64,000 nt of DNA from contig CAWDSK010000005.1 in the NCBI GenBank assembly GCA_963804995.1, positions 192,001 through 256,000 of the forward strand, in the 5' to 3' direction. The position numbers were made by a program, and so were the translations under genes. Positions 1-64,000 of the stretch are shown here, piece after piece. The notes beneath the pieces are model-generated. The model ran no database searches. It saw only the letters and a program-made list of their open reading frames with translations, and was not told where the DNA came from. The stretch comes from an uncultured Acidobacteriota bacterium. GTDB taxonomy: Bacteria; Acidobacteriota; Terriglobia; UBA7540. Positions within the stretch are counted from its first letter, which is position 1, and each line of letters opens with the position of its first letter.

Positions 1-45
1 GCCACTGCCAATCACCACCACGTCGTACTTGGGAGCTTCTGCCAA
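1..45 (-). CDS. FAD-dependent oxidoreductase, N-terminal end only (runs off window; dihydrolipoamide dehydrogenase-like)
   Basis: Reverse strand reads GGAGG RBS, then TTG-AEAPKYDVVVIGSG, the start of a GxGxxG Rossmann fold. Confidence 0.6.
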   Translation of the reverse strand, partial: MAEAPKYDVVVIGSG

Positions 46-75
46 GACCACACCTCCAAGTGAAGTCTCACACCT

Positions 76-224
76 CTAGCTGGCTGATTGAAAAAGGCGT
101 AGAGGCGGCGGAGTTTATCCCGATCTTATTGGGACGCCGCCATCAGGCATTGAAAACGTAAGAGACATGGCGGGGTAAACCCGCCGCTACCTCCCCCCGA
201 ACGACTCTTCCACCAGCCTCCTAG
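76..224. mobile_element. CTAG-flanked MITE containing a GTAG-type REP pair
   Basis: Ends CTAGCTGGCTGATTGAA / TTCCACCAGCCTCCTAG are imperfect inverted repeats; internal GTAGAGGCGGCGG...CCCGCCGCTAC palindromes. Confidence 0.55.
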
Positions 225-602
225 GGTATTGGATGTTTGGAACCGCAAATAGTAATGTTACATTACGAGAAATAGCCGCACAAGCGCAGGAGGAAATCCG
301 CCGGCAAGGGCATGCTGTAGGGCGATGGCTTGCCGTTCACTCCACTTCGCTTGGCCACCGCATGACCGGGGTAGGGCAAGCCCTACCCCTACATCGCATC
401 GTAAAGCTGGACCGGAAGCGGAGTGTTCACGCTCGGAGATTCGCCCCGCACTTCCTGCACTGGGATCGTCTTCGTGCGTTGAGCGTTTGGCAGGAAGAAC
501 AAGTAACGTACATCGCGCGCGCGAACCAGTGCGTGATGAGGGCGCTAAAACCGAGAATACCGACCACCAAGGCAATCCCCAGCAGTGTTTGGCCCACGGT
601 AT

Positions 603-1268
603 TTACTTTCCCAGGGCAGCCCGCGCCGTGCGCACAACCTCCAGGTACTTGCGAGCGTTGGCGGAGATGACGTCCAGCTTGCCTTCGCGCAGGGCCTTGG
701 CATCCACAAGTTCACCGCCCACGGCGACCGCGGCTGCGCCTGCCTTGATGAATTCAGGAGCCGTCTCAAGATTCACGCCGCCGGTGGGCACAAATTCAAT
801 TTGCGGGAACGGTCCCTTGAGCGCCTTGATGTATTTGGGGCCGCCCACGGGTCCGCACGGGAAAATCTTCACAAGGTCCGCGCCCCCCTGCCAGGCGGTG
901 ACGATTTCCGTGGGCGTCAGGGCGCCGGGCATGCAAGGCTTGCTGTAGCGCTGCGCTACTTCAATGGTCTTCATATTGAGCGAAGGCGTGACGATGAACT
1001 CCGCTCCCGCCAGCAGCGCGGCACGGCAGGTTTCCGGATCGAGAATCGTTCCTGCCCCCAGCAACACCTTGTCGCCGAATTGATCGGCCACTTTCTCCAT
1101 CACCTGGATGGCGTGGGGAACGGTCATGGTAATTTCAAGGATGCCGATATTTCCCTCGATGATGGCTTCAGCCGCGCGTAGAGCGTCTTCCGGCGAAGAA
1201 GCGCGCACGATCGGCACCAGGCCGATTTCGCGAATCCGTGCGAGGGATTTTTCTTTTGACCAAGACAT
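603..1268 (-). CDS. eda: KDPG/KHG aldolase
   Basis: Motifs LLGAGT, AEFIVTP, PGALTPTE, VKIFP, PTGGV; start MSWSKEK follows AGGAG. Confidence 0.93.
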   Translation of the reverse strand: MSWSKEKSLARIREIGLVPIVRASSPEDALRAAEAIIEGNIGILEITMTVPHAIQVMEKVADQFGDKVLLGAGTILDPETCRAALLAGAEFIVTPSLNMKTIEVAQRYSKPCMPGALTPTEIVTAWQGGADLVKIFPCGPVGGPKYIKALKGPFPQIEFVPTGGVNLETAPEFIKAGAAAVAVGGELVDAKALREGKLDVISANARKYLEVVRTARAALGK

Positions 1269-1303
1269 GGAATTCTCCTTTGTTAGATTGCGGGTGACAA
1301 GGT

Positions 1304-1377
1304 CGAAACTCGAAAATCGAAATTCGAAACTCGCCACCTATAGATCAAATTTCGAGTTTCGAGTTTCGATTTTCGCC
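1304..1377. repeat. Inverted pair of heptamer tandem repeats (CGAAA(A/C/T)T)n / complement
   Basis: cgaaact-cgaaaat-cgaaatt-cgaaact ... tcgagtt-tcgagtt-tcgattt between kdgK and eda. Confidence 0.9.
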
Positions 1378-1388
1378 TTTTCCTTCCC

Positions 1389-2423
1389 CTACCGAGCGAC
1401 GCGAAGACTCGCGCCCTTGAGCAGGCCCTCAACTTCCGCAAGCGTGGCCCAGTTGAAATCGCTCGGCATTGAATGTTTCAGCGCGCTAAAGGCGTTACCG
1501 TAACGGACCGCGGCATCGTAGGAACCCTTCGCCAACCGTCCATAGATGAAACCGGCGCTGAAGGAGTCGCCGCCGCCCAGGCGGTCCACAATCTCCAGTT
1601 CGTACTTCACATCGTCGTAGAACTTGCCGTCCGCATAAGCGATGGCGGTCCAAGTGTTGCGCCAAACCAGCGGGTTCTCACGCAAAGTAATGGCCACGGC
1701 CTGGAAGTGGAATTTTTCCTGCAGCCGCTGCGCGACTTCTTTGTACGACTCGGCGGAGACTTGCTTGAACCCTTTCTCGTCCGTCTTTCCCTCCGCCTTG
1801 ATTTTGAAGACCACACTCGTATCCTCTTCCGTCGTGATCAGGACGTCGACGTGTTCCATCAGGGGTTCCTGCACCGCCTGGGCCTTTTCCGGAGACCATA
1901 ATTTTCCGCGGTAGTTCAGGTCGTAGCTGACGGTCAGGCCCGCGCGCTTCGCGGCTTTCAAGGCTTCGAGCGTCACCGCCGCCGCGGAATCACTCAGCGC
2001 CGGGGTGATACCACTGGTGTGAAACCAGCGCGCGCCCTCCATCGCTTTCTGCCAATTCACCTGGCCCGGTTGGATGGCGCTGATGGCGGAATTCCGGCGG
2101 TCGTAGAGCACCGAACTGGCGCGGGGCGCCGCGCCGAACTCTACGAAGTAGAGACCCATACGGGCCTCGGAGTCAGCAGCCCAAAGCAGGTGCGAGGTGT
2201 CGACGCCGGCTTGGCGCGCCCGGTTTTCTGTGAGGCGTCCCAGGGGATTCTTCGGCAAGCGCGAAATCCAGGCGCTCGTCAAGCCCAGGCGCGCCACCCC
2301 TACGGCCACGTTCAACTCTCCCCCGCCGACTTGCACGTCCAGGGAGGCGGCCTGCTCCAGCCGCTGGAAGTGAGGCGGAGATAGGCGCATCATGGCTTCA
2401 CCGAAAGTGATAACGTCAGGCAT
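1389..2423 (-). CDS. kdgK: 2-keto-3-deoxygluconate kinase (PfkB family)
   Basis: Motifs FGEAMMRL, GGGELNVA, SYDLNYR, DRLGGGDSF; adjacent to eda. Confidence 0.9.
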   Translation of the reverse strand: MPDVITFGEAMMRLSPPHFQRLEQAASLDVQVGGGELNVAVGVARLGLTSAWISRLPKNPLGRLTENRARQAGVDTSHLLWAADSEARMGLYFVEFGAAPRASSVLYDRRNSAISAIQPGQVNWQKAMEGARWFHTSGITPALSDSAAAVTLEALKAAKRAGLTVSYDLNYRGKLWSPEKAQAVQEPLMEHVDVLITTEEDTSVVFKIKAEGKTDEKGFKQVSAESYKEVAQRLQEKFHFQAVAITLRENPLVWRNTWTAIAYADGKFYDDVKYELEIVDRLGGGDSFSAGFIYGRLAKGSYDAAVRYGNAFSALKHSMPSDFNWATLAEVEGLLKGASLRVAR

Positions 2424-2759
2424 AGACACGAACCTTTCTGACCCAATTGGCAACCGCTCACTATAGGATGTTCCGGCGAAAATTGCAGCCCATTTTCGCT
2501 TCGGCCCGGCGGCGCCTTCATCAAAAAGTTGGGCGCTATTTGTGTGGCGAAATGAAATTCTGTGGCGCGGCCGCCGTTCTTGACATTGCACTTAGCTACA
2601 GCATACATTGGCTGTTTAGCGTTCTGAGACGGGTCTTTAGCGCGTATTTCTCCCCAGGCGTCTGGAAGGACGGGGCACGTGTCCCAACGCGTCGGGAGCC
2701 CCGTCGTTACCAGTGTAGTGGGTCTCAAATCGTGGTGCGTATGATGTTGTAGCGTTGAG

Positions 2760-2960
2760 CTTATGGTTTTTGAATTCCTAACATGTGGAATTCTCAAACT
2801 TCCACGAGACCCCTCACCCGTCCCGCCCCGGCTGGTGAGAACGCCGGCGGCGGTCCACCCTCTCCCCTCGGAGAGGGCTAGTAAATCCCAGCCTTCTCCC
2901 AGGGGAGAAGGTGGCCGACGTAGGAGGTCGGATGAGGGGTTACTTCCACGCACAGGTCGG
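2760..2960. mobile_element. MITE/REP composite (CTTATGGTTTTTGA end + CCCCTCACCCGTCCCGCCCCGGCTG palindromic core); right end lost
   Basis: Near-identical to 39178-39435; core also at ~26715, 31140, 32410, 43440, 46680. Confidence 0.8.
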
Positions 2961-3026
2961 CGCTACAAGCACCGATATCTGTGACGCACTAAACTAGGAT
3001 TTGCAGTCTAGGGAGCATGAACCCCC

Positions 3027-3887
3027 ATGGCGGATGAGCTGACACGGACCATCCTGGACAACATCGTCTCTTCGCGCCGGCGGGCGCTGGACGAAACCCG
3101 GTTGGCCATCCCCCTGGAGCGTTTGCAGGTTGCAGCCGAGGCACGCCAGGAACGGCGCGATTTTGCCGCTGCCATCGCCTCCGGCGCCGCGCCCGCGGGC
3201 TTGCGGGTGATTGCCGAACTCAAACGCGCTTCACCTTCGCGGGGACTCTTGCGGCAGCAATACCGCCGTCGTGAAATCGCCCTCGGGTACGCGGCGGCAG
3301 GAGCGGCGGCGCTTTCCGTGCTGACGGAGGAACAGTATTTTCTGGGCTCCCTCCAGGACTTAACCGAGGCGCGCCAGGCCGTGGAGCTTCCCGCTTTGCG
3401 CAAAGACTTTATCCTGGAGAGTTACCAGGTCTATGAGTCTGTCGCGGCGGGGGCGGACGCTCTCCTGCTGATTGTGGCCGTGTTACAGGACCGCGACCTG
3501 GGAAACCTGCTCGAACTCAGCAGGCAGTTACGGATCGACGCGCTGGTGGAAGTCCATACGGAACTCGATCTTGAGCGGGCGCTGGCCGCAGGCGCGCGGA
3601 TTATCGGGGTGAATAATCGCAATCTGAAGACCCTGGAAGTCAACCTGGACACCTCCTTTCAGTTGCGAGAGAAAATTCCGGCCGGGTGCATCACGATCAG
3701 TGAAAGTGGGATCAAGACTGCCGCAGACCTTAAGGCTCTCTCCAAGGTGGGCTTTGACGCGGTGCTGATCGGCGAGCGCCTGATGGGGGAGCCGGACCCG
3801 GGCCAGGCCCTGCACCGATTGCTGGCTGGGTTTGCAGGGGAGCCCGTCTTGCTCGAAAATCGAAATTCGAAACTCGAAACTCGCTGA
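3027..3887 (+). CDS. trpC: Indole-3-glycerol phosphate synthase
   Basis: Motifs IAELKRASPSRG, LSVLTE, LRKDF, GVNNRNL, SESGI; C-terminus extended by heptamer repeat (LENRNSKLETR). Confidence 0.96.
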   Translation: MADELTRTILDNIVSSRRRALDETRLAIPLERLQVAAEARQERRDFAAAIASGAAPAGLRVIAELKRASPSRGLLRQQYRRREIALGYAAAGAAALSVLTEEQYFLGSLQDLTEARQAVELPALRKDFILESYQVYESVAAGADALLLIVAVLQDRDLGNLLELSRQLRIDALVEVHTELDLERALAAGARIIGVNNRNLKTLEVNLDTSFQLREKIPAGCITISESGIKTAADLKALSKVGFDAVLIGERLMGEPDPGQALHRLLAGFAGEPVLLENRNSKLETR

Positions 3888-3952
3888 CCAGCCCGCCTTC
3901 GTAAGCCGGGGGCGAATTTCAAGTTTCGAATTTCGAGTTTCGAATCGAAGAG

Positions 3953-4597
3953 ATGCCGACACGCGTAAAGATTTGCGGGGTGACGCGCCTGGAAGACGCC
4001 GAGCTTGCCATCGAACTGGGAGCCGCGGCGCTGGGCTTTAATTTCTATCCGCCTTCGCCGCGGTATATCCCGCCGGCCTTCGCGCAGGAGATCATATTGA
4101 AGCTGCCGCCTCTGGTGGTGGCAGTAGGCGTCTTCGCGAACGAGATCAACGACAACCATGTGGCGGGCGTCGCGGAGGAAGCGGGCGTCACCGCAGTGCA
4201 GTTACACGGCCCGGATTTTCCGTCGCTCGACGGCGTTTTGACAAGTTTCAGGCTGATTCGAGCGGTGGCAGTCGGCGCTGGATTCCAAGCTGAGTCCTTG
4301 CGGGATTTGCGGGCCGACGCATTTCTGCTGGATGCCTTCGACACCAAACTTCTGGGTGGAACGGGTAAGCCCTTCGATTGGAACCTGGCTCGCGAGGCGA
4401 AGCAGTTCGGGACGATTATCCTGGCGGGTGGATTAAACCCCGAAAACGTGGCGCAAGCCATCCGGGAGGTGCGGCCCTTTGCGGTAGACGTGGCCAGCGG
4501 CGTGGAAGCCACACCCGGAGTCAAGGATGCGAACAAGCTGCGAGCCTTTTTCCGAGAGGTTGAGAGTGCGGATCGATCCTTCGAACATGCCAACTGA
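3953..4597 (+). CDS. trpF: Phosphoribosylanthranilate isomerase
   Basis: Motifs [32 protein letters not shown]. Confidence 0.96.
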
Positions 4598-5786
4598 ACC
4601 CCAAACCGGACCGGACGCGCGCGGGCGTTTTGGCGAATTCGGCGGCCGCTACGTGCCGGAAACGCTGATGCACCCTGTCGAAGAGCTCGAAGCGGCTTAC
4701 CACGCAGCACGCAGCGATCCCGCGTTTCAGGCGGAACTCGCGCATCTGCTCAAGAACTTTGCGGGCCGGCCGACGCCTCTCTTTCCTGCCCGGCGGCTGA
4801 CTGAACGCTTGGGCGGGGCTGAGATTTATCTGAAGCGCGAGGATCTGCTCCACACCGGCGCGCACAAAATCAACAACTGCCTCGGACAAGGACTGCTCGC
4901 GAAGCGCATGGGCAAAACGCGCTTGGTGGCGGAGACCGGCGCAGGGCAGCATGGCGTGGCGACGGCCACGGTGGCGGCGCTGCTGGGGCTCGAATGCGTG
5001 GTGTACATGGGCGAGGAAGACATGGCGCGCCAGGCGCCCAACGTCTTCCGCATGCGCCTGCTCGGCACGCAGGTGGTATCCGTCTCCTCGGGCTCGAAAA
5101 CCCTCAAGGACGCGATCAACGAGGGCATGCGCGACTGGGTGACGAACGTCCACAATACTCACTACCTGATGGGCTCGGTCCTGGGCCCGCATCCCTACCC
5201 CATGATGGTTCGCGATTTTCATAGGATTATCGGCCAGGAAGCGCGGCAACAGATTCTGGAACAGGCGGGAAGACTCCCCGATTTGCTTTGCGCGTGCGTG
5301 GGTGGGGGGAGTAACTCCATCGGGTTGTTTTACGATTTCATTCCTGACGCGAGCGTCCAGATGGTCGGCGTGGAAGCCGGCGGGCGAAGCCTTGACCTCG
5401 GTGAGCATGCGGCCCGCTTCGCTGGTGGCAAGCCCGGGGTGCTGCACGGCTCGTACACCTATGTCCTTCAGACGGAGGATGGCCTGATCTCAAATACGCA
5501 CTCGGTTTCCGCCGGGCTCGACTATCCCGCCGTAGGGCCGGAGCATGCCGCGCTGCATCGCCAGGGGCGCGTCAAGTACACCCATGTGAGCGACCAGGAA
5601 GCGCTGGAAGCGGCGCGCACGCTCTCGCACGTGGAGGGAATTATCCCTGCGCTGGAATCAGCCCACGCGGTCGCGGAGGTCATCAAGCGCGCGCCCGGGA
5701 TGTCTCGCGACAAGATCGTCGTGGTAAATCTTTCGGGCCGCGGCGACAAAGATTTGGGGATATTTCAATCGGCCGGAATTCTCTGA
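4587..5786 (+). CDS. trpB: Tryptophan synthase beta chain
   Basis: Motifs [38 protein letters not shown]. Confidence 0.98.
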
Positions 5787-5913
5787 GGGGGGATTTTTGA
5801 AAGTGGATAGAGGGCTAATGTCCGCGCTAGGGGGCTATGGGGCGACAGGGGGGTGCACCGAGCTATCGGACAGAAGGTCCTAAACGGGAAATCATCAGTC
5901 AAAATGACCGAAG

Positions 5914-6732
5914 ATGCCTCACCAACCTACAACGCGCATTGCCGACCGGTTTCGCGACCTGCGATCCAAAAACGCCAAAGGACTAATTGTCTATTTAACC
6001 GCGGGCGATCCCACTTTGGACGCTACGGGGGAACTCCTGGTGGCGCTCGATCGGGCGGGAGCGGATGTGATCGAGCTGGGCGTGCCTTTTTCCGATCCTA
6101 TGGCCGATGGTCCGGTGATCCAACGCGCCTCGGAGCGGGCCCTCAGCTCCGGCACGACGCTGCGTAAAATCCTGGAGCGCTTCCCGAGTTGGCGCCAGGC
6201 GGTGCGCGCGCCGATGATCCTGTTCAGCTACTTCAATCCGATTCTTCAATACGGGCTGGAGAAATTTGCCATAACCGCTGCCGGGGTGGGAGTGGATGGC
6301 GTGCTGGTTGTCGACCTCAGCCCGGAGGAAGCCGGTGATTATGTCAACACCCTGCAGGGGCAGGGCCTCGACACGATTTTTCTTGCTTCCCCCACCTCTC
6401 CGGATGCACGTTTGGAGCGTGCGGCAAAGCTTTCTTCGGGCTTCTTCTATCTCGTTTCGCGCACCGGGGTGACGGGCGAGCGCAGCGAGATTGCCTCGAG
6501 CGTGCGCCCGCTGGTGGAGCGCGCGCGGCGGATCACCTCCTTGCCGCTAGCCGTGGGATTTGGAATCTCCAGCGCGGCGCAGGTTCGCCAGGTCCAGCAA
6601 GACGCCGACGCTGCGGTGGTGGGCAGCGCGGTGGTGCACGCCATTGAAGAACGCTATTCCCAGGCAGGAGCGGCGGCGATTGAAGAGTTCGTACGCGGGC
6701 TCAAAGCAGGGACGGAGGGGAAACCTGAATGA
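5914..6732 (+). CDS. trpA: Tryptophan synthase alpha chain
   Basis: Motifs ELGVPFSDPMADGPVIQ, SRTGVTG, VGFGIS. Confidence 0.97.
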   Translation: MPHQPTTRIADRFRDLRSKNAKGLIVYLTAGDPTLDATGELLVALDRAGADVIELGVPFSDPMADGPVIQRASERALSSGTTLRKILERFPSWRQAVRAPMILFSYFNPILQYGLEKFAITAAGVGVDGVLVVDLSPEEAGDYVNTLQGQGLDTIFLASPTSPDARLERAAKLSSGFFYLVSRTGVTGERSEIASSVRPLVERARRITSLPLAVGFGISSAAQVRQVQQDADAAVVGSAVVHAIEERYSQAGAAAIEEFVRGLKAGTEGKPE

Positions 6733-7022
6733 GCGATCTCGAAGGCTGGCGAAAGCGCATCGATGAAATCGACCAGCAACTGCTGAAACTTTTGAACGAG
6801 CGGTCCCAATGCGCCCTGGAGATCGGCCATCTCAAGAAGGGCCTCCATATGCCCGCCTGGCAACCGCAGCGCGAGGCTGAGATCCTGCACAATGTGGTGA
6901 GCGCGAATGGCGGCCCCCTGGATGACGCCGCCATCCGCCGCCTGTTTGAGCGCATTATTGATGAAGCGCGTTCGCTCGAGCGCCATTCGATGGACAACGA
7001 AGATTCCGCCGGGAAGGGGTGA
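6729..7022 (+). CDS. Chorismate mutase (AroQ type)
   Basis: RKRIDEIDQQLLKLLNER...RE motif; operon context. Confidence 0.9.
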   Translation: MSDLEGWRKRIDEIDQQLLKLLNERSQCALEIGHLKKGLHMPAWQPQREAEILHNVVSANGGPLDDAAIRRLFERIIDEARSLERHSMDNEDSAGKG

Positions 7023-7028
7023 TGCCAC

Positions 7029-8045
7029 ATGGTGGTCGTAATGCAGGAAGGTGCGACAGAGGATGAAATCCAGTTCGTCATCAATAAACTGATGAATATG
7101 GGATTTGATATCCACCGCTCCACGGGCGCACGCCACACGGTGCTGGGGGCGGTGGGCGCCAAAATTGATTTCGATATCCGCGACATCGAGGTGCTCGGTG
7201 GGGTCGAGGAAGTGGTGCGCATTTCGGCGCCCTATAAGCTTGCCAGCCGGCATTTCCGGCCGGAGGGTTCCCGCATCCCCCTGGGCCGGGACGTGGTCGT
7301 GGGGGGCGAAGAGGTGGTGGTCATGGCCGGCCCCTGCAGCGTGGAAAGCGCCGCGCAGATGGAGGCCATTGCCGCGTACGTCGCTGAACAAGGAGCGCGG
7401 GTACTGCGCGGCGGGGCCTTTAAGCCCCGCACCTCGCCGTATAGTTTCCAGGGGATGGGCCTGGAGGGATTGGAACTTCTGCGCCGCGCCGCTGACCAGC
7501 ACGGTCTCCTGGTGATTTCTGAGGTGATGGACCAAACCCAGATCCCCATGATGCTCGATTACGTGGACGTGCTCCAGGTGGGGGCGCGCAACATGCAGAA
7601 TTTCAATCTGCTCAAGGAACTCGGCAAGGTTGCAAGACCCGTTCTGCTGAAACGGGGAATCTCCGCCACCATCGAGGAATTATTGCTCTCCGCCGAATAC
7701 ATCATGGCGGGAGGGAACTACAACGTGGTGCTGTGCGAGCGCGGCATTCGCACCTTCGATAGCTATTTGCGCAACACCCTGGATATCGCCGCCATCCCGG
7801 TCATCCAGAAGCTCTCGCACCTGCCCATCGTCGTTGACCCCTCGCATGGGACGGGGCGGCGGGATAAAGTCGCTCCCATGGCGCGCGCCGCTCTGGCCGC
7901 CGGGGCCGACGGCCTGCTGATCGAAGTCCACAACAATCCTGACATGGCGCTGAGCGACGGCGCGCAATCGCTATATCCCGAACAGTTTGCGCAACTGATG
8001 AAGGAATTGCGGATGATCGCACCCGCCGTGGGAAGGAAGATATGA
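7029..8045 (+). CDS. aroF: DAHP synthase type I-beta with N-terminal regulatory domain
   Basis: Motifs [35 protein letters not shown]. Confidence 0.95.
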
Positions 8046-8156
8046 GGGCGTGTAAAGGGGCCTGAAGGGTTATGAAGGGTTGGGTAGTGGTACAGTTTGA
8101 AGGTTGATAGGAAAGGTTTGGCATATTTATTGCTTGTGACTTTATTGGTGGTACTA

Positions 8157-8185
8157 TTGACTTGTAGTTAGCATGTCGGCATACT
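8157..8185 (+). promoter_or_regulatory. Sigma70-like promoter for the passenger genes
   Basis: TTGACT-17bp-CATACT ending 9 nt before ATG 8195. Confidence 0.55.
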
Positions 8186-8194
8186 GTCGCAGCT

Positions 8195-8491
8195 ATGGCT
8201 AAAAATCCACGTCTCGCAAAGTCGGTGTCCTCGCAGCTTCCAGCACCTATTAATCCGCGCGGCATCCAAAGTGTTTATTGTAATAACATGGAGATTCAAT
8301 TTTCTTCGATAGATGCCCGCATAACCTTCAATGAGATAATTGCTGACCATGGAATAATTACCGTTGAGAGGCGAGCCCACATTGTAATGCCTCTCCAGCA
8401 CGTAGGGCCGATGGTGCAAGCGCTAACTACTGCTATGGCCCAAGCGCAAGGTAAGATTAAAGAACAATCCAAACAAGCGGCAAAGAAGTGA
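8195..8491 (+). CDS. Hypothetical protein, DUF3467-like
   Basis: Pattern SVYCNN...DARITF...HIVMPLQH; stop overlaps next start (GTGA). Confidence 0.55.
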   Translation: MAKNPRLAKSVSSQLPAPINPRGIQSVYCNNMEIQFSSIDARITFNEIIADHGIITVERRAHIVMPLQHVGPMVQALTTAMAQAQGKIKEQSKQAAKK

Positions 8492-8874
8492 GCCGAAGAT
8501 CTCGCCCGCCCCTCATATTTAGTACGACCGACTGCTACGGCAACCTTGTCACACTATCCGAGGATACGTGGAATACCCACGTAACCATCGAACATCCCGA
8601 GATGGCAGGATTGGAGACGGTCGTGCAGCAAACGGTTGAAGAACCATTCGAAATTCGAGTGAGTGCTTTTAGCGATACTGGTGTGGCTTTTGTATCTACT
8701 CCTGGAGCCGGTTCTCATGCTGAAGGAATTAGAGTTCTAGTTAATTATGCCGATGTAGTGTATGAGAAGGGATCGACATCTGGGAAAATACAAACCGCTT
8801 ACCCTATTGATGTCATCAAATATGGTAGACCACAACTCGGTCGCGTGATCTACAGGAAGGGAGGTCGCAAGTGA
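8488..8874 (+). CDS. Hypothetical protein, putative RelE/DUF4258-like nuclease toxin
   Basis: VTLSEDTWNTHVTIEHPEM...IQTAYP; translationally coupled to a DUF2283-like gene. Confidence 0.5.
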   Translation: MSRRSRPPLIFSTTDCYGNLVTLSEDTWNTHVTIEHPEMAGLETVVQQTVEEPFEIRVSAFSDTGVAFVSTPGAGSHAEGIRVLVNYADVVYEKGSTSGKIQTAYPIDVIKYGRPQLGRVIYRKGGRK

Positions 8875-9113
8875 AAGCATCTTACGATAAAGACGCTGAC
8901 GTGCTGTACATCACTTTCGAGCAGCTCCCTGCTAAGCAATATATTTACGTGGAGAATGAGAACGGAGATATTTTACGATTGAATAAAAAGAGCAAGCGTG
9001 TCGTCGGTTGCACGATACCATTTTTCTCTAAGCGCGCGACCCAAAAAAAGTTGAGTATCCCTGAGATCGGGCATGTCCCATTCAATGAGCTGGCAAAAGC
9101 GCTGCTTCCTTAG
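8871..9113 (+). CDS. DUF2283-like protein (putative antitoxin)
   Basis: Signature MKASYDKDADVLYITF. Confidence 0.75.
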   Translation: MKASYDKDADVLYITFEQLPAKQYIYVENENGDILRLNKKSKRVVGCTIPFFSKRATQKKLSIPEIGHVPFNELAKALLP

Positions 9114-9390
9114 CTACAAATCGCTCTTAACATTTCCTCGATTGTCCACACGTGGTCTGTAATTCCTGATTCCATTGCAGGCGTAACCCGCAAGGTCTGG
9201 TGAACCCGGCAAAAGTTGTAATGCATGTAGTGAGTCGCTACCGCGTAGGCGTGGTTCTCAACTTTCTTTGAGAACCCGTTCGTCAGGCGCGTGAACCGAC
9301 GCATCCCCATTCGCATGGTGAGGGTTTGGCGCTCGACAAAGCTGTGGGGGATGTGGGCGGCATCGGGGTTGCCCATGTTTCGTCTGTCCG
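9110..9390 (-). pseudogene. IS1-family transposase, C-terminal fragment
   Basis: VERQTLTMRMGMRRFTRLTNGFSKKVENH...YNFCRVHQTLRVTPAM; N-terminal part absent. Confidence 0.85.
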
Positions 9391-9413
9391 GGCTTTCAAA
9401 ACGTGGGCGCACC

Positions 9414-9728
9414 TCACGGCTTGTTTGCAAGCGCTTTTTCCACTGCGACCGGGTTTCGATCAATCACCGTCAAGTAGGCACGTACGGCGCTTTCTGGCCG
9501 CCTGCGTCCTTGCTCCCATTCCTGGAGCGAGCGGGAGCTCACAGCGTAGCGCCGCGAGAATTCCGCTTGCGACAAGCCCAACTTGGACCGGATTGCCCTG
9601 ACGTCGACATCCTCAGGAACCTCAACGTAGCGCATGGGAAGGGCCGTCCGTCCCTCCACGTGGTCCACAACTTCTTTCATGGCGGCGATCAAACGCTTGC
9701 CCACTTTGGAGTGCTTGGTTTTGGTCAT
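9414..9728 (-). CDS. HigA-like XRE HTH antitoxin
   Basis: DVRAIRSKLGLSQAEFSRRYAVS...LQEWEQGRRRP. Confidence 0.85.
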   Translation of the reverse strand: MTKTKHSKVGKRLIAAMKEVVDHVEGRTALPMRYVEVPEDVDVRAIRSKLGLSQAEFSRRYAVSSRSLQEWEQGRRRPESAVRAYLTVIDRNPVAVEKALANKP

Positions 9729-9816
9729 TGCCCACCCCTCAAACGATTTACTAACTCCTTCAATTGATGCTTGTCCGTTTCTCATAGCCGCTGGTGTAGG
9801 CAATTGCGGCACTCAT
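9725..9816 (-). pseudogene. Internally deleted RelE/HigB-like toxin
   Basis: N-terminus MSAAIAYTSGYEKR fused out of frame to C-terminus ETDKHQLKELVNRLRGGQ*, whose stop overlaps the antitoxin ATG. Confidence 0.6.
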
Positions 9817-9822
9817 GCTCGG

Positions 9823-9851
9823 ATTATACGGCGTTGACGGACAACGGTCAA
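9823..9851 (-). promoter_or_regulatory. Sigma70 promoter with palindromic operator (TA autoregulation)
   Basis: TTGACC-17bp-TATAAT on minus strand; CGTTG-N5-CAACG in the spacer; ATG 6 nt after -10 (leaderless). Confidence 0.7.
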
Positions 9852-9888
9852 GCGCGAGGAGAGAAAGGGCGTCAGGGGCGGAGAGAAA

Positions 9889-10033
9889 GCGGGTAGCGCG
9901 AGGTAGCGTAGTTCAGCTTCCTCCGCGGCCCTTAACATGGCAACAACGTTTTCCGACATTCAAATACCAGTTAATGCCCGAGGGAAAAGCCGCAGACGAA
10001 GCTAAACGGCGGCTACGTCTGCGCTACCCCGCT
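9889..10033. repeat. Inverted REP pair (GGTAGCG...CGCTACC family)
   Basis: gcgggtagcgcgaggtagcgtag ... gctacgtctgcgctaccccgc; related to 52861-53030. Confidence 0.6.
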
Positions 10034-10968
10034 GTTAAAGTACAATTCTCAATCTTCAGGTTTTTGAATTCGACCCGATCGTGCCAATGCGCAAAACCTA
10101 GCCTCCCTCTAAATCGCGTTTTGCCAATGTCGCAACTGAAACTCATCACCCTTCTGTCATCAATCAAAAATGCACAATCTTTACCCTTCTTTTCAATCGT
10201 AAAGGAATACCAGCGACCAGCTTGCGGCCCAAGCCATGAGATCGACTGTTGACCTCGTTCCCGTTGGAGGTCATCAGTCATGTAGTCTTGTCGAACCCCG
10301 CCGGAAAAGTACAAGATCATTGAGTCCCCGACTATGGTGTCAATTTCATTGGTATCCGATGTATGGGCTACGACACGCGCCTGAAATGTTATTCGAGCGT
10401 TTTGAGGGATCAGGCCTCGCCACAAAACAGTACCCTCAACCTTGCCCGTGATCCAGTTATTCCCAATTTCCCAATTTGCTGTGTTGTTTGGAGGCACCTC
10501 CCAATTATCACGGATCACCCAGCCAGCGCTCGATGCTACATCCGTGACTCGGAAGTTCGTTGGATTCTCGTTCGTGTCTTTGACAGACGCACCCCGTGTG
10601 TCCGCTGTCGAAACCTCCGTCTGCGTATCATTAATTCGGGAAATGACTGGCCTCAGGAGAAAAACCAGCAGTTTTATGTAGAGCCATTCGTAAGCAAAGA
10701 GAACTACGCGCAGCAGGAATGATCGTGTCCAGTACCCAAGCATGAGAACCAAGCAACCTATAATGTAAGGGCGACACCGAATAAGCAGGGCAATTCCTGG
10801 GCTCAGTATGCTTGGAAATTTGTTTAGCGTTTCCGGCTTAAGGGGGCCAATGACCGTGAAGACAGTCGCAATGACGGTGAAGATAGCCGCAATGGCAGTA
10901 AAGGCAGCTACAACCCAGGGTAGCCATCCTGGAGGATTGTTCCACGAATTCCTTTGGGCGTCTGGCAT
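10024..10968 (-). CDS. Membrane-anchored hypothetical protein with C-terminal ConA/lectin-like beta-sandwich
   Basis: Hydrophobic N-terminal helices; C-terminal GRWYSFTIEKKG...FLIDD...GRLGF...VEFKNLKI. Confidence 0.6.
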   Translation of the reverse strand: MPDAQRNSWNNPPGWLPWVVAAFTAIAAIFTVIATVFTVIGPLKPETLNKFPSILSPGIALLIRCRPYIIGCLVLMLGYWTRSFLLRVVLFAYEWLYIKLLVFLLRPVISRINDTQTEVSTADTRGASVKDTNENPTNFRVTDVASSAGWVIRDNWEVPPNNTANWEIGNNWITGKVEGTVLWRGLIPQNARITFQARVVAHTSDTNEIDTIVGDSMILYFSGGVRQDYMTDDLQRERGQQSISWLGPQAGRWYSFTIEKKGKDCAFLIDDRRVMSFSCDIGKTRFRGRLGFAHWHDRVEFKNLKIENCTLTAG

Positions 10969-11308
10969 AACGTGTTCCTAAATCGACTGAGATATATACC
11001 CAAGAACTACTACTGGTTTCCGTTTTTCCTCCGGGATGTTAGCACTTTTGGCTACAAAGAGAGAATGAATTGGATTGCCAGCTACCCGCATTTCGAGGAT
11101 TGAAAAAGGTCGAAGGAAGAGGACAAAAACAAGGCAAACAAAAGAAACAAAAGGGTGGCTGGCGCAGACACGTAGTTCAGTGTCTGCGTTTCTCGAAGTC
11201 CCGATCTGAACAATCTCAAAATACAGGTCCCTTCGGGATCGCAGACTGCAACAGGCAGCAGTCTGCGCCAGCCTCGATCGTTTCCGGGGCGACGGTAAGC
11301 AAAATTCT

Positions 11309-11662
11309 TCAAAGAGAAGTCTGCCAGTTTATGACCTCCAGGAGTACTGCACAGGATGTCCGCGGCCCCCACACAGTGTTTTTCAATCCCCAATAGTAAA
11401 AATGGTTTCTCCCTCCGTCAGGCCGCACCTCGGAGGTATTGTTACCGGGTCCAGAGTACAAAATTATAGTATCTCCGGCTTTCACGGGACGTGGTCCGAA
11501 CCAATATGCCGCCCTGAGACCGGCCTGCACGCGTCCCATCAGAGATCGTACGCTAAGAAGTACTGCGTAATAGGAAAGATCGGTATCAGCTAGAGCTTCG
11601 ATATGCAGCCGCTCCCGGTTCGCAATGCCACGATCAGCGATAGTAACAATGTTGAGATTCAT
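11309..11662 (-). CDS. Hypothetical beta-rich protein (lamin-tail-domain-like)
   Basis: MNLNIV...ERL...YWFGPRPVKAGDTIILYSGPG...YWG...VW; ATGA overlap with upstream gene. Confidence 0.65.
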   Translation of the reverse strand: MNLNIVTIADRGIANRERLHIEALADTDLSYYAVLLSVRSLMGRVQAGLRAAYWFGPRPVKAGDTIILYSGPGNNTSEVRPDGGRNHFYYWGLKNTVWGPRTSCAVLLEVINWQTSL

Positions 11663-12150
11663 CTTCTGAACAGTCTCGCGACGACCGCACCGATGACAAG
11701 TAGAGAGCCAACTATCATACAAACCGCGATTTTCGCTGTCTTGTCCGACAACCATGGTGCGAGTCCGATGAGTAGGCTTCCAATCGTGAGCCCGGCTCCA
11801 ATAATGATGTCGAACGCGTTCTGCGTTTTGAGTTTTTCTTCTAATATTGCGGCTCGCTTGTCAGCTTCGTGAAACCGCTCCACGTATCCCGTCAAACTCT
11901 CACATTCATTATCGGCTCGATCTAACTGGTCTAGTAAGAGCTTCTGTACCCCAGAATTCCCAAGCTCTGTTTCTGTGAGCTGTCGTCTGAGGTTTTGGAA
12001 TGCCTGCCTTCCTCCAGTCGCCGCAATTGTCGTTTGAGTGGCCACGACCTCACTAACCGACACCTCGATTCCCGGTGCATGGGTTGCCTGATCTTCGGCT
12101 AATTGGCCTTCTTTCGGAGTGTTCCCTGGCGTCAAAGGCTCTGGGCTCAT
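11659..12150 (-). CDS. Hypothetical coiled-coil protein with two C-terminal TM helices
   Basis: Charged helical N-terminus, then two hydrophobic segments ending RLFRR. Confidence 0.7.
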   Translation of the reverse strand: MSPEPLTPGNTPKEGQLAEDQATHAPGIEVSVSEVVATQTTIAATGGRQAFQNLRRQLTETELGNSGVQKLLLDQLDRADNECESLTGYVERFHEADKRAAILEEKLKTQNAFDIIIGAGLTIGSLLIGLAPWLSDKTAKIAVCMIVGSLLVIGAVVARLFRR

Positions 12151-12335
12151 ACGCACCCTCAGAATCCCGATCTAGAAGCGTATCAGTATACACCCGTGAC
12201 AATTGGCACCAGTGTGATATTGGAAAAGCAAACCCCCAATTGACCGCATTTTCATCCCGAAGATTTCCACCGAACATAGGAATCCGGGACAGGCACGATA
12301 TTTCCTATTTCTTGTGGCCATCCTTCAGGGTTCTG

Positions 12336-12420
12336 AGCCCCGAAGGGGCGAAATAACAAAGCCCAGGCCAACGGCCTGGGTCAACGGGACCCCAACCGAT
12401 ACCCGAGCCCTGAAGGGGCG
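12336..12420 (-). repeat. Inverted copy of the REP unit of the 121-bp array
   Basis: agccccgaaggggcgaaa...agcccaggccaacggcctgggt...agccctgaaggggcgg. Confidence 0.75.
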
Positions 12421-12426
12421 GAACAA

Positions 12427-12492
12427 TCAATCCCACACGTACCGCTCGTCGTAGGCAATGCCGTGCGCGTCCAACAGCTTCTGGAATTCCGC
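12427..12492 (-). pseudogene. IS200/IS605 TnpA (RAYT-like) C-terminal tail
   Basis: Translates AEFQKLLDAHGIAYDERYVWD*, a typical Y1 transposase ending. Confidence 0.7.
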
Positions 12493-12607
12493 TGGCCACG
12501 TGGTGGTGGATTTATTGTTTCACCACCAAGGCACAAAAAAGGACCTCCTCGAAAATTCACTGTCTGTCTTGGTTTGTTAGTGGTGATGAACTTGGGGTTG
12601 CGAAAGC

Positions 12608-13326
12608 GATTGCGGCATGGGGGAATAGGTATCCCGCCCTTTCAGGGCTGGCGGCAAAATTTGGGGTAATCTAAACCCAGGCCTTCAGCCTGGGCTTTGG
12701 AATTTCGCCCCTTTGGGGCTAAGGGGGAGATTGCGGCGTGAGGGAACACCTATCCCGCCCTTTCAGGGCTGGCGGCAAAATTTGGGGTAATCTAAACCCA
12801 GGCCTTCAGCCTGGGCTTTGGAATTTCGCCCCTTTGGGGCTAAGGGGGAGATTGCGGCATGGGGGAATAGGTATCCCGCCCTTTCAGGGCTGGCGGCAAG
12901 ATTTGGGGGTAATCTAAACCCAGGCCTTCAGCCTGGGCTTTGGAATTTCGCCCCTTTGGGGCTAAGGGGGAGATTGCGGCATGGGGGAACACCTATCCCG
13001 CCCTTTCAGGGCTGGCGGCGAAATTTGGGGTAATCTAAACCCAGGCCTTCAGCCTGGGCTTTGGAATTTCGCCCCTTTGGGGCTAAGGGGGAGATTGCGG
13101 CATGGGGGAATAGGTATCCCGCCCTTTCAGGGCTGGCGGCAAAATTTGGGGTAATCTAAACCCAGGCCTTCAGCCTGGGCTTTGGAATTTCGCCCCTTTG
13201 GGGCTAAGGGGGAGATTGCGGCATGGGGGAACACCTATCCCGCCCTTTCAGGGCTGGCGGCGAAATTTGGGGTAATCTAAACCCAGGCCTTCAGCCTGGG
13301 CTTTGGAATTTCGCCCCTTTGGGGCT
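12608..13326 (+). repeat. Tandem array of six ~121-bp palindromic REP units, alternating A/B variants
   Basis: Unit starts 12608, 12729, 12850, 12972, 13093, 13214; AATAGGTAT in units 1/3/5 vs AACACCTAT in units 2/4/6. Confidence 0.95.
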
Positions 13327-14003
13327 GAGCGGGTAGCGCACAGGTGCGCGTGTTGTGCGTTCCCGTGTGGCCCTTCCCCGCGCGCTCACGCGAACCAGCA
13401 GCCGGGCACCAAAAGACAGTGGCTACTGGCGCGTGACGGGAGAACCGGGGAACGGGACACGGGATTCGGGATACGGGAGCAAATCCAGGGCTCGGGAAGT
13501 AGAGTGGCGAGTGACGAGTCGACAGGCCGACTCCCGAGTCCCGTTTCCCGTCCTTGGCCCCCTCGCAGTGCCCCCGACACTCCCCCGCTTCGTTTATCGG
13601 CGGTTTTTGGGGATGAGATGAGGATTTTCCCTGGCGGGGCGGAAAGCAGCAGCTTCGCCCCGTACCGGGCGGTACGGGGCTTCGCGGCCGCACTCCAAAG
13701 CGCCTGCGGCGCAAGTGACCCCTCATCCGGCCCGCGGTGGCTCAACCCTACCGAGAGCCTCGTCGGTGGCCAGTTCGACGTTTCCTCTTCGGTTAAGCAA
13801 GCGTAGCGCGGACCTGGTCTTTTAGGTCCGCGGCTTTTCGTGCCTGCCAGACGCGAATTAAAATCTCAATGCTGCGGGCGTTTATTAGCAGGCCGTACTA
13901 TGCTATGGTGCAAAGCTGTCTCCTTTCGTAAAATACATACTTGCATTTCGCGTTTCGAATTTCGCGTTTCGAGTTTCGAATTTCGACTTATGATGGTTCC
14001 CGA

Positions 14004-14897
14004 GTGGATTCCTTGGACAACGTAATTTCAGAACCTCTATTTCGGCGTGTGGCGATAGTCGGCCTGGGCCTGCTGGGAGGTTCGTGGGGTCTGGCGCTCA
14101 AAAAGATTGGCTTCACTGGCCACATCGTGGGCTATGCCAGGCGCGCCGAGACGCGCGAAACGGCTCTCAGCGAGGGCGCGATTGACGAAGTATTCGCTGA
14201 TGTAACCGAAGCCGTGCGCGGCGCCGACCTGGTGATCCTGGCGACGCCGGTCGCGGTGATTCTCGATCACCTCCCACGCCTTGAACCGCATCTGTCCCCG
14301 CGGGCGCTCATCACGGATGTGGGCAGCACCAAGCGGCGGATATGCGAACGGGCGGCGGAGCTTTATACCCACGGGGCGCTGTTTCTGGGCGGGCATCCGA
14401 TGGCGGGTAAGGAGCGCTCGGGAATTGCGAACGCTGACGCGCGGATTTTTGAAAATGCCCGTTACGTGCTGACGCCGGCTAAGCCGGAAGATCTTGACGA
14501 CGACCGCGTGCAGGCGTTTCGCGCGCTCGTGACGGCCATCGGGGCGCGTCCGCTCACGAGCGATCCGGCCACCCATGACCTGGCCGTCGCGTATCTTTCC
14601 CATCTCCCCCAATTGCTCTCCTCGAGCCTGGCCAGCCTGATTGAGGAGAAGCACACGGCTGGCGACCTGTCTCTGGAATTGGCGGCCACGGGATTCCGAG
14701 ACATGACTCGCCTGGCCGAGAGCCCTTACTCCATCTGGCGCGACATTTGCCTGACTAACATTGAGAATATTCAGGTGGCGCTGGAAGCGTTGACTCAGAA
14801 ATTGGAGTCGATGAAGCTGCACTTGAGTGACCGTGAACTTGAGCGGGAGTTCCATCAGGCCTCGCGTTTGCGTGATAAGCTGCGTGCGATCGGCTAA
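14004..14897 (+). CDS. tyrA: Prephenate/arogenate dehydrogenase
   Basis: Motifs IVGLGLLGGS, TDVGSTK, GGHPMAGKE, SHLP, TRLA; start approximate. Confidence 0.92.
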   Translation: MDSLDNVISEPLFRRVAIVGLGLLGGSWGLALKKIGFTGHIVGYARRAETRETALSEGAIDEVFADVTEAVRGADLVILATPVAVILDHLPRLEPHLSPRALITDVGSTKRRICERAAELYTHGALFLGGHPMAGKERSGIANADARIFENARYVLTPAKPEDLDDDRVQAFRALVTAIGARPLTSDPATHDLAVAYLSHLPQLLSSSLASLIEEKHTAGDLSLELAATGFRDMTRLAESPYSIWRDICLTNIENIQVALEALTQKLESMKLHLSDRELEREFHQASRLRDKLRAIG

Positions 14898-14997
14898 TGC
14901 CACAGCCGGCACCCACGGGTAGTGACTCATTTTGATGTGCCACGGCCGACCTGCCCCGATGCATCGGGGTCTTGGCCGTGACTGGACACGCGCGGGA

Positions 14998-15287
14998 GAA
15001 GCTGTGAAAGAATCCCCGCATAACTTTCACCGCAGAGGCGCGAAGGCGCAGAGGTCTGAAAACGAAGAGGCATTTCTCTGCGTCTCAGCGTCTCTGCTAT
15101 GAAAATGCACGTGCCAAAGGCACCTTGGAGTGCGGCGGCTCGACGCCGCCTTGAATTTACGCCGAGGACGATGACGAAGGCGGCGTCGAGCCGCCGCACT
15201 CCAAGGTGCTTCGCACATTTTCATGTACAGTGGCGAGCCGAAGTCTCATGGGAATCTGCGGTGAAAATTGCATTCTTTCACACCTTC
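14998..15287. mobile_element. Nested palindromic MITE/REP element
   Basis: Outer IR GAAGCTGTGAAAGAAT / ATTCTTTCACACCTTC; inner perfect IR CCTTGGAGTGCGGCGGCTCGACGCCGCC at 15123-15206. Confidence 0.7.
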
Positions 15288-15383
15288 GGACGCCCGTGGC
15301 ACTTCGAAATGCGTCACCACTCACCCTCGTGATCCTCACCTATGAATCCCTGGCGGAGTCATTCCGTGAGGGAGGGAGGCAGG

Positions 15384-15893
15384 ATGATACTAAAACAGGT
15401 TTTCGAAATTCTCGCCACCACGCCGGAGAAGCTGAAGCGCGAGGTATCTTCTCTTTCGCAACGAGGGATGCAAACGCGTCCCGCGCCCAATAAGTGGTCC
15501 GTCCAGGAGGTTCTGGCGCATTTGAATGACCTGGAAGAGATCGGTATGCGCGCCCGCGTGGCGGCGATGGTTGAACAGGATGGGCCGATTCTCAACTCAA
15601 TCGATCCCGACGCACGGGCCGTGGAAATGCGTTACCAGAGCCGAGACGCCAGGAAAAGTCTCGCAAGTTTCACGCGCCAGCGCCGGGCAAATTTGAAGTG
15701 GCTGAAGAAACTTCGCCCCGACCAATTGCGCTGCAAGGGCACGCACCCGAAGGTCGGGGAAATCACGGTAGAAGAACTGGTCACGGAATGGGCGTTTCAC
15801 GACCTGAGTCACTTGCGACAGATTCTGGAAATCAAGCGCTATGCCCTCTACCCGCGAATTGGGAACATGCGAGCCTTCTACCAATTGAGCTGA
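15384..15893 (+). CDS. DinB/YfiT-like protein
   Basis: KWSVQEVLAHL...HDLSHLRQI. Confidence 0.85.
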   Translation: MILKQVFEILATTPEKLKREVSSLSQRGMQTRPAPNKWSVQEVLAHLNDLEEIGMRARVAAMVEQDGPILNSIDPDARAVEMRYQSRDARKSLASFTRQRRANLKWLKKLRPDQLRCKGTHPKVGEITVEELVTEWAFHDLSHLRQILEIKRYALYPRIGNMRAFYQLS

Positions 15894-15981
15894 GTCAGGG
15901 GTCGATGGCAAACAGGACCCACGGCGTGCAAAGAGTTCGAGCCGGCCACGCTTCATTAGAGACGTGGCGCCGGGAGGTTTC

Positions 15982-16692
15982 TTGAACAAGATATATCCGA
16001 ATGCCGAAGCGGCGCTTGCCGACCTGCCCGACGGGGCAACGATCATGGTGGGAGGGTTCGGGCTCTGCGGAATCCCTGAGAATCTCATCGAGGCTGTACG
16101 CCTGAAGGGCACGCGCGATCTCACGGTCATCAGCAACAACGCGGGAGTGGACGGCCTGGGGGTGGGGCGGTGGCTCGACAACCGGCAAATCAAGAAGATC
16201 ATCGCCACCTACGTGGGAGAGAACAAACTGTTCGAGGAGCTGGTTCTGAAGGGAAATCTGGAAGCCACTCTGGTTCCGCAAGGAACTTTCTCAGAGCGCA
16301 TCCGCGCGGGTGGCGCCGGGATCGCGGGATTCTTCACGCCCACTGGCGTGGGGACGGTGGTTGCGGAAGGCAAAGAAGAACGGGAATTTGAGGGACGAAG
16401 GTACTTGCTCGAGCGCGGCCTCGTTGCCGACTTCGCTCTGATCAAGGCCTGGAAAGGTGACCGTTGGGGGAACTTGATTTACCGGAAGACGGCGCGGAAT
16501 TTCAATCCCCTGATGGCAACGGCGGCGAAGGTAACGATCGCGGAAGTGGAAGAACTGGTCGAACCTGGCGAGCTCAATCCTGACGCGATTATCACGCCGG
16601 GCATTTTTGTGAAGCGGATTCTCCAAGGGACGAATTACGCGAAGCATATTGAGCGACGGACGGTGCGAAAGCGAGCTAATGGACAAACGTGA
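15982..16692 (+). CDS. scoA: 3-oxoacid CoA-transferase subunit A
   Basis: [40 protein letters not shown] before TTG. Confidence 0.9.
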
Positions 16693-17332
16693 AATCATTG
16701 TGCGGCGAGTGGCGCAGGAGCTGAAGGACGGCTACTACGTAAACCTGGGCATCGGCATGCCGACGCTGGTTGCAAACTACGTGCCGCCGGGCATCGAGGT
16801 TGTGCTGCAATCGGAGAATGGCATGTTGGGCATCGGCCCCTTTCCCTGGGAAGGAGAAGAAGACGCGGACCTGATCAACGCCGGCAAGGAAACGGTCTCG
16901 GAACTTGCCGGGACGTTGTATTTCTCCAGTGCTGATTCGTTCGGGATGATTCGCGGCGGCCACATCGACTTGACCGTCCTAGGTGCGATGGAAGTCGACG
17001 AGCAGGGAAGCCTGGCGAATTGGATGATCCCCGGGAAGATGGTGAAGGGAATGGGCGGCGCCATGGACCTGGTGGCGGGCGCCAAACGCGTGATTGTCGC
17101 GATGGAACACACCACGAAGACCCGCCAGTCGAAGATCCTGAAAAAATGCACGCTGCCTCTGACCGGCGAAAGAGTGGTTCACACGATCGTCACAGAATTG
17201 GCGTACATCGACGTCACCCCCAGCGGCTTGCTGCTGAAAGAGGTTGCTCCGGGGATGACCCCCGAGGCCGTGCAACAACTCACCGAGCCAACACTCAGGA
17301 TCGATCCGAACCTCCGGGTGTTTTCGAGCTGA
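16679..17332 (+). CDS. scoB: 3-oxoacid CoA-transferase subunit B
   Basis: [23 protein letters not shown]. Confidence 0.92.
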
Positions 17333-17338
17333 GGATAT

Positions 17339-17656
17339 ATGCAAGTTGATAGCATTGTCATAGTCAGCCTCATCTCTCCCAAGGAAAAAGTGTGGGGCCA
17401 ACTTCTGCTCCTGGAATCAAAGGGTGTCACGGTGCGCGGTGTCGAAATCGATGCCTTTGACGATTTTATCCGGCAGGTCGTCAAGCAGGAGGAGACCGCC
17501 GTGGGCCTGAACACTATTTTCTTTCCCATGCACCGGGTGGAGCGGATCGCTCTCGATGAGCCCAGCGGGTCGATCCCTTCACTGGCCCAGCGCTTTCACT
17601 CCAAAGTGGGATTAACCATCCAAGAATATCTCGGCATCGACGTCCCCCAAGTATGA
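17339..17656 (+). CDS. Conserved hypothetical protein
   Basis: GAGGA RBS, operonic position, protein-like sequence (PKEKVWG...FFPMHRVER). Confidence 0.75.
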   Translation: MQVDSIVIVSLISPKEKVWGQLLLLESKGVTVRGVEIDAFDDFIRQVVKQEETAVGLNTIFFPMHRVERIALDEPSGSIPSLAQRFHSKVGLTIQEYLGIDVPQV

Positions 17657-17865
17657 GTCGCGTCAACATCGCCCGCCGGGGCCCTGCCACTGCCGTCCTC
17701 GGACGTCGCCCAGCTCCCTGCCGCTCCCCACTTTCGAAGCAGTTGAGATCAAGCGTTGTGGATTCTTCCGTTCATTTCGAGTAAAATCGATTTCCTAGCC
17801 GGGGCGGTTTCATCTCCGGCCTAGGGGCTTGCACCAAAACCAATTTATCGATCGAGGAGTAGTTA

Positions 17866-19728
17866 ATGCCTTTCTCTCTGTTCAGGCGCAAGGGAAAATC
17901 CAATGATGAACAAACCCGCGGGGCTGTTAGCGCAGAAGCTTGGAAGGCTCAAGCGCCTCCAGCGGACGGCGGCAGGCTGATTGTCCTCACCGCCCCGCTG
18001 ACGGAGACCATTGACCATGCCGGATACTTCATCCAGATGGCGCTGGCCTCGCTGCCAACTTGGATGGAGTTTGTGATTAACAACAAATACCCCTCGTGGC
18101 GCCACGTGGAGCGGCATCCTGACGGTTCGGCGCTTACCATGCCGGCGGGGGTGCGGCTGGTTGAGCGCTCGCTGCTTCGCGAATTCAGCCCCGACCAAGT
18201 CGTAGCCTGCTATCCCGATGACCTGGAAAAGTTCGTTGGACCCAATACCCGTGTGGTCTCAGTCTCCACGCACAACCCGCTGGGCGTGACCTTCGCCGCG
18301 GGTGTTTACACTTCGATGTTCGGGTCGTCGAAGGAACCCATCAACTCCCATTACGCCAAGATGGTGTTTGCCAAGATCAAGGCCAGCCCCTACCGCCAGA
18401 ACTTCAAAGTCATCGTGGGAGGGTCCGGCGGGTGGCAGATCAGCAACACCAACAGTTACGAAGCCCTGAGCGTGGACTGCGTCGTGGAAGGCAGGAGCGA
18501 GCCCGAGGAGTGCACCGAACTCTTCCGCCGGGCCATTCGCGGCGAAGATTTGCCCCGGGAGGTTACGATCGCGCACCCGGCGCGGCGCGAGGGCATTCTC
18601 GTCCCCGAAAAACGCACCACGTTCGGAGTGGTTGAAATGACCACCGGCTGCGGCCGCCGCTGTCAATTCTGCGTGCCCGACCTGAATCCGCAGATCGATG
18701 TGCCGAAAGAAAAGATCATGAGGGCGGTGCGGGCGAATGCCCGGGAGGGCAACCCGCAAATATCGCTCGCCACCGAAGACATGTTCATCTGGGGGCAAGT
18801 GGGGACCGACACGCCTTTCTTTTTCCCCAATCGGGAGGCCCTGCTGGACCTCTACTCCGAGATCATCCATACGCCGGGCATCACGCACCATGTGCTCAGT
18901 CATGCGACGGTCGCTCCCTTCGTGGTCGACCCACTGCTGATCAAGAAACTCTCGGAGATCCTGGTGCCCAAGAGTCCCATTCGCCTGCGCATGAGCACGC
19001 ATCCGGAGAAGCGGGCCTTGTCGCCTCTCGTTGGACTCGAGACCGGATCAGTGCGAATGGCCAAGCGCATCATGCCCAGCAAGGCGGTGCCCTTCCCCAT
19101 TGACCATTGGCCCAGCGTGGTGCTGGAAGGTTTGCGTGTCGCTAATGAGAACAACTGGTTCCCGACCATGACCCTGATGGTGGGGAACCCCGGCGAGACG
19201 GACGAAGATTCCCGAGCCACGCTCGACCTGCTTTACGAAATCAAGCGCCGCGGGCTCTTCGCTGTCTTGATTCCTTCCATCTTCACGCCCCTGCACGACA
19301 CGCGCATGGAAAAACAGAAAGGCGTGAGTGAGACTCGCAATCTCACACCTCTGCAATGGCAAGTCATCATGAAGTGCTGGCAGATGGATCTCGGTCCCAT
19401 TTCGCATACCTGGTGGGCGCCGCTGATGTGGAAAGCGGGCGCCTTCGTGACTTGGCTCCTAAAGCTCCGGCGCACCAATGGGCCGAATTTCACCTGGCCG
19501 CTCATCCTGTTCGCAGGAGTGATCCCCGAAAAGATCCTGGCGAAAATGGGCAAGATCTATGTTGGGCAGCCCCTGAAGACCAAGAACCGGAAGGAGCTGC
19601 TCGCCACCCTGAAGGAACACTACTGGCAATTTCTCCGTGCCGATAACGGCGACATGCCCGGGGATTCCACGCCGGCTGTGAACATCCCCAGAGGCGCGGC
19701 TGAAGAAGGAATGGAAGTGCTGGCGTAA
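17866..19728 (+). CDS. Radical SAM protein with B12-binding-like N-domain (GrsA/B-like family)
   Basis: GCGRRCQFC CxxxCxxC; VLTA..., STHNPLG, FKVIVGGSGGWQ, GLETGS. Confidence 0.8.
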   Translation: MPFSLFRRKGKSNDEQTRGAVSAEAWKAQAPPADGGRLIVLTAPLTETIDHAGYFIQMALASLPTWMEFVINNKYPSWRHVERHPDGSALTMPAGVRLVERSLLREFSPDQVVACYPDDLEKFVGPNTRVVSVSTHNPLGVTFAAGVYTSMFGSSKEPINSHYAKMVFAKIKASPYRQNFKVIVGGSGGWQISNTNSYEALSVDCVVEGRSEPEECTELFRRAIRGEDLPREVTIAHPARREGILVPEKRTTFGVVEMTTGCGRRCQFCVPDLNPQIDVPKEKIMRAVRANAREGNPQISLATEDMFIWGQVGTDTPFFFPNREALLDLYSEIIHTPGITHHVLSHATVAPFVVDPLLIKKLSEILVPKSPIRLRMSTHPEKRALSPLVGLETGSVRMAKRIMPSKAVPFPIDHWPSVVLEGLRVANENNWFPTMTLMVGNPGETDEDSRATLDLLYEIKRRGLFAVLIPSIFTPLHDTRMEKQKGVSETRNLTPLQWQVIMKCWQMDLGPISHTWWAPLMWKAGAFVTWLLKLRRTNGPNFTWPLILFAGVIPEKILAKMGKIYVGQPLKTKNRKELLATLKEHYWQFLRADNGDMPGDSTPAVNIPRGAAEEGMEVLA

Positions 19729-19986
19729 ACGAAAGCGGGGGGAAGGAAAGAGCCGTCGGCGCCGGCAGCAATGGTTTACCCCCACCTACGCAGCCTTGGG
19801 TTTGGCGCTGTATCCGAAGTCGTGCGTCATCCCAATTCCGCCTAAATCTCGCCCGGATTTCTCACCAGGCCATACCATCTTCTTTGAGCGGCCGGAAGGG
19901 CGGGGCTTCAGCCCCACCCTTCCAAACCCACTGCGCATCTTAGGGGACTCTTTGAGCCGGAGCATGGTAGTATATTACCGGTTGAC

Positions 19987-22900
19987 ATGACTGCCTGTTT
20001 TCCCGCGCGTATGAGGCGCCTGCGGTTCCGCAGTGCTTCAATCGCAATAATCGGTTTCGCCGCTTGGCTGACGCTCTGGGTGCCGGGGGGAGTCCTACGC
20101 GCCGCGCCGGCCGAGGGGGACGCGGACAAGGCAGTTATTCTCTTTGACAGCCTGGCCGAACCCCACGCCGAATCGTACATTCATGCCCTCTTCCTGAAAA
20201 ACCTGCTGACCCACTTCGGTCTCGAGGGAGACCTCATCCCGGTCAACGTGTATAAGCGGGGGCAATTGGCCGGCTACCGGGCGGGTTTCTTGATCGCCTC
20301 GACACTCGGCGCACAGATTCCGTCTGCCGTGCTCGCTGACGTGCTGGCGACTGACCGGCCTTTCGCCTGGATGGGCGGACATATCGATCAACTCCTCGAA
20401 ATCCCGGAAGCGCGCCGCCGTTTCGGCTTCAGCTTTGTCGAATATCGCACCGACCTCGATTACAGACACGTTGAGTACAAGGATACCCTCCTGGCCAAAC
20501 CGGAGCCGGACCTGAACATCGTGTCGATTACGAACCCGAAAGTCGCCCAGGTGGTGGCGACCGCCCTCAATCAGAAAAAAGTTTCGAATCCGTACGTAGT
20601 GAAGAGTGGCCACTTCTGGTACTTTGCCGACCGGCCGCTTTCCTACATGTCGGAAGGAACCCGCTACCTGGTGGTGTGTGACCTGCTCCATGACATCCTG
20701 GGCATCGACCACCCCGCCGAACAACGCGCCCTGGTACGCATCGAAGACGTGAGCGTGGACGACGATCCCGATGACCTCGTCAAGATTGCGGACATGCTCA
20801 AAAGCCGGCATGTGCCCTTTCAGATAGCCATCATCCCGATCTTCCGCGACCCCGCGCATTCGCTGGAGATCCGCCTGGGGGACCGCAAAGCGACCGTGGC
20901 GGCGATCCAGGCCATGGTGGCTCGCGGTGGGACGCCGGTCATGCACGGAACCACCCATCAGGTCCATGGGCTGAGCGGAGATGAGTACGAGTTCTGGGAT
21001 GAGCTGGGCGATCGGCCCGTGGGGGCCGACTCGGCGGAATTCGTGCGACGTCGGTTGCGGCAAGGCTTGAATGAGTTTTTCGCAAACGGAATCTATCCGG
21101 TCGCCTATGAGGTCCCGCACTACGCGGCGTCTGAGATCGACTACCGCACCCTGGGCCAAACGTTCTCGCTATTTTACGATCGCCCCATGGTGGTACCCGA
21201 CGCCACGACTCAACAGCTTGTGCCCTACCCCGTCGTGGATGGGTACGGCCGTCACATCATTCCGGAAGACATGGGATATCTTCCCGAAGACGATCCCGAC
21301 CCAGAAAAGTTGATCCGTTACGCCCACAGCCTGCGGGTGGTGCGCGATGGGATCGCCTCCTTCTACTTCCACCCGTTTCTGAACCAGAAGCTTCTGGAGC
21401 GAATCGTCCAAGGGGTTACCGAACAGGGCTATCACTTTGTTTCCTTGCGCGAGTTCGGCGGCACGGTTGACTTTGACGGGCTCTACGCGGTTCGTACGGC
21501 TACGGGGAATGTCCGCCTGTCCCCCCAGGATGAGTATTGGCGGGTGCAACAATTCGATGCCGGCGGCAGGTTGGTACGGACCGATCTATCGCCTGCGAGA
21601 ATGAAAGGCCCGGTTGATGTGGCGGTCGAGGTGCCGCCGGGCGGGTATACGGCCGTTGATTGCCTGCGCCAGTTGCCACGCGAACCTGAGCGCGCCACGA
21701 CTTGGCTCGAGCGGCTGCGGTTGTGGTGGAGCGGTGGACCGCCGCCCCCTCCTGCGCCCTCCACCGTGGTTCGCGACAAGTTCTCCGGGCCTCCCGTTGC
21801 TTGGCTCCTTTGGTTGGACAAACCCTCCCCCGGCGCGGGATTCAACCAGGAGAGTTACAAGACGGTGCTTGAGGCTTTGGGGTACCAGGTGCAGGTTGTA
21901 AAGAGCACCAAGTTCACCAGCCCACCGAGGGCCAGGGACGTGCTGCTGGTCATACCTCACGCCGTAGGGGCGCGGCTACCGGACGCGCGGCAAAAGCAGA
22001 TTGCGCAGTATCTCATGTCAGGCGGTGAAGTGCTTGCCGACCGGCAGCAGCCTTGGCTCGAAAAGGCCGGGTTTGCATTCCCAGGCGGCCAGATGGTGAT
22101 TACTTCCGTCACCGATTCTGAACACGCGGAAATGAAGTTGACCTGGCGGCCCGAGGAACGCATCGCGCGGTTTACGGCGCCGGAGGGCGCCCGGGAATTG
22201 ATGACCGATACGGAAAGCGGCCAACCGCTGGCGGTATCCGGTTCCGCCGGGGCAGGCCACTATCTGTACCTCGCAGCGGCGCTCGATAATCACACCAAAG
22301 ACGGCACCAGCCACTATCCCTATTTCCCGGAATACCTCAGCACCACGTTCGGCGTCAGCACCCCCCTGCGCAACACGCGCCTGGACGTTTACTTCGATCC
22401 CAGCTATCGCCCCGGCGCCGACTTCAACCGGCTGGCCACCATCTGGCGCCGCTCCGGCATCAGCACGATTCATGTCGCCGCGTGGTTGTCCACGCGCCAG
22501 TGGCCGTTTCCCTATGAAGAATTCATCCGCGACTGCCACCGCAATGGCATCGCGGTCTACGCCTGGTTCGTCTTCCCGGCCGTGGATAAGGTGGTGCCGA
22601 TCAGTAAGGGTACGATGTGGGATGAGCATCCGGAATGGCGGGAGAAAACTGCGGCCGGCACCGACGGCCAAGTCGGCTGGCGATACTTGATGAATTTCCA
22701 GGATCCCGACTGCTTCCAGGCAGCGATGGATTGGATGAAAGGCATCCTTAATCAGAGCGATTGGGATGGCGTCAATATCGCGGAATTGAACTTCGATGCC
22801 GACTTCAAGGATTACCTGCGCCCGGACAAGTTTGTTCCCATGAACGACATTGTGCGCGCGGACTTTAAGAAGAAAGCCGGCTTTGACCCCATCCAGTTAT

Positions 22901-24012
22901 TCCGGCCCGGCTCCCCCCACTACTACAAAACTGACCCGGCCGGGTTTGCTGCCTTCGAACATTACCGCGAAGACATCGTGATGGATTGGCACCGGCGCGT
23001 GCTGGGGGAAATCGAGCCCCTGCGCAAGCAGCACGGCTGGGAAGTCATCGTCACCGCGCTCGATAGCCTGCACGACAACTACGTAAAGCCTGCGCTGGGC
23101 ATGGACTCGCGCCGCCTGGTGGGCTTGATGAACGAATTCCCGTTCACCCTCCAGATCGAGGATCCCGCGCGCTTTTGGATGGCGCCCCCCGACCGCTACC
23201 AGCGTTTCGCTGCCACCTATCGAAAATTGATCCCCGATCCGCGCCGCCTGATGTTTGACGTCAATGTGGTCCCCGATCGGGATTTGAAGGGCACTTTCCT
23301 GCCCTCGTTCACAGCTACGGGCACGGAGTTGGCGCTGACGGTTGCCAGCGCCGCTTCTGTCGCGGGGCGGGTAGCGGTGTATTCGGAGCACACCGTGCCG
23401 CCCCAGGATTGGGATCTTATCCAGGTGGTGTTAACCCATCAGGCCTCGATCACCCCGGAGCGCAACGGCGTGGAGGTCAACACCCGCACCTCCCTACTCT
23501 TCACCCCCGCGGACGATCCTCTTTATTACGTCGACGGCCGCCTCTGGCCCGCTTTTTCTGCGGACGGCGTGGTGCTGCCCAGGGGACGGCACTCCATCTC
23601 CCCCAAACAGGATTGGTGGCGCTTCCTTCACACCGACGAATTCCAAGCGCGCATTGTGAATAGCTCCGCGGATCTGCTCGACGCCCAGGCTGACGCCACC
23701 AACCTGAAGTTCCATTATTGGTCGCCGGGCCGGGCGGTCATCACTTTCGATCAGCAGCCGCGTGATATCCTGGTGGATGGCGCCTCCCAGACCTTGCCCA
23801 CCGAGCGCAACCTCCGCAACTGGGCGGTGGTTTTCCCTTCCGGTGACCACCACGTTCTGGTTATCACAAATACCAAAGCCGGGGTGGCCGTGAATGTGGT
23901 AGGCTGGGCTTCTTCCTGGGCCATCGGCGCTTTCGGCATCCTGGTGACGGCCCTCATGGTGATTGTCTACTTGCAACTGCGCCTGGAGCGAATTATAAAA
24001 CGTAATGGATAG
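19987..24012 (+). CDS. Large exported DUF2334 (YdaL-like) polysaccharide deacetylase fused to a TIM-barrel glycoside-hydrolase-like domain, C-terminal TM anchor
   Basis: Signal/TM N-terminus; VRIEDV, MHGTTHQ, EF, PHY, SFYFHPF; later HPEW...WDGVNIAE; hydrophobic C-terminus. Confidence 0.75.
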   Translation: MTACFPARMRRLRFRSASIAIIGFAAWLTLWVPGGVLRAAPAEGDADKAVILFDSLAEPHAESYIHALFLKNLLTHFGLEGDLIPVNVYKRGQLAGYRAGFLIASTLGAQIPSAVLADVLATDRPFAWMGGHIDQLLEIPEARRRFGFSFVEYRTDLDYRHVEYKDTLLAKPEPDLNIVSITNPKVAQVVATALNQKKVSNPYVVKSGHFWYFADRPLSYMSEGTRYLVVCDLLHDILGIDHPAEQRALVRIEDVSVDDDPDDLVKIADMLKSRHVPFQIAIIPIFRDPAHSLEIRLGDRKATVAAIQAMVARGGTPVMHGTTHQVHGLSGDEYEFWDELGDRPVGADSAEFVRRRLRQGLNEFFANGIYPVAYEVPHYAASEIDYRTLGQTFSLFYDRPMVVPDATTQQLVPYPVVDGYGRHIIPEDMGYLPEDDPDPEKLIRYAHSLRVVRDGIASFYFHPFLNQKLLERIVQGVTEQGYHFVSLREFGGTVDFDGLYAVRTATGNVRLSPQDEYWRVQQFDAGGRLVRTDLSPARMKGPVDVAVEVPPGGYTAVDCLRQLPREPERATTWLERLRLWWSGGPPPPPAPSTVVRDKFSGPPVAWLLWLDKPSPGAGFNQESYKTVLEALGYQVQVVKSTKFTSPPRARDVLLVIPHAVGARLPDARQKQIAQYLMSGGEVLADRQQPWLEKAGFAFPGGQMVITSVTDSEHAEMKLTWRPEERIARFTAPEGARELMTDTESGQPLAVSGSAGAGHYLYLAAALDNHTKDGTSHYPYFPEYLSTTFGVSTPLRNTRLDVYFDPSYRPGADFNRLATIWRRSGISTIHVAAWLSTRQWPFPYEEFIRDCHRNGIAVYAWFVFPAVDKVVPISKGTMWDEHPEWREKTAAGTDGQVGWRYLMNFQDPDCFQAAMDWMKGILNQSDWDGVNIAELNFDADFKDYLRPDKFVPMNDIVRADFKKKAGFDPIQLFRPGSPHYYKTDPAGFAAFEHYREDIVMDWHRRVLGEIEPLRKQHGWEVIVTALDSLHDNYVKPALGMDSRRLVGLMNEFPFTLQIEDPARFWMAPPDRYQRFAATYRKLIPDPRRLMFDVNVVPDRDLKGTFLPSFTATGTELALTVASAASVAGRVAVYSEHTVPPQDWDLIQVVLTHQASITPERNGVEVNTRTSLLFTPADDPLYYVDGRLWPAFSADGVVLPRGRHSISPKQDWWRFLHTDEFQARIVNSSADLLDAQADATNLKFHYWSPGRAVITFDQQPRDILVDGASQTLPTERNLRNWAVVFPSGDHHVLVITNTKAGVAVNVVGWASSWAIGAFGILVTALMVIVYLQLRLERIIKRNG

Positions 24013-24018
24013 AATCAT

Positions 24019-25287
24019 ATGCCTTACTCTAGTTGGGTCATCGACGGCTTCTTTGTCGCCACTGTTGCCCTGATCTGGTTCATGCTGGGGTACCAGTCCG
24101 TGCTCTTTTTCCTCGGGCACGGTTATTACCGGCGCACTCGCAAAGTTGCGCTGAAGACGCCGCAGCTCCCCGATTCCGAGCTGCCTTGCATCTCCGTGCT
24201 GGTGCCCTGCCACAATGAAGGGCGGGTTATCGCGCACACGATTCGCGCCCTCCAAAACCTGGTCTACCCGCCCGAAAAAATCGAGTTCCTCCTCATCAAC
24301 GATGGCAGCACGGACAACACCGCGCAGGTCATCCGCAGCTTCGCCGCCGATCCCCGCGTCCGCCTGCTGGACGTGCCTCCTAACCTCAGTGCCCGGGGCA
24401 AAGCCAGTGCGCTCAACTATGCCTTGACTCAGGCGCGCTATCCGGTCCTGTCCATTTATGATGCCGACAACCTTCCAGAGCCCACCGCCATTCGTACCCT
24501 GGCTTCAGAACTGGTGCGTCACCCGGAGCTGGCCGCCGCCGTGGGCATGTACCGCGCTTGGAACCGCCGCCGCGCCCTGCTGACCCGCTTCATCAACATC
24601 GAGGGCATCGGCTTCCAGTGGATTCTCCAGGCCGGCCGCTGGATGATGATGCGCCTCACCTTCCTGCCGGGCACAAACTACGTCATTCATAAGGCCATCA
24701 TCGAAAAACTTGGAGGCTGGGATGAGCAGGCCCTGACCGAGGATTCTGAACTGACCGTGCGCATTTATCAGGCGGGGTACGCCGTCCAGTTTGTTCCTAC
24801 CTCCGTCAGTTGGGAACAGGAACCGGAATCTTTCCTGAACTGGTTTCGGCAGCGCCGCCGCTGGGTGCGGGGCTTCAACTACGTGATGGTGAAACATTCC
24901 GCGGGGCTGCTGCGCACCCGCCCGCGTCGCGTGGCGTTTGAAATCCTCTCCTCGCACTTGTTGTACTACTTCTTCTTCCTGGCCGTCGTCATCTCCGATA
25001 TCCTCTTCGTTCTCTGCCTCTCACACCTCATCGTCATCAACGTGCCCGGACCTTACAGCATTGTGTGGATTCTTGCCTACGCCACGTTTGTCCTGGAGCT
25101 CGTGATCGCGCTCTCCTGTGAGCGCGGCGAAGATTCCATGCTCAATATTCTGTTGACCGTCCTCATGTACTTCACCTATTGCCAGCTTTGGATTCCCGTG
25201 GTGGCGGCGGCCTTCTACGATGACTTCATCATTCATCGCGAGATGAAATGGGCGAAGACGGAACGCTATCAGGTGGATCCGGCGTGA
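24019..25287 (+). CDS. Processive GT2 glycosyltransferase (YdaM/IcaA-like)
   Basis: PCHNE, DGSTD, KASALN, DAD, TED, QRRRW; TM helices. Confidence 0.92.
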   Translation: MPYSSWVIDGFFVATVALIWFMLGYQSVLFFLGHGYYRRTRKVALKTPQLPDSELPCISVLVPCHNEGRVIAHTIRALQNLVYPPEKIEFLLINDGSTDNTAQVIRSFAADPRVRLLDVPPNLSARGKASALNYALTQARYPVLSIYDADNLPEPTAIRTLASELVRHPELAAAVGMYRAWNRRRALLTRFINIEGIGFQWILQAGRWMMMRLTFLPGTNYVIHKAIIEKLGGWDEQALTEDSELTVRIYQAGYAVQFVPTSVSWEQEPESFLNWFRQRRRWVRGFNYVMVKHSAGLLRTRPRRVAFEILSSHLLYYFFFLAVVISDILFVLCLSHLIVINVPGPYSIVWILAYATFVLELVIALSCERGEDSMLNILLTVLMYFTYCQLWIPVVAAAFYDDFIIHREMKWAKTERYQVDPA

Positions 25288-25289
25288 GG

Positions 25290-25405
25290 GATTTTAGATT
25301 TTGGATTTTCGATTTTAGATTTCAAATTTTCGATTTTAGATTTTCGGTTTTGAATTTCCGATTTTGGATTCTCGATTTTGAATCTTGAATTTTAAATCTT
25401 GAATT
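25290..25405 (+). repeat. Heptamer tandem repeat (GATTTTN)n, about 16 units
   Basis: gatttta gattttg gattttc gatttta ... Confidence 0.9.
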
Positions 25406-25493
25406 AAAAAGTACCCCAGTTGGCTGGAGCAGCCCCCTGACCATTTGATTCTGCCCCCGCCTACCCATCCGCTGCCTCTCGGAAACTCATCCC

Positions 25494-26627
25494 ATGAGTC
25501 ATAAACGCTTTCACGTTCTCGTGGTCTTCGGCACGCGTCCGGAAGCCATCAAGCTTGCCCCGGTCATCCATGAACTCCGGCGCGCGCGAAGCCAGTTCAA
25601 GACCAGCATCTGCATCAGCTCCCAGCACCGGGATTTGCTGGAGCCGATTCTGCGCTGGTTTCGCATCCCGGTGGATTACGATCTGGACGTCATGCGTCCC
25701 GATCAGGAATTGTGCGGGCTGTCGGCGCGCATTCTGGAGAGGTTTCACGACGTGCTCACGCGCTGCCGGCCGGACCTGGTTCTGGTGCAGGGAGACACCA
25801 CCACGGTCATGACGGCCGGCCTGGCGGCCTTCTATCATCGCGTCCCCGTGGGCCATGTGGAAGCGGGGCTGCGCACGCTCAACCGCTATTCACCCTTCCC
25901 TGAGGAGATCAACCGCCGCTTGGCCTCGCATCTCGCTGACCTGCACTTTGCGCCCACCCCGTGGGCTCGAAGCAATCTTCTGAAGGAAGGCATTGCGCGT
26001 AGAAGTATTTACGTTACGGGCAATACCGTCGTCGACGCGTTTCTGGAGACGCGCACGCGGGTGGTCCGCCATCCTCCGGCTCTTTCTGAACTTTCGGACC
26101 TCAAGCTGGGGACGCGGAAGCTGATCGTGGTGACCACCCATCGCCGTGAGAACTTTGGGCCCGGCCTCGCCAATATCTGCAAGGCGTTGCGCCGCCTGGC
26201 AACCGAGCGCGACGACATCGAGATCGTTCTCCCCGTTCATCCCAACCCCAACGTGCAGTCGGTGGTGCGGCCGCTGCTGGGCGGAATCGACCGCATCCAC
26301 TTGATCCAACCCATGGAGTATCCGCAATTCGTGCGCCTCTTGAGCTCGGCCTACCTGGCGCTTACCGACTCGGGCGGTATCCAGGAGGAAATGCCGTCCC
26401 TGGGACGGCCGGTCCTGGTGATGCGCGAGAAAACGGAACGCCCGGAAGGCGTGCAGGCAGGCGTGTGCAAGCTGGTCGGAACTTCGACGGAAGTGATTGT
26501 ACGCACCGTCAAGCAGTTGCTCGACGACCCCAAGGCCTACGCCCAATTTTCAAAACGCCGCAGCCCCTTCGGCGATGGCAAAGCCGCCCGGAAAATCGTA
26601 GCCACGCTCAAGAAACTTTACACCTGA
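25494..26627 (+). CDS. wecB: UDP-N-acetylglucosamine 2-epimerase (non-hydrolysing)
   Basis: FGTRPEAIK, QGDT, HVEAGLR, PEE, HRREN, DSGGIQEE, TERPE. Confidence 0.96.
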   Translation: MSHKRFHVLVVFGTRPEAIKLAPVIHELRRARSQFKTSICISSQHRDLLEPILRWFRIPVDYDLDVMRPDQELCGLSARILERFHDVLTRCRPDLVLVQGDTTTVMTAGLAAFYHRVPVGHVEAGLRTLNRYSPFPEEINRRLASHLADLHFAPTPWARSNLLKEGIARRSIYVTGNTVVDAFLETRTRVVRHPPALSELSDLKLGTRKLIVVTTHRRENFGPGLANICKALRRLATERDDIEIVLPVHPNPNVQSVVRPLLGGIDRIHLIQPMEYPQFVRLLSSAYLALTDSGGIQEEMPSLGRPVLVMREKTERPEGVQAGVCKLVGTSTEVIVRTVKQLLDDPKAYAQFSKRRSPFGDGKAARKIVATLKKLYT

Positions 26628-26843
26628 GCCCCCGCGGCAATAATTTCCGCTGATTTCTCACCAGCCCAGGCTTTTTCTAATAAGCCACCCGAAGCAGCGG
26701 GATAGAATTGGAATTCATAGCCCTCTCCGAGGGGAGAGGGTGGACCGCCGCCGGCGCTTTCATCAGCCGGGGCGGGCCGGGTGAGGGGTCACTTCATCAC
26801 CAGACGTGGGGGGTGGAGGTCGAGCTCCGCATTGCGCGCTCTC

Positions 26844-26961
26844 CTAGGAGTGTGTCGGAAATAATAATTCGTCAACGAAGAATCAACAACTTACAGACAC
26901 TCGAATCTCGCTAAGTTATTAATTCTACGTACAACGAAATCTATCTCCGACAGGCTCCTAG
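26844..26961. mobile_element. AT-rich CTAG-flanked MITE
   Basis: CTAGGAGTGTGTCGGA ... TCCGACAGGCTCCTAG. Confidence 0.7.
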
Positions 26962-26994
26962 CCAGTCTTCGCAGGCCCACGACTTTGTGTCAAT

Positions 26995-27056
26995 GTGGGA
27001 CTGTCCCATATGTTGCGCCACGCGAGGCGTAGCGACCGTAGTCCCACCAATTTCCC
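26995..27056. repeat. ~60-bp dispersed repeat, second copy at 56419-56480
   Basis: gtgggac(a)tgtcccat.tgttgcgc...ggcgtagcgaccgtagtcccacca. Confidence 0.75.
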
Positions 27057-27060
27057 ACCT

Positions 27061-29880
27061 TCAGCGTTTTCCCCCCTGACATTTTGTTATGTGCGCCATC
27101 CCGCCCTTCTCGCTGCCTTCTGCTTTCCGCTTTCTGCCTTCCGCCTTCTGCCTTCCGCCTTCTGCCTTCTGCCTACTGTTCTTTCCAAAGTGCGCGGCGG
27201 GTTCGAAAGCTTTCTCAAGCGCCTGCCGGTAAGCTTCCACGTCGTAGCCCCTCCAACCTTCCCACAGAGTCCAGGCGCGCACGCGATCGTCGATGAATGT
27301 GGAGTCCGCATCGGTGATGATGAATTCGATGTTCTCACCCGGGCGCAACTTCACACCCGCGCGGTCCAGTTGCCGGGCGGCGATGGCGGTCACGCTGTTC
27401 TTCTGGTAGCTGGCGGGAGCTTTGGTAAGGCGTTTGCGAATGACCAGTTCTTCCGGAGCTACGCTACCATCCACGAGGCGCGCCACGTATTTTGCGTAGA
27501 CTTCCCGAGCCTCGCAGAGTTTGGCGCAATAGGTTGTGAAGTCGCGCGCCTCCGCCAAAATCGTCAGCACCTCAAGCTGCATCCTCGAGACCAGCGGCGG
27601 CGTGTCGTGCCGGCGGCATTCCAGCCCGCGCACTTTCAGCTCGCCCGCCTCCGACACGCAGAAAAAGCGGTTGGGCACCGGGATTTCCGCGCACTGCTTG
27701 GAAGGCAGGAAGACAACGTAGCGATAGACGGCCTCAAGCGCCAAGGGCAGGCCGGTGATTTGTTCGATTTCCTGCGCGAGCCGCAGATAGTCCGCGCGGC
27801 TGGGGACTGGGGGCTGGGGAACAGCCGAAACTCGAAAATCGAAATTCGAAACTCGCGAGGCAGTTACCGAATTTCGAGTTTCGGCCTTTTCGTAATCTCT
27901 GATTTTCGATTGCTGATTGTCGATTGAACCCGTCAATAATCGACCATCGTCAATCGTCAATGGAAAGCGAGTTTCGAATTTCGAATTTCGAGTTTCGGCT
28001 TTTTCGCAATTGCCGACTCCTGACTCCTCACTCCTAACTCCTGCCCCCTGCACATAGAGCGAATCCACCAGCGCATGCAGCACGCGGTAGCCTCGCTGCT
28101 CCGCCACCTCTTTCGCCACCAGCAATTTTTCCCGCGCCAAGGCATTGATGGCCTCGTGCGCTTCGATTTTCCCAAAGCGCGCGTTTTTGTAGCCGGTGTA
28201 CCCGAAGCAACAAACCAGCAGCCACTTCAGCACGTCGCGCCGCTGTTTACAGGCTGCGGGGTTCGGGATACGGGCTACGGGACACGGGATACGGGGTTCG
28301 GGATACGGGGTTCTGGAATCGGGAATCGGGATACTGGACACAAGATGTGGAGTTTGGGATTCTGAATTCGTGGTCCGGGGCTCGGGATTCGAAGTGGGAG
28401 AGGGGAGATTTGCCACAGAACTTTCTCCCTGCATCCTGAAACCTGGAGCCCCAATTCCGAATCCCGAATTCCGAGCCTTCAGCCCCGCAGGTTGGATTTC
28501 CAACCCCGCATCCCGTATCCCGTATCCCGTGTCCCGTGTCCCGGCCTCCGTATTCCGTGCCCCGTATCCCGTGTCCCGTATCTCCTTGTACTTTCGCCGC
28601 TTGGCGATGAGGCGCTCAACCACCCGGCTGGTGATGCCGCGATGCTGCTGGCAGACGCGATAGCCGAGTTCCGGCACGCGCGGCGCCTGCGGGCAGCACG
28701 GACAGTTCACCGTTTCCGGCGAAATATTGAAGCGCGCCATGATGCTGGGGAACTCGCTGACGAAATCCAGTTCCGCCACGTTTTCAAAGAAGCCGAGGCG
28801 CGGAGGAAAGACCAACCCGCCGCGGTCCGCAATCAGCAGCTCATCCGGGAACTTGGGGCTTTCCGGCTCCGCCTTTTGCGCCGGGATCAGCACTCCGTCC
28901 CGCCAGGCGAGTTCCATCTGCATATAGGAAATTCCCGTGCCCGGGGTGGTGCGGCAGGCGTATTGAACCGGCAATTTCGTGATCCGCACCAGTTCCCACA
29001 GGCCTTCCTGCTGGCACTGGTCGGCGCCAAAGGAATTCTGCGTGTCGATGTGCAGCCGCCCGAACAAGGTCGTGGTGCTGTCCTTGAACAGGATGCGCCC
29101 GTAGCTCATGTAACTGCGCGAACGCGTGCTCGCGACCGGCACCTGATCGCGATTCAAGGGCAGGTGGATGTGGCGCCGCTGGGCTTGCCGCAGCAAACTC
29201 GGCAGCAGGACGGAATCACCCCATTCGGTCACCAGCACGTCCGGGTCGTGGACGCGCAGCAGGCGCTCGAAAGTCGCCGCGACGGGTTGCTCAGAATCAT
29301 CCAGCACCTGCCAGTTGTCTTCGATGGCAACCTCCACAGCGCCGTGCCGCCCGTGCCGCGGATTGACGTCAGAGAGCCCTTCCAGGCGCATCCGCATGGT
29401 TCGGACGGGTGGCCGCTCGTAGTCGGTCCGCCACTCATCGTCGCGGCAGTCGATGGCCTGGATCTCACCCGCGGCATTCGCCTCAATCTCCACTTGCGCC
29501 AGGGGGAAAAGATTTTTCCCCCAACAGTACATCGGCGCCAGCATCAGGTCAGAGTCGTACAGGATCAGGTCGCTATCGAAGCGGCGGACGAAGCGCGCCA
29601 GCGGCGCGAACAGTGTGGGATGGTGCGCGGACACCTGGAGCACCCGCAGCGGTTGCCGGTCCCAGATGTTCTGCCGCTCCGTCAGTTGGCAGCTCACCCG
29701 AGCGCGGGCCGGGAGCGTTTCCGCCAGACGCGCCAGTTGCCCTTCCGGTCCCTGCACGTAAAAGCAGGGGAGGAAAGCGCTGTCAATCAGCCGGCGGCGC
29801 CTCTGGTTCGGCTCGATAAGCCACAGCACCATCCCCTGCGGGCAGGGGTAAAGGTTGAGAATCCATCCACTGAGTCTCAA
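27061..29880 (-). CDS. Family B DNA polymerase, PolB2 type, with two large in-frame repeat-derived inserts
   Basis: DRGGL, DFVSEFPSI (motif A), KWLLVCCFGYTGY (B), HALVDSL (C, PolB2-type), RGLECRRHDTP. Confidence 0.88.
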   Translation of the reverse strand: MRLSGWILNLYPCPQGMVLWLIEPNQRRRRLIDSAFLPCFYVQGPEGQLARLAETLPARARVSCQLTERQNIWDRQPLRVLQVSAHHPTLFAPLARFVRRFDSDLILYDSDLMLAPMYCWGKNLFPLAQVEIEANAAGEIQAIDCRDDEWRTDYERPPVRTMRMRLEGLSDVNPRHGRHGAVEVAIEDNWQVLDDSEQPVAATFERLLRVHDPDVLVTEWGDSVLLPSLLRQAQRRHIHLPLNRDQVPVASTRSRSYMSYGRILFKDSTTTLFGRLHIDTQNSFGADQCQQEGLWELVRITKLPVQYACRTTPGTGISYMQMELAWRDGVLIPAQKAEPESPKFPDELLIADRGGLVFPPRLGFFENVAELDFVSEFPSIMARFNISPETVNCPCCPQAPRVPELGYRVCQQHRGITSRVVERLIAKRRKYKEIRDTGYGARNTEAGTRDTGYGIRDAGLEIQPAGLKARNSGFGIGAPGFRMQGESSVANLPSPTSNPEPRTTNSESQTPHLVSSIPIPDSRTPYPEPRIPCPVARIPNPAACKQRRDVLKWLLVCCFGYTGYKNARFGKIEAHEAINALAREKLLVAKEVAEQRGYRVLHALVDSLYVQGAGVRSEESGVGNCEKAETRNSKFETRFPLTIDDGRLLTGSIDNQQSKIRDYEKAETRNSVTASRVSNFDFRVSAVPQPPVPSRADYLRLAQEIEQITGLPLALEAVYRYVVFLPSKQCAEIPVPNRFFCVSEAGELKVRGLECRRHDTPPLVSRMQLEVLTILAEARDFTTYCAKLCEAREVYAKYVARLVDGSVAPEELVIRKRLTKAPASYQKNSVTAIAARQLDRAGVKLRPGENIEFIITDADSTFIDDRVRAWTLWEGWRGYDVEAYRQALEKAFEPAAHFGKNSRQKAEGGRQKAEGRKRKAEGSEKGGMAHITKCQGGKR

Positions 29881-30130
29881 GGTTTATTCCTAACGCCGCC
29901 TCGATTTTGCGCAGCCGGATTTCGTGGTCCAGCTCCACGGCCACGTGAATGCCGTGCATCGCGTCCACGGGAAAGTGATAGGTGCAAGCCTGCACGTAGA
30001 GGCGCACGCGATTGAACATCGCCTCCAGATACACTTGCTCTTCCTGGCGCAGGGCGCGGCCAAAGCGCTGCTTCCAGGATTGCAATTCCTGTTCGATCAG
30101 GTCACGAAAGGTGGCAACGGTTCGTCCCAT
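29783..30130 (-). CDS. Small helical protein, arCOG07300-like PolB2 partner
   Basis: MGRTVATFR...W...FGRALRQEEQ; AGGAGG RBS. Confidence 0.75.
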   Translation of the reverse strand: MGRTVATFRDLIEQELQSWKQRFGRALRQEEQVYLEAMFNRVRLYVQACTYHFPVDAMHGIHVAVELDHEIRLRKIEAALGINLETQWMDSQPLPLPAGDGAVAYRAEPEAPPAD

Positions 30131-30270
30131 GGGTCCTCCTTCCAGGGGCTGGGGACTGGGCGTCAGGATCGAAACTCGAAATTCGAAACTCGAAATTCGG
30201 TGTCCCGCTCACGAGTTTGCCCGAGACTCCGTCGGGGCAAGGGGGCGAATTTCGAGTTTCGTCCTTTCCC

Positions 30271-31035
30271 CTAGCCCCCAGTCCCCAGCACCTTGTCCTT
30301 CTGCATCAACCCCAGCCGGCCCTGGGCATCGAGCTGAAACTTCCAAAGTTCGGTCGCGGCCGCGCAGGTCTGGGTGAAAAAGAGCTTGCGGCGCGCGGAC
30401 GGTTGGAAACCGGAGACGGAAGAAAACAGCGCCACCGTCAAAGGTAGCGCAGAGTTTTTGGGACTCTGCGGCGCGTCAGGCCCGAAACTTGAAACTCGAA
30501 ACTCGAAATCCGGCAGCTCGCTCACGATTTTCGAGTTTCGATTTTCGAGTTTCGCCGTTTCCCCAGCACCCAGCCCCCCGTCCCTGCCGGCGAGGACGCA
30601 GCGTCGGAGGTGCCCAAGCGCCTGCCGGAAGGTCGCCTGCGCGTCGGCATCGCGCACGTCCTCATCGAAATAAAGCTCGGGGAAGGCGGTGACCATCAGA
30701 ACCTGGGCGGGAAAGTCCGCCAGAAATTGGGGCACGCGACTGATCAGCTCGGTGAGTTGAAAACAGGTGAAGGCCCGCGCGATCTTGATCTGCCGGCTGA
30801 TTTGCGCAAAGGGGATCCCGCGCTGTTCCGCCAGCCGCGCGATCAGCCGCGGGTTGGCTGAGTTCGCGCCATCGAGAAACAGAATCCGCTTGCCCTCCCG
30901 CGCCAGGCGTGGCAGGAAGTAGTGGCTGAGCCGGGGCGCGTCGTACTCCCCGTGAAAGACCGCCAGGCCCTGCGGCGGCAGATGCCAGGGCTGGGTCAAG
31001 GCAGCCGGCAGCGAAGTTGGCCCCTGCATGAACAT
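30271..31035 (-). CDS. Inactivated RadA/RecA-like protein
   Basis: ILFLDGANSANP, IARAFTCFQL, YFDEDV; no intact Walker A; repeat-derived insert. Confidence 0.75.
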   Translation of the reverse strand: MFMQGPTSLPAALTQPWHLPPQGLAVFHGEYDAPRLSHYFLPRLAREGKRILFLDGANSANPRLIARLAEQRGIPFAQISRQIKIARAFTCFQLTELISRVPQFLADFPAQVLMVTAFPELYFDEDVRDADAQATFRQALGHLRRCVLAGRDGGLGAGETAKLENRNSKIVSELPDFEFRVSSFGPDAPQSPKNSALPLTVALFSSVSGFQPSARRKLFFTQTCAAATELWKFQLDAQGRLGLMQKDKVLGTGG

Positions 31036-31064
31036 GACTCTATCCCCCCAATAGAGACGCCCTG

Positions 31065-31093
31065 AGTGTAGGCGAATAAAAAGCGAAAGTCAA
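31065..31093 (-). promoter_or_regulatory. Sigma70 promoter with TTCGC-N6-TTCGC direct repeat in the spacer (putative SOS-type operator)
   Basis: TTGACT-TTCGCTTTTTATTCGCC(17)-TACACT, 30 nt upstream of the operon. Confidence 0.7.
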
Positions 31094-31135
31094 GTCGATC
31101 GGAAGATCGGCAGTGTCCTAGTTTGGAAAGAAGCC

Positions 31136-31388
31136 CCAAGTGACCCCTCACCCGTCCCGCCCCGGCTGATGAAGACGCCGGCTGCGGTCCACCCTCTCCC
31201 CTCGGAGAGGGCGGTTACTCAAGGTAAGGTGCGGTGCCGTAGCTACCCTGAGATCATAGCCTTCTCCCCAGGGGTCGCAGATCCGCCGTGGCGGAAGAAG
31301 GTGGCTGACGTAGGAAGCCGGATGAGGGGTTACTTGCACCTGCAGGGCGTCGAAACAATTTGCAACTCATAAATTCAAAAACTATTAG
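31136..31388. mobile_element. MITE/REP composite copy (same core as 39178-39435)
   Basis: ccaagtgacccctcacccgtcccgccccggctgatg... ending aattcaaaaactattag. Confidence 0.75.
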
Positions 31389-31527
31389 CCCGGCGCTACG
31401 TCAAACTAGGTCACTACCGGAAGATCGGCACACGCGCGAATCATCTGGACGAACTTTCGCTCGCGTGCTAGAAAAGAATTTCGCTTGAGCAAGGCATTTT
31501 TTTGACGAAAGCCGTCAGCTAACGCCT

Positions 31528-31597
31528 TAGCTGATAGCTGAAAGCTGATAGCTGATAGCTGAAAGCTGATAGCTGACGCCTGATAGCTGACCGCTAA
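31528..31597 (+). repeat. Heptamer tandem repeat ((T/A)AGCTGA)n
   Basis: About 10 units directly upstream of surE. Confidence 0.9.
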
Positions 31598-31613
31598 TAA
31601 CAGAAAGGACTCC

Positions 31614-32369
31614 TTGAAACGCATTCTCATCACGAACGACGACGGAATTGGCGCGGTAGGAATCAAAGCCCTGGAGCAGGGTCTGGCGGCGGTGGGTGAA
31701 GTGACGGTGATCGCTCCTGATCAGGAGATGAGCGCCACCAGCCAGTCAATCAGCCTGAACATCCCGCTGCGCTTCCACCGCCATGGCGAGCGGCACTACG
31801 CGGTTACCGGCACGCCCACGGACGCAGTGCTTCTGGGTCTCTACCACATTCTGCCGCAGCGGCCTGACCTGGTGGTTAGCGGCATCAATCCGGGGAGTAA
31901 TCTGGGTGAGAACGTGGCGTACTCCGGCACGGTCGCGGCGGCACTGGAGGGCACGCTGCATGGAGTCCCCTCCTTCGCCATTTCGCTCGCCACGCGCAAG
32001 CCCGTGGATTTTTCCCAGGCGGCGGCCTTCGCGGCGCAACTTGCCGTCAAGATATTGGAAGAGGGCATGGAGCCGGGAGTGTGCTTGAACGTGAACGTGC
32101 CGCGCGGCGAAGTGCGTGGCGTGCGCATTACCCGGCAGAGTCAGAAGGTTTCGCGAAACGTCGTCCTCGAAAAGCAGGACCCGCGCGGGCGGCACTATTA
32201 TTGGCTCGACGAAACCGTGGAACCGGACGCAGTTGAGCCGGATTCCGATTACGGCGCCATTCTCGCCCGCGAAATCTCCATAACACCCCTCCACGCTGAC
32301 CGCACGCATTACCCCAGTCTGAACCATATTTCCCGCTGGCTGCCCGCCTTGCAGGTGACGAAGAAGTAG
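31614..32369 (+). CDS. surE: 5'/3'-nucleotidase SurE
   Basis: ILITNDDG, GTPTDAV, SGINPGSNLG, YSGTVAAA. Confidence 0.96.
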   Translation: MKRILITNDDGIGAVGIKALEQGLAAVGEVTVIAPDQEMSATSQSISLNIPLRFHRHGERHYAVTGTPTDAVLLGLYHILPQRPDLVVSGINPGSNLGENVAYSGTVAAALEGTLHGVPSFAISLATRKPVDFSQAAAFAAQLAVKILEEGMEPGVCLNVNVPRGEVRGVRITRQSQKVSRNVVLEKQDPRGRHYYWLDETVEPDAVEPDSDYGAILAREISITPLHADRTHYPSLNHISRWLPALQVTKK

Positions 32370-32720
32370 AGGCTTGGGGTTGGGAATTAGGGATTCGGGG
32401 ATATTGAAATCATAGCCCTCTCCGAGGGGAGAGGGTGGACCGCCGCCGGCGTTTTCATCAGCCGGGGCGGGACGGGTGAGGGGGTACTTCACCACCCGAT
32501 GAGCGGACCCGCACCCACTTACAGAACCGGCGGCAAAGTCGGCATGTCAGGTCGGTGAGTCCGTCTTCGCCAGGGATCACGCTATCCCGAGACAGTTCTG
32601 CAACGTGCCGCAAGCAGGCCAGTCGCCGCGGTGATGTCGATATCCGCGATCAGCAATTTTTCGTCCTGCGATGTTATGATAAATTACTCGGGGGCCGCAG
32701 ATCAAACAACCGCCAGAACC

Positions 32721-34892
32721 ATGACGAACAAAGATGTTATATCCGGGTTGGTGACGCCGATCGTCATCATCACATCGACCCTGAGCTATGTGGCGTTGAT
32801 TTTTTCCGGACCACTGGCGCCGGGACTGCCCATCGGCATCGGATACGGATTAGTCAGCGCTGGCATCATGGGGATCGTGTTTGCCGTGGGCAGCGGCATG
32901 CCCTTCGCGATCGCCGGTCCGGACTCCAAGCTGGTCGCCGTCCTCGCCGCTCTCGCTACCGTGATCGCAGGCGACCTCGCGAGTCGCGGACGTGCCGCGG
33001 AAGCTCCTGCCACCGTATTGTTTGCGCTGGTCGCTGGAACCCTGATTACCGGCGTGACGCTTTACCTGCTGGGGGCATGGCGGGCGGGGCGCTGGATCCG
33101 GTTCGTACCCTATCCCGTGATCGCGGGATTCATGGCTGCGTCAGGATACTTGTTGGCCACGGGCGGTATCCGCATCGTGACCGGCACGCCGATCTCGCTC
33201 GAGTTGGTGGAGCAGCTTACTCGGGGACAGCACTTGTTTCAACTCACGGCCGCCCTGGCTTTCACGCTCGGCCTGTTTTGGATCAAGCGGGTAAAGCACC
33301 CCTTGGCGTTTCCCGCGCTGCTGCTGGGCGGAACCTTGGCCACGCATGGGGCTTTGCATAGCGCCGGATACTCGTTCGCTGCGGCTCGCCAGGCGGGGTG
33401 GCTCCTGGAGCTTTCAAACGGCGCGGCCTTGCCGGGTCCCTGGCTACTCAAGGCTCTGCCCAAGATCCACTTGGCGGAATTGCTGTGGGCGGGCGGCGGA
33501 TACGTCGCGCTGGTCGCCGTTACCGCCATGACGCTGTTGCTGAGCCTGATGGCCATCGAAGTTGAAACACGGCTCGACCTCGACCTTGACCGCGAACTGC
33601 GCCTGAACGGCTTCGCCAATATTCTGGTAGGCCTTTCCGGCGGGATGACCGGAACGCTGTCGGCGAGCCGGACGTTGTTCAACTATCGTACGGGAGCGCG
33701 CACGCGTGCCAGCGGCATTCTGGCCGGCATGGTCTGCTTGCTCACGCTGGCATTCGGCACCAAGGCGCTGGGCTTTGTGCCGGTGCCGATACTGGGCGCG
33801 CTGCTGTTACAACTGGGTGCGGAGTTGCTGGATGACTGGTTGGTAAAGGGGTGGCGCACCATGCAGCGCGCCGACTACATCCAGATGGTCGTCATCTTCC
33901 TGGCGATTGTGGCGTGGGACTTCGTGGCTGGTGTAGCAGTGGGTATCATCGCCGCCTGCATTACCTTCGCGGTCAATACCAGCCGCTTGCGCCTGGTGAA
34001 GCTGGGGCTGAACCGTGCGGTTTACAGCGGGCGCGTGGACCGGCCTGTTTACCAGCAGGAACAGCTTGTATTGCACGGCCAGAGCATCCAGATCATGTGG
34101 CTGCACAGCTTCGTATTCTTCGGCAGCGCCCATCGCCTGTTGCTGCAAATCCAGGAGATTATCAAGGCGCAGCAGGGTTCCTGCCGCAGCTTGATTCTCG
34201 ACTTCCGGCAGGTGCTGGGGATCGATTCGTCGGCGGTGATGAGCTTCATCAAGCTTCGCCAGGTAGCTGAACGCGAGGGCTTCGTGATGGTGCTGTCGGA
34301 GATTCCGCCACAAGTGTCGCACGCCTTGCGCGTCGGTGGGCTGCTCGGCGACGGCGACAATTTCACTTGCCGTGTCTTTACGAATACCGACGGGGCGCTC
34401 GAATGGTGCGAGGACAAACTGCTGGCGGAGATCACGACTCGCGAAGAAGCCTTGACCTCAGCGGATAAATGGCTGGCTGAGGAGATCGGCGGCGAACCAC
34501 TTTTCGCACGACTGGTTTCCTACCTCGAGGTGGTCGAATGTCAACCGGGCGACATTCTGATTCGACAAGGCGATGTGGGCGACAGCCTGTATCTGCTCAA
34601 TGCCGGCCGGGTCACGGTGCTGTTGCGAACCCCGGAGGGCGCAGAGTTGCGCTTGCGCAGCATGTTGGGACACACGATTGTCGGCGAAATGGGTCTGTAC
34701 CGAACCCTTCCCCGCGGCGCCTCGGTGCGCGCCGATCAGCCCACGGTGGCTTACCGGATGACGCACGAAGCCATGGCGCGGATGGAACATGATGATCCCG
34801 CCCTCGCCCACAGCTTCCACAAACTGGTGATTCGCACGCTGGCGGCGCGGCTGGATTTTGCCAATCGGGAATTGGCGAGTTTGCAGCGCTGA
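32721..34892 (+). CDS. SulP/SLC26 transporter with STAS and cNMP-binding domains
   Basis: Many TM helices, PYPVIAGF, FFGSA...IDSSA (STAS), GEMGLY...RGASV (cNMP); start approximate. Confidence 0.88.
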   Translation: MTNKDVISGLVTPIVIITSTLSYVALIFSGPLAPGLPIGIGYGLVSAGIMGIVFAVGSGMPFAIAGPDSKLVAVLAALATVIAGDLASRGRAAEAPATVLFALVAGTLITGVTLYLLGAWRAGRWIRFVPYPVIAGFMAASGYLLATGGIRIVTGTPISLELVEQLTRGQHLFQLTAALAFTLGLFWIKRVKHPLAFPALLLGGTLATHGALHSAGYSFAAARQAGWLLELSNGAALPGPWLLKALPKIHLAELLWAGGGYVALVAVTAMTLLLSLMAIEVETRLDLDLDRELRLNGFANILVGLSGGMTGTLSASRTLFNYRTGARTRASGILAGMVCLLTLAFGTKALGFVPVPILGALLLQLGAELLDDWLVKGWRTMQRADYIQMVVIFLAIVAWDFVAGVAVGIIAACITFAVNTSRLRLVKLGLNRAVYSGRVDRPVYQQEQLVLHGQSIQIMWLHSFVFFGSAHRLLLQIQEIIKAQQGSCRSLILDFRQVLGIDSSAVMSFIKLRQVAEREGFVMVLSEIPPQVSHALRVGGLLGDGDNFTCRVFTNTDGALEWCEDKLLAEITTREEALTSADKWLAEEIGGEPLFARLVSYLEVVECQPGDILIRQGDVGDSLYLLNAGRVTVLLRTPEGAELRLRSMLGHTIVGEMGLYRTLPRGASVRADQPTVAYRMTHEAMARMEHDDPALAHSFHKLVIRTLAARLDFANRELASLQR

Positions 34893-35092
34893 GGCACAAG
34901 AGAAAAATCAAATCGTGTCCGGCAGTCCCGCCGGCAGGTGGCGGGCACTGTCACGCTGATGACCTTCCCGTTTGAAAATGGAAATCCCCTTGACGGCGAA
35001 GGGACCGTCATAGGTACCTATACCCTCGTGGGCGAATTGATTAAACCCTAGCAGGCAGGTTGTAGCGCGGGTGTCCCCACACTACAAACCTC

Positions 35093-35860
35093 TCAGATGC
35101 CGCCGTACCAAGCCCACCCTCCTTCCGGAGCCTTGCCGCCCAGCCCTTTTCCATACTGTTTCGCATTGTCGGTCACGACGAGGTGAGTAAGGAACTTCAC
35201 GTTCTTGTATCCGACCTGCCGCCCCACGCGCATACGAACCGGAGCTCCGTGGGGTGCGGGAAGCTCCTGTCCATTCATGCCATAGGCAAGCAAGGTTTGC
35301 GGATGCCACGCGTCGAACATGTCCATGGTGTCCCAAACTGTGTCGAAGGAAAAGATGGCGACGTACTTGGCCTGCGGACTGATACCAACCAAATTCAAGA
35401 TATGGGAGAGCTGGACTCCGGTCCATTCGGCGATGAACGACCAGCCTTGTTCGCAAACGTGGAGCGTGACCTGGCTTACGGAAGGTAACCGTCTCAGATC
35501 CGCGAGCGAGAAGGACTGTGGCCGCGCGACCATGCCGTCGACGTTCAGCCGCCAGTCCGCGAATCCACCGCGCAAATGTTGCCGATACACGTTGCTCTGG
35601 GGAACCTGGCCCTTTACAGGAATGACCCCTTTGGAGATTTGGCTGCGGTCAAATTCGCGAGCCAGGGGATGATGCATCTGAAGAATTCGCTGGGCAGCAT
35701 AGGTGAGGGTGTTGCCCGGTCCCCATATACCCCGGTCATCGGGCGGGATCAGGCCGTAGCGATGGGCGAGGTGGTCAGCCACGCCCAGGCCAGCCACACC
35801 TGCGGCAGCCGCGAGGCCCGTGGTGATCATCTTTCGCCGGGAGATTTTACGGCCGTTCAT
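35093..35860 (-). CDS. Tat-exported molybdopterin oxidoreductase (MsrP/sulfite-oxidase family)
   Basis: SRRKM Tat motif; HVCEQGWS, WTGV, HGAPVR, GYKNVK. Confidence 0.85.
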   Translation of the reverse strand: MNGRKISRRKMITTGLAAAAGVAGLGVADHLAHRYGLIPPDDRGIWGPGNTLTYAAQRILQMHHPLAREFDRSQISKGVIPVKGQVPQSNVYRQHLRGGFADWRLNVDGMVARPQSFSLADLRRLPSVSQVTLHVCEQGWSFIAEWTGVQLSHILNLVGISPQAKYVAIFSFDTVWDTMDMFDAWHPQTLLAYGMNGQELPAPHGAPVRMRVGRQVGYKNVKFLTHLVVTDNAKQYGKGLGGKAPEGGWAWYGGI

Positions 35861-36600
35861 GCGGACTCCTTGCGCGTGGCAACTCGACCCGTAATCATGC
35901 CCCCCATGCGGTTCAAAAATCCTGCAAGACAAACCATGGCAATGTGGATGACGAGGAATGCCACAAGTAAAACTGCCGCGCAGAAGTGAAGGGTTCGCGC
36001 CGATTGGTGACCGCCGAGGATATTGACCATCCAAGGGAATACCGCGGTAAGCCCAAGGGACATGGCAAAACCCGTCCAGATCATGAACGGAAAAAGGACG
36101 AAGATAACCCCCAGGTAAGTCATTCTCTGAACCGCGTTATACGTCTGGGATTCAGCGTCTGTAGGGCGCCCCGGCCATAAGCGAATCGAAACTTTCTGCG
36201 CGATGGAGAACCAGGAGAAGTCCCCCCGGGAGGGCAGCAAATTTTTGCGGAAATGCCCCGTGAAGAGGCCGTAGACGACATAAACCAGGCCGGTCAAAAT
36301 ACAAATCCAGGCAGAGAGGAAATGGAGATGCCGGCCCCAGCCGGACTGGCCCCTGGATACGTATGGAATGGGCAAATCGATGAGAGACGGAGTTAACCAG
36401 GAGCCCGTTTCCCCCCAGTAGAGAGTGGGTTGAACCAGGAGAATGGCCGTACCACTAACCAGCAAGCCGATAAACGCAAGCGTCGTGAGCCAGTGGGTGA
36501 CCCGGACAACAACCGAGTGCCGGGGCGAATCGACAAGAGTCGGATCTTGAACGCCGAGCGCTGGCACACCAAGCCCTGGGATGTAGGCAGATTGCGACAT
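35857..36600 (-). CDS. Cytochrome b membrane partner (Ni-hydrogenase cyt b type)
   Basis: RVTHW, HLHF, YNAVQR, ARTLHF, HI haem ligands. Confidence 0.85.
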   Translation of the reverse strand: MSQSAYIPGLGVPALGVQDPTLVDSPRHSVVVRVTHWLTTLAFIGLLVSGTAILLVQPTLYWGETGSWLTPSLIDLPIPYVSRGQSGWGRHLHFLSAWICILTGLVYVVYGLFTGHFRKNLLPSRGDFSWFSIAQKVSIRLWPGRPTDAESQTYNAVQRMTYLGVIFVLFPFMIWTGFAMSLGLTAVFPWMVNILGGHQSARTLHFCAAVLLVAFLVIHIAMVCLAGFLNRMGGMITGRVATRKESA

Positions 36601-36716
36601 ATAGTCAGGCTAGGGTAGCATGCGAGTATAGGGCGGTCAATGTTGCGAAAAGGACAACCTTACTGACTCTCGATTGCCAAAAAGGGATCTTGGGATTTGT
36701 CCCCGGCGCTGAGGCT

Positions 36717-36839
36717 ATCATTAAGGACGCCTGTTTCGACGCCGATCCGGAAGTTCACCGGGTTCTCACTGAGAAGGTTTTCCCGGCACAAGCCTCGGTC
36801 CTTACCGTGGATGCCTTCATCGCCGAGCAGGGGGAGTGA
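36717..36839 (+). pseudogene. Isochorismatase/cysteine hydrolase 3' fragment
   Basis: IIKDACFDADPEVHRVLTEKVFPAQASVLTVDAF...*; no 5' part. Confidence 0.6.
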
Positions 36840-37784
36840 TTGAGTTCCGAAAACTCCCAGGAAACGTTGCAACAATCCGAGGCAACTTACGCGGGGCTGC
36901 CCCCTTCCCAGGGATGGCAAAAGACTTTTTCCGCCTTACGCAATCCTAATTACCGCTACTTCTATTCGGGACAAACCGTTTCACTGATCGGCACCTGGAC
37001 CCGCACCGCCGCGTTGGGATGGGTGGCCTTTCAGTTCACTCATTCGGAATTCTTGCTGGGAATTGTTTTCATGCTCAATTCCCTTCCCATTTTCCTTTTC
37101 GCCGTTTATGCCGGTTCTCTGGCCGACCGTATTCCGAAGATCCGGATTTTTACATTCACGAGTTGGTTCTCGCTGCTGTCTTCCTTGACTTTGGCCGTCA
37201 TGTTGTTCCGCGGTCCTGTGCACATTGCCTATCTCATGATCTTTGCCGCCCTTTGGGGGCTCTCCACCACCTTTGAGATGCCGTCCCGGCAGACCCTCAT
37301 GGTGGAATTGGTGGGCAAGAAAGATCTGGTGAACGCCATCGCTCTGAACAGCGCCATGGTGAATTCGGCCCGGGTCATCGGTCCCGCTATTGGAGGCGTT
37401 TTACTGGCTTCCTTCGGGGCGGGCTGGTGTTTTCTCTTGGACGCCATCAGTTATTTGGCGGTGCTTTACGCGATTCACAAAATCCAGCTTCCCGCCTCGC
37501 ACTACGCGCCCAAAAAGGTAAAAGCCGACTGGAAATATACTTTAGAAGGATTCAAATATTTAAAAACCAATCCCGCCATAGCTCAAACGGTAAGCCTGCT
37601 TTTCATTATGGGATTGGGAGGCTGGGCCTATCAAACCCAGCTTTCCGCCTTCGTAGTTACCCAACTGAAGATAGGCGCCCAAGGTTATGGCTGGCTTTTG
37701 GCCCTGAATGGTCTGGGCGCTTGTACCGCCGCTTTGTTCGTCGCCACCCAGGGCTCTCGCATCGTCCGCCTTCGGTCGATATAG
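36840..37784 (+). pseudogene. MFS transporter (MFS_3 type), 3'-truncated
   Basis: ALRNPNYR, GSLADR, PSRQ, NAIALNS; only 314 aa and ends next to a REP at ~37800. Confidence 0.7.
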
Positions 37785-38003
37785 CAAATGTACATGGCGC
37801 GGAGGAAGCAAGGCGGTAGCTGCTGCTACCGCACTCCAATGCGGCTTACTGGTACCGCCGGGCTGGGAAGCCTCCCTGCCAAAGTTCGCTTGAGCAAGAG
37901 TGGCTGGATATCGCCGAGTCACTATTGAGCGGCGCCTGACCCGGTTCGTAGAACAACTGGCGCCTGTCCACCCGCACCTCATCCGGTGGACGCTGCGGTT
38001 CTT

Positions 38004-38145
38004 TCAGGCAGCGTATCCCTTGATCCGGATTTCTCCCTTCGACACGTCAACCGCGCCGGGAGCCCAGATCTGGATCAGGTTCAGCCACGAGTACTCCGGA
38101 TGGTTGGTGGTCAGCGTCACGTTCTCCCGCGCTGTACTCGGCCAT
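38004..38145 (-). pseudogene. Internally deleted gene (DUF3237-like tail)
   Basis: GGAGG-ATG MAEYSAGE fused out of frame to RENVTLTTNHPEYSWLNLIQIW...GYAA*. Confidence 0.4.
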
Positions 38146-38246
38146 ACTGATCCTCCCCTTTGTGCGCCCTTGCCGGTTATTGCTATCCTGCACGCCGAAA
38201 CCGTCGGCGAGAGGGAATCGGTAAACCCTGCGCCGTTACAAGGGAG

Positions 38247-38924
38247 CTAACTCCGGGGACCATGCGACTCTGCGCTTAGACTGGGGGCCGTTGCCGCCTG
38301 CTGCCGCCCGCGTTCCCGCACCTCAGCGCGCACCTGCTCAGCCTGCTCGGCGGTAAACTTGAAGGCGCCGAGCGGAGGAGCTTCATAGTCCCTCCGTCCC
38401 CAGATTGCCCGCATGATCCCGGTGGGAGAATGCCCCTGTTGCCCCAGCAGCAGGTGGCCGATTTCGTGTGCGATGGCAGGGCCGAGGACGGCGTAGGGCC
38501 TTACTCCGAACTTTGCCGCCTCTGCTTTGACTTGGCAGAAGGAGAGGCTGGCGAGGTTGCCGATGGCAAAGCCCATGGTACTGTCGTGCGTAACACCCGG
38601 GACAACGGCAATCTCCGGGAGGATCCTCAAGATAAGTTCGGTTGGCTTCGTGGATTCAGTGCAGTCGACCCCCTGCGGGATGCCCGTCAGCTCAGTGTTG
38701 CAGTTCCTCCACGCAACCTCAATCCCTGCGTCACGGTAAATTCTTGCCACATCCCTTTCCGCTTGCTCCAGGGTCTGCCGTGGTACCTGAGCATAGTTGT
38801 AGACCCACACGCTAATGTCTGGCAGTACGGCATCTGTAGTCCGGCTGCGGTCATGCGCAAGAGCTGGAGAATCGAAACTGAGAAGAAAACCCAGGATGAG
38901 GAAGCTTGCGAAGAATTTTTTCAT
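38247..38924 (-). CDS. Secreted protein with HExxH zincin motif
   Basis: Signal peptide MKKFF...ALA; AHEIGHLLLG...H...GIM. Confidence 0.75.
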   Translation of the reverse strand: MKKFFASFLILGFLLSFDSPALAHDRSRTTDAVLPDISVWVYNYAQVPRQTLEQAERDVARIYRDAGIEVAWRNCNTELTGIPQGVDCTESTKPTELILRILPEIAVVPGVTHDSTMGFAIGNLASLSFCQVKAEAAKFGVRPYAVLGPAIAHEIGHLLLGQQGHSPTGIMRAIWGRRDYEAPPLGAFKFTAEQAEQVRAEVRERGRQQAATAPSLSAESHGPRS

Positions 38925-39120
38925 GGCCGTCACCTCTTGCCCGCGCCCTCAACTGCTGGCTGAGCGGGCCGCTTGGTGACGCCTATTTGGTAGTAGGTGG
39001 GCTGCTACCTCAATGCAAGGGAGGTCATACGTTTCTTAAGCTGAGGTCATACCGTAACTCAATGTTGGTAAAGGAGTTGTGGCTGGATGGAGCGGCATGA
39101 GGACTTGACTTTGCCTACCG

Positions 39121-39474
39121 TAGCGCGGATTTCTTACCACGCTTAAAGGGCCTTGGGAGGTTGCCGGAAGGGCGGGGCTTATGGTTTTTGAATTCTTAAC
39201 TTGTAGAATCTTCAAACACCCAAGTGACCCCTCACCCGTCCCGCCCCGGCTGATGAGAACGCCGGCGGCGGTCCACCCTCTCCCCTCGGAGAGGGCTAGG
39301 CACCGCAAATCCCAGCCTTCTCCCAGGGCTCGCAGATCCGCCGTGGCGGAAGAAGGTGGCCGACGTAGGAGGTCGGATGAGGGGTTACTTCCACGCGCGG
39401 GGCGTCGGAACAATTAACAACTCAAAAACCATAAGACCCGCCCTTCCAAACCCGTGGTGACAAGTCCAGGTTAG
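39121..39474. mobile_element. Nested MITE: outer element (family of 57861-57984) with inner CTTATGGTTTTTGA-TIR element at 39178-39435
   Basis: Outer ends tagcgcggatttcttaccacg / cgtggtgacaagtccaggttag; inner IR cttatggtttttga / tcaaaaaccataag inserted in the GGAAGGGCGGG hairpin. Confidence 0.75.
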
Positions 39475-39579
39475 TGGTAAACTCCGCCCCAGTTTAAATC
39501 TCCCGGGGAAGGGTCGCGTTACTGCTTCCGGTTGGGAACTCGCTCCCCACCGGCTTCCCTGTGAAAAGAGGCGTCCGCA

Positions 39580-42500
39580 ATGAATGCCGCCCAACGATCC
39601 GACGGCTGCGTCCGCTTCGGCGCCTTCGAATTCAACCCTCAGACCGGGGAGCTGCTCAAGTATGGCTTGAAGATCAAGCTGTCCGGGCAGCCGATTGAAC
39701 TTCTCGCCATGTTGCTGGAGCGACCCGGACAACTGGTTACGCGCGAGGACTTGCAGAAGCGGCTCTGGCCCCACGATACCGTGGTGGAATTCGAGCACAG
39801 CATCAACGCCGCCATCAATCGTCTGCGCGAAGCCTTAAGTGATTCCGCCGATGAGCCGCACTACGTGGAGACGCTGCCGCGCCGGGGATATCGGTTCATA
39901 TTTCCCGTCGAGGACGGAGGCGAGGCAACTCCTCCCGGCAAGGCACCCGAGGCCGATGCCGCGCCTCCCTCCCAAGCTCCGCCGGCCGATCTGGTGGGAA
40001 GCACAGTTTCGCACTATCGAATTCACGAGGAGATCGGCAGCGGGGGAATGGGGGTTGTGTACCGGGCGGAGGACGTCAATCTGGGCCGCCCAGTGGCGCT
40101 GAAATTTCTTCCCCGGGAACTGGCGACAGAGCCCAAGGCCCTGGGCCGATTCCAGCGTGAGGCTCGCGCGGCCTCCGCCCTCAATCATCCCAACATCTGT
40201 ACGATCTACGAAGTGGGCGAGCACGAGGGCCGTCCTTTTATCGCCATGGAACTCCTGGAGGGCGAGACGCTAAAGGACAGGCTTGTAGCGCAGGGCCCGC
40301 CCTCCGGCCCTGCGGGTTTTCAAGCGAATCAAGTTGAAGGGCCGCAACGCCGGACAACGGGCGTTGCGCTACAGCTTAACGAAATTCTCAACCTCGCCAG
40401 CCAAATTGCCGACGCCTTGGAGGCGGCCCATGCAAAGGGGATCATCCATCGGGACATCAAGCCAGCGAATATCTTTGTCACCCCGCGAGGTCAAGCCAAG
40501 GTTCTCGACTTCGGCCTCGCGAAAGTAGCGCTGCCGTCCTCGGCGGCTCCCGGTGCCGGCCAGAGGCCGGCGCTACCAACCGCGGCGGAGGAATCGCTGA
40601 GCAGTCTGGGCGTGGCGGTGGGCACGGCCGCCTACATGTCGCCGGAGCAGGCGCGCGGCGAAGAGATCGACGCGCGAACAGACCTATTCAGCTTCGGCGC
40701 GGTGCTCTATGAGATGGCGACGGGGAGGCAGCCGTTCGCGGGCAACACCTCGGCGGTCATCTTCAATGCGATTCTGAGCCAAGCGCCGGTCTCTCCCGTC
40801 AGTCTGAATCCCACCCTGCCTCCCAAACTCGAGGAGATCATCAATAAGGCGCTGGAGAAAGACCGGGGGCTGCGTTACCAGTCGGCTGGAGACATGCGCG
40901 CCGACCTCCAACGCTTGAAACGCGATACGGATTCCGGAGGGGCTGTAGCGGCGATCTCTGATCGCCGCGCGGCGGTGGGGACACCGCCGCTACAGAAACG
41001 TCGCCGGCTGGCGATTGCCTTGGCCGGTGCGGTCGTCATTGCTGCGGCGGTTCTCGCCTACTGGCTCACGCGCCCCCTTGCGCCCCCGCCCGAACTGAAG
41101 GAGCGACGACTCACCGCGAATCCCAGCGAAAACCCCGTATATCTGGGTGCGATTTCGCCGGATGGGAAATACTTGGCCTACAGCGACCAAATGGGATTGC
41201 ACCTAAAGCTCATTCAGACCGGAGAGGTACTCAACATTCCTCAACCCGAAGGGCGGGCGCCGGACTTCGATAATTGGTGGCCGAATGGATGGTTTCCCGA
41301 CGGCACGAAGTTCATTGCCGCCGGCATACGAGTCCGGAAAGCCCACAAGCGGCTGGGTTATTTCAGTCATGGGCGGACCGCCGCGTAAGCTTCGCGACGA
41401 TGCCGAGCCTTTGGTCCGTCTCGCCGGATGGCAACCTGATTGCCTTCGGAACCGGCAAGGTTCTGTCCGCTATCGCGAGATCTGGCTGATGGGCGCACAG
41501 GGAGAAGAACCACGCAGATTTGTATCCGGTTCTGAAGACGACGGGTTCTTCTGGGCGGCGTGGTCGCCAGATGGCCAGCGAATCGCCTACGCGAGAATTC
41601 ACCGCATGCCTGACAAACTCGAATGTTCCATTGAGAGTCGCGACCTGAAAGGAGGCCAGCCCACTGTCATATTATCCGGCCCGAGATGTGCGACCGACGC
41701 AATTCTTGTGGTTTCCGAGTGGTCGCTTTGTTTACGCTATGGCTGAACCTGAGTCGGGAGGTCGAGCATCGATTCGGCATGAAAGCAATCTTTGGGAAGT
41801 GCGAGTGGATACGAAGACTGGCAAACCTGTAAGCAAACCAAGACGAATCACGAACTGGGCGGAAACCGGGCTACTCGGTATTGGCGGAACCTCGGACGGA
41901 AAGCAGTTGGCCGTTACAAGAAGTACCGTCCAGAGCCATGTTGACATTGGGGAACTGGAAGCCGGAGGTCGCCGTTTGAAGAACCCGCATCGTCTAACGC
42001 TGGAAGAGTCCAGGAATTTTCCCTGCCATTGGATGCCGGATGGCAAAGCCGTCCTTTTTCAATCCAATCGCAACGGTACGTGGGGCATCTATAAACAGGG
42101 GTTGGATCAAACCACAGCCCAGCCGGTCGTCACCGGCCCTGACTATAAGGATTGGGCCGTGGTGAGCCCGGATGGTTCCTGGATTCTGTACTTGTCCAGC
42201 GCAACTGGCGAGGTTAGTCCCGCCACCCCGGTACGTATTATGCGCGTGCCCACCTCGGGTGGAGCACCGCAATTGGTGCTGGAGGGACGAGGCATCGACT
42301 ACTTGGCCTGTGCGCGGTCTCCGGCGGCTTTGTGTGTCTTCAGCGAGCAGAGTCCGGACCACAAACAACTCATCTTCTCGGCCTTCGAGCCGTCGCAAGA
42401 ACAGAGGAGGCGGGAGCTTACCAGGGTTAATCTCAAGCAGCCGGTCGAGAGCAGGATATGGCTGGGACCTATCCCTTGACGGTTCGGACCTCGCATTTGC

Positions 42501-42818
42501 ACAGTGGGACAAGCGCGAGGGCCGAATCCAAATCCTGCCGTTGGATGGCGGGGAGGTTCGCGAGGTCAATGTCAGAGGTTGGAATGGCCTCTTCCGCGTG
42601 TTCTGGGCAGCGGACGGCAGGGGCCTGTTTGTCTCATCCAACCCAACTCAAGTGGCCACGCTCCTCTACGTGGATTTGGAAGGTCGCGGTCAAGTAATCT
42701 GGCAGCGGTCCCCTGGTCCTTCGACGAGGCTCGGGGTATCCCCTCCCCAGACGGTCGTTACCTGGCGGTGTCAGTGAATGCAGTCGATAGCAACGTGTGG
42801 TTGCTGGAGAACTTCTGA
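39580..42818 (+). pseudogene. Winged-helix (CadC/OmpR) + Ser/Thr kinase + TM + TolB-like beta-propeller; about six frameshifts in the propeller
   Basis: [35 protein letters not shown] repeats spread over three frames to NVWLLENF*. Confidence 0.8.
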
Positions 42819-42910
42819 GAGCAGTGACAAGTGACGAGTGACAATTGACAAGTGACGAGCTAGTATTCAACCATCAGCTTTCGCGCGGACGGCTTCGCAG
42901 CGGACCTCGC

Positions 42911-42964
42911 CGCTCCGACTCGCGCTTCCAGGACCTGCCGCGCCGCATGAATCTCCCACCATAG
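42911..42964 (+). pseudogene. Kinase/TPR paralog C-terminal tail
   Basis: RSDSRFQDLPRRMNLPP*. Confidence 0.55.
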
Positions 42965-43400
42965 TGCTCCATTTGCCTGAGCAGGTGATTTCGGTGCGAG
43001 TTGAAATGCCAGGTTAGCGGCGGCATGAACGCGGCGAATTGGGCTGGCCCAAGTCCCCAGCACCCATGATGCTTTAAGTGGCTCATCGGCAAACGGTTGG
43101 TGCGGTTTCTCCGTATTTCTCCCCATAAGTCGCCAAGGGTTTACCGATGATTGGGCAGGGTTAATCCAAGATTCTGCACGGTCTGACCGGGGGCGCCGAA
43201 ACAATCCACTTGGCCGTAGTGCGGCCTATGCTCGGATGTGGCGCCTGGGGGTTCCGGGCGCATGGTCGGCCACTCGGCAGTTGGCCCACGCCAGCGCATA
43301 TTCCTCCTGCCTTGTCGCTAGCCCCGTGTTTTTGACCGCCTAGGTTGCGATTCAATTCAAACCCACTATCGAAAAATCTGTAGAGTCTGATGTAGAGTTT

Positions 43401-43639
43401 CTAGTGTGGTGTCCCGTGTTAGAGTTGACAATGGGTAGAACCCCCTCACCCCCACGACAAGCAGAACGTGGGGCCCCCTTCTGGCCTCGGCTGATGAGAA
43501 CGCCTCGGCCAGCCACCCTCTCCCCAAAGGGGCGAGGGCAAGAAAATTAACTCTCCCCTCGGTCGCCGCGGCGACAGAGGGGCTGGGGGGTGAGGGGGTT
43601 GGACAGCCTTGTCAAATATTAACCGGGACACCACACTAG
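43401..43639. mobile_element. CTAG-flanked MITE (TIR TGTGGTGTCCCG...TTGACA)
   Basis: ctagtgtggtgtcccgtgttagagttgaca ... tgtcaaatattaaccgggacaccacactag. Confidence 0.85.
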
Positions 43640-43757
43640 AGGGCAGCCCCCGTCACTGATGTCGTGACCGTGGGTCTTTCTTTTTTGCACGTCGCAAAAG
43701 CTCACGGTCAGGAAATCGCTGGGTGCGGCTGCCCGCTCAGTCGCGGACGGGGCAGTG

Positions 43758-43827
43758 GAGCAGTAGGCAGAAAGCGGAAGGCAGAAAGCAGTAGGCAAAA
43801 GGCAGAAAGCGGAGGGCAGAAAGCAGT
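43758..43827 (+). repeat. Heptamer repeat (GCAGAAA/GCGGAAG)n
   Basis: Same family as the PolB2 C-terminal repeat at 27112-27178. Confidence 0.85.
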
Positions 43828-43901
43828 TGTCGACCGCACCATGACAGGGCTCACAGACCACGGCCCCCCAGCGCGGGCAACCAGAGGTGCTAAAGAAATA
43901 G

Positions 43902-44031
43902 CCACCACCCCGGCGCCACCGTAACCACCCCGTCGCCTACGGCGCCACCCCTCCTGAATCAGGAGGGGAGTTCCTAAAAACACTCCCCGCCTCAGATGAG
44001 GAGGGGTGGCGCGCCGAGCGCCGGGGTGGTG
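43902..44031. repeat. REP pair (CCACCCCGGCGC...GCGCCGGGGTGG)
   Basis: Nested palindromes cccctcctgaatcaggagggg and ccccgcctcagatgaggagggg. Confidence 0.7.
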
Positions 44032-44152
44032 CTGAAAAGGGGACAAAGGGGTCGTGCTGACAGGAGGTTTCCCTCCTCTATTTTTCCAGCAGGAGTATAA
44101 TGAGCCCGGATAGTGGCCCGGCGAGCCCTCGCATGGTTGGAGGTTTGACTCC

Positions 44153-44335
44153 ATGGCGCGTGTCTTTACCCAGCAGCAGCTTGCAGATTTCCTGTTTGAC
44201 CGCATCATCGTAAATTGCCCTAAATGTCTTGAGACCGGCTGCCTGAAGCTTGCTTGCACACTGGTGGCGGAAGAGCTGATTGAAGAAGCTGACATCGTTC
44301 ACAAGCTCGAACCTGTTTCGGATGGCGGGGCGTGA
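44153..44335 (+). CDS. Small Cys-containing hypothetical protein
   Basis: GGAGG RBS; TATAAT about 55 nt upstream; CPKC-x4-C-x4-C. Confidence 0.5.
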   Translation: MARVFTQQQLADFLFDRIIVNCPKCLETGCLKLACTLVAEELIEEADIVHKLEPVSDGGA

Positions 44336-44415
44336 GACGATGATGGCGGTGCAGAACTGAATGTGGAAGGCTACGGGTCGAAGGATGGAAGGTTCACCTC
44401 TTCGACCTTTGGCTA

Positions 44416-45138
44416 TTAACTTTCGACCTTTCCTAATCCCAACCCCGGTTCGGCCTCGGGTTTTTTCCGCATCGACCAGGGTCCCAGCCAAACCAGCGCT
44501 ACGGCGTCGATCAGCCAGTGCGCGAGCATAGAGGGGTAGAGACTCCCGATCTCGACCACGGGATAAGCGAGTAGTGCTCCTAACAATCCTGCGCGGGTCA
44601 TGCCGCTCCAGCCCTGGTAGAAATGCGCCATCCCAAACGCTACCGAGCACACCACCCAAGCCCACGGCACAGAGTGAAACCACACGGTCAGTTGCGTCAG
44701 AAGAAATCCCCGGAAGAGAAACTCTTCGCAAAACGCCGCGGTGGGCGCCAGGATGAGAACCGACCAGACCTTCTCGCGCGTGGTCTCGGGAATCAGCAGG
44801 TAGACGAGTTCCGATTCTGGCGGCAGCCACCCGCGGTGTTCACAAAAAATGACCACGCCGAGTGCCAGAAGCGAGCCGGCAGCGATCGCGGCGGACCATC
44901 GAACCAAGTCGAATAGCGGGATTCTTTGAAAACCCTGCACAAACACCGGGCGCGCGACCAGGAACACCACTCCCAATCCCAGGAAGGTTAGCAGCCATTG
45001 GGAGACAATTGCGGATAGGTAAAGCGCCAAGCGGGGCATTTCCCGGATTTGGCGATTGCGTGCGGTGGAGGCGGAGAGCGCGGGCACTCCCACCACCAGC
45101 AATCCGGTGAAGAGGGCGGCTATGAGTACTCTAAACAT
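44416..45138 (-). CDS. CPBP (CAAX/Abi) intramembrane metalloprotease
   Basis: EEFLFRG, FGMAHFYQG, AHWLID. Confidence 0.9.
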   Translation of the reverse strand: MFRVLIAALFTGLLVVGVPALSASTARNRQIREMPRLALYLSAIVSQWLLTFLGLGVVFLVARPVFVQGFQRIPLFDLVRWSAAIAAGSLLALGVVIFCEHRGWLPPESELVYLLIPETTREKVWSVLILAPTAAFCEEFLFRGFLLTQLTVWFHSVPWAWVVCSVAFGMAHFYQGWSGMTRAGLLGALLAYPVVEIGSLYPSMLAHWLIDAVALVWLGPWSMRKKPEAEPGLGLGKVES

Positions 45139-45237
45139 GCCTCAGCTCGCAAAGCTGCCAACCCCTAGTGTCCTGAGTCAGAAGTTCACTGACAAAGTCT
45201 CACTGGGTTCAAAGGCGACCCCCTCACCCCCGGCCCC

Positions 45238-46627
45238 CATAGGCGCTAGAATAGCTCATTCGATGCTCCTAGGCGAAGTTGTTGCGCGTGGAGGAGGCGG
45301 TTCATAAGGAGCGAGAGCGGGTGCCGGAATTTTTCTCGATCGTAGATTCGTTTTCGAGGTGCCTCGGTTAAAGCCTGACGCGCCAGGGGCCAGCGATGTT
45401 GTTTAACCCGCAAGGAGAAGGTCCCGTAAATGGCCAGGATCAAATCCAAATGGTGCAGATGCACCCATCGCCACAGGCTAAGCCGCGACGCTCCGGCAGC
45501 GGGGAACTCCCCAGGGGGAAATAGAAACGGCCTCCTCATGCAAACACTGAATCAGGGCCACCTCAATCAACTTGGCCAGACAGTAGGTGCGCACCAAGCC
45601 GGGGTCGAAGGCGCGGAGCTGATCAAAATGCAAGAGGCCTTTGCAGCGTTTAAAGAACAGCTCAATCTGCCAGCGGATGCGGTAGAGTTCCAGGACCACG
45701 TCGTCACTGGCGAGGGCTTCCGGCAAAGTGGTCAGCACACAGAAATAGCCGGCCAGACGCAAGGCGGTGGCCTGCGGGGTGCGGCCTTTTTTGGCGGCAT
45801 TGCGGCGCAAGCGCTGACGGCTGCGGTGGGCTGCTTCGCTGGGCAGAGGGCGAATCAGCAGTCGCACCGGAGCAGGGGCTTTACCCGAAAGGGGGACATA
45901 TGCAACGGTCCCCGTATCTCCAGCGTCCGCCCTTTTCAAGGTCTGGTTCAGATTCAGAGGCTGTCCCTGGGCGTCGTGCAGCCGAATATTCTGCCAATGC
46001 ATGCGCAGCAGAACATAGGCTCCGGCTTCGCTCACCGCATGAATACCTTGGGCGCGCGCCAATCCCCGGTCCCCGCAGACAATGTCCCCCGGCTGCGGGC
46101 GGTCGCGATCCAAGCGCTCGCCGCCCTGGTGGTCGGTAATCTCCACCCGTCGGAGACGACACTGGGCGGGATCATAGACGGCATGCAAACGCCAATCCGT
46201 TCCTTGGCTGCCGGGGATGCTCAGCACGGTGGCGTCGAGGATCCGAAAGGCTGGCCCCGGGGCAGGCTCGGCCCGCAGTCGCTGCGTCAGCAGATGCGCC
46301 AAGACTCGCTCCAGCAGAGGAGGAGCCTTGCGCAAACGATGCAGGATAGAGGTGTCCTTGAGCTCCAGAGCCGCCTGGGCGGACCAAGCCGCCGTGCTCC
46401 GCAAAGAGAGGTCTTCGATGGCATATGCTAGAATAACTCTCAATAACTCCTCACCGCTCTTAAGGTTGCGCCATCGCGCCACGGCTCCACTGCGCTTAGC
46501 CAACTCACTCATATTGGCTGGCAAATACTGGCATAGATACTTCCAGTCGGTATCCATTAGATTCTTGTTCATGCCAGAAGCATACATCAGCAGCAGAATA
46601 AGTCAATTTCTTATTCTAGCGCATATG
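45238..46627 (-). mobile_element. Intact IS4-family insertion sequence with 11-bp target duplication
   Basis: TIR CATA(G/T)GCGCTAGAATA; direct repeats CCCCCGGCCCC at 45227-45237 and 46628-46638. Confidence 0.9.
45478..46572 (-). CDS. IS4-family DDE transposase
   Basis: ILDAT, GDRG, YRIRWQIELFFK (YREK motif). Confidence 0.92.
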   Translation of the reverse strand: MNKNLMDTDWKYLCQYLPANMSELAKRSGAVARWRNLKSGEELLRVILAYAIEDLSLRSTAAWSAQAALELKDTSILHRLRKAPPLLERVLAHLLTQRLRAEPAPGPAFRILDATVLSIPGSQGTDWRLHAVYDPAQCRLRRVEITDHQGGERLDRDRPQPGDIVCGDRGLARAQGIHAVSEAGAYVLLRMHWQNIRLHDAQGQPLNLNQTLKRADAGDTGTVAYVPLSGKAPAPVRLLIRPLPSEAAHRSRQRLRRNAAKKGRTPQATALRLAGYFCVLTTLPEALASDDVVLELYRIRWQIELFFKRCKGLLHFDQLRAFDPGLVRTYCLAKLIEVALIQCLHEEAVSISPWGVPRCRSVAA

Positions 46628-47096
46628 CCCCCGGCCCCTCTGTCACCGCGGCGACAGAGGGGAGAGTTAATCTGAATTTGTCGCCCTCGCCCCTTTGGGG
46701 GAGAGGGTGGACCGCCACCGGCATTTTCATCAGCCGGGGCGGGACGGGCCTACGCCCTCCGAAGGGATACCTGGGAGCACTAAACAAGTTCAGCTTCGGC
46801 CCGCAGGCGGGTGAGGGGGTTCTCTAATAATCAGCGAACTTCTGACTCAGGACACTAGCGGGTTAATTCCAAAATCATCCGCACTATAAGGATTCCCGGA
46901 GTCAATTGCAAATCCTCTGCTGCCTTTTGCCCTTTGCCGTTGCTTTTCTAGATTCGCCGCGCCGTATTCTCTATTCCATCTCCGCCCTTGGCCGGTCGAT
47001 TTTCCTTCGGGTCTGGGAGCTCCGTATTAGAACCATGGATGAAGAAGGCTCAGACCTGCACCATCGTCAGCGCAATAGATACGCGCCCATAACCGC

Positions 47097-47672
47097 TCAA
47101 CAACGATCCCGCACCGTTTCGATCGAGGCATCCTCGGGACCCATCAACCATTGCAAGCAGTAGCCATCCACCAAGGCGCGGATGGTCGCGGCCGCGTCCT
47201 GGGGATTCACGCGACGAAATTGTTGCTCCTCGATTCCCAGTTCCACGATACCCGCATCGCGCTGGCGGCAGGCCTCAAAAAAGGCGGCAAAGAGGGTTTT
47301 GAAACGTTCCAGGCGCGAACCCAAAGCCACAAAGTCAAACAACACGAGGTAGAGCTTGCGGTTGACCTCCGCACTGTGAAAAAGGACTTCCAGCTCCGAC
47401 ACCAGCTTGCCTCGCGCCGAACTCTGCGCGCGGACAACCTCATCGAGCGTGCGATCCAACTGCCGCAGGAGCCACTCCAGAACTCCGCAAAACAAGTCCT
47501 CTTTCGTGGGGAAGTAGTAAAGTGCTCCACCCTTGCTGGAATTAGCGCGGGCGACCACTGAGTCGAGGGTCGTCCCCTGGATTCCCTTGTCCAAGATTTC
47601 AGCATAGCCGGCCTTCACCAAGGCTTCGCGGCGGCGGTCAGCAAGTTCCGGGTTAGCTTTTCTGGGACTCAT
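47097..47672 (-). CDS. TetR-family regulator (possibly shortened by a nonsense codon)
   Basis: HTH SKGGALYYFPTKEDL; in-frame AVMGAYLLR* follows the TGA. Confidence 0.85.
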   Translation of the reverse strand: MSPRKANPELADRRREALVKAGYAEILDKGIQGTTLDSVVARANSSKGGALYYFPTKEDLFCGVLEWLLRQLDRTLDEVVRAQSSARGKLVSELEVLFHSAEVNRKLYLVLFDFVALGSRLERFKTLFAAFFEACRQRDAGIVELGIEEQQFRRVNPQDAAATIRALVDGYCLQWLMGPEDASIETVRDRC

Positions 47673-47853
47673 ATTACCCCTCTCATTCAAAAGGCGTCTG
47701 GACGGATTATTAATAAACAGACATTTTTGTCAAGATATTTCAGCATGGTCATAAGGCCTTAACTAGCCTGTCACCGTAGGTTCAATCGAATCAAAAGGTT
47801 ATCTTGAACGCGCACCCCCCAGAATGGTATTATGCGGGGTTGTGCGGGCTATT

Positions 47854-48927
47854 ATGGGTCTAGTCATCACAAAGCGCAATCTCCTGGGGTACGACTTGGC
47901 GGAACTGGAGGATTTTGTCACGACCCGTGGCCAGCCTCGCTATCGGGGACGTCAGCTTTACCACGGGATCTACGCGCGGCGCATTCGCGATTTTGCCGGG
48001 CTCACCGACCTTTCGAGCGATTTCCGGGAATCGCTCCAGGCTGATTCACCGATTGTATATCCGCAGGTTCAGCGCGAGTTTCGTTCCCGAGATAAGTCCG
48101 TCCGATACCTGTTTGACTTGGGCGACCACAATTCCGTTGAAACCGTTTACATGCCGGAAGAGCGACGCACCACGCTTTGTCTGTCAAGCCAGGTGGGCTG
48201 CGCACTGGATTGCCGGTTTTGTTTCACCGCGTTGTTGGGGGCCAAGCGCAATCTGACGGCCGGGGAAATCCTTGGCCAAGTGCTGGCGGTGGCTGCGGCG
48301 GAGAGTCTTCCCCGCGCCGGGCGGCTCAACCTGGTTTTCATGGGGATGGGTGAACCTTTGCTCAACCTTCCTCAGGTTCTGAAAGCCGTCAAGATCCTCG
48401 CCGATCCCAAAGGTGTGGGCGTGGCGCTCCGGCGCATCACCATTTCGACCGTAGGGATCATCCCCCGCATCGAGGAGCTGGCGCGCGAGCCCGTGCGCCC
48501 CAAGTTGGCGGTTTCACTGAATGCCTCGCACGATGAGCAGCGCAGCGTCTTGATGCCGATTAACCAGAAATATCCCTTGGCGGATCTGCTGGACGTTTGC
48601 CGCAGCTATCCCTTGCGGCCCTGGGAACGGCTGACGTTTGAATATGTAATGATCGAGGGCTGCAATGATTCCGACGCCGACGCCCGGCGCGTCGCGGACC
48701 TGCTGCAGGACCTGCGCGCCAAGGTTAATCTGATTCCCTATAATTCCGGCCCTGGTCTTCCTTACCGCGCCTCCCCTTTGGAGCGTGTGCTCGCGTTCCA
48801 ACAAATCCTCACCGACCGCCGCATCCCGACGTTCATTCGCATTTCCCGTGGCCAGGACATTCGCGCTGCCTGCGGGCAGCTCAGCCTCGAAGGCTTGGGG
48901 CAAGGCGCCTCTTCTCGCCCGGCTTAG
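47854..48927 (+). CDS. rlmN: 23S rRNA m2A2503 / tRNA methyltransferase RlmN
   Basis: CLSSQVGCALDCRFC, MGMGEP, EYV, AACGQL. Confidence 0.96.
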   Translation: MGLVITKRNLLGYDLAELEDFVTTRGQPRYRGRQLYHGIYARRIRDFAGLTDLSSDFRESLQADSPIVYPQVQREFRSRDKSVRYLFDLGDHNSVETVYMPEERRTTLCLSSQVGCALDCRFCFTALLGAKRNLTAGEILGQVLAVAAAESLPRAGRLNLVFMGMGEPLLNLPQVLKAVKILADPKGVGVALRRITISTVGIIPRIEELAREPVRPKLAVSLNASHDEQRSVLMPINQKYPLADLLDVCRSYPLRPWERLTFEYVMIEGCNDSDADARRVADLLQDLRAKVNLIPYNSGPGLPYRASPLERVLAFQQILTDRRIPTFIRISRGQDIRAACGQLSLEGLGQGASSRPA

Positions 48928-48932
48928 TCGTC

Positions 48933-51299
48933 TCAGTCCCTCTTCTTCACCACGCTCAGGGCTTTGAGGATGACGGCATTGTTCGGAATCACCGGCCCAT
49001 AGTTGCTGCTGAAGCCTTGGGGTGCTGCGCCGCGAAAGCCGGTGGTTCCCTTTAAGCGGACTTCCGTGATTACCTTCCCGAGACGCGGGTTCTTCCATTC
49101 GAATGCAAAGAATGTAATGGGATTATCTCGCTGCCCTCCGAGCGGTACTGCGTCGGCGCCGTAGCAATAATCCCACTCCGACCGGCGGCTCGCCCAATTC
49201 CACTCCTGGATATTGACGCCGAAGCGGAGGGCAATGGTTGTGACAAAACCATCTTCGTAGATGACTTCATACCAGCCGAGGAGATCGGCGGTATCGTCCT
49301 GATCCCAGAGCAGTGCCCACCCCGGCCGGGTCGTGGCCGGCCGCGCGGAAGCGTGCAGGAAGATTAGGCTGGTGGCGTCTTCACCGATGGGAATTGCACC
49401 GGATTCCTTCGGCAGTCCCGTCTTTTCCGCACCGTCGGTTCCGACCACGATCGCAACCTTCCCGGCATGCTCGGATAATTCGAACGATACTTTACCGAGC
49501 GTGGCTGTGGCGCTCTCCATGCCGGCCAAGTTGATGCCTAAACCCGGTTCAGCCGGCCCCATATTGAAGGCCGCGGCGATGTGAACTGGAACGATCGACG
49601 CCTCCGTCGCGCTCGGTGGTTCTTCGCCCCGGAACCGCGTTCGAATCTCCGGCATCATGGACTGGATCACGCCGGATAGATCCGGGCCGTAGAGGGCATC
49701 GTCGCGCCAGAGCATATTCGCGCCGCCCAAAAAGTCGGAGAGCTGGTCTTTCCCGAAGCCGATTTCATTGGTCGCGAACCAGACCGAGGGCGCCCCGCCG
49801 ATAATGGAGGAGCGCTTCATGCGGGCCTGCCAGTTCTCCGCGTAGGGATGCAGGTTGCCGAAAACCTGCTGGAATCCCATCTGGTCGAGTTGGGCCTCAA
49901 ACCCTTCGACCTGATCTTCTTTCCAGCCCGTTGGTGAAGTGCCGTCTCCGGTATCGAATGTCGACCAGAACCAATTGAAGATTAGCACGTCTTTCGGGAT
50001 GAGGCGGTTTACCTGCTCCGGAGTCATTCCACCTGCTACCTGATACGTGAACCCGTCCGGGGCCTTCCTGGTGTGCAGACCCTTGCCGCTTACGCCTTCC
50101 AGCAGCCTGTCGCCCCAAATGATCATCGAGACCCCTTTACTGGCCAGGTAATCGTGAATGATCCGGACATCCTCTCCATACCGTTCACCGATGTCCTTGT
50201 CTTTGCACCTGAGGCACAGCCCGACCGGCTGGAACAGTTCGTCGTGTCCGGCATGGACCCATTTCGGCTTGAGCAGGTCGATGTACTCGTCATATACGTC
50301 AAAGAGCAGTTTGTAGCTCGCGGGATTCGAGGGGCAGTACACGCCGGGCCACTTCGTGTCGGGTGTTTCCGACAAATCCGGGTGCGCGGTCATGAGGTAG
50401 TAGCTATGCGTAAAAGATGGCAGCTCCGGAATCAACTCGATGTGATATCTCTTGACCCAGCGCGCTAGGTCGGCGACCTCTTCCTTTTCCAGGTAACCGC
50501 CATCGGCAGTGTCCTGGTGCGTAGAATTCGTGTCCCAATCGTGCGGCGTGCCGGGCGGGGAATGGCGGCGGGAGTAATTGGTATCCTGAGCGAATTTGAC
50601 CCAGCCGGTGTTCAACTCGGGATGTCTGTCAAATCGCATGGACGCATTCATTTCCATGATGAGCGTGTTGTATTTGTATAAGGCCATGAAATCCCGGATG
50701 AAGCGCTTAAAGAAAGGGATGTTATTGCGCCCGGGGGTGTAGAGCTTGATGCCGCGAAACGGCTTGGCCGGCCAATCCCGCACGTTCACCCCTTTGAAGC
50801 GGAGTTGATCCTGCTCGCGTCGAGCGAGCTGCCGCAGGGATTGCATCCCGTAAAAAGCTCCCCGGTCGTCGCTGCCGGCCACGAGCGCGATGTTCCCGCT
50901 GGTTTGGAGAATGTAACCCTCCGGCCCGGGATCGCGCAGGCTCACGGACAGGCTATGACTTCCGCAATACGTCCGCACCAGGGGATTAGCGGTCGTTCCG
51001 ATCACGATCATGCGGCGGCCGGGATCCAGCTTGACCACCCGCTCGGTTTTCAGGTGAACCGCGAATCGATCGCCAAGATCGTCGGCAAGAGACTGGGCCA
51101 GGAACAAGTCTTCCTCTGAAGGAAACGCCGGAATGGCAATCACGGCCTGTTCATTAAGAACGAAATCGCTGCCGGATTGGACGATTTCCCGAGGCGTGGG
51201 GAAGATCAAAGAACGCTCCGCGGCCTCTGCACCGCGGCATACCCCCAAGATTGCTGTAGCGATTAAGAATAATGTTCCAAATCGAGACTTTTGCACCAT
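48933..51299 (-). CDS. Exported GH20-like beta-N-acetylhexosaminidase
   Basis: Signal peptide; PEGY, GAFYGMQSL, DWPAKPFRG, HAGHDE catalytic motif. Confidence 0.8.
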   Translation of the reverse strand: MVQKSRFGTLFLIATAILGVCRGAEAAERSLIFPTPREIVQSGSDFVLNEQAVIAIPAFPSEEDLFLAQSLADDLGDRFAVHLKTERVVKLDPGRRMIVIGTTANPLVRTYCGSHSLSVSLRDPGPEGYILQTSGNIALVAGSDDRGAFYGMQSLRQLARREQDQLRFKGVNVRDWPAKPFRGIKLYTPGRNNIPFFKRFIRDFMALYKYNTLIMEMNASMRFDRHPELNTGWVKFAQDTNYSRRHSPPGTPHDWDTNSTHQDTADGGYLEKEEVADLARWVKRYHIELIPELPSFTHSYYLMTAHPDLSETPDTKWPGVYCPSNPASYKLLFDVYDEYIDLLKPKWVHAGHDELFQPVGLCLRCKDKDIGERYGEDVRIIHDYLASKGVSMIIWGDRLLEGVSGKGLHTRKAPDGFTYQVAGGMTPEQVNRLIPKDVLIFNWFWSTFDTGDGTSPTGWKEDQVEGFEAQLDQMGFQQVFGNLHPYAENWQARMKRSSIIGGAPSVWFATNEIGFGKDQLSDFLGGANMLWRDDALYGPDLSGVIQSMMPEIRTRFRGEEPPSATEASIVPVHIAAAFNMGPAEPGLGINLAGMESATATLGKVSFELSEHAGKVAIVVGTDGAEKTGLPKESGAIPIGEDATSLIFLHASARPATTRPGWALLWDQDDTADLLGWYEVIYEDGFVTTIALRFGVNIQEWNWASRRSEWDYCYGADAVPLGGQRDNPITFFAFEWKNPRLGKVITEVRLKGTTGFRGAAPQGFSSNYGPVIPNNAVILKALSVVKKRD

Positions 51300-51322
51300 T
51301 CCTCCTTACCAAGCCGTGTTTG

Positions 51323-51610
51323 CCGGAATTAACTTTTTGCCGTTCCCGCGGTTAAAAATATACACCCCTTTGCGTCCAACCGAGCCCCCTCTTCTCTCCA
51401 GGAGCGTCATGGGCCCGGAACCGCCCTTTCAGAAGTCCTCGAAACCCGTTGTCACCACTGCTGCAACCGGATTTTTCAGGCACCTCTGCATATCCGGGGA
51501 TCTCGGTCGAATCCATGTCCAACACGGTTCGGTACGGCGACCCCAAGGTTTCTGCTCTCCCAATCAGTTCCCGGTTCAGTCGCTCCAGCCCCGCGAAGTT
51601 CTCCTTAATA
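51323..51610 (-). mobile_element. Internally deleted IS1380-family relic
   Basis: Fragment ENFAGLERLNRELIGRAE...VLDMDSTEIP joined to an end region terminating CCGGAATT. Confidence 0.6.
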
Positions 51611-51644
51611 TGATTCAAATTGGAAATGTGGGATTAATACAGTA

Positions 51645-51730
51645 CTAGTGAGGTGTCCCGAGTTAGAGTTGACAATGGGTAGAACCCCCTCACCCGTCTG
51701 GCCTCGGTCGCCGCGGCGACAGAGGGGAGG
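51645..51730. mobile_element. Left half of the 43401-type MITE
   Basis: ctagtgaggtgtcccgagttagagttgacaatgggtagaaccccctcaccc. Confidence 0.8.
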
Positions 51731-51959
51731 TCGCCGCGGCGACCGGGGTGAGGGCCGCAAACCCAGGGCTGGCGCCCTGGGCTACATTATTTTGCCGGGG
51801 CTGTAATCCTGGCCATCGTTGAAGCCGAGTTGATGGCGGTTTATGACGAGATCGATGTCTTCAGACGCCGTATGATCTCATGACTCCAGGCTGGGGCGTT
51901 TTATTAGTTTGGCGAGTTGTGCGCGGTCGCGAGCGCTCAAGGCGCGGGACAACTGTCAA

Positions 51960-52170
51960 ACCACGAAGTCTTGGTTCGCATGGGGCCCGGCGGCGCGGAT
52001 CGCCTGGAGGGCCAACCCTGCGATTCTGGTGCGATTAGATGACGTGAAGTGTAGAGCTGCGCTCTCCGCCAGCCCGCCGCGACGTTTACGACTGGCTCCG
52101 GCGATATGGAGCTGGCTATTCCACCCGCATCAACAACATCCTGCGCGCGGTGATGTCCGGAGCACGATAG
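51960..52170 (+). pseudogene. BrnA-like antitoxin disrupted by a 40-bp insertion
   Basis: AILVRLD|DVYDWLRRYGAGYSTRINNILRAVM once 52041-52080 is removed; 5' limit approximate. Confidence 0.65.
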
Positions 52171-52204
52171 CGGCCGGATGGCAGCATATATGCTATCATA
52201 GACT

Positions 52205-52630
52205 TTGCGCCGAACTGTGATAGACACGAACGTTCTTGCCGGGGCGTTGCTCAAGCGAGCCGGGCACAACCGCGAGGTGATTCGTGCCTGCCTGGAAGGC
52301 AAGTGGAGGCCGCTGATCGGGCAGGCGCTATTTACGGAGTACGAGGACGTGCTCGGCCGAAGGCATCTGTTCCGTTCGTGCCCCCTCTCGGAGCGCGAGC
52401 GACAAGAGTTCTTTGCGGCCTTCCTGAGCGTCTGCGAGTGGGTGGAAATCTACTTTTCCTGGCGGCCCAACCTGCCGGACGAGGGAGACAATCACATCGT
52501 TGAATTGGCCGTCGCCGGAGGCGCCGAAATGATCGTAACCAACAATGTGCGCGATTTTCGCCGCGCCCAACTTCGATTTCCCGGCTTGCGCACAGTGTCA
52601 CCGCACGAATTTCTTAAGGAGCTTGCATGA
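52205..52630 (+). CDS. PIN-domain toxin (VapC-like)
   Basis: VIDTNV, EYEDV, DEGDNH, IVTNN; palindrome ATGGCAGCATATATGCTATCAT just upstream. Confidence 0.88.
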   Translation: MRRTVIDTNVLAGALLKRAGHNREVIRACLEGKWRPLIGQALFTEYEDVLGRRHLFRSCPLSERERQEFFAAFLSVCEWVEIYFSWRPNLPDEGDNHIVELAVAGGAEMIVTNNVRDFRRAQLRFPGLRTVSPHEFLKELA

Positions 52631-52929
52631 GCACCCTCACCATCCGGTTACCAGAAGTGAAACACGCACGCCTACGCCGACTGGCCGATAGCCGGAGGAT
52701 CAGCATGAATAAGCTGATCGACGAGTTGGCGACGGTCGCCCTCGCCCAACACGACGCCGAGCTAAGGTTTCACGCTCTCGCCGCCAGAGGGTCTGCCGCA
52801 AAAGGACTCGCCCTGTTGAATAAGCTCGAACCAGAAGCTCCCCCGGCGATGACACCGAAGCGGGGTAGCGGGGTAGCGCAGAGTTGTTCCGCCTTTTGGA
52901 ACTACTCTGCGGCTCTTATCTTTTCATAA
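52627..52929 (+). CDS. RHH/HicB-like antitoxin; C-terminus reads into a REP
   Basis: MSTLTIRLP..KHARLR.LA..R.ISMNKLIDEL; ATGA overlap. Confidence 0.8.
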   Translation: MSTLTIRLPEVKHARLRRLADSRRISMNKLIDELATVALAQHDAELRFHALAARGSAAKGLALLNKLEPEAPPAMTPKRGSGVAQSCSAFWNYSAALIFS

Positions 52930-53161
52930 CATCCTCTCATAACATCCTCACCGTACGATTACCCATTTACGAACCGCAGAGTAGGGCAAAACACGCCCGA
53001 CTCTGCGCTACCCCGCTGCGCTACCCCGCTGGCGCCGACGGGCTACGTGGGGCTGCTGCAAGAGGGGGTTGTACGGACGTTGAGGGTCGCTCTAAAGGCG
53101 TGCCGGGTGACTGGCAGGTAATCCAGAAATCGCTTCGAGTAAAACCATCAAGGTGGCGAGT

Positions 53162-54295
53162 TCATACTCGCTGAGCGGCTGCAATCTCTAGTAAGAATTC
53201 CTTGAGGGCTTTTAGCTCTTCCAAGTTAAGTGTCTGAATCTTCTTGGAGAGGGTCACGTACTTCCCGGGTTCGAAGTTTCCCTTCCAAGAAAGCAGAGGG
53301 GCGTACTTCTTTGCCAATGAGTCCAGTGATGTAAAATCCAAAGATTTTATGATATACGGAATCGGGAGTTGGATATCTCCCGAACTGAAGACGTACAACA
53401 TACTGTCCCCGTCTAGGTTGCGGATTACAAGTGTCGGGTTCTGACCTGTTCCATAGCCTTCCCGAAGGCGATCCGCGTGGTCGTCTACGAACCGCAGCAT
53501 CTCTGTGAACCGTTCCAGCAGTTCTTTGGATGCTGGATTAGAAAAGTGTACAAGAACGGAACGTCTGTTCCAAGAACGGCGTTGCGCAGAGGTTCCGGTT
53601 GAGGACGCCATCTTTGCCCGCCGCGCCTTCTCTGAATACCCAAACAGACTGGGGACAACAAGTCGCAGATCACCCTTCGTGTATTGATGGGCTTCCACTA
53701 TCAACATGCTGGTGTGTTCAAGCTGGTCGTTGAGGAATTCCACAATGCACTTCAGTTCTACCGGTGCCTCTTCAATGAAAAACACGATCCGAATAGTGCC
53801 GTCTTTGAGGTTCGCCTCGGCCTTCTTGAAAAACTCCTCGGCATTGAGTTGCGCGTCCTGCTGGAGTTTAGCCAACGCATCCTCAAGCGACTCATTGTGT
53901 GGTCGTGCCGCATTCCGTGCAAAACCCTTCAAGGTTTCATGGTCCCAGTAGAATTGCCCATTGGCGGCATAATCCATCACTTGTCCAACGACTTCACGTC
54001 GGGAACGCGTATCGTTGAACCGCTTGCACTCTACGAACGTTGGAATGGCATCCTGATCGACGAACAAAAAATCCACTGCCCACCCTCTACTACCACCTGA
54101 TGTGGGGTCGGGGACGGGCATTTCCCTTTTGACAAGCAGCCAGCGCCTCGGTTGGTCCGGGTCGATTTGTTCGCCAGCGAGCAAGTCGGAATTATTCGCA
54201 AGAAGCGTTTGGAGTTCTTTCGCCTCATCAGTACAACGAATCGGCTGCATCAGCTTCGGTTCACCGTTAGGATCGACAACGAACACACGCCTCAT
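53162..54295 (-). CDS. PD-(D/E)XK nuclease-domain protein (NucS/DUF91-like N-terminus)
   Basis: E.ELQ.LL, REM, VDFLFVD...FVECKR, REVVGQVMDYAA. Confidence 0.7.
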   Translation of the reverse strand: MRRVFVVDPNGEPKLMQPIRCTDEAKELQTLLANNSDLLAGEQIDPDQPRRWLLVKREMPVPDPTSGGSRGWAVDFLFVDQDAIPTFVECKRFNDTRSRREVVGQVMDYAANGQFYWDHETLKGFARNAARPHNESLEDALAKLQQDAQLNAEEFFKKAEANLKDGTIRIVFFIEEAPVELKCIVEFLNDQLEHTSMLIVEAHQYTKGDLRLVVPSLFGYSEKARRAKMASSTGTSAQRRSWNRRSVLVHFSNPASKELLERFTEMLRFVDDHADRLREGYGTGQNPTLVIRNLDGDSMLYVFSSGDIQLPIPYIIKSLDFTSLDSLAKKYAPLLSWKGNFEPGKYVTLSKKIQTLNLEELKALKEFLLEIAAAQRV

Positions 54296-54583
54296 AGTGC
54301 CCCCTTCACTCGCTAACTGAAGTTGTGACCGTGGGTCCTTGCGTCGATGAGTGATTTATCTTGCACACCGTGCCCGCAACCGAGCGCGTAGCGCAGGTAC
54401 GCGTATTCTGCGTTCCTGTGCGGCTTTTCATTTCGTTTTCGCAACGAGAAACAGCGTAACGCGGCTCGAATTTGGGAAGATCCGCGGAGCAGGAAGCGCG
54501 CAGCGCAGTACTCCGCAGTTCTGAGCTAATGTGGCACGCTGAAGCGCAAAACTGCGCCCCGCACCAGCCAGAGGGCATGCGGT

Positions 54584-54841
54584 TCAGCCGCGCCCGGCTT
54601 TTAAGCGCCGGGTGGAACCCAACGTCAAACGCGATGCGCTCTCGGCCACTTCGACCAGAGAATGCAGAGCCTTATTCACGGCCACGGAGTTTGGAAAGAC
54701 CGCCGCAACCTCTGGATCAAGCACGACAACGTTCGAGTTTGCCATAATCCGCTCGTAGTACCTGCCGTGTTCAAGCTTCTTGAAGTCAGAGCGTTTGTAC
54801 TCCGGGCGAAGTTCATCGGATGTGGACTTAACCCTCTTCAT
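54584..54841 (-). CDS. BrnA-like antitoxin (orphan)
   Basis: DELRPEY...VVLDPEVAAVFPNSVAVNKALHSL; overlapped by toxin tail QVYEEG*. Confidence 0.75.
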   Translation of the reverse strand: MKRVKSTSDELRPEYKRSDFKKLEHGRYYERIMANSNVVVLDPEVAAVFPNSVAVNKALHSLVEVAESASRLTLGSTRRLKAGRG

Positions 54842-55300
54842 AAACTTGTTCAGGACGACCCGTCCAAACGGCCATGGAGGGCCTGACAGTGGGCACCCCT
54901 AACGATTACTGCACGCATAACTCCCATTATAACATCGTAACGCCGCTCGAATTTGTAAGATCCGCGGAGGAATCCGTCGGCCTGGGATAGGCCCAGGGCT
55001 GCCGCCTGTTCACAGGGCCGTACGCGATCTGCTCGGATGTGGCGCCCGGTGGTTCCGGGCGTATCGTCGGCTACTCGGAAGTTGTACACCCGCTGATTTG
55101 TCGGCCAACCGCTCGGAGGTGCCAGTCTGACTCCCGAGATACGGGGTTCTGGGGATCAGTTCCTGGGTTGTCGCCCCAGGGTTTACCGATCCACGCAACT
55201 CTGGACGGTTGACGGGCTGCTCGAAAACAAATCACCTGGCCGGTAACGGCCTACGAGTAGGGGTGCGAGGCACCTCCACTCCGGCTTATTTTAACGCCTA

Positions 55301-55355
55301 TGGGGCTGGGGGGTGAAGGGGTCGGACAGCCTTGTCAAATATTAACCGGGACTAG
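55301..55355. mobile_element. Right half of the 43401-type MITE
   Basis: ggacagccttgtcaaatattaaccgggactag. Confidence 0.75.
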
Positions 55356-56305
55356 TTCCCGGGCCGAATGCCAATCACGGCCATTTGCCTTCCCGTGCGC
55401 CCGTTCTCTTTCCGGTGCGAAAAGAAGAGGTCCGTGCGGCAGGCCGTGCAGTAGTGTGCGACAAGTACATTGGAAGGTTTGACTCCGGCGTTGGCGAGCT
55501 GAGACCGGGCGACGGCGACCAGATCGAGTCGCGCTGCAGGGAAGTGCTCGGGGGCGTGGCCCGGTGGATACGCACTCAGGAAGGGAATTGAGCTGTGACC
55601 GGCTGCCATATGGGGGCGATGAGGCAGCATCTCGAAAAACCGGTCGGCGTGCGCGAAGCGTCCCTCGAAGGCTTCGACCACCTCTTCGCCTACATCGTAG
55701 CAACAGGAGCGGATGGACGGCCCGAGCGCCGCAATCAGATCCCGCGGATTGGAACCGAAGACTTGCCGCATATCCCCCACGGCTTTCTCGATTATGCGCT
55801 CGAGTGCGCCGCGCCAGCCTGCATGCACCGCCCCGACCACCCGCCGTTTGGTATCCACCAGCAAGACCGGCAGACAGTCGGCGATGCGGATGGTCAACAG
55901 GATTCCCGCTTCCGCTGTCATCAGGCCGTCTCCTGCCGACGGGTTCGGGTCAGCACACTCCCCGGCGACGACGCCGGAGGGTCGGAATTGAAGTTGCTCT
56001 GCCTCGTCGCGAGCCACCGTGAAGACGTGGGCGGAATGAACTTGCCGCACCGACCCCACCAGAAAGTCCTGGGCGCCAATCTGCTTCAGGAACCGTTGGC
56101 GGTTCAGCTCCACCTGCTTCCGCCGGTCCCACTCCGTGAACCCCAGGTTGAGGCCTTGACAGGGAGGCAGGCTCTGGCCCCCGCGCCGCGTGCTGAACGC
56201 GTGCACAAGCCATGGCAGCTTGGCGAGGCGCAGGGATTCCAGCCATGCCAACCCACCGCGCGAAACGATTTTGAAAGTTTGACGGCCCAAATTTGAATAT
56301 AGCAC
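55352..56305 (-). CDS. pgeF: Purine nucleoside phosphorylase / peptidoglycan editing factor (YfiH/PgeF)
   Basis: HAFSTR, QVHS, ADCLP, HAGWRG, GPSI..CCY, CT, FFSHR; start approximate. Confidence 0.9.
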   Translation of the reverse strand: MLYSNLGRQTFKIVSRGGLAWLESLRLAKLPWLVHAFSTRRGGQSLPPCQGLNLGFTEWDRRKQVELNRQRFLKQIGAQDFLVGSVRQVHSAHVFTVARDEAEQLQFRPSGVVAGECADPNPSAGDGLMTAEAGILLTIRIADCLPVLLVDTKRRVVGAVHAGWRGALERIIEKAVGDMRQVFGSNPRDLIAALGPSIRSCCYDVGEEVVEAFEGRFAHADRFFEMLPHRPHMAAGHSSIPFLSAYPPGHAPEHFPAARLDLVAVARSQLANAGVKPSNVLVAHYCTACRTDLFFSHRKENGRTGRQMAVIGIRPGN

Positions 56306-56707
56306 AGCACCGAAATAATTCTCACCGCAGAGGCGCCGGGACCGGGAGAGAGGGAACGGTCTTTCCAGTCTCCGGAGTGCCCTATGGCAATTGCAGGTCC
56401 GCGACAGTTTGTAAAGAAGTGGGACATGTCCCATTTGTTGCGCGGCGAGGGGCGTAGCGACCGTAGTCCCACCAAATTCTCACCCTTTTGCCCTTGGACC
56501 TAACATTTCTTCCGCCAGAAGTGCTTTCGGAATCGCCCCTCCTGCAGGGCCTCCAGCGTCGGATTGCAACTGCGTGGTAATCTGATATCATCTGAATAGA
56601 TAGATAAGGGCTGATATTTAAGAGGATGCTTTGAAGCGCGTCTTGTCGTCGCAGCTGCCGAATTTCGGAGCGAAACCGAAATATTCCAATAGGCCCACAA
56701 CCTGGTG

Positions 56708-57097
56708 ATGATCGTTGGAACCGGAGTGGATATCGCGGAAACCTCTCGCATCGAGCAAGGTCTCGAAAGGCATGGGGAGCGGTTCACGAAGCGGATCTTC
56801 ACCCCCGCGGAAATCGCCTACTGCGATAGGTTTAAGAATCGTGCCGAACGCTACGCAGCACGATTTGCGGCGAAGGAAGCGGCTTTCAAAGCTCTGGGGA
56901 CAGGCTGGCGGGAGGGGATTCGCTGGCTGGATGTCGAAGTCACGCACCAGCCGAGCGGCAAGCCGGAATTGGTCCTGACCGGCCGCGCCGAAGAAGTGGC
57001 GCGCCAATTACGTGTCACCCGGATGGCAGTTTCGATTTCTCACTCGGACCGTTACGTAGTTGCCCAGGTGATTTTTGAGAGCGATGACTCAGTTTGA
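56708..57097 (+). CDS. acpS: Holo-ACP synthase
   Basis: GTGVDI, RFAAKEA.FKALGTG, SISHS. Confidence 0.95.
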   Translation: MIVGTGVDIAETSRIEQGLERHGERFTKRIFTPAEIAYCDRFKNRAERYAARFAAKEAAFKALGTGWREGIRWLDVEVTHQPSGKPELVLTGRAEEVARQLRVTRMAVSISHSDRYVVAQVIFESDDSV

Positions 57098-57806
57098 GTC
57101 CCGCAGTCTTAGCCTGTGCAGGGTGGCTCTGGCGGTGGTGTGCCTGCCCGCAGCCGCCCTTCCCCAGGGCTACTTGGCCGAACGAGCCGCACAACCGATC
57201 GTTATCGGAGCCAAGAAGGCTGCTCAACTGATCGTGCATCAACCCGTCCCGGAGTATCCGCCGCTCGCCAAAGTCAACTACATCCAAGGGCACGTTCAAC
57301 TGGGGATCCAGGTCACTGCGGATGGAAAAGTTGCCCACGCGCATGTGTTGGGCGGGTACCCTCTTCTCGCGGCGTCGGCGCTCGAAACCATACGAACCTG
57401 GACCTATAGCCCCCTCATCACTGCCGCCGGACCCTCAGCCTTCGTCACTACCGTGGACATGAATTATTCCTTGCGCATCCACATGTCAGATGTGAGGCCC
57501 CTTCAGGCGGAGCGCGATTTGAGCCGTCAGGTAAAGCCCCCGGAAGTCATCCGGCGGCCTGCGAATACACCTTTGAAAACCCTTGTGCATATGCACCTGT
57601 TGCTGAATGACCAGGGCCAGGTGATCGATTCCGAACCGTCACTCGAAACCGTCAGTAAGCTCACCCCCGGGGATGAAGTGCTGCAGGGTTGGACCTTCCG
57701 CCCCGCCCGATGGGGCAGTCTCCCTGTCCCCTGGTACCTCAACGTCGAAGTCCCCGTCAGCGAGGCGCGCACTCCTCAGGCTTCTGCCGACCCCGAACAT
57801 CGCTGA
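57084..57806 (+). CDS. TonB C-terminal domain protein
   Basis: PEYPPLAK...QGHV...W.Y.P, plus second WTFRPA repeat. Confidence 0.75.
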   Translation: MTQFESRSLSLCRVALAVVCLPAAALPQGYLAERAAQPIVIGAKKAAQLIVHQPVPEYPPLAKVNYIQGHVQLGIQVTADGKVAHAHVLGGYPLLAASALETIRTWTYSPLITAAGPSAFVTTVDMNYSLRIHMSDVRPLQAERDLSRQVKPPEVIRRPANTPLKTLVHMHLLLNDQGQVIDSEPSLETVSKLTPGDEVLQGWTFRPARWGSLPVPWYLNVEVPVSEARTPQASADPEHR

Positions 57807-57860
57807 TAATTGCCAGTCCGCGAAACGAAACCTGCGAGCGGGATCCCCTGTGGCGTCCTG

Positions 57861-57984
57861 TAGCCCGCATTTCTCACCACGCTTGGACGCTCTTATTGGG
57901 CGTGCCGGAAGGGCGAGGACTCCCGACAAGTCGAGACGCGTTCCGCCCCGACCTTCCAAACCGGTGGTGAGAAATCCCAGCTAG
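57861..57984. mobile_element. MITE (TIR GCATTTCTCACCAC / GTGGTGAGAAATCC)
   Basis: Empty version of the 39121-39474 outer element; related fragment at 19851-19930. Confidence 0.7.
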
Positions 57985-58044
57985 GAGTAAACTGAGGTGG
58001 GGCTCTCGGAAGAGGTGCCCGAAAACCAATACGTCGGGGACTTC

Positions 58045-58533
58045 ATGAATATGCGGGGTAAGATGGGAAGGCGATTCTCGGTTTTGAGCGGATTGCTCAT
58101 ACTGCTCCTCCTGCTTACGGGCTTGGTTTTTGGCAAACGCAAACCGGTCGACGAGCCACCGTTCCTGTATGAGGCGGGGACAGAAAACCTTGAGCGAGGA
58201 TGCGGTGGAAAACTGGAAGTGCTAAGGGATGCCATTGCCTTCAATTGTCCCCAGGGGACTGTCAGCATGCCCTTTTCTGCGATCACCCTCATGCAATTTC
58301 GGCCCGACGTGAGCAAGCAGGTTGTGAGGATGAACATTGATTGGAAAGTGCGGCCCCAGTCTACCAAGGCCAGGGACAACCTGTACTTTACGATTCTCTG
58401 CAACGAAAATGGGAAAATCCGTGCTATCGTCCTGAGGGTAATCCCTGACACTTTGCGCCCCTATCTGGCGGAAATCGAGCTGAAATCTGGTAAGAACGTT
58501 CAGGTGTACCGAAGCTATGATGAACTTGATTGA
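58045..58533 (+). CDS. Exported hypothetical protein
   Basis: Signal-like hydrophobic stretch followed by a globular domain. Confidence 0.6.
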   Translation: MNMRGKMGRRFSVLSGLLILLLLLTGLVFGKRKPVDEPPFLYEAGTENLERGCGGKLEVLRDAIAFNCPQGTVSMPFSAITLMQFRPDVSKQVVRMNIDWKVRPQSTKARDNLYFTILCNENGKIRAIVLRVIPDTLRPYLAEIELKSGKNVQVYRSYDELD

Positions 58534-58640
58534 GGAATTCGCAGGGACGGGTGGGCTGGGCGGTACCAAGCTTTCCGTGGAATGGCGAAGGGTAAGGCAA
58601 TTCGCTTGATCACGATCTGAGGGGATAACTCTCACTCCCT

Positions 58641-59819
58641 TTAATCAGTCGCGTTGGGCCGCCCCGGAGTAGTTTTGCCAAGGTGTTCCTGGGGTGGTCC
58701 CTGATAGAAGTACCCCGCGCGGGCCCGAACCTTCGCTCCCGGTCTTCGCACCTCAACTTTGATCTTGTGGTACAGGGTATCCTTGAGGTTGTTGGGGCTA
58801 TAGGTCAATTCGTATTGACTGTGAATCTCGGTGGCAATGCGGCTCACTGCCTCTTGGACCGTGTCCTTTCCCCACTTCTGATAATAGTTGCCGCCTGAAT
58901 AATACGAGAAATACTTCAGCGAGCTTTTGAAAATCAAGCCCTTCACTTCCTCGCCGCCCGCCAGCAGAATCTGGGCCATGGGGATCGGGTCCTCATAAAG
59001 GGCTTCCGCCTGACCGGGGGTGCCGGCCAGGCCGGGAGGCATGGACATCGCCACACTTTCCTTCGCCAAGTCGGGGCGCGGCTCCTTCTGGGGCCTCGCC
59101 CACATGCCCTTGGCGGGATTGAAGCCCAGCCCGTAAACGGTAATATCCGAATTCATGGCCCGCTTGAGGATCTCACCCCGGCTCATTTGGCTGCCCATAT
59201 TGAATCCGTCGGAAAAAACCACCACCACGCGCCTCTCGTCCTTGGGCCGCTTATCAAGCATACTGAGGGCCCGCGCCAGCGCGTCGTCCAAGTGCATCCC
59301 GCCCCTTCCTCCATGCAGCTTGCGCAACGCCGTATCCAGCTTGTCGGCATTGGTCGTGAAGTCCAGGGGTTCGTCCACGCGGTCACTGTAAGTAAGTAGC
59401 GCCACCTCCCCTTGTGGCCCCATCAGCATGTCTGAAAACAAGGGGCCGAGTGGGTGGACATCATCTAGATAAGCTGCCGTGTTGTCGTTGGTTTCTACCA
59501 CGATGACCAGAGATACCCGGCGGATTTCGGTGTCAAAATTCAAGATGGTCTGCGGATCGTCATTGTCGTAAATCTTAAACTCGGCCTTCTCGAGGTCGTA
59601 TACGAATTGCCCGGCCGAATCGAATACCGTCACGGGAGTGCTCACCAACTGGACTTGCTGACGAATCGTCAGGTCACCTTGCGCGGGTTGCTCCGGGGTC
59701 TTTCCCGCCGCCCCCTCCTGCGCAAGGATCGCTCGCACCGAGCCCTGTTCCGCGAACCCTACCAGCAGCACGAGGAAGGCTGCCAGGCAGCCAAGCATAC
59801 GCAGCCATTTCGAACCCAT
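58641..59819 (-). CDS. VWA-domain protein (acidobacterial VWFA-related type)
   Basis: V...PVTVFD..G.FV.DL, FSDG, QYELTY.P, VRARAGY. Confidence 0.85.
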   Translation of the reverse strand: MGSKWLRMLGCLAAFLVLLVGFAEQGSVRAILAQEGAAGKTPEQPAQGDLTIRQQVQLVSTPVTVFDSAGQFVYDLEKAEFKIYDNDDPQTILNFDTEIRRVSLVIVVETNDNTAAYLDDVHPLGPLFSDMLMGPQGEVALLTYSDRVDEPLDFTTNADKLDTALRKLHGGRGGMHLDDALARALSMLDKRPKDERRVVVVFSDGFNMGSQMSRGEILKRAMNSDITVYGLGFNPAKGMWARPQKEPRPDLAKESVAMSMPPGLAGTPGQAEALYEDPIPMAQILLAGGEEVKGLIFKSSLKYFSYYSGGNYYQKWGKDTVQEAVSRIATEIHSQYELTYSPNNLKDTLYHKIKVEVRRPGAKVRARAGYFYQGPPQEHLGKTTPGRPNATD

Positions 59820-59910
59820 GAACGACCTCCCAAAACTTGCCTTCCTGTTGGATGACCGCAAACTCCCCGGCGTTGCAACAATCCACAGGTGGGTTGCTCC
59901 CCACCCAACC

Positions 59911-60678
59911 TTATGTGCCGGGTATACTTTCCGGTCGCGGAGTGCGTTGCCGGACGGCCTCGTAAAGCACCACCCCTGCGGCCACGGAAACATTGAGCGA
60001 GCTCACGGGACCGTGCAATGGGATGTGCCCCATCTCGTCGCAGGCTTCCCGCACCAGACGATGCAATCCCCGTCCTTCGCCGCCCAAAACCAGCACGCAC
60101 CCGGGCGCATAATCGAGCTCAGTGTAAGACTTTGGAGCCTCCGCTTCAAATCCATACACCCAAAGATTGCTTTTCTTCAAGTCCGTCAGCGCCCGCACCA
60201 GGTTGGGAACACGCGCCACCTTGGCGTGCTCCAATGCGCCGGCCGCTGCGCGGGCGACCGCAGGCGAGAGCCCCGCCGCACGCCGCTCCGGAACCATCAC
60301 TCCCGTAGCCCCGGCCGCCACCACGGTGCGAATGATCGCCCCCAGGTTCGCAGGATCTTCCACTCCATCCAACGCCACCAGGAGGGGCCGCTCCTGTGCC
60401 GCGAGCATCTCGCTAAGATCATCATAACCCTTGGGCGTGCACACGGCCACCACGTTTTGGTGTTGAACCGTGCCGGCAGCGCGCTCGACAGCAAGGCGGG
60501 GGACAAAGCGCAGTGAGATACCTGCCACGCGGCAAGCATCAATGATCTCCTGCAACCGCGGATTCTGGTAACCCTGCGTGATCAGAATGTGATCCACCGA
60601 ACGGGTGCCGAGCGCTTCCTTCACGGCGTGGATGCCGTATACCATTTCCGGCCGCTCGCCGCTTTCTCGATTCGACAA
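59911..60678 (-). CDS. rlmB: 23S rRNA Gm2251 methyltransferase
   Basis: YGIHAVKEAL, DPANLGAIIR, GGEGRG, SLNVSVA. Confidence 0.93.
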   Translation of the reverse strand: MSNRESGERPEMVYGIHAVKEALGTRSVDHILITQGYQNPRLQEIIDACRVAGISLRFVPRLAVERAAGTVQHQNVVAVCTPKGYDDLSEMLAAQERPLLVALDGVEDPANLGAIIRTVVAAGATGVMVPERRAAGLSPAVARAAAGALEHAKVARVPNLVRALTDLKKSNLWVYGFEAEAPKSYTELDYAPGCVLVLGGEGRGLHRLVREACDEMGHIPLHGPVSSLNVSVAAGVVLYEAVRQRTPRPESIPGT

Positions 60679-60803
60679 AGAATTACCTCTCCCAGCCAGA
60701 ATTACTCTGGTGCTTTACAAAGTGACTAAAGGGATAATAACCGCTAATCCCCACGACTGGGGTTCAAAAATCAAGCCAGACTTATTGTCCGCCAACCCAA
60801 GCC

Positions 60804-62297
60804 TTACAGTTTCGCCGCCTCTTCAAATTCCCGCAGCCGCTCGGCCACGCTTTTTACGTGATGCGCCAGCGGCAATTTCGAACCCTCTTCGTAGAGGGGA
60901 ATCAGCTTTTCCAGTTCCGGCCCGGAAGCTGCTCCGGTTATTGCCATGCGGATGGGGTGAAACAAATCCTTCCCCTTTTTTCCAGTTTCTTTCTGGACGG
61001 CTTTGGTGATTTCGTGGAAGCGCGCGTAGGTGAGCGTGTCCTCTGCCAACACCTTTGGAATGAACGCCTTCAGCACTTCGCGCGCACCGGGATCCCCGAG
61101 CAAAAATTCCGGCGTAGCCGCAGAACGTTTGGCATCAAATTCGAAAATAATTCGGACCGCCTCAGGAAGCTGGGAAAGATAATCCACATTCTTGAGAGTC
61201 GCATCAAGTACGCGTTCCAGCCACGCGAGAATTTCCGGACTTGGATTTTCGGCCAGGTAGCCACAGGCCTGAAGACGTGGGACAACGCGCGCTACGATGC
61301 TCTGCGGTGAATTTTCCTTCAGGTAGTGCCGATTCAACCAGTACAATTTGTCGTTGTCGAACACCGCCGGGCTCTTGGTAATGTGGTCAAGCGAGAACTG
61401 TTTGACCAGCTCTTCCGGGCTCAGGATTTCGGTCTTTCCGTCTGCTGGCGACCAGCCGAGCAGGGCCAGGTAGTTTCGCAGCGCTTCGGGCAGGATGCCC
61501 ATCTCGCGGAAGCTCTGAAGCGACGTTGCGCCGTGGCGTTTTGATAGCCGCGTGCGGTCTGTTCCCAGAATGGTGGAGAGGTGCGCAAATTCAGGTGGCT
61601 CCCAACCCAGGGCGCGATAGACGGCTAGTTGCCGCGGCGTATTCGAAATGTGGTCGTCGCCGCGGATCACGTGGGTAATTTCCATCAAGTGGTCGTCAAT
61701 CACCACCGCGTAGTTGTAAGCCGGATTGCCCTCCGAGCGGACCAGAATAGGGTCGCCGATGACCTCGCTCGAAAAAGTGGTGGCCCCGTGCACGCGGTCG
61801 TTCCAGAAGAAGCTGCTTTCCACAATCTTCAAGCGCAGGGCCGCCGGCTCACCCGCAGCTTTGCGGCGCGCGGTTTCCTCCGGAGCAAGTTTTCGGCAGC
61901 GGCCCGAATAGCGCGGTTGTCGTCCAGCCTTGAGCTCCTCCTGCCGCTCAGCCTCCAGTTGTTCCGCCGAGCAGAAGCAGTAGTAAGCGTCGCCCTGGGC
62001 CAGCAACTTCTCCGCATACAGCGCGTACGTTCCCCGCCGCTCGGATTGCCGATAGGGACCGAACGGGCCGCCCACGTCCGGCCCCTCGTCCCAGTCGAGG
62101 CCAAACCAGCGCAGGTCTTCCAGCAACTGGCGTTCGTACTCGTCTTTAGACCGCTCCACGTCCGTGTCTTCGATGCGCAGAACGAAGACGCCCCCGTTAT
62201 GCCGCGCGAATAGCCAGTTGAACAAAGCCGTGCGGGCGTTTCCCACGTGCACGTAGCCAGTCGGGCTGGGAGCAAAACGTACTCGAACCTTGGGCAT
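60804..62297 (-). CDS. gltX: Glutamate--tRNA ligase
   Basis: RFAPSPTG.VHVGN, RIEDTD, RGDDH, LSKRHG. Confidence 0.97.
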   Translation of the reverse strand: MPKVRVRFAPSPTGYVHVGNARTALFNWLFARHNGGVFVLRIEDTDVERSKDEYERQLLEDLRWFGLDWDEGPDVGGPFGPYRQSERRGTYALYAEKLLAQGDAYYCFCSAEQLEAERQEELKAGRQPRYSGRCRKLAPEETARRKAAGEPAALRLKIVESSFFWNDRVHGATTFSSEVIGDPILVRSEGNPAYNYAVVIDDHLMEITHVIRGDDHISNTPRQLAVYRALGWEPPEFAHLSTILGTDRTRLSKRHGATSLQSFREMGILPEALRNYLALLGWSPADGKTEILSPEELVKQFSLDHITKSPAVFDNDKLYWLNRHYLKENSPQSIVARVVPRLQACGYLAENPSPEILAWLERVLDATLKNVDYLSQLPEAVRIIFEFDAKRSAATPEFLLGDPGAREVLKAFIPKVLAEDTLTYARFHEITKAVQKETGKKGKDLFHPIRMAITGAASGPELEKLIPLYEEGSKLPLAHHVKSVAERLREFEEAAKL

Positions 62298-62340
62298 GAA
62301 TTTCCGGCCTTTCGGGAATCCTTAAAGATAACACACAGGT

Positions 62341-62552
62341 CGGGATTCGGGACACGGGAGACGGGAAACGGGACACGGGACACGGGGTACGGGACACGGG
62401 ATTAGGGGTTCGGGATTAGGGGCCGGATTTCCGATTAATGGTCGACGATTGGCAAGCCGTTTACGACTAGCTGTTGGCTGTTAGCTGTGAGCTGTTAGCT
62501 ATCAGCAGAAGGGGACACGGGAGTAGCTGTTGGCTGTCAGCGGTTAGCTGTC
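62341..62552 (+). repeat. Heptamer repeats (CGGGACA)n and (TAGCTGT)n upstream of gltX
   Basis: cgggatt cgggaca cgggaga cgggaaa...; tagctgt tggctgt tagctgt. Confidence 0.85.
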
Positions 62553-62979
62553 CGTGGCTCGGCTTCGCTTGTTCCTGCGGTTATCAAAGTCTTCAGGAAG
62601 TGAGATGGCGCTGGCACCAGAGGTTTTTTCCGAATACGCAACCCTGCGGGAGTGGAGCGACTTCGGGCAACCCTATGGCATTTATCGCGCGTAGTCACCG
62701 ATTACAGATTCTTCTATCCCAATGCTGCGCGGGCATAGGGCACTTCTACGTGTAGGCCGTTATAGAACCAAGTGGCACCCACTTGACGGGAAGGAGACTT
62801 CTCATTCCCAATCCGATCGCGATGCAATGGATTGCATGGAAGTCATTGATGGGATATTGACTTCGCAGCAGTCAGCCAGGCGGCAGCACATTTGCGTAGG
62901 CAAGTTACACGATCAAGCGGATCGCACTATAATCAAACGCGTCGAATCATCCGCACTTCGTCCTAGATGGAGTCTCCCC

Positions 62980-63483
62980 ATGAACAAAAAGCGCTTTCTG
63001 GGCTTTGCTGCCAAGGTCATAGCTGCACAGGTGACCACCTATTTCCTGGCAGGGGCGGTGTTTTATCCACTCCTCACCAAGCCATACTACGAGGGACCCA
63101 ATCCCATGTTTGCGGTCTTCCTGCGCACGGAAGCCGATTTGGGATTGTGGGCCCACGTGGTTAATTGGTTTCTGCCGGCTGAAATCTTGCGGGGTACCCT
63201 GATTGCCGCGGTTCTCTATCCGCTGTACGACATCCTGAAGGCGTGGTCGTTCCTGAAACGGTTCCTCTATGTTGCCAGTCTTTACTTGGTCCTGGGCTTC
63301 TGGGCGGCGACCGTCGCCGCTCCCGGAACACTGGAAGGCATGGTCTACATGCGGCCCTTTATCACGCCGGAGGTGCATCTCCGTGTGCAGCCGGAAATCA
63401 CCTTACAGGGGCTGGCCTTGGCGTTGTTCATCGCGGGAGCCATGATGGAACAACCTAATTCACTGGATCGGGTGCTGCCCTGA
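62980..63483 (+). CDS. Hypothetical membrane protein
   Basis: About four hydrophobic helices; GGAG RBS. Confidence 0.7.
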   Translation: MNKKRFLGFAAKVIAAQVTTYFLAGAVFYPLLTKPYYEGPNPMFAVFLRTEADLGLWAHVVNWFLPAEILRGTLIAAVLYPLYDILKAWSFLKRFLYVASLYLVLGFWAATVAAPGTLEGMVYMRPFITPEVHLRVQPEITLQGLALALFIAGAMMEQPNSLDRVLP

Positions 63484-63507
63484 GCGGGTGCTCTCTTAGC
63501 CCCGCGA

Positions 63508-64000
63508 TCACGCCAGGGGAGGCGAAGGAACATTTGCCTTCACCCAACGCAGCAATGTGCTCATTCTCTCATGATGCGATCCCTCCCAGTAAACGCGCTG
63601 GCAGTTCGGGCAAACGCGAAAGACCTCCTTTTCCCTTATCTTGGGTGGCAACCGCTCCAATAGCGTTTCCCGGCTAGCTTCTTCCAGGATGGTATTGCAC
63701 TCCAGGCAGCGCGTGAACGGGCGCATGGACCCGGCGAGATCAAACCGCGTGACCACCTCGAGCAACTGCTGTTTCGGCTCGGTGGAGCGGACCCAATAGC
63801 CACGATCCACAGCGGTTCGCATCAAGAGATAACGATCCCGAGTCAGCAACACTCGTCCCTCGCGCGCCACGATGCCAGCCAAGTCAGCATCGGAGGCCTG
63901 GTTGCCATAGAGTGCATCGAACCCCGCCATGCGCAGATAGGCCGCCAGTCGCCCGACGTGCACGTCCAGCAGGAATCGCAGCGCTCGCAGGGGCGCCGGG
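63508..64000 (-). CDS. Mut7-C RNase (PIN-like) domain protein, 5' end outside window
   Basis: LDVHVGRLA.YLRM.GFD, LLTRDR, RCLECN, CPNCQRVYW.GSH. Confidence 0.88.
   Translation of the reverse strand, partial: PAPLRALRFLLDVHVGRLAAYLRMAGFDALYGNQASDADLAGIVAREGRVLLTRDRYLLMRTAVDRGYWVRSTEPKQQLLEVVTRFDLAGSMRPFTRCLECNTILEEASRETLLERLPPKIREKEVFRVCPNCQRVYWEGSHHERMSTLLRWVKANVPSPPLA

Follow-up and report, generated by a model that had tools for sequence, protein, structure and literature searches.

A predicted DNA polymerase gene of an uncultured Acidobacteriota bacterium (class Terriglobia) carries two long in-frame inserts built from inverted heptamer repeats, one just before motif B and the other shortly after motif C. 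The locus raises the question of what these inserts are and where they come from. An earlier note on the window (the whole analysed stretch of 64,000 nucleotides) had put forward three readings: tolerated and translated loop expansions, RNA hairpins removed or bypassed during expression, or a product of the operon itself, which would generate the heptamer repeats of the entire genome.

The polymerase gene and its operon

By its sequence, the ORF together with its neighbours is a predicted iRadA-PPB2-PolB2 mutasome operon behind a LexA-type box, with a polymerase predicted to be of the DNA-damage type. Its components are the following:

27061..29880, minus strand: polB2, predicted family-B polymerase, 939 aa, TTG start, DNA_pol_B match
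29870..30130, minus strand: PPB2 (arCOG07300-like), small protein of 86 aa with N-terminal MGRT motif
30271..31035, minus strand: iRadA, putative Rad51-like protein, 254 aa (Rad51 E 0.0029, below the Pfam cut-off, and operon position)
31065..31093, minus strand: sigma70-like promoter (-35 at 31093-31088, 17-nt spacer, -10 at 31070-31065)
31074-31088, minus strand: LexA-type direct-repeat box between the -35 and -10 hexamers

The polB2 ORF is open over all 939 codons; the database call starts 16 codons further on and gives 923 aa. Motif A Asp is found at residue 372 and motif B Lys at 552, and in motif C the first Asp of DxD is replaced and D606 retained, as defined by alignment to D541/D543 of Deep Vent PolB. 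In 58 aligned homologs D606 is invariant and motifs A, B, and C are near-invariant. Named PolB2 homologs occur in Terriglobia and in other Acidobacteriota, and the best fold matches of the AF2 model are archaeal PolB. The Rad51 match of iRadA is weak and begins at profile position 60.

These features correspond to the bacterial PolB2 mutasome operon described in PMC11791011, including the gene order iRadA-PPB2-PolB2 on one strand, the MGRT start of PPB2, loss of the first DxD Asp, the D(K/R) motif, association with LexA, and archaeal PolB as the closest solved structures. The same description has iRadA as a Rad51-like protein with an inactive ATPase and no N-terminal domain, the operon as DNA-damage-inducible, and its polymerase as part of the PolB2/G2 clade of the PolB tree. 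The difference is in the subunits, in which as many as five loops of repeat origin are hypervariable here; a term search of the main text of PMC11791011 returned no mention of repeats or disordered inserts. No paper on repeat inserts in PolB2 was found in a search of openly accessible main texts.

The LexA-type box resembles the alphaproteobacterial LexA box GTTC-N7-GTTC (PMC3323433), a consensus from another group than the host. It is also present upstream of iRadA in several relatives, and genes behind the same box include lexA, a DEAH helicase, and three others (6 of the 9 matches listed, out of 15 found). The box suggests that the polB2 operon would be induced by DNA damage.

Repeat-derived segments of the operon

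Five segments of the operon consist of heptamer repeats:

~28249..28581 (residues 434-544), minus strand: insert 1, finger tip, nested heptamer hairpin, ~99 aa net, just before motif B K552
~27799..28047 (residues 612-694), minus strand: insert 2, palm, nested heptamer hairpins, 78 aa net, five residues past motif C D606
30445..30600, minus strand: in-frame heptamer hairpin in iRadA, ~46 aa net (inter-anchor alignment, fold z)
30144..30293, no strand: heptamer hairpin between iRadA and PPB2, extending into the final codons of iRadA (TRF, arm pairing)
27115..27178, minus strand: GCAGAAG tract, read in frame as the polB2 C-terminal tail (TRF)

Both polymerase inserts are thus present with the coordinates and heptamer families claimed for them, as confirmed by TRF and homolog alignment. 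Their edges were set, as the earlier note had proposed, by ortholog alignment, using the best 120 of 1301 homologs. Between its anchors, insert 1 spans 119 aa, compared to 18-20 in the shortest homologs and a total range of 18-177. The corresponding distance for insert 2 is 88 aa, while it equals 10 aa in 66 of the 120 homologs and 13-107 aa in the other 54. Arms of insert 1 are GGGATAC/GGGACAC arrays facing CCCGTAT/CCCGTGT arrays, 72% complementary over 116 nt, and insert 2 holds four heptamer families revealed by TRF (CTGGGGA, CGAAACT, CGATTGT, and GACTCCT). The iRadA insert, the heptamer pairs in the spacer, and the C-terminal GCAGAAG tract, all listed in the earlier note, were found as well. 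The iRadA insert occupies 56 aa between anchors, compared to 7-11 in the shortest relatives, and many PolB2 homologs stop within a few residues after the last conserved motif. Among relatives, iRadA and four polB2 loops hold repeats or palindromes, and so do the 5' leader, the spacer, and the tail.

RNA folding z-scores are -8.59 for insert 1, -6.37 for insert 2, and -3.45 for the iRadA insert, and no shuffled sequence folded as well (0/100, 0/200, and 0/200, respectively). Considering these values, and that period 7 outnumbers every other TRF period in the genome (1215 of 4229 rows), the hairpins are not a product of chance.

Other types of inserted sequence were also considered. No Pfam intein match was detected, the Hint domain included, and the 120 homologs share no conserved insert termini or splice-junction residues, so an intein was rejected. 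A self-splicing intron or another known structured RNA was rejected on account of the conserved frame and the lack of Rfam matches above the gathering score (5 weak matches, all below it). No gene lies inside the polB2 insert loops, and the contig of the window has none of the genome's 15 TIGR02436 matches. An assembly artefact is unlikely, since related inserts occupy the same sites in independently assembled genomes.

Turnover of inserts among homologs

Inserts are conserved in neither sequence nor length, the latter varying freely. In the comparison of 69 of the 120 proteins, length differences at a site reach 75 aa even within pairs of 97-98% core identity; in one such pair the insert lengths are 121 and 46 aa vs 46 and 83 aa. 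In a tree of close homologs built from the same number of proteins, a sister homolog of 94% identity is without insert 1. Loops in closer clades contain heptamer hairpins, while those of distant homologs, finger tip included, contain unrelated non-heptamer palindromes, which we take to be of the REP type. One REP-type palindrome is also present in intergenic positions of the window, near 26720 and 31140.

Arms of the inserts gave up to ~100-120 overlapping BLAST matches elsewhere in the genome, and the centre of insert 1 gave none. We infer that inserts turn over by slippage, nested insertion, and allele exchange.

Reading frame of inserts

The reading frame was surveyed at five sites, i.e. 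both reported inserts and three more, one of them in iRadA, in 41 DNA loci and the window. Loci were collected by peptide patterns, and an intact ORF was not required. Lengths of inserts of at least 30 nt were multiples of three in 99 of 102 cases, comprising 73 distinct site-length pairs in the 42 loci; as the surveyed loci are related, these 102 inserts do not represent independent events. Only 3 stops were found in frame within the inserts, vs 141 and 165 in the other two frames. Frame is broken in loci L005, L016, and L038, the last of which shifts frame several times along the gene. In the genome, for arrays deep in ORFs, a unit with a stop triplet on the coding strand occurs in 7/58 cases, compared to 306/939 and 275/939 per strand elsewhere.

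Because the gain or loss of a single 7-nt unit shifts the frame, the observed pattern requires selection on read-through. Relatives carry different repeats at the same spots, nearly always in frame, and the polB2 inserts are therefore likely translated, as tolerated floppy loops. The statistics of frame and stops support the first reading proposed for this locus. The second one, removal or bypass at the RNA level, is not needed and fails to explain why nearly all of these variable inserts stay in frame.

A comparable phenomenon are palindromic elements of Rickettsia (RPEs) and other MITE-type elements, dispersed repeats that form hairpins and have become part of conserved genes without loss of frame; for Gmk, an enzyme bearing an RPE, both translation and activity were demonstrated (PMC2229807). 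As described there, RPEs are units of one family, 105-146 bp long. Inserts studied here differ in being nested arrays of several heptamer families without fixed length or ends, and in that the loops go on changing at the same site.

Position of inserts in the polymerase

When a short homolog is aligned to Deep Vent PolB, whose numbering agrees with the Pfu landmarks R461, K465, Q484, and K488, insert 1 starts at Pfu 467/468 and insert 2 at ~549-550. Pfu PolB split at 467/468 performs like the wild type, five T4-like gp43 polymerases are naturally split in the finger tip, a region known as a hotspot for insertion elements, and the natural split of Mth PolB is ~83 aa beyond Pfu 467/468 (PMC3061061). 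The two positions are thus the same as in split family-B polymerases, the finger tip and just after motif C, indicating that both inserts sit where PolB tolerates even a break of the chain, which gives additional support to translated loops. Unlike split PolBs and Pfu SQ (PMC3061061), the chain is continuous here, and the site holds a repeat predicted to be translated.

In the AF2 model, pLDDT is <50 over both inserts; insert 1 lies between the helices of the fingers, and insert 2 follows the palm strand. This is only soft support, as the model is weak overall (mean pLDDT 60.9, pTM 0.48) and pLDDT falls below 50 in conserved palm stretches, too. For a short homolog, AF2 prediction from the sequence alone reached a pLDDT of 37.7 and was uninformative.

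Heptamer repeats in the genome

Heptamer clusters (n=679) are predominantly intergenic (472), while 26 are internal to genes. A second detector disclosed internal heptamer tracts in 14 of 5141 called genes, including polB2, iRadA, MetG, NrdJ, Mfd, HemD/E, BacA, hydantoinase, and three prophage genes. The claim that no other gene is affected on this scale thus stands for the window, where internal arrays are limited to polB2 and iRadA and the other three in-ORF arrays are terminal, and does not extend to the genome. In a comparison of 384 ortholog pairs (1.2 Mb) with a genome of the same genus, 13 events were recorded, among which polB2 accounted for the only heptamer-type indels; these were judged by eye and the polB2 locus was included by choice. 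In the polB2-less genome G031, 7 of 535 genes in 800 kb have internal tracts (Lhr, UvrA, GltB, NrdJ, AcrB, HMGL-like protein, and a kinase), UvrA among them being known beforehand. The polB2 operon is special in degree, not in kind, and it is more loaded than a model of uniform tolerance predicts.

Repeats described here belong to the known class of heptamers. GGGAATC in Xanthomonas and GGGGA(C/T)T in Nostoc, both with inverted pairs (PMC4692102), and TAACTGA in Beggiatoaceae (PMC4679880) share with them 7-nt units, degenerate arrays, convergent inverted pairs, and a mostly intergenic location with some arrays in ORFs. In contrast to the heptamers described in these two papers, dozens of unit families exist here, stacked in the catalytic domains of one enzyme complex.

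Source of the heptamers

The third reading predicts that heptamers accompany the polB2 operon. The polB2 gene was found in 40 of 151 genomes of the class. Two heptamer patterns were counted in 52 of the 60 class genomes listed. With 371 matches, G031 (99% complete) exceeds the genome studied here (239 matches), yet no polB2 or PPB2 match was found in it (150 of its 237 candidates scored in one search); it carries DnaE2 in place of PolB2. G040 (96% complete) has 44 matches to the patterns, and neither polB2, PPB2, nor DnaE2 was matched in it. Outside the family, 16 of 18 polB2-positive genomes have at most one match to the two patterns, and within it, the presence of polB2 does not predict heptamer counts (medians 19 vs 3, p 0.57). 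Heptamer-rich relatives lacking the operon had been named beforehand as the observation against this reading, and they exist: PolB2 is not needed for a heptamer-rich genome.

Heptamer counts track the number of TIGR02436 genes instead, with rho 0.89 in 21 family genomes and 0.68 in all 52, a correlation among kin, not independent genomes, based on two heptamer unit families. In the genome studied here, arrays bracket 10 of 15 TIGR02436 genes, vs 101 of 5450 called genes, and they include unit families of both polB2 inserts. The resemblance between these four-helix-bundle cassettes and the polB2 inserts consists of the same arm families in mirror layout; the inserts differ in being without a gene in the loop. 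Alignment of insert 1 to a TIGR02436 cassette showed shared units and no colinear homology.

Inserts in damage-response genes

Other genes were inspected in family loci, comprising the best 30 and hand-picked truncated ones, with four duplicates dropped. For polB2, inserts are present in 19 of 26 loci, an undercount as loci are often incomplete. Inserts also occur in the DEAH helicase behind a LexA box, at 22 of 35 loci (heptameric in 17/28), and in UvrA at 5 of 35. PolA has inserts in 9 of 36 loci, none heptameric; of the 11 inserts scored, 2 come from one wrongly picked ORF (L216). No large insert was found in DnaE, judged by match span, as 35 full-length matches extend over 3063-3081 nt. 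A methyltransferase with a LexA box could not serve as a control, being matched in only 3 of 41 genomes. In addition, lexA is flanked by heptamer arrays, and an array is found near 3 of 6 LexA-box loci, vs 966 of 5450 genes overall. The excess of inserts in damage genes is a hint, obtained post hoc and confounded with gene length and dispensability.

Origin and maintenance of inserts

Taken together, the polB2 inserts are probably disordered passenger loops, tolerated and translated in an SOS enzyme that is seldom used. Observed directly are the positions of the inserts, their conserved frame and hypervariability, the repeat families that they share with the rest of the genome, and the independence of heptamer abundance from polB2. 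In the process that we propose, heptamer hairpins would arise throughout the genome by a mechanism tied to TIGR02436 cassettes and not to PolB2. A hairpin may then land in a permissive loop, where selection would spare only in-frame, stop-free versions, and the loop once seeded could change further by slippage, nested insertion, deletion, and allele exchange. The operon may represent a hotspot because it is presumably LexA-repressed, accessory, and rarely expressed, so that additional loops and mRNA hairpins would be cheap.

The alternative that comes closest, still an improbable one, is that translated hairpins favour damage-induced units or are kept to damp a mutagenic polymerase, through RNase III sites, slowing of ribosomes, or proteolysis. 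Colonisation of many sites in the operon across relatives, from leader to tail, agrees with such targeting, as do the inserts in the LexA-boxed helicase and UvrA when set against PolA without heptameric and DnaE without large ones, the share of polB2, iRadA, Mfd, and three prophage genes among the genes hit (6/14), and the arrays around lexA. The pattern was nevertheless recognized post hoc with few controls; the genes hit tend to encode long proteins, with MetG, GltB, BacA, AcrB, and a kinase among them, half of the box-bearing loci are without a nearby array, the inserts are unconserved in sequence and length, and a sister of 94% identity lacks insert 1. A more elaborate version, slightly more doubtful again, would have heptamer and REP hairpins spread during DNA damage with a preference for SOS units, the PolB2 operon with up to eight sites being their main sink and the load acting as an evolvable damper of the mutasome via mRNA cleavage, ribosome slowing, and protease-sensitive loops. 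Much less probable than either is that hairpins are removed or bypassed in RNA (by RNase III-type excision, splicing, or ribosome hopping) to give a polymerase of normal length. Both inserts do fold as long closed hairpins, and arrays of the same arm families flank TIGR02436 genes, whose family was originally discovered in intervening sequences excised from 23S rRNA. Removal would, on the other hand, lift the constraints on frame and stops that are seen in 99 of 102 inserts, no conserved junction sequence is visible in homolog inserts, and no Rfam family reaches the gathering score. Intervening sequences of rRNA are, moreover, cut without re-ligation, which would destroy an mRNA and counts against such removal.

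The PolB2 mutasome, or any SOS mutasome, as generator of the genome-wide arrays has a marginally smaller chance still. In the genome comparison no locus is more heavily loaded than this operon, and an excess of heptamers has been attributed, as a proposal, to slippage of polymerases (PMC4692102, PMC4679880). Against this, G031 is heptamer-rich without polB2 and PPB2, G040 is without polB2 and DnaE2, most polB2-positive genomes outside the family are heptamer-poor, polB2 has no predictive value within it, and in other clades the same loops contain non-heptamer palindromes. With DnaE2 in place of PolB2, G031 does not counter the wider version that invokes any SOS mutasome. PolB2 as the source is largely refuted, provided that the G031 and G040 assemblies truly lack the operon. 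Equally slight is the probability that the operon is decaying, with inserts marking a dead or dying gene, or that assembly errors are involved. Frameshifts at the insert in 3 of 42 loci and an apparent dnaE frameshift in this assembly are in line with it; the near-invariant motifs A, B, and C in 58 aligned homologs, the frame kept under constant change in length, and related inserts in many independent assemblies are not. Both a pseudogene and an assembly artefact were rejected.

Translated passenger loops are the preferred explanation. The finger tip and the post-motif-C loop of this polymerase family take 10-170 repeat-derived residues, at positions where PolB enzymes withstand splitting, and these residues change faster than amino acids of the core. 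PolB2 is removed as the source of heptamers, and four-helix-bundle cassettes are pointed to in its place. If the excess in damage genes is real, spread of the repeats would be tied to the SOS response. The loops constitute a natural allelic series for loop tolerance, and may serve as a fast marker of the growth of the unexplained heptamer repeats of bacteria.

Repeats and inserts at the PolB2 operon and elsewhere in the genome

The iRadA-PPB2-PolB2 operon, a predicted mutasome, is bordered by repeats other than the dispersed 7-nt (heptamer) arrays, and further repeats are found in the same genome (G000; contigs C1, C3, C5 and C7):

Window 26720-26790 and 31140-31210: non-heptamer palindromic repeat on both sides of the operon
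Window 12608-13333: tandem array in which a 121-bp unit occurs six times (95% matches)
G000:C5:301000-320000: Mu-like prophage region (L047) with in-frame heptamer tracts

In distant PolB2 homologs, the finger-tip loop is filled by the same palindrome type as the operon-flanking repeat. In several relatives (loci L004, L005, L008, L010-L012 and L014-L017), the stretch from the promoter to the iRadA start codon holds repeats or palindromes, unlike in the window, where none was found at this position. The 121-bp units also contain palindromes. Three prophage genes hold such heptamer tracts: one encodes a muramidase, another the I protein, and the third an unknown protein of 394 aa, where the tract extends over ~ 128 codons. 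PolA of three genomes of family f1 (L247, L253, L254) carries non-repeat inserts of 48-71 aa at a single site.

Genes behind LexA-type boxes

G000:C5:137884-140220: DEAH helicase with a LexA-type box (family loci L157-L186, L260-L266)
G000:C3:409625-410712: lexA, with adjoining heptamer arrays
G000:C1:627597-630392: adenine methyltransferase-like gene downstream of a LexA-type box

In the helicase, two loops are variable; they carry inserts, for the most part heptamer hairpins, in 22 of 35 family loci. The arrays at lexA are placed between the box and the start codon and directly 3' of the stop codon. The methyltransferase-like gene is patchily distributed (3 of 41 genomes).

PolB2 and DnaE2 in the family

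G000:C7:34151-37223: dnaE, seen as two frames with a junction near 35950

This frame break is likely an assembly indel. A second DnaE-family gene is present in 11 of 15 polB2-negative genomes of the family vs 1 of 26 polB2-positive ones, and NF004225 scored above cut-off in all three carriers tested, identifying it as DnaE2. Such near-exclusion suggests that the PolB2 and DnaE2 mutasomes substitute for one another.
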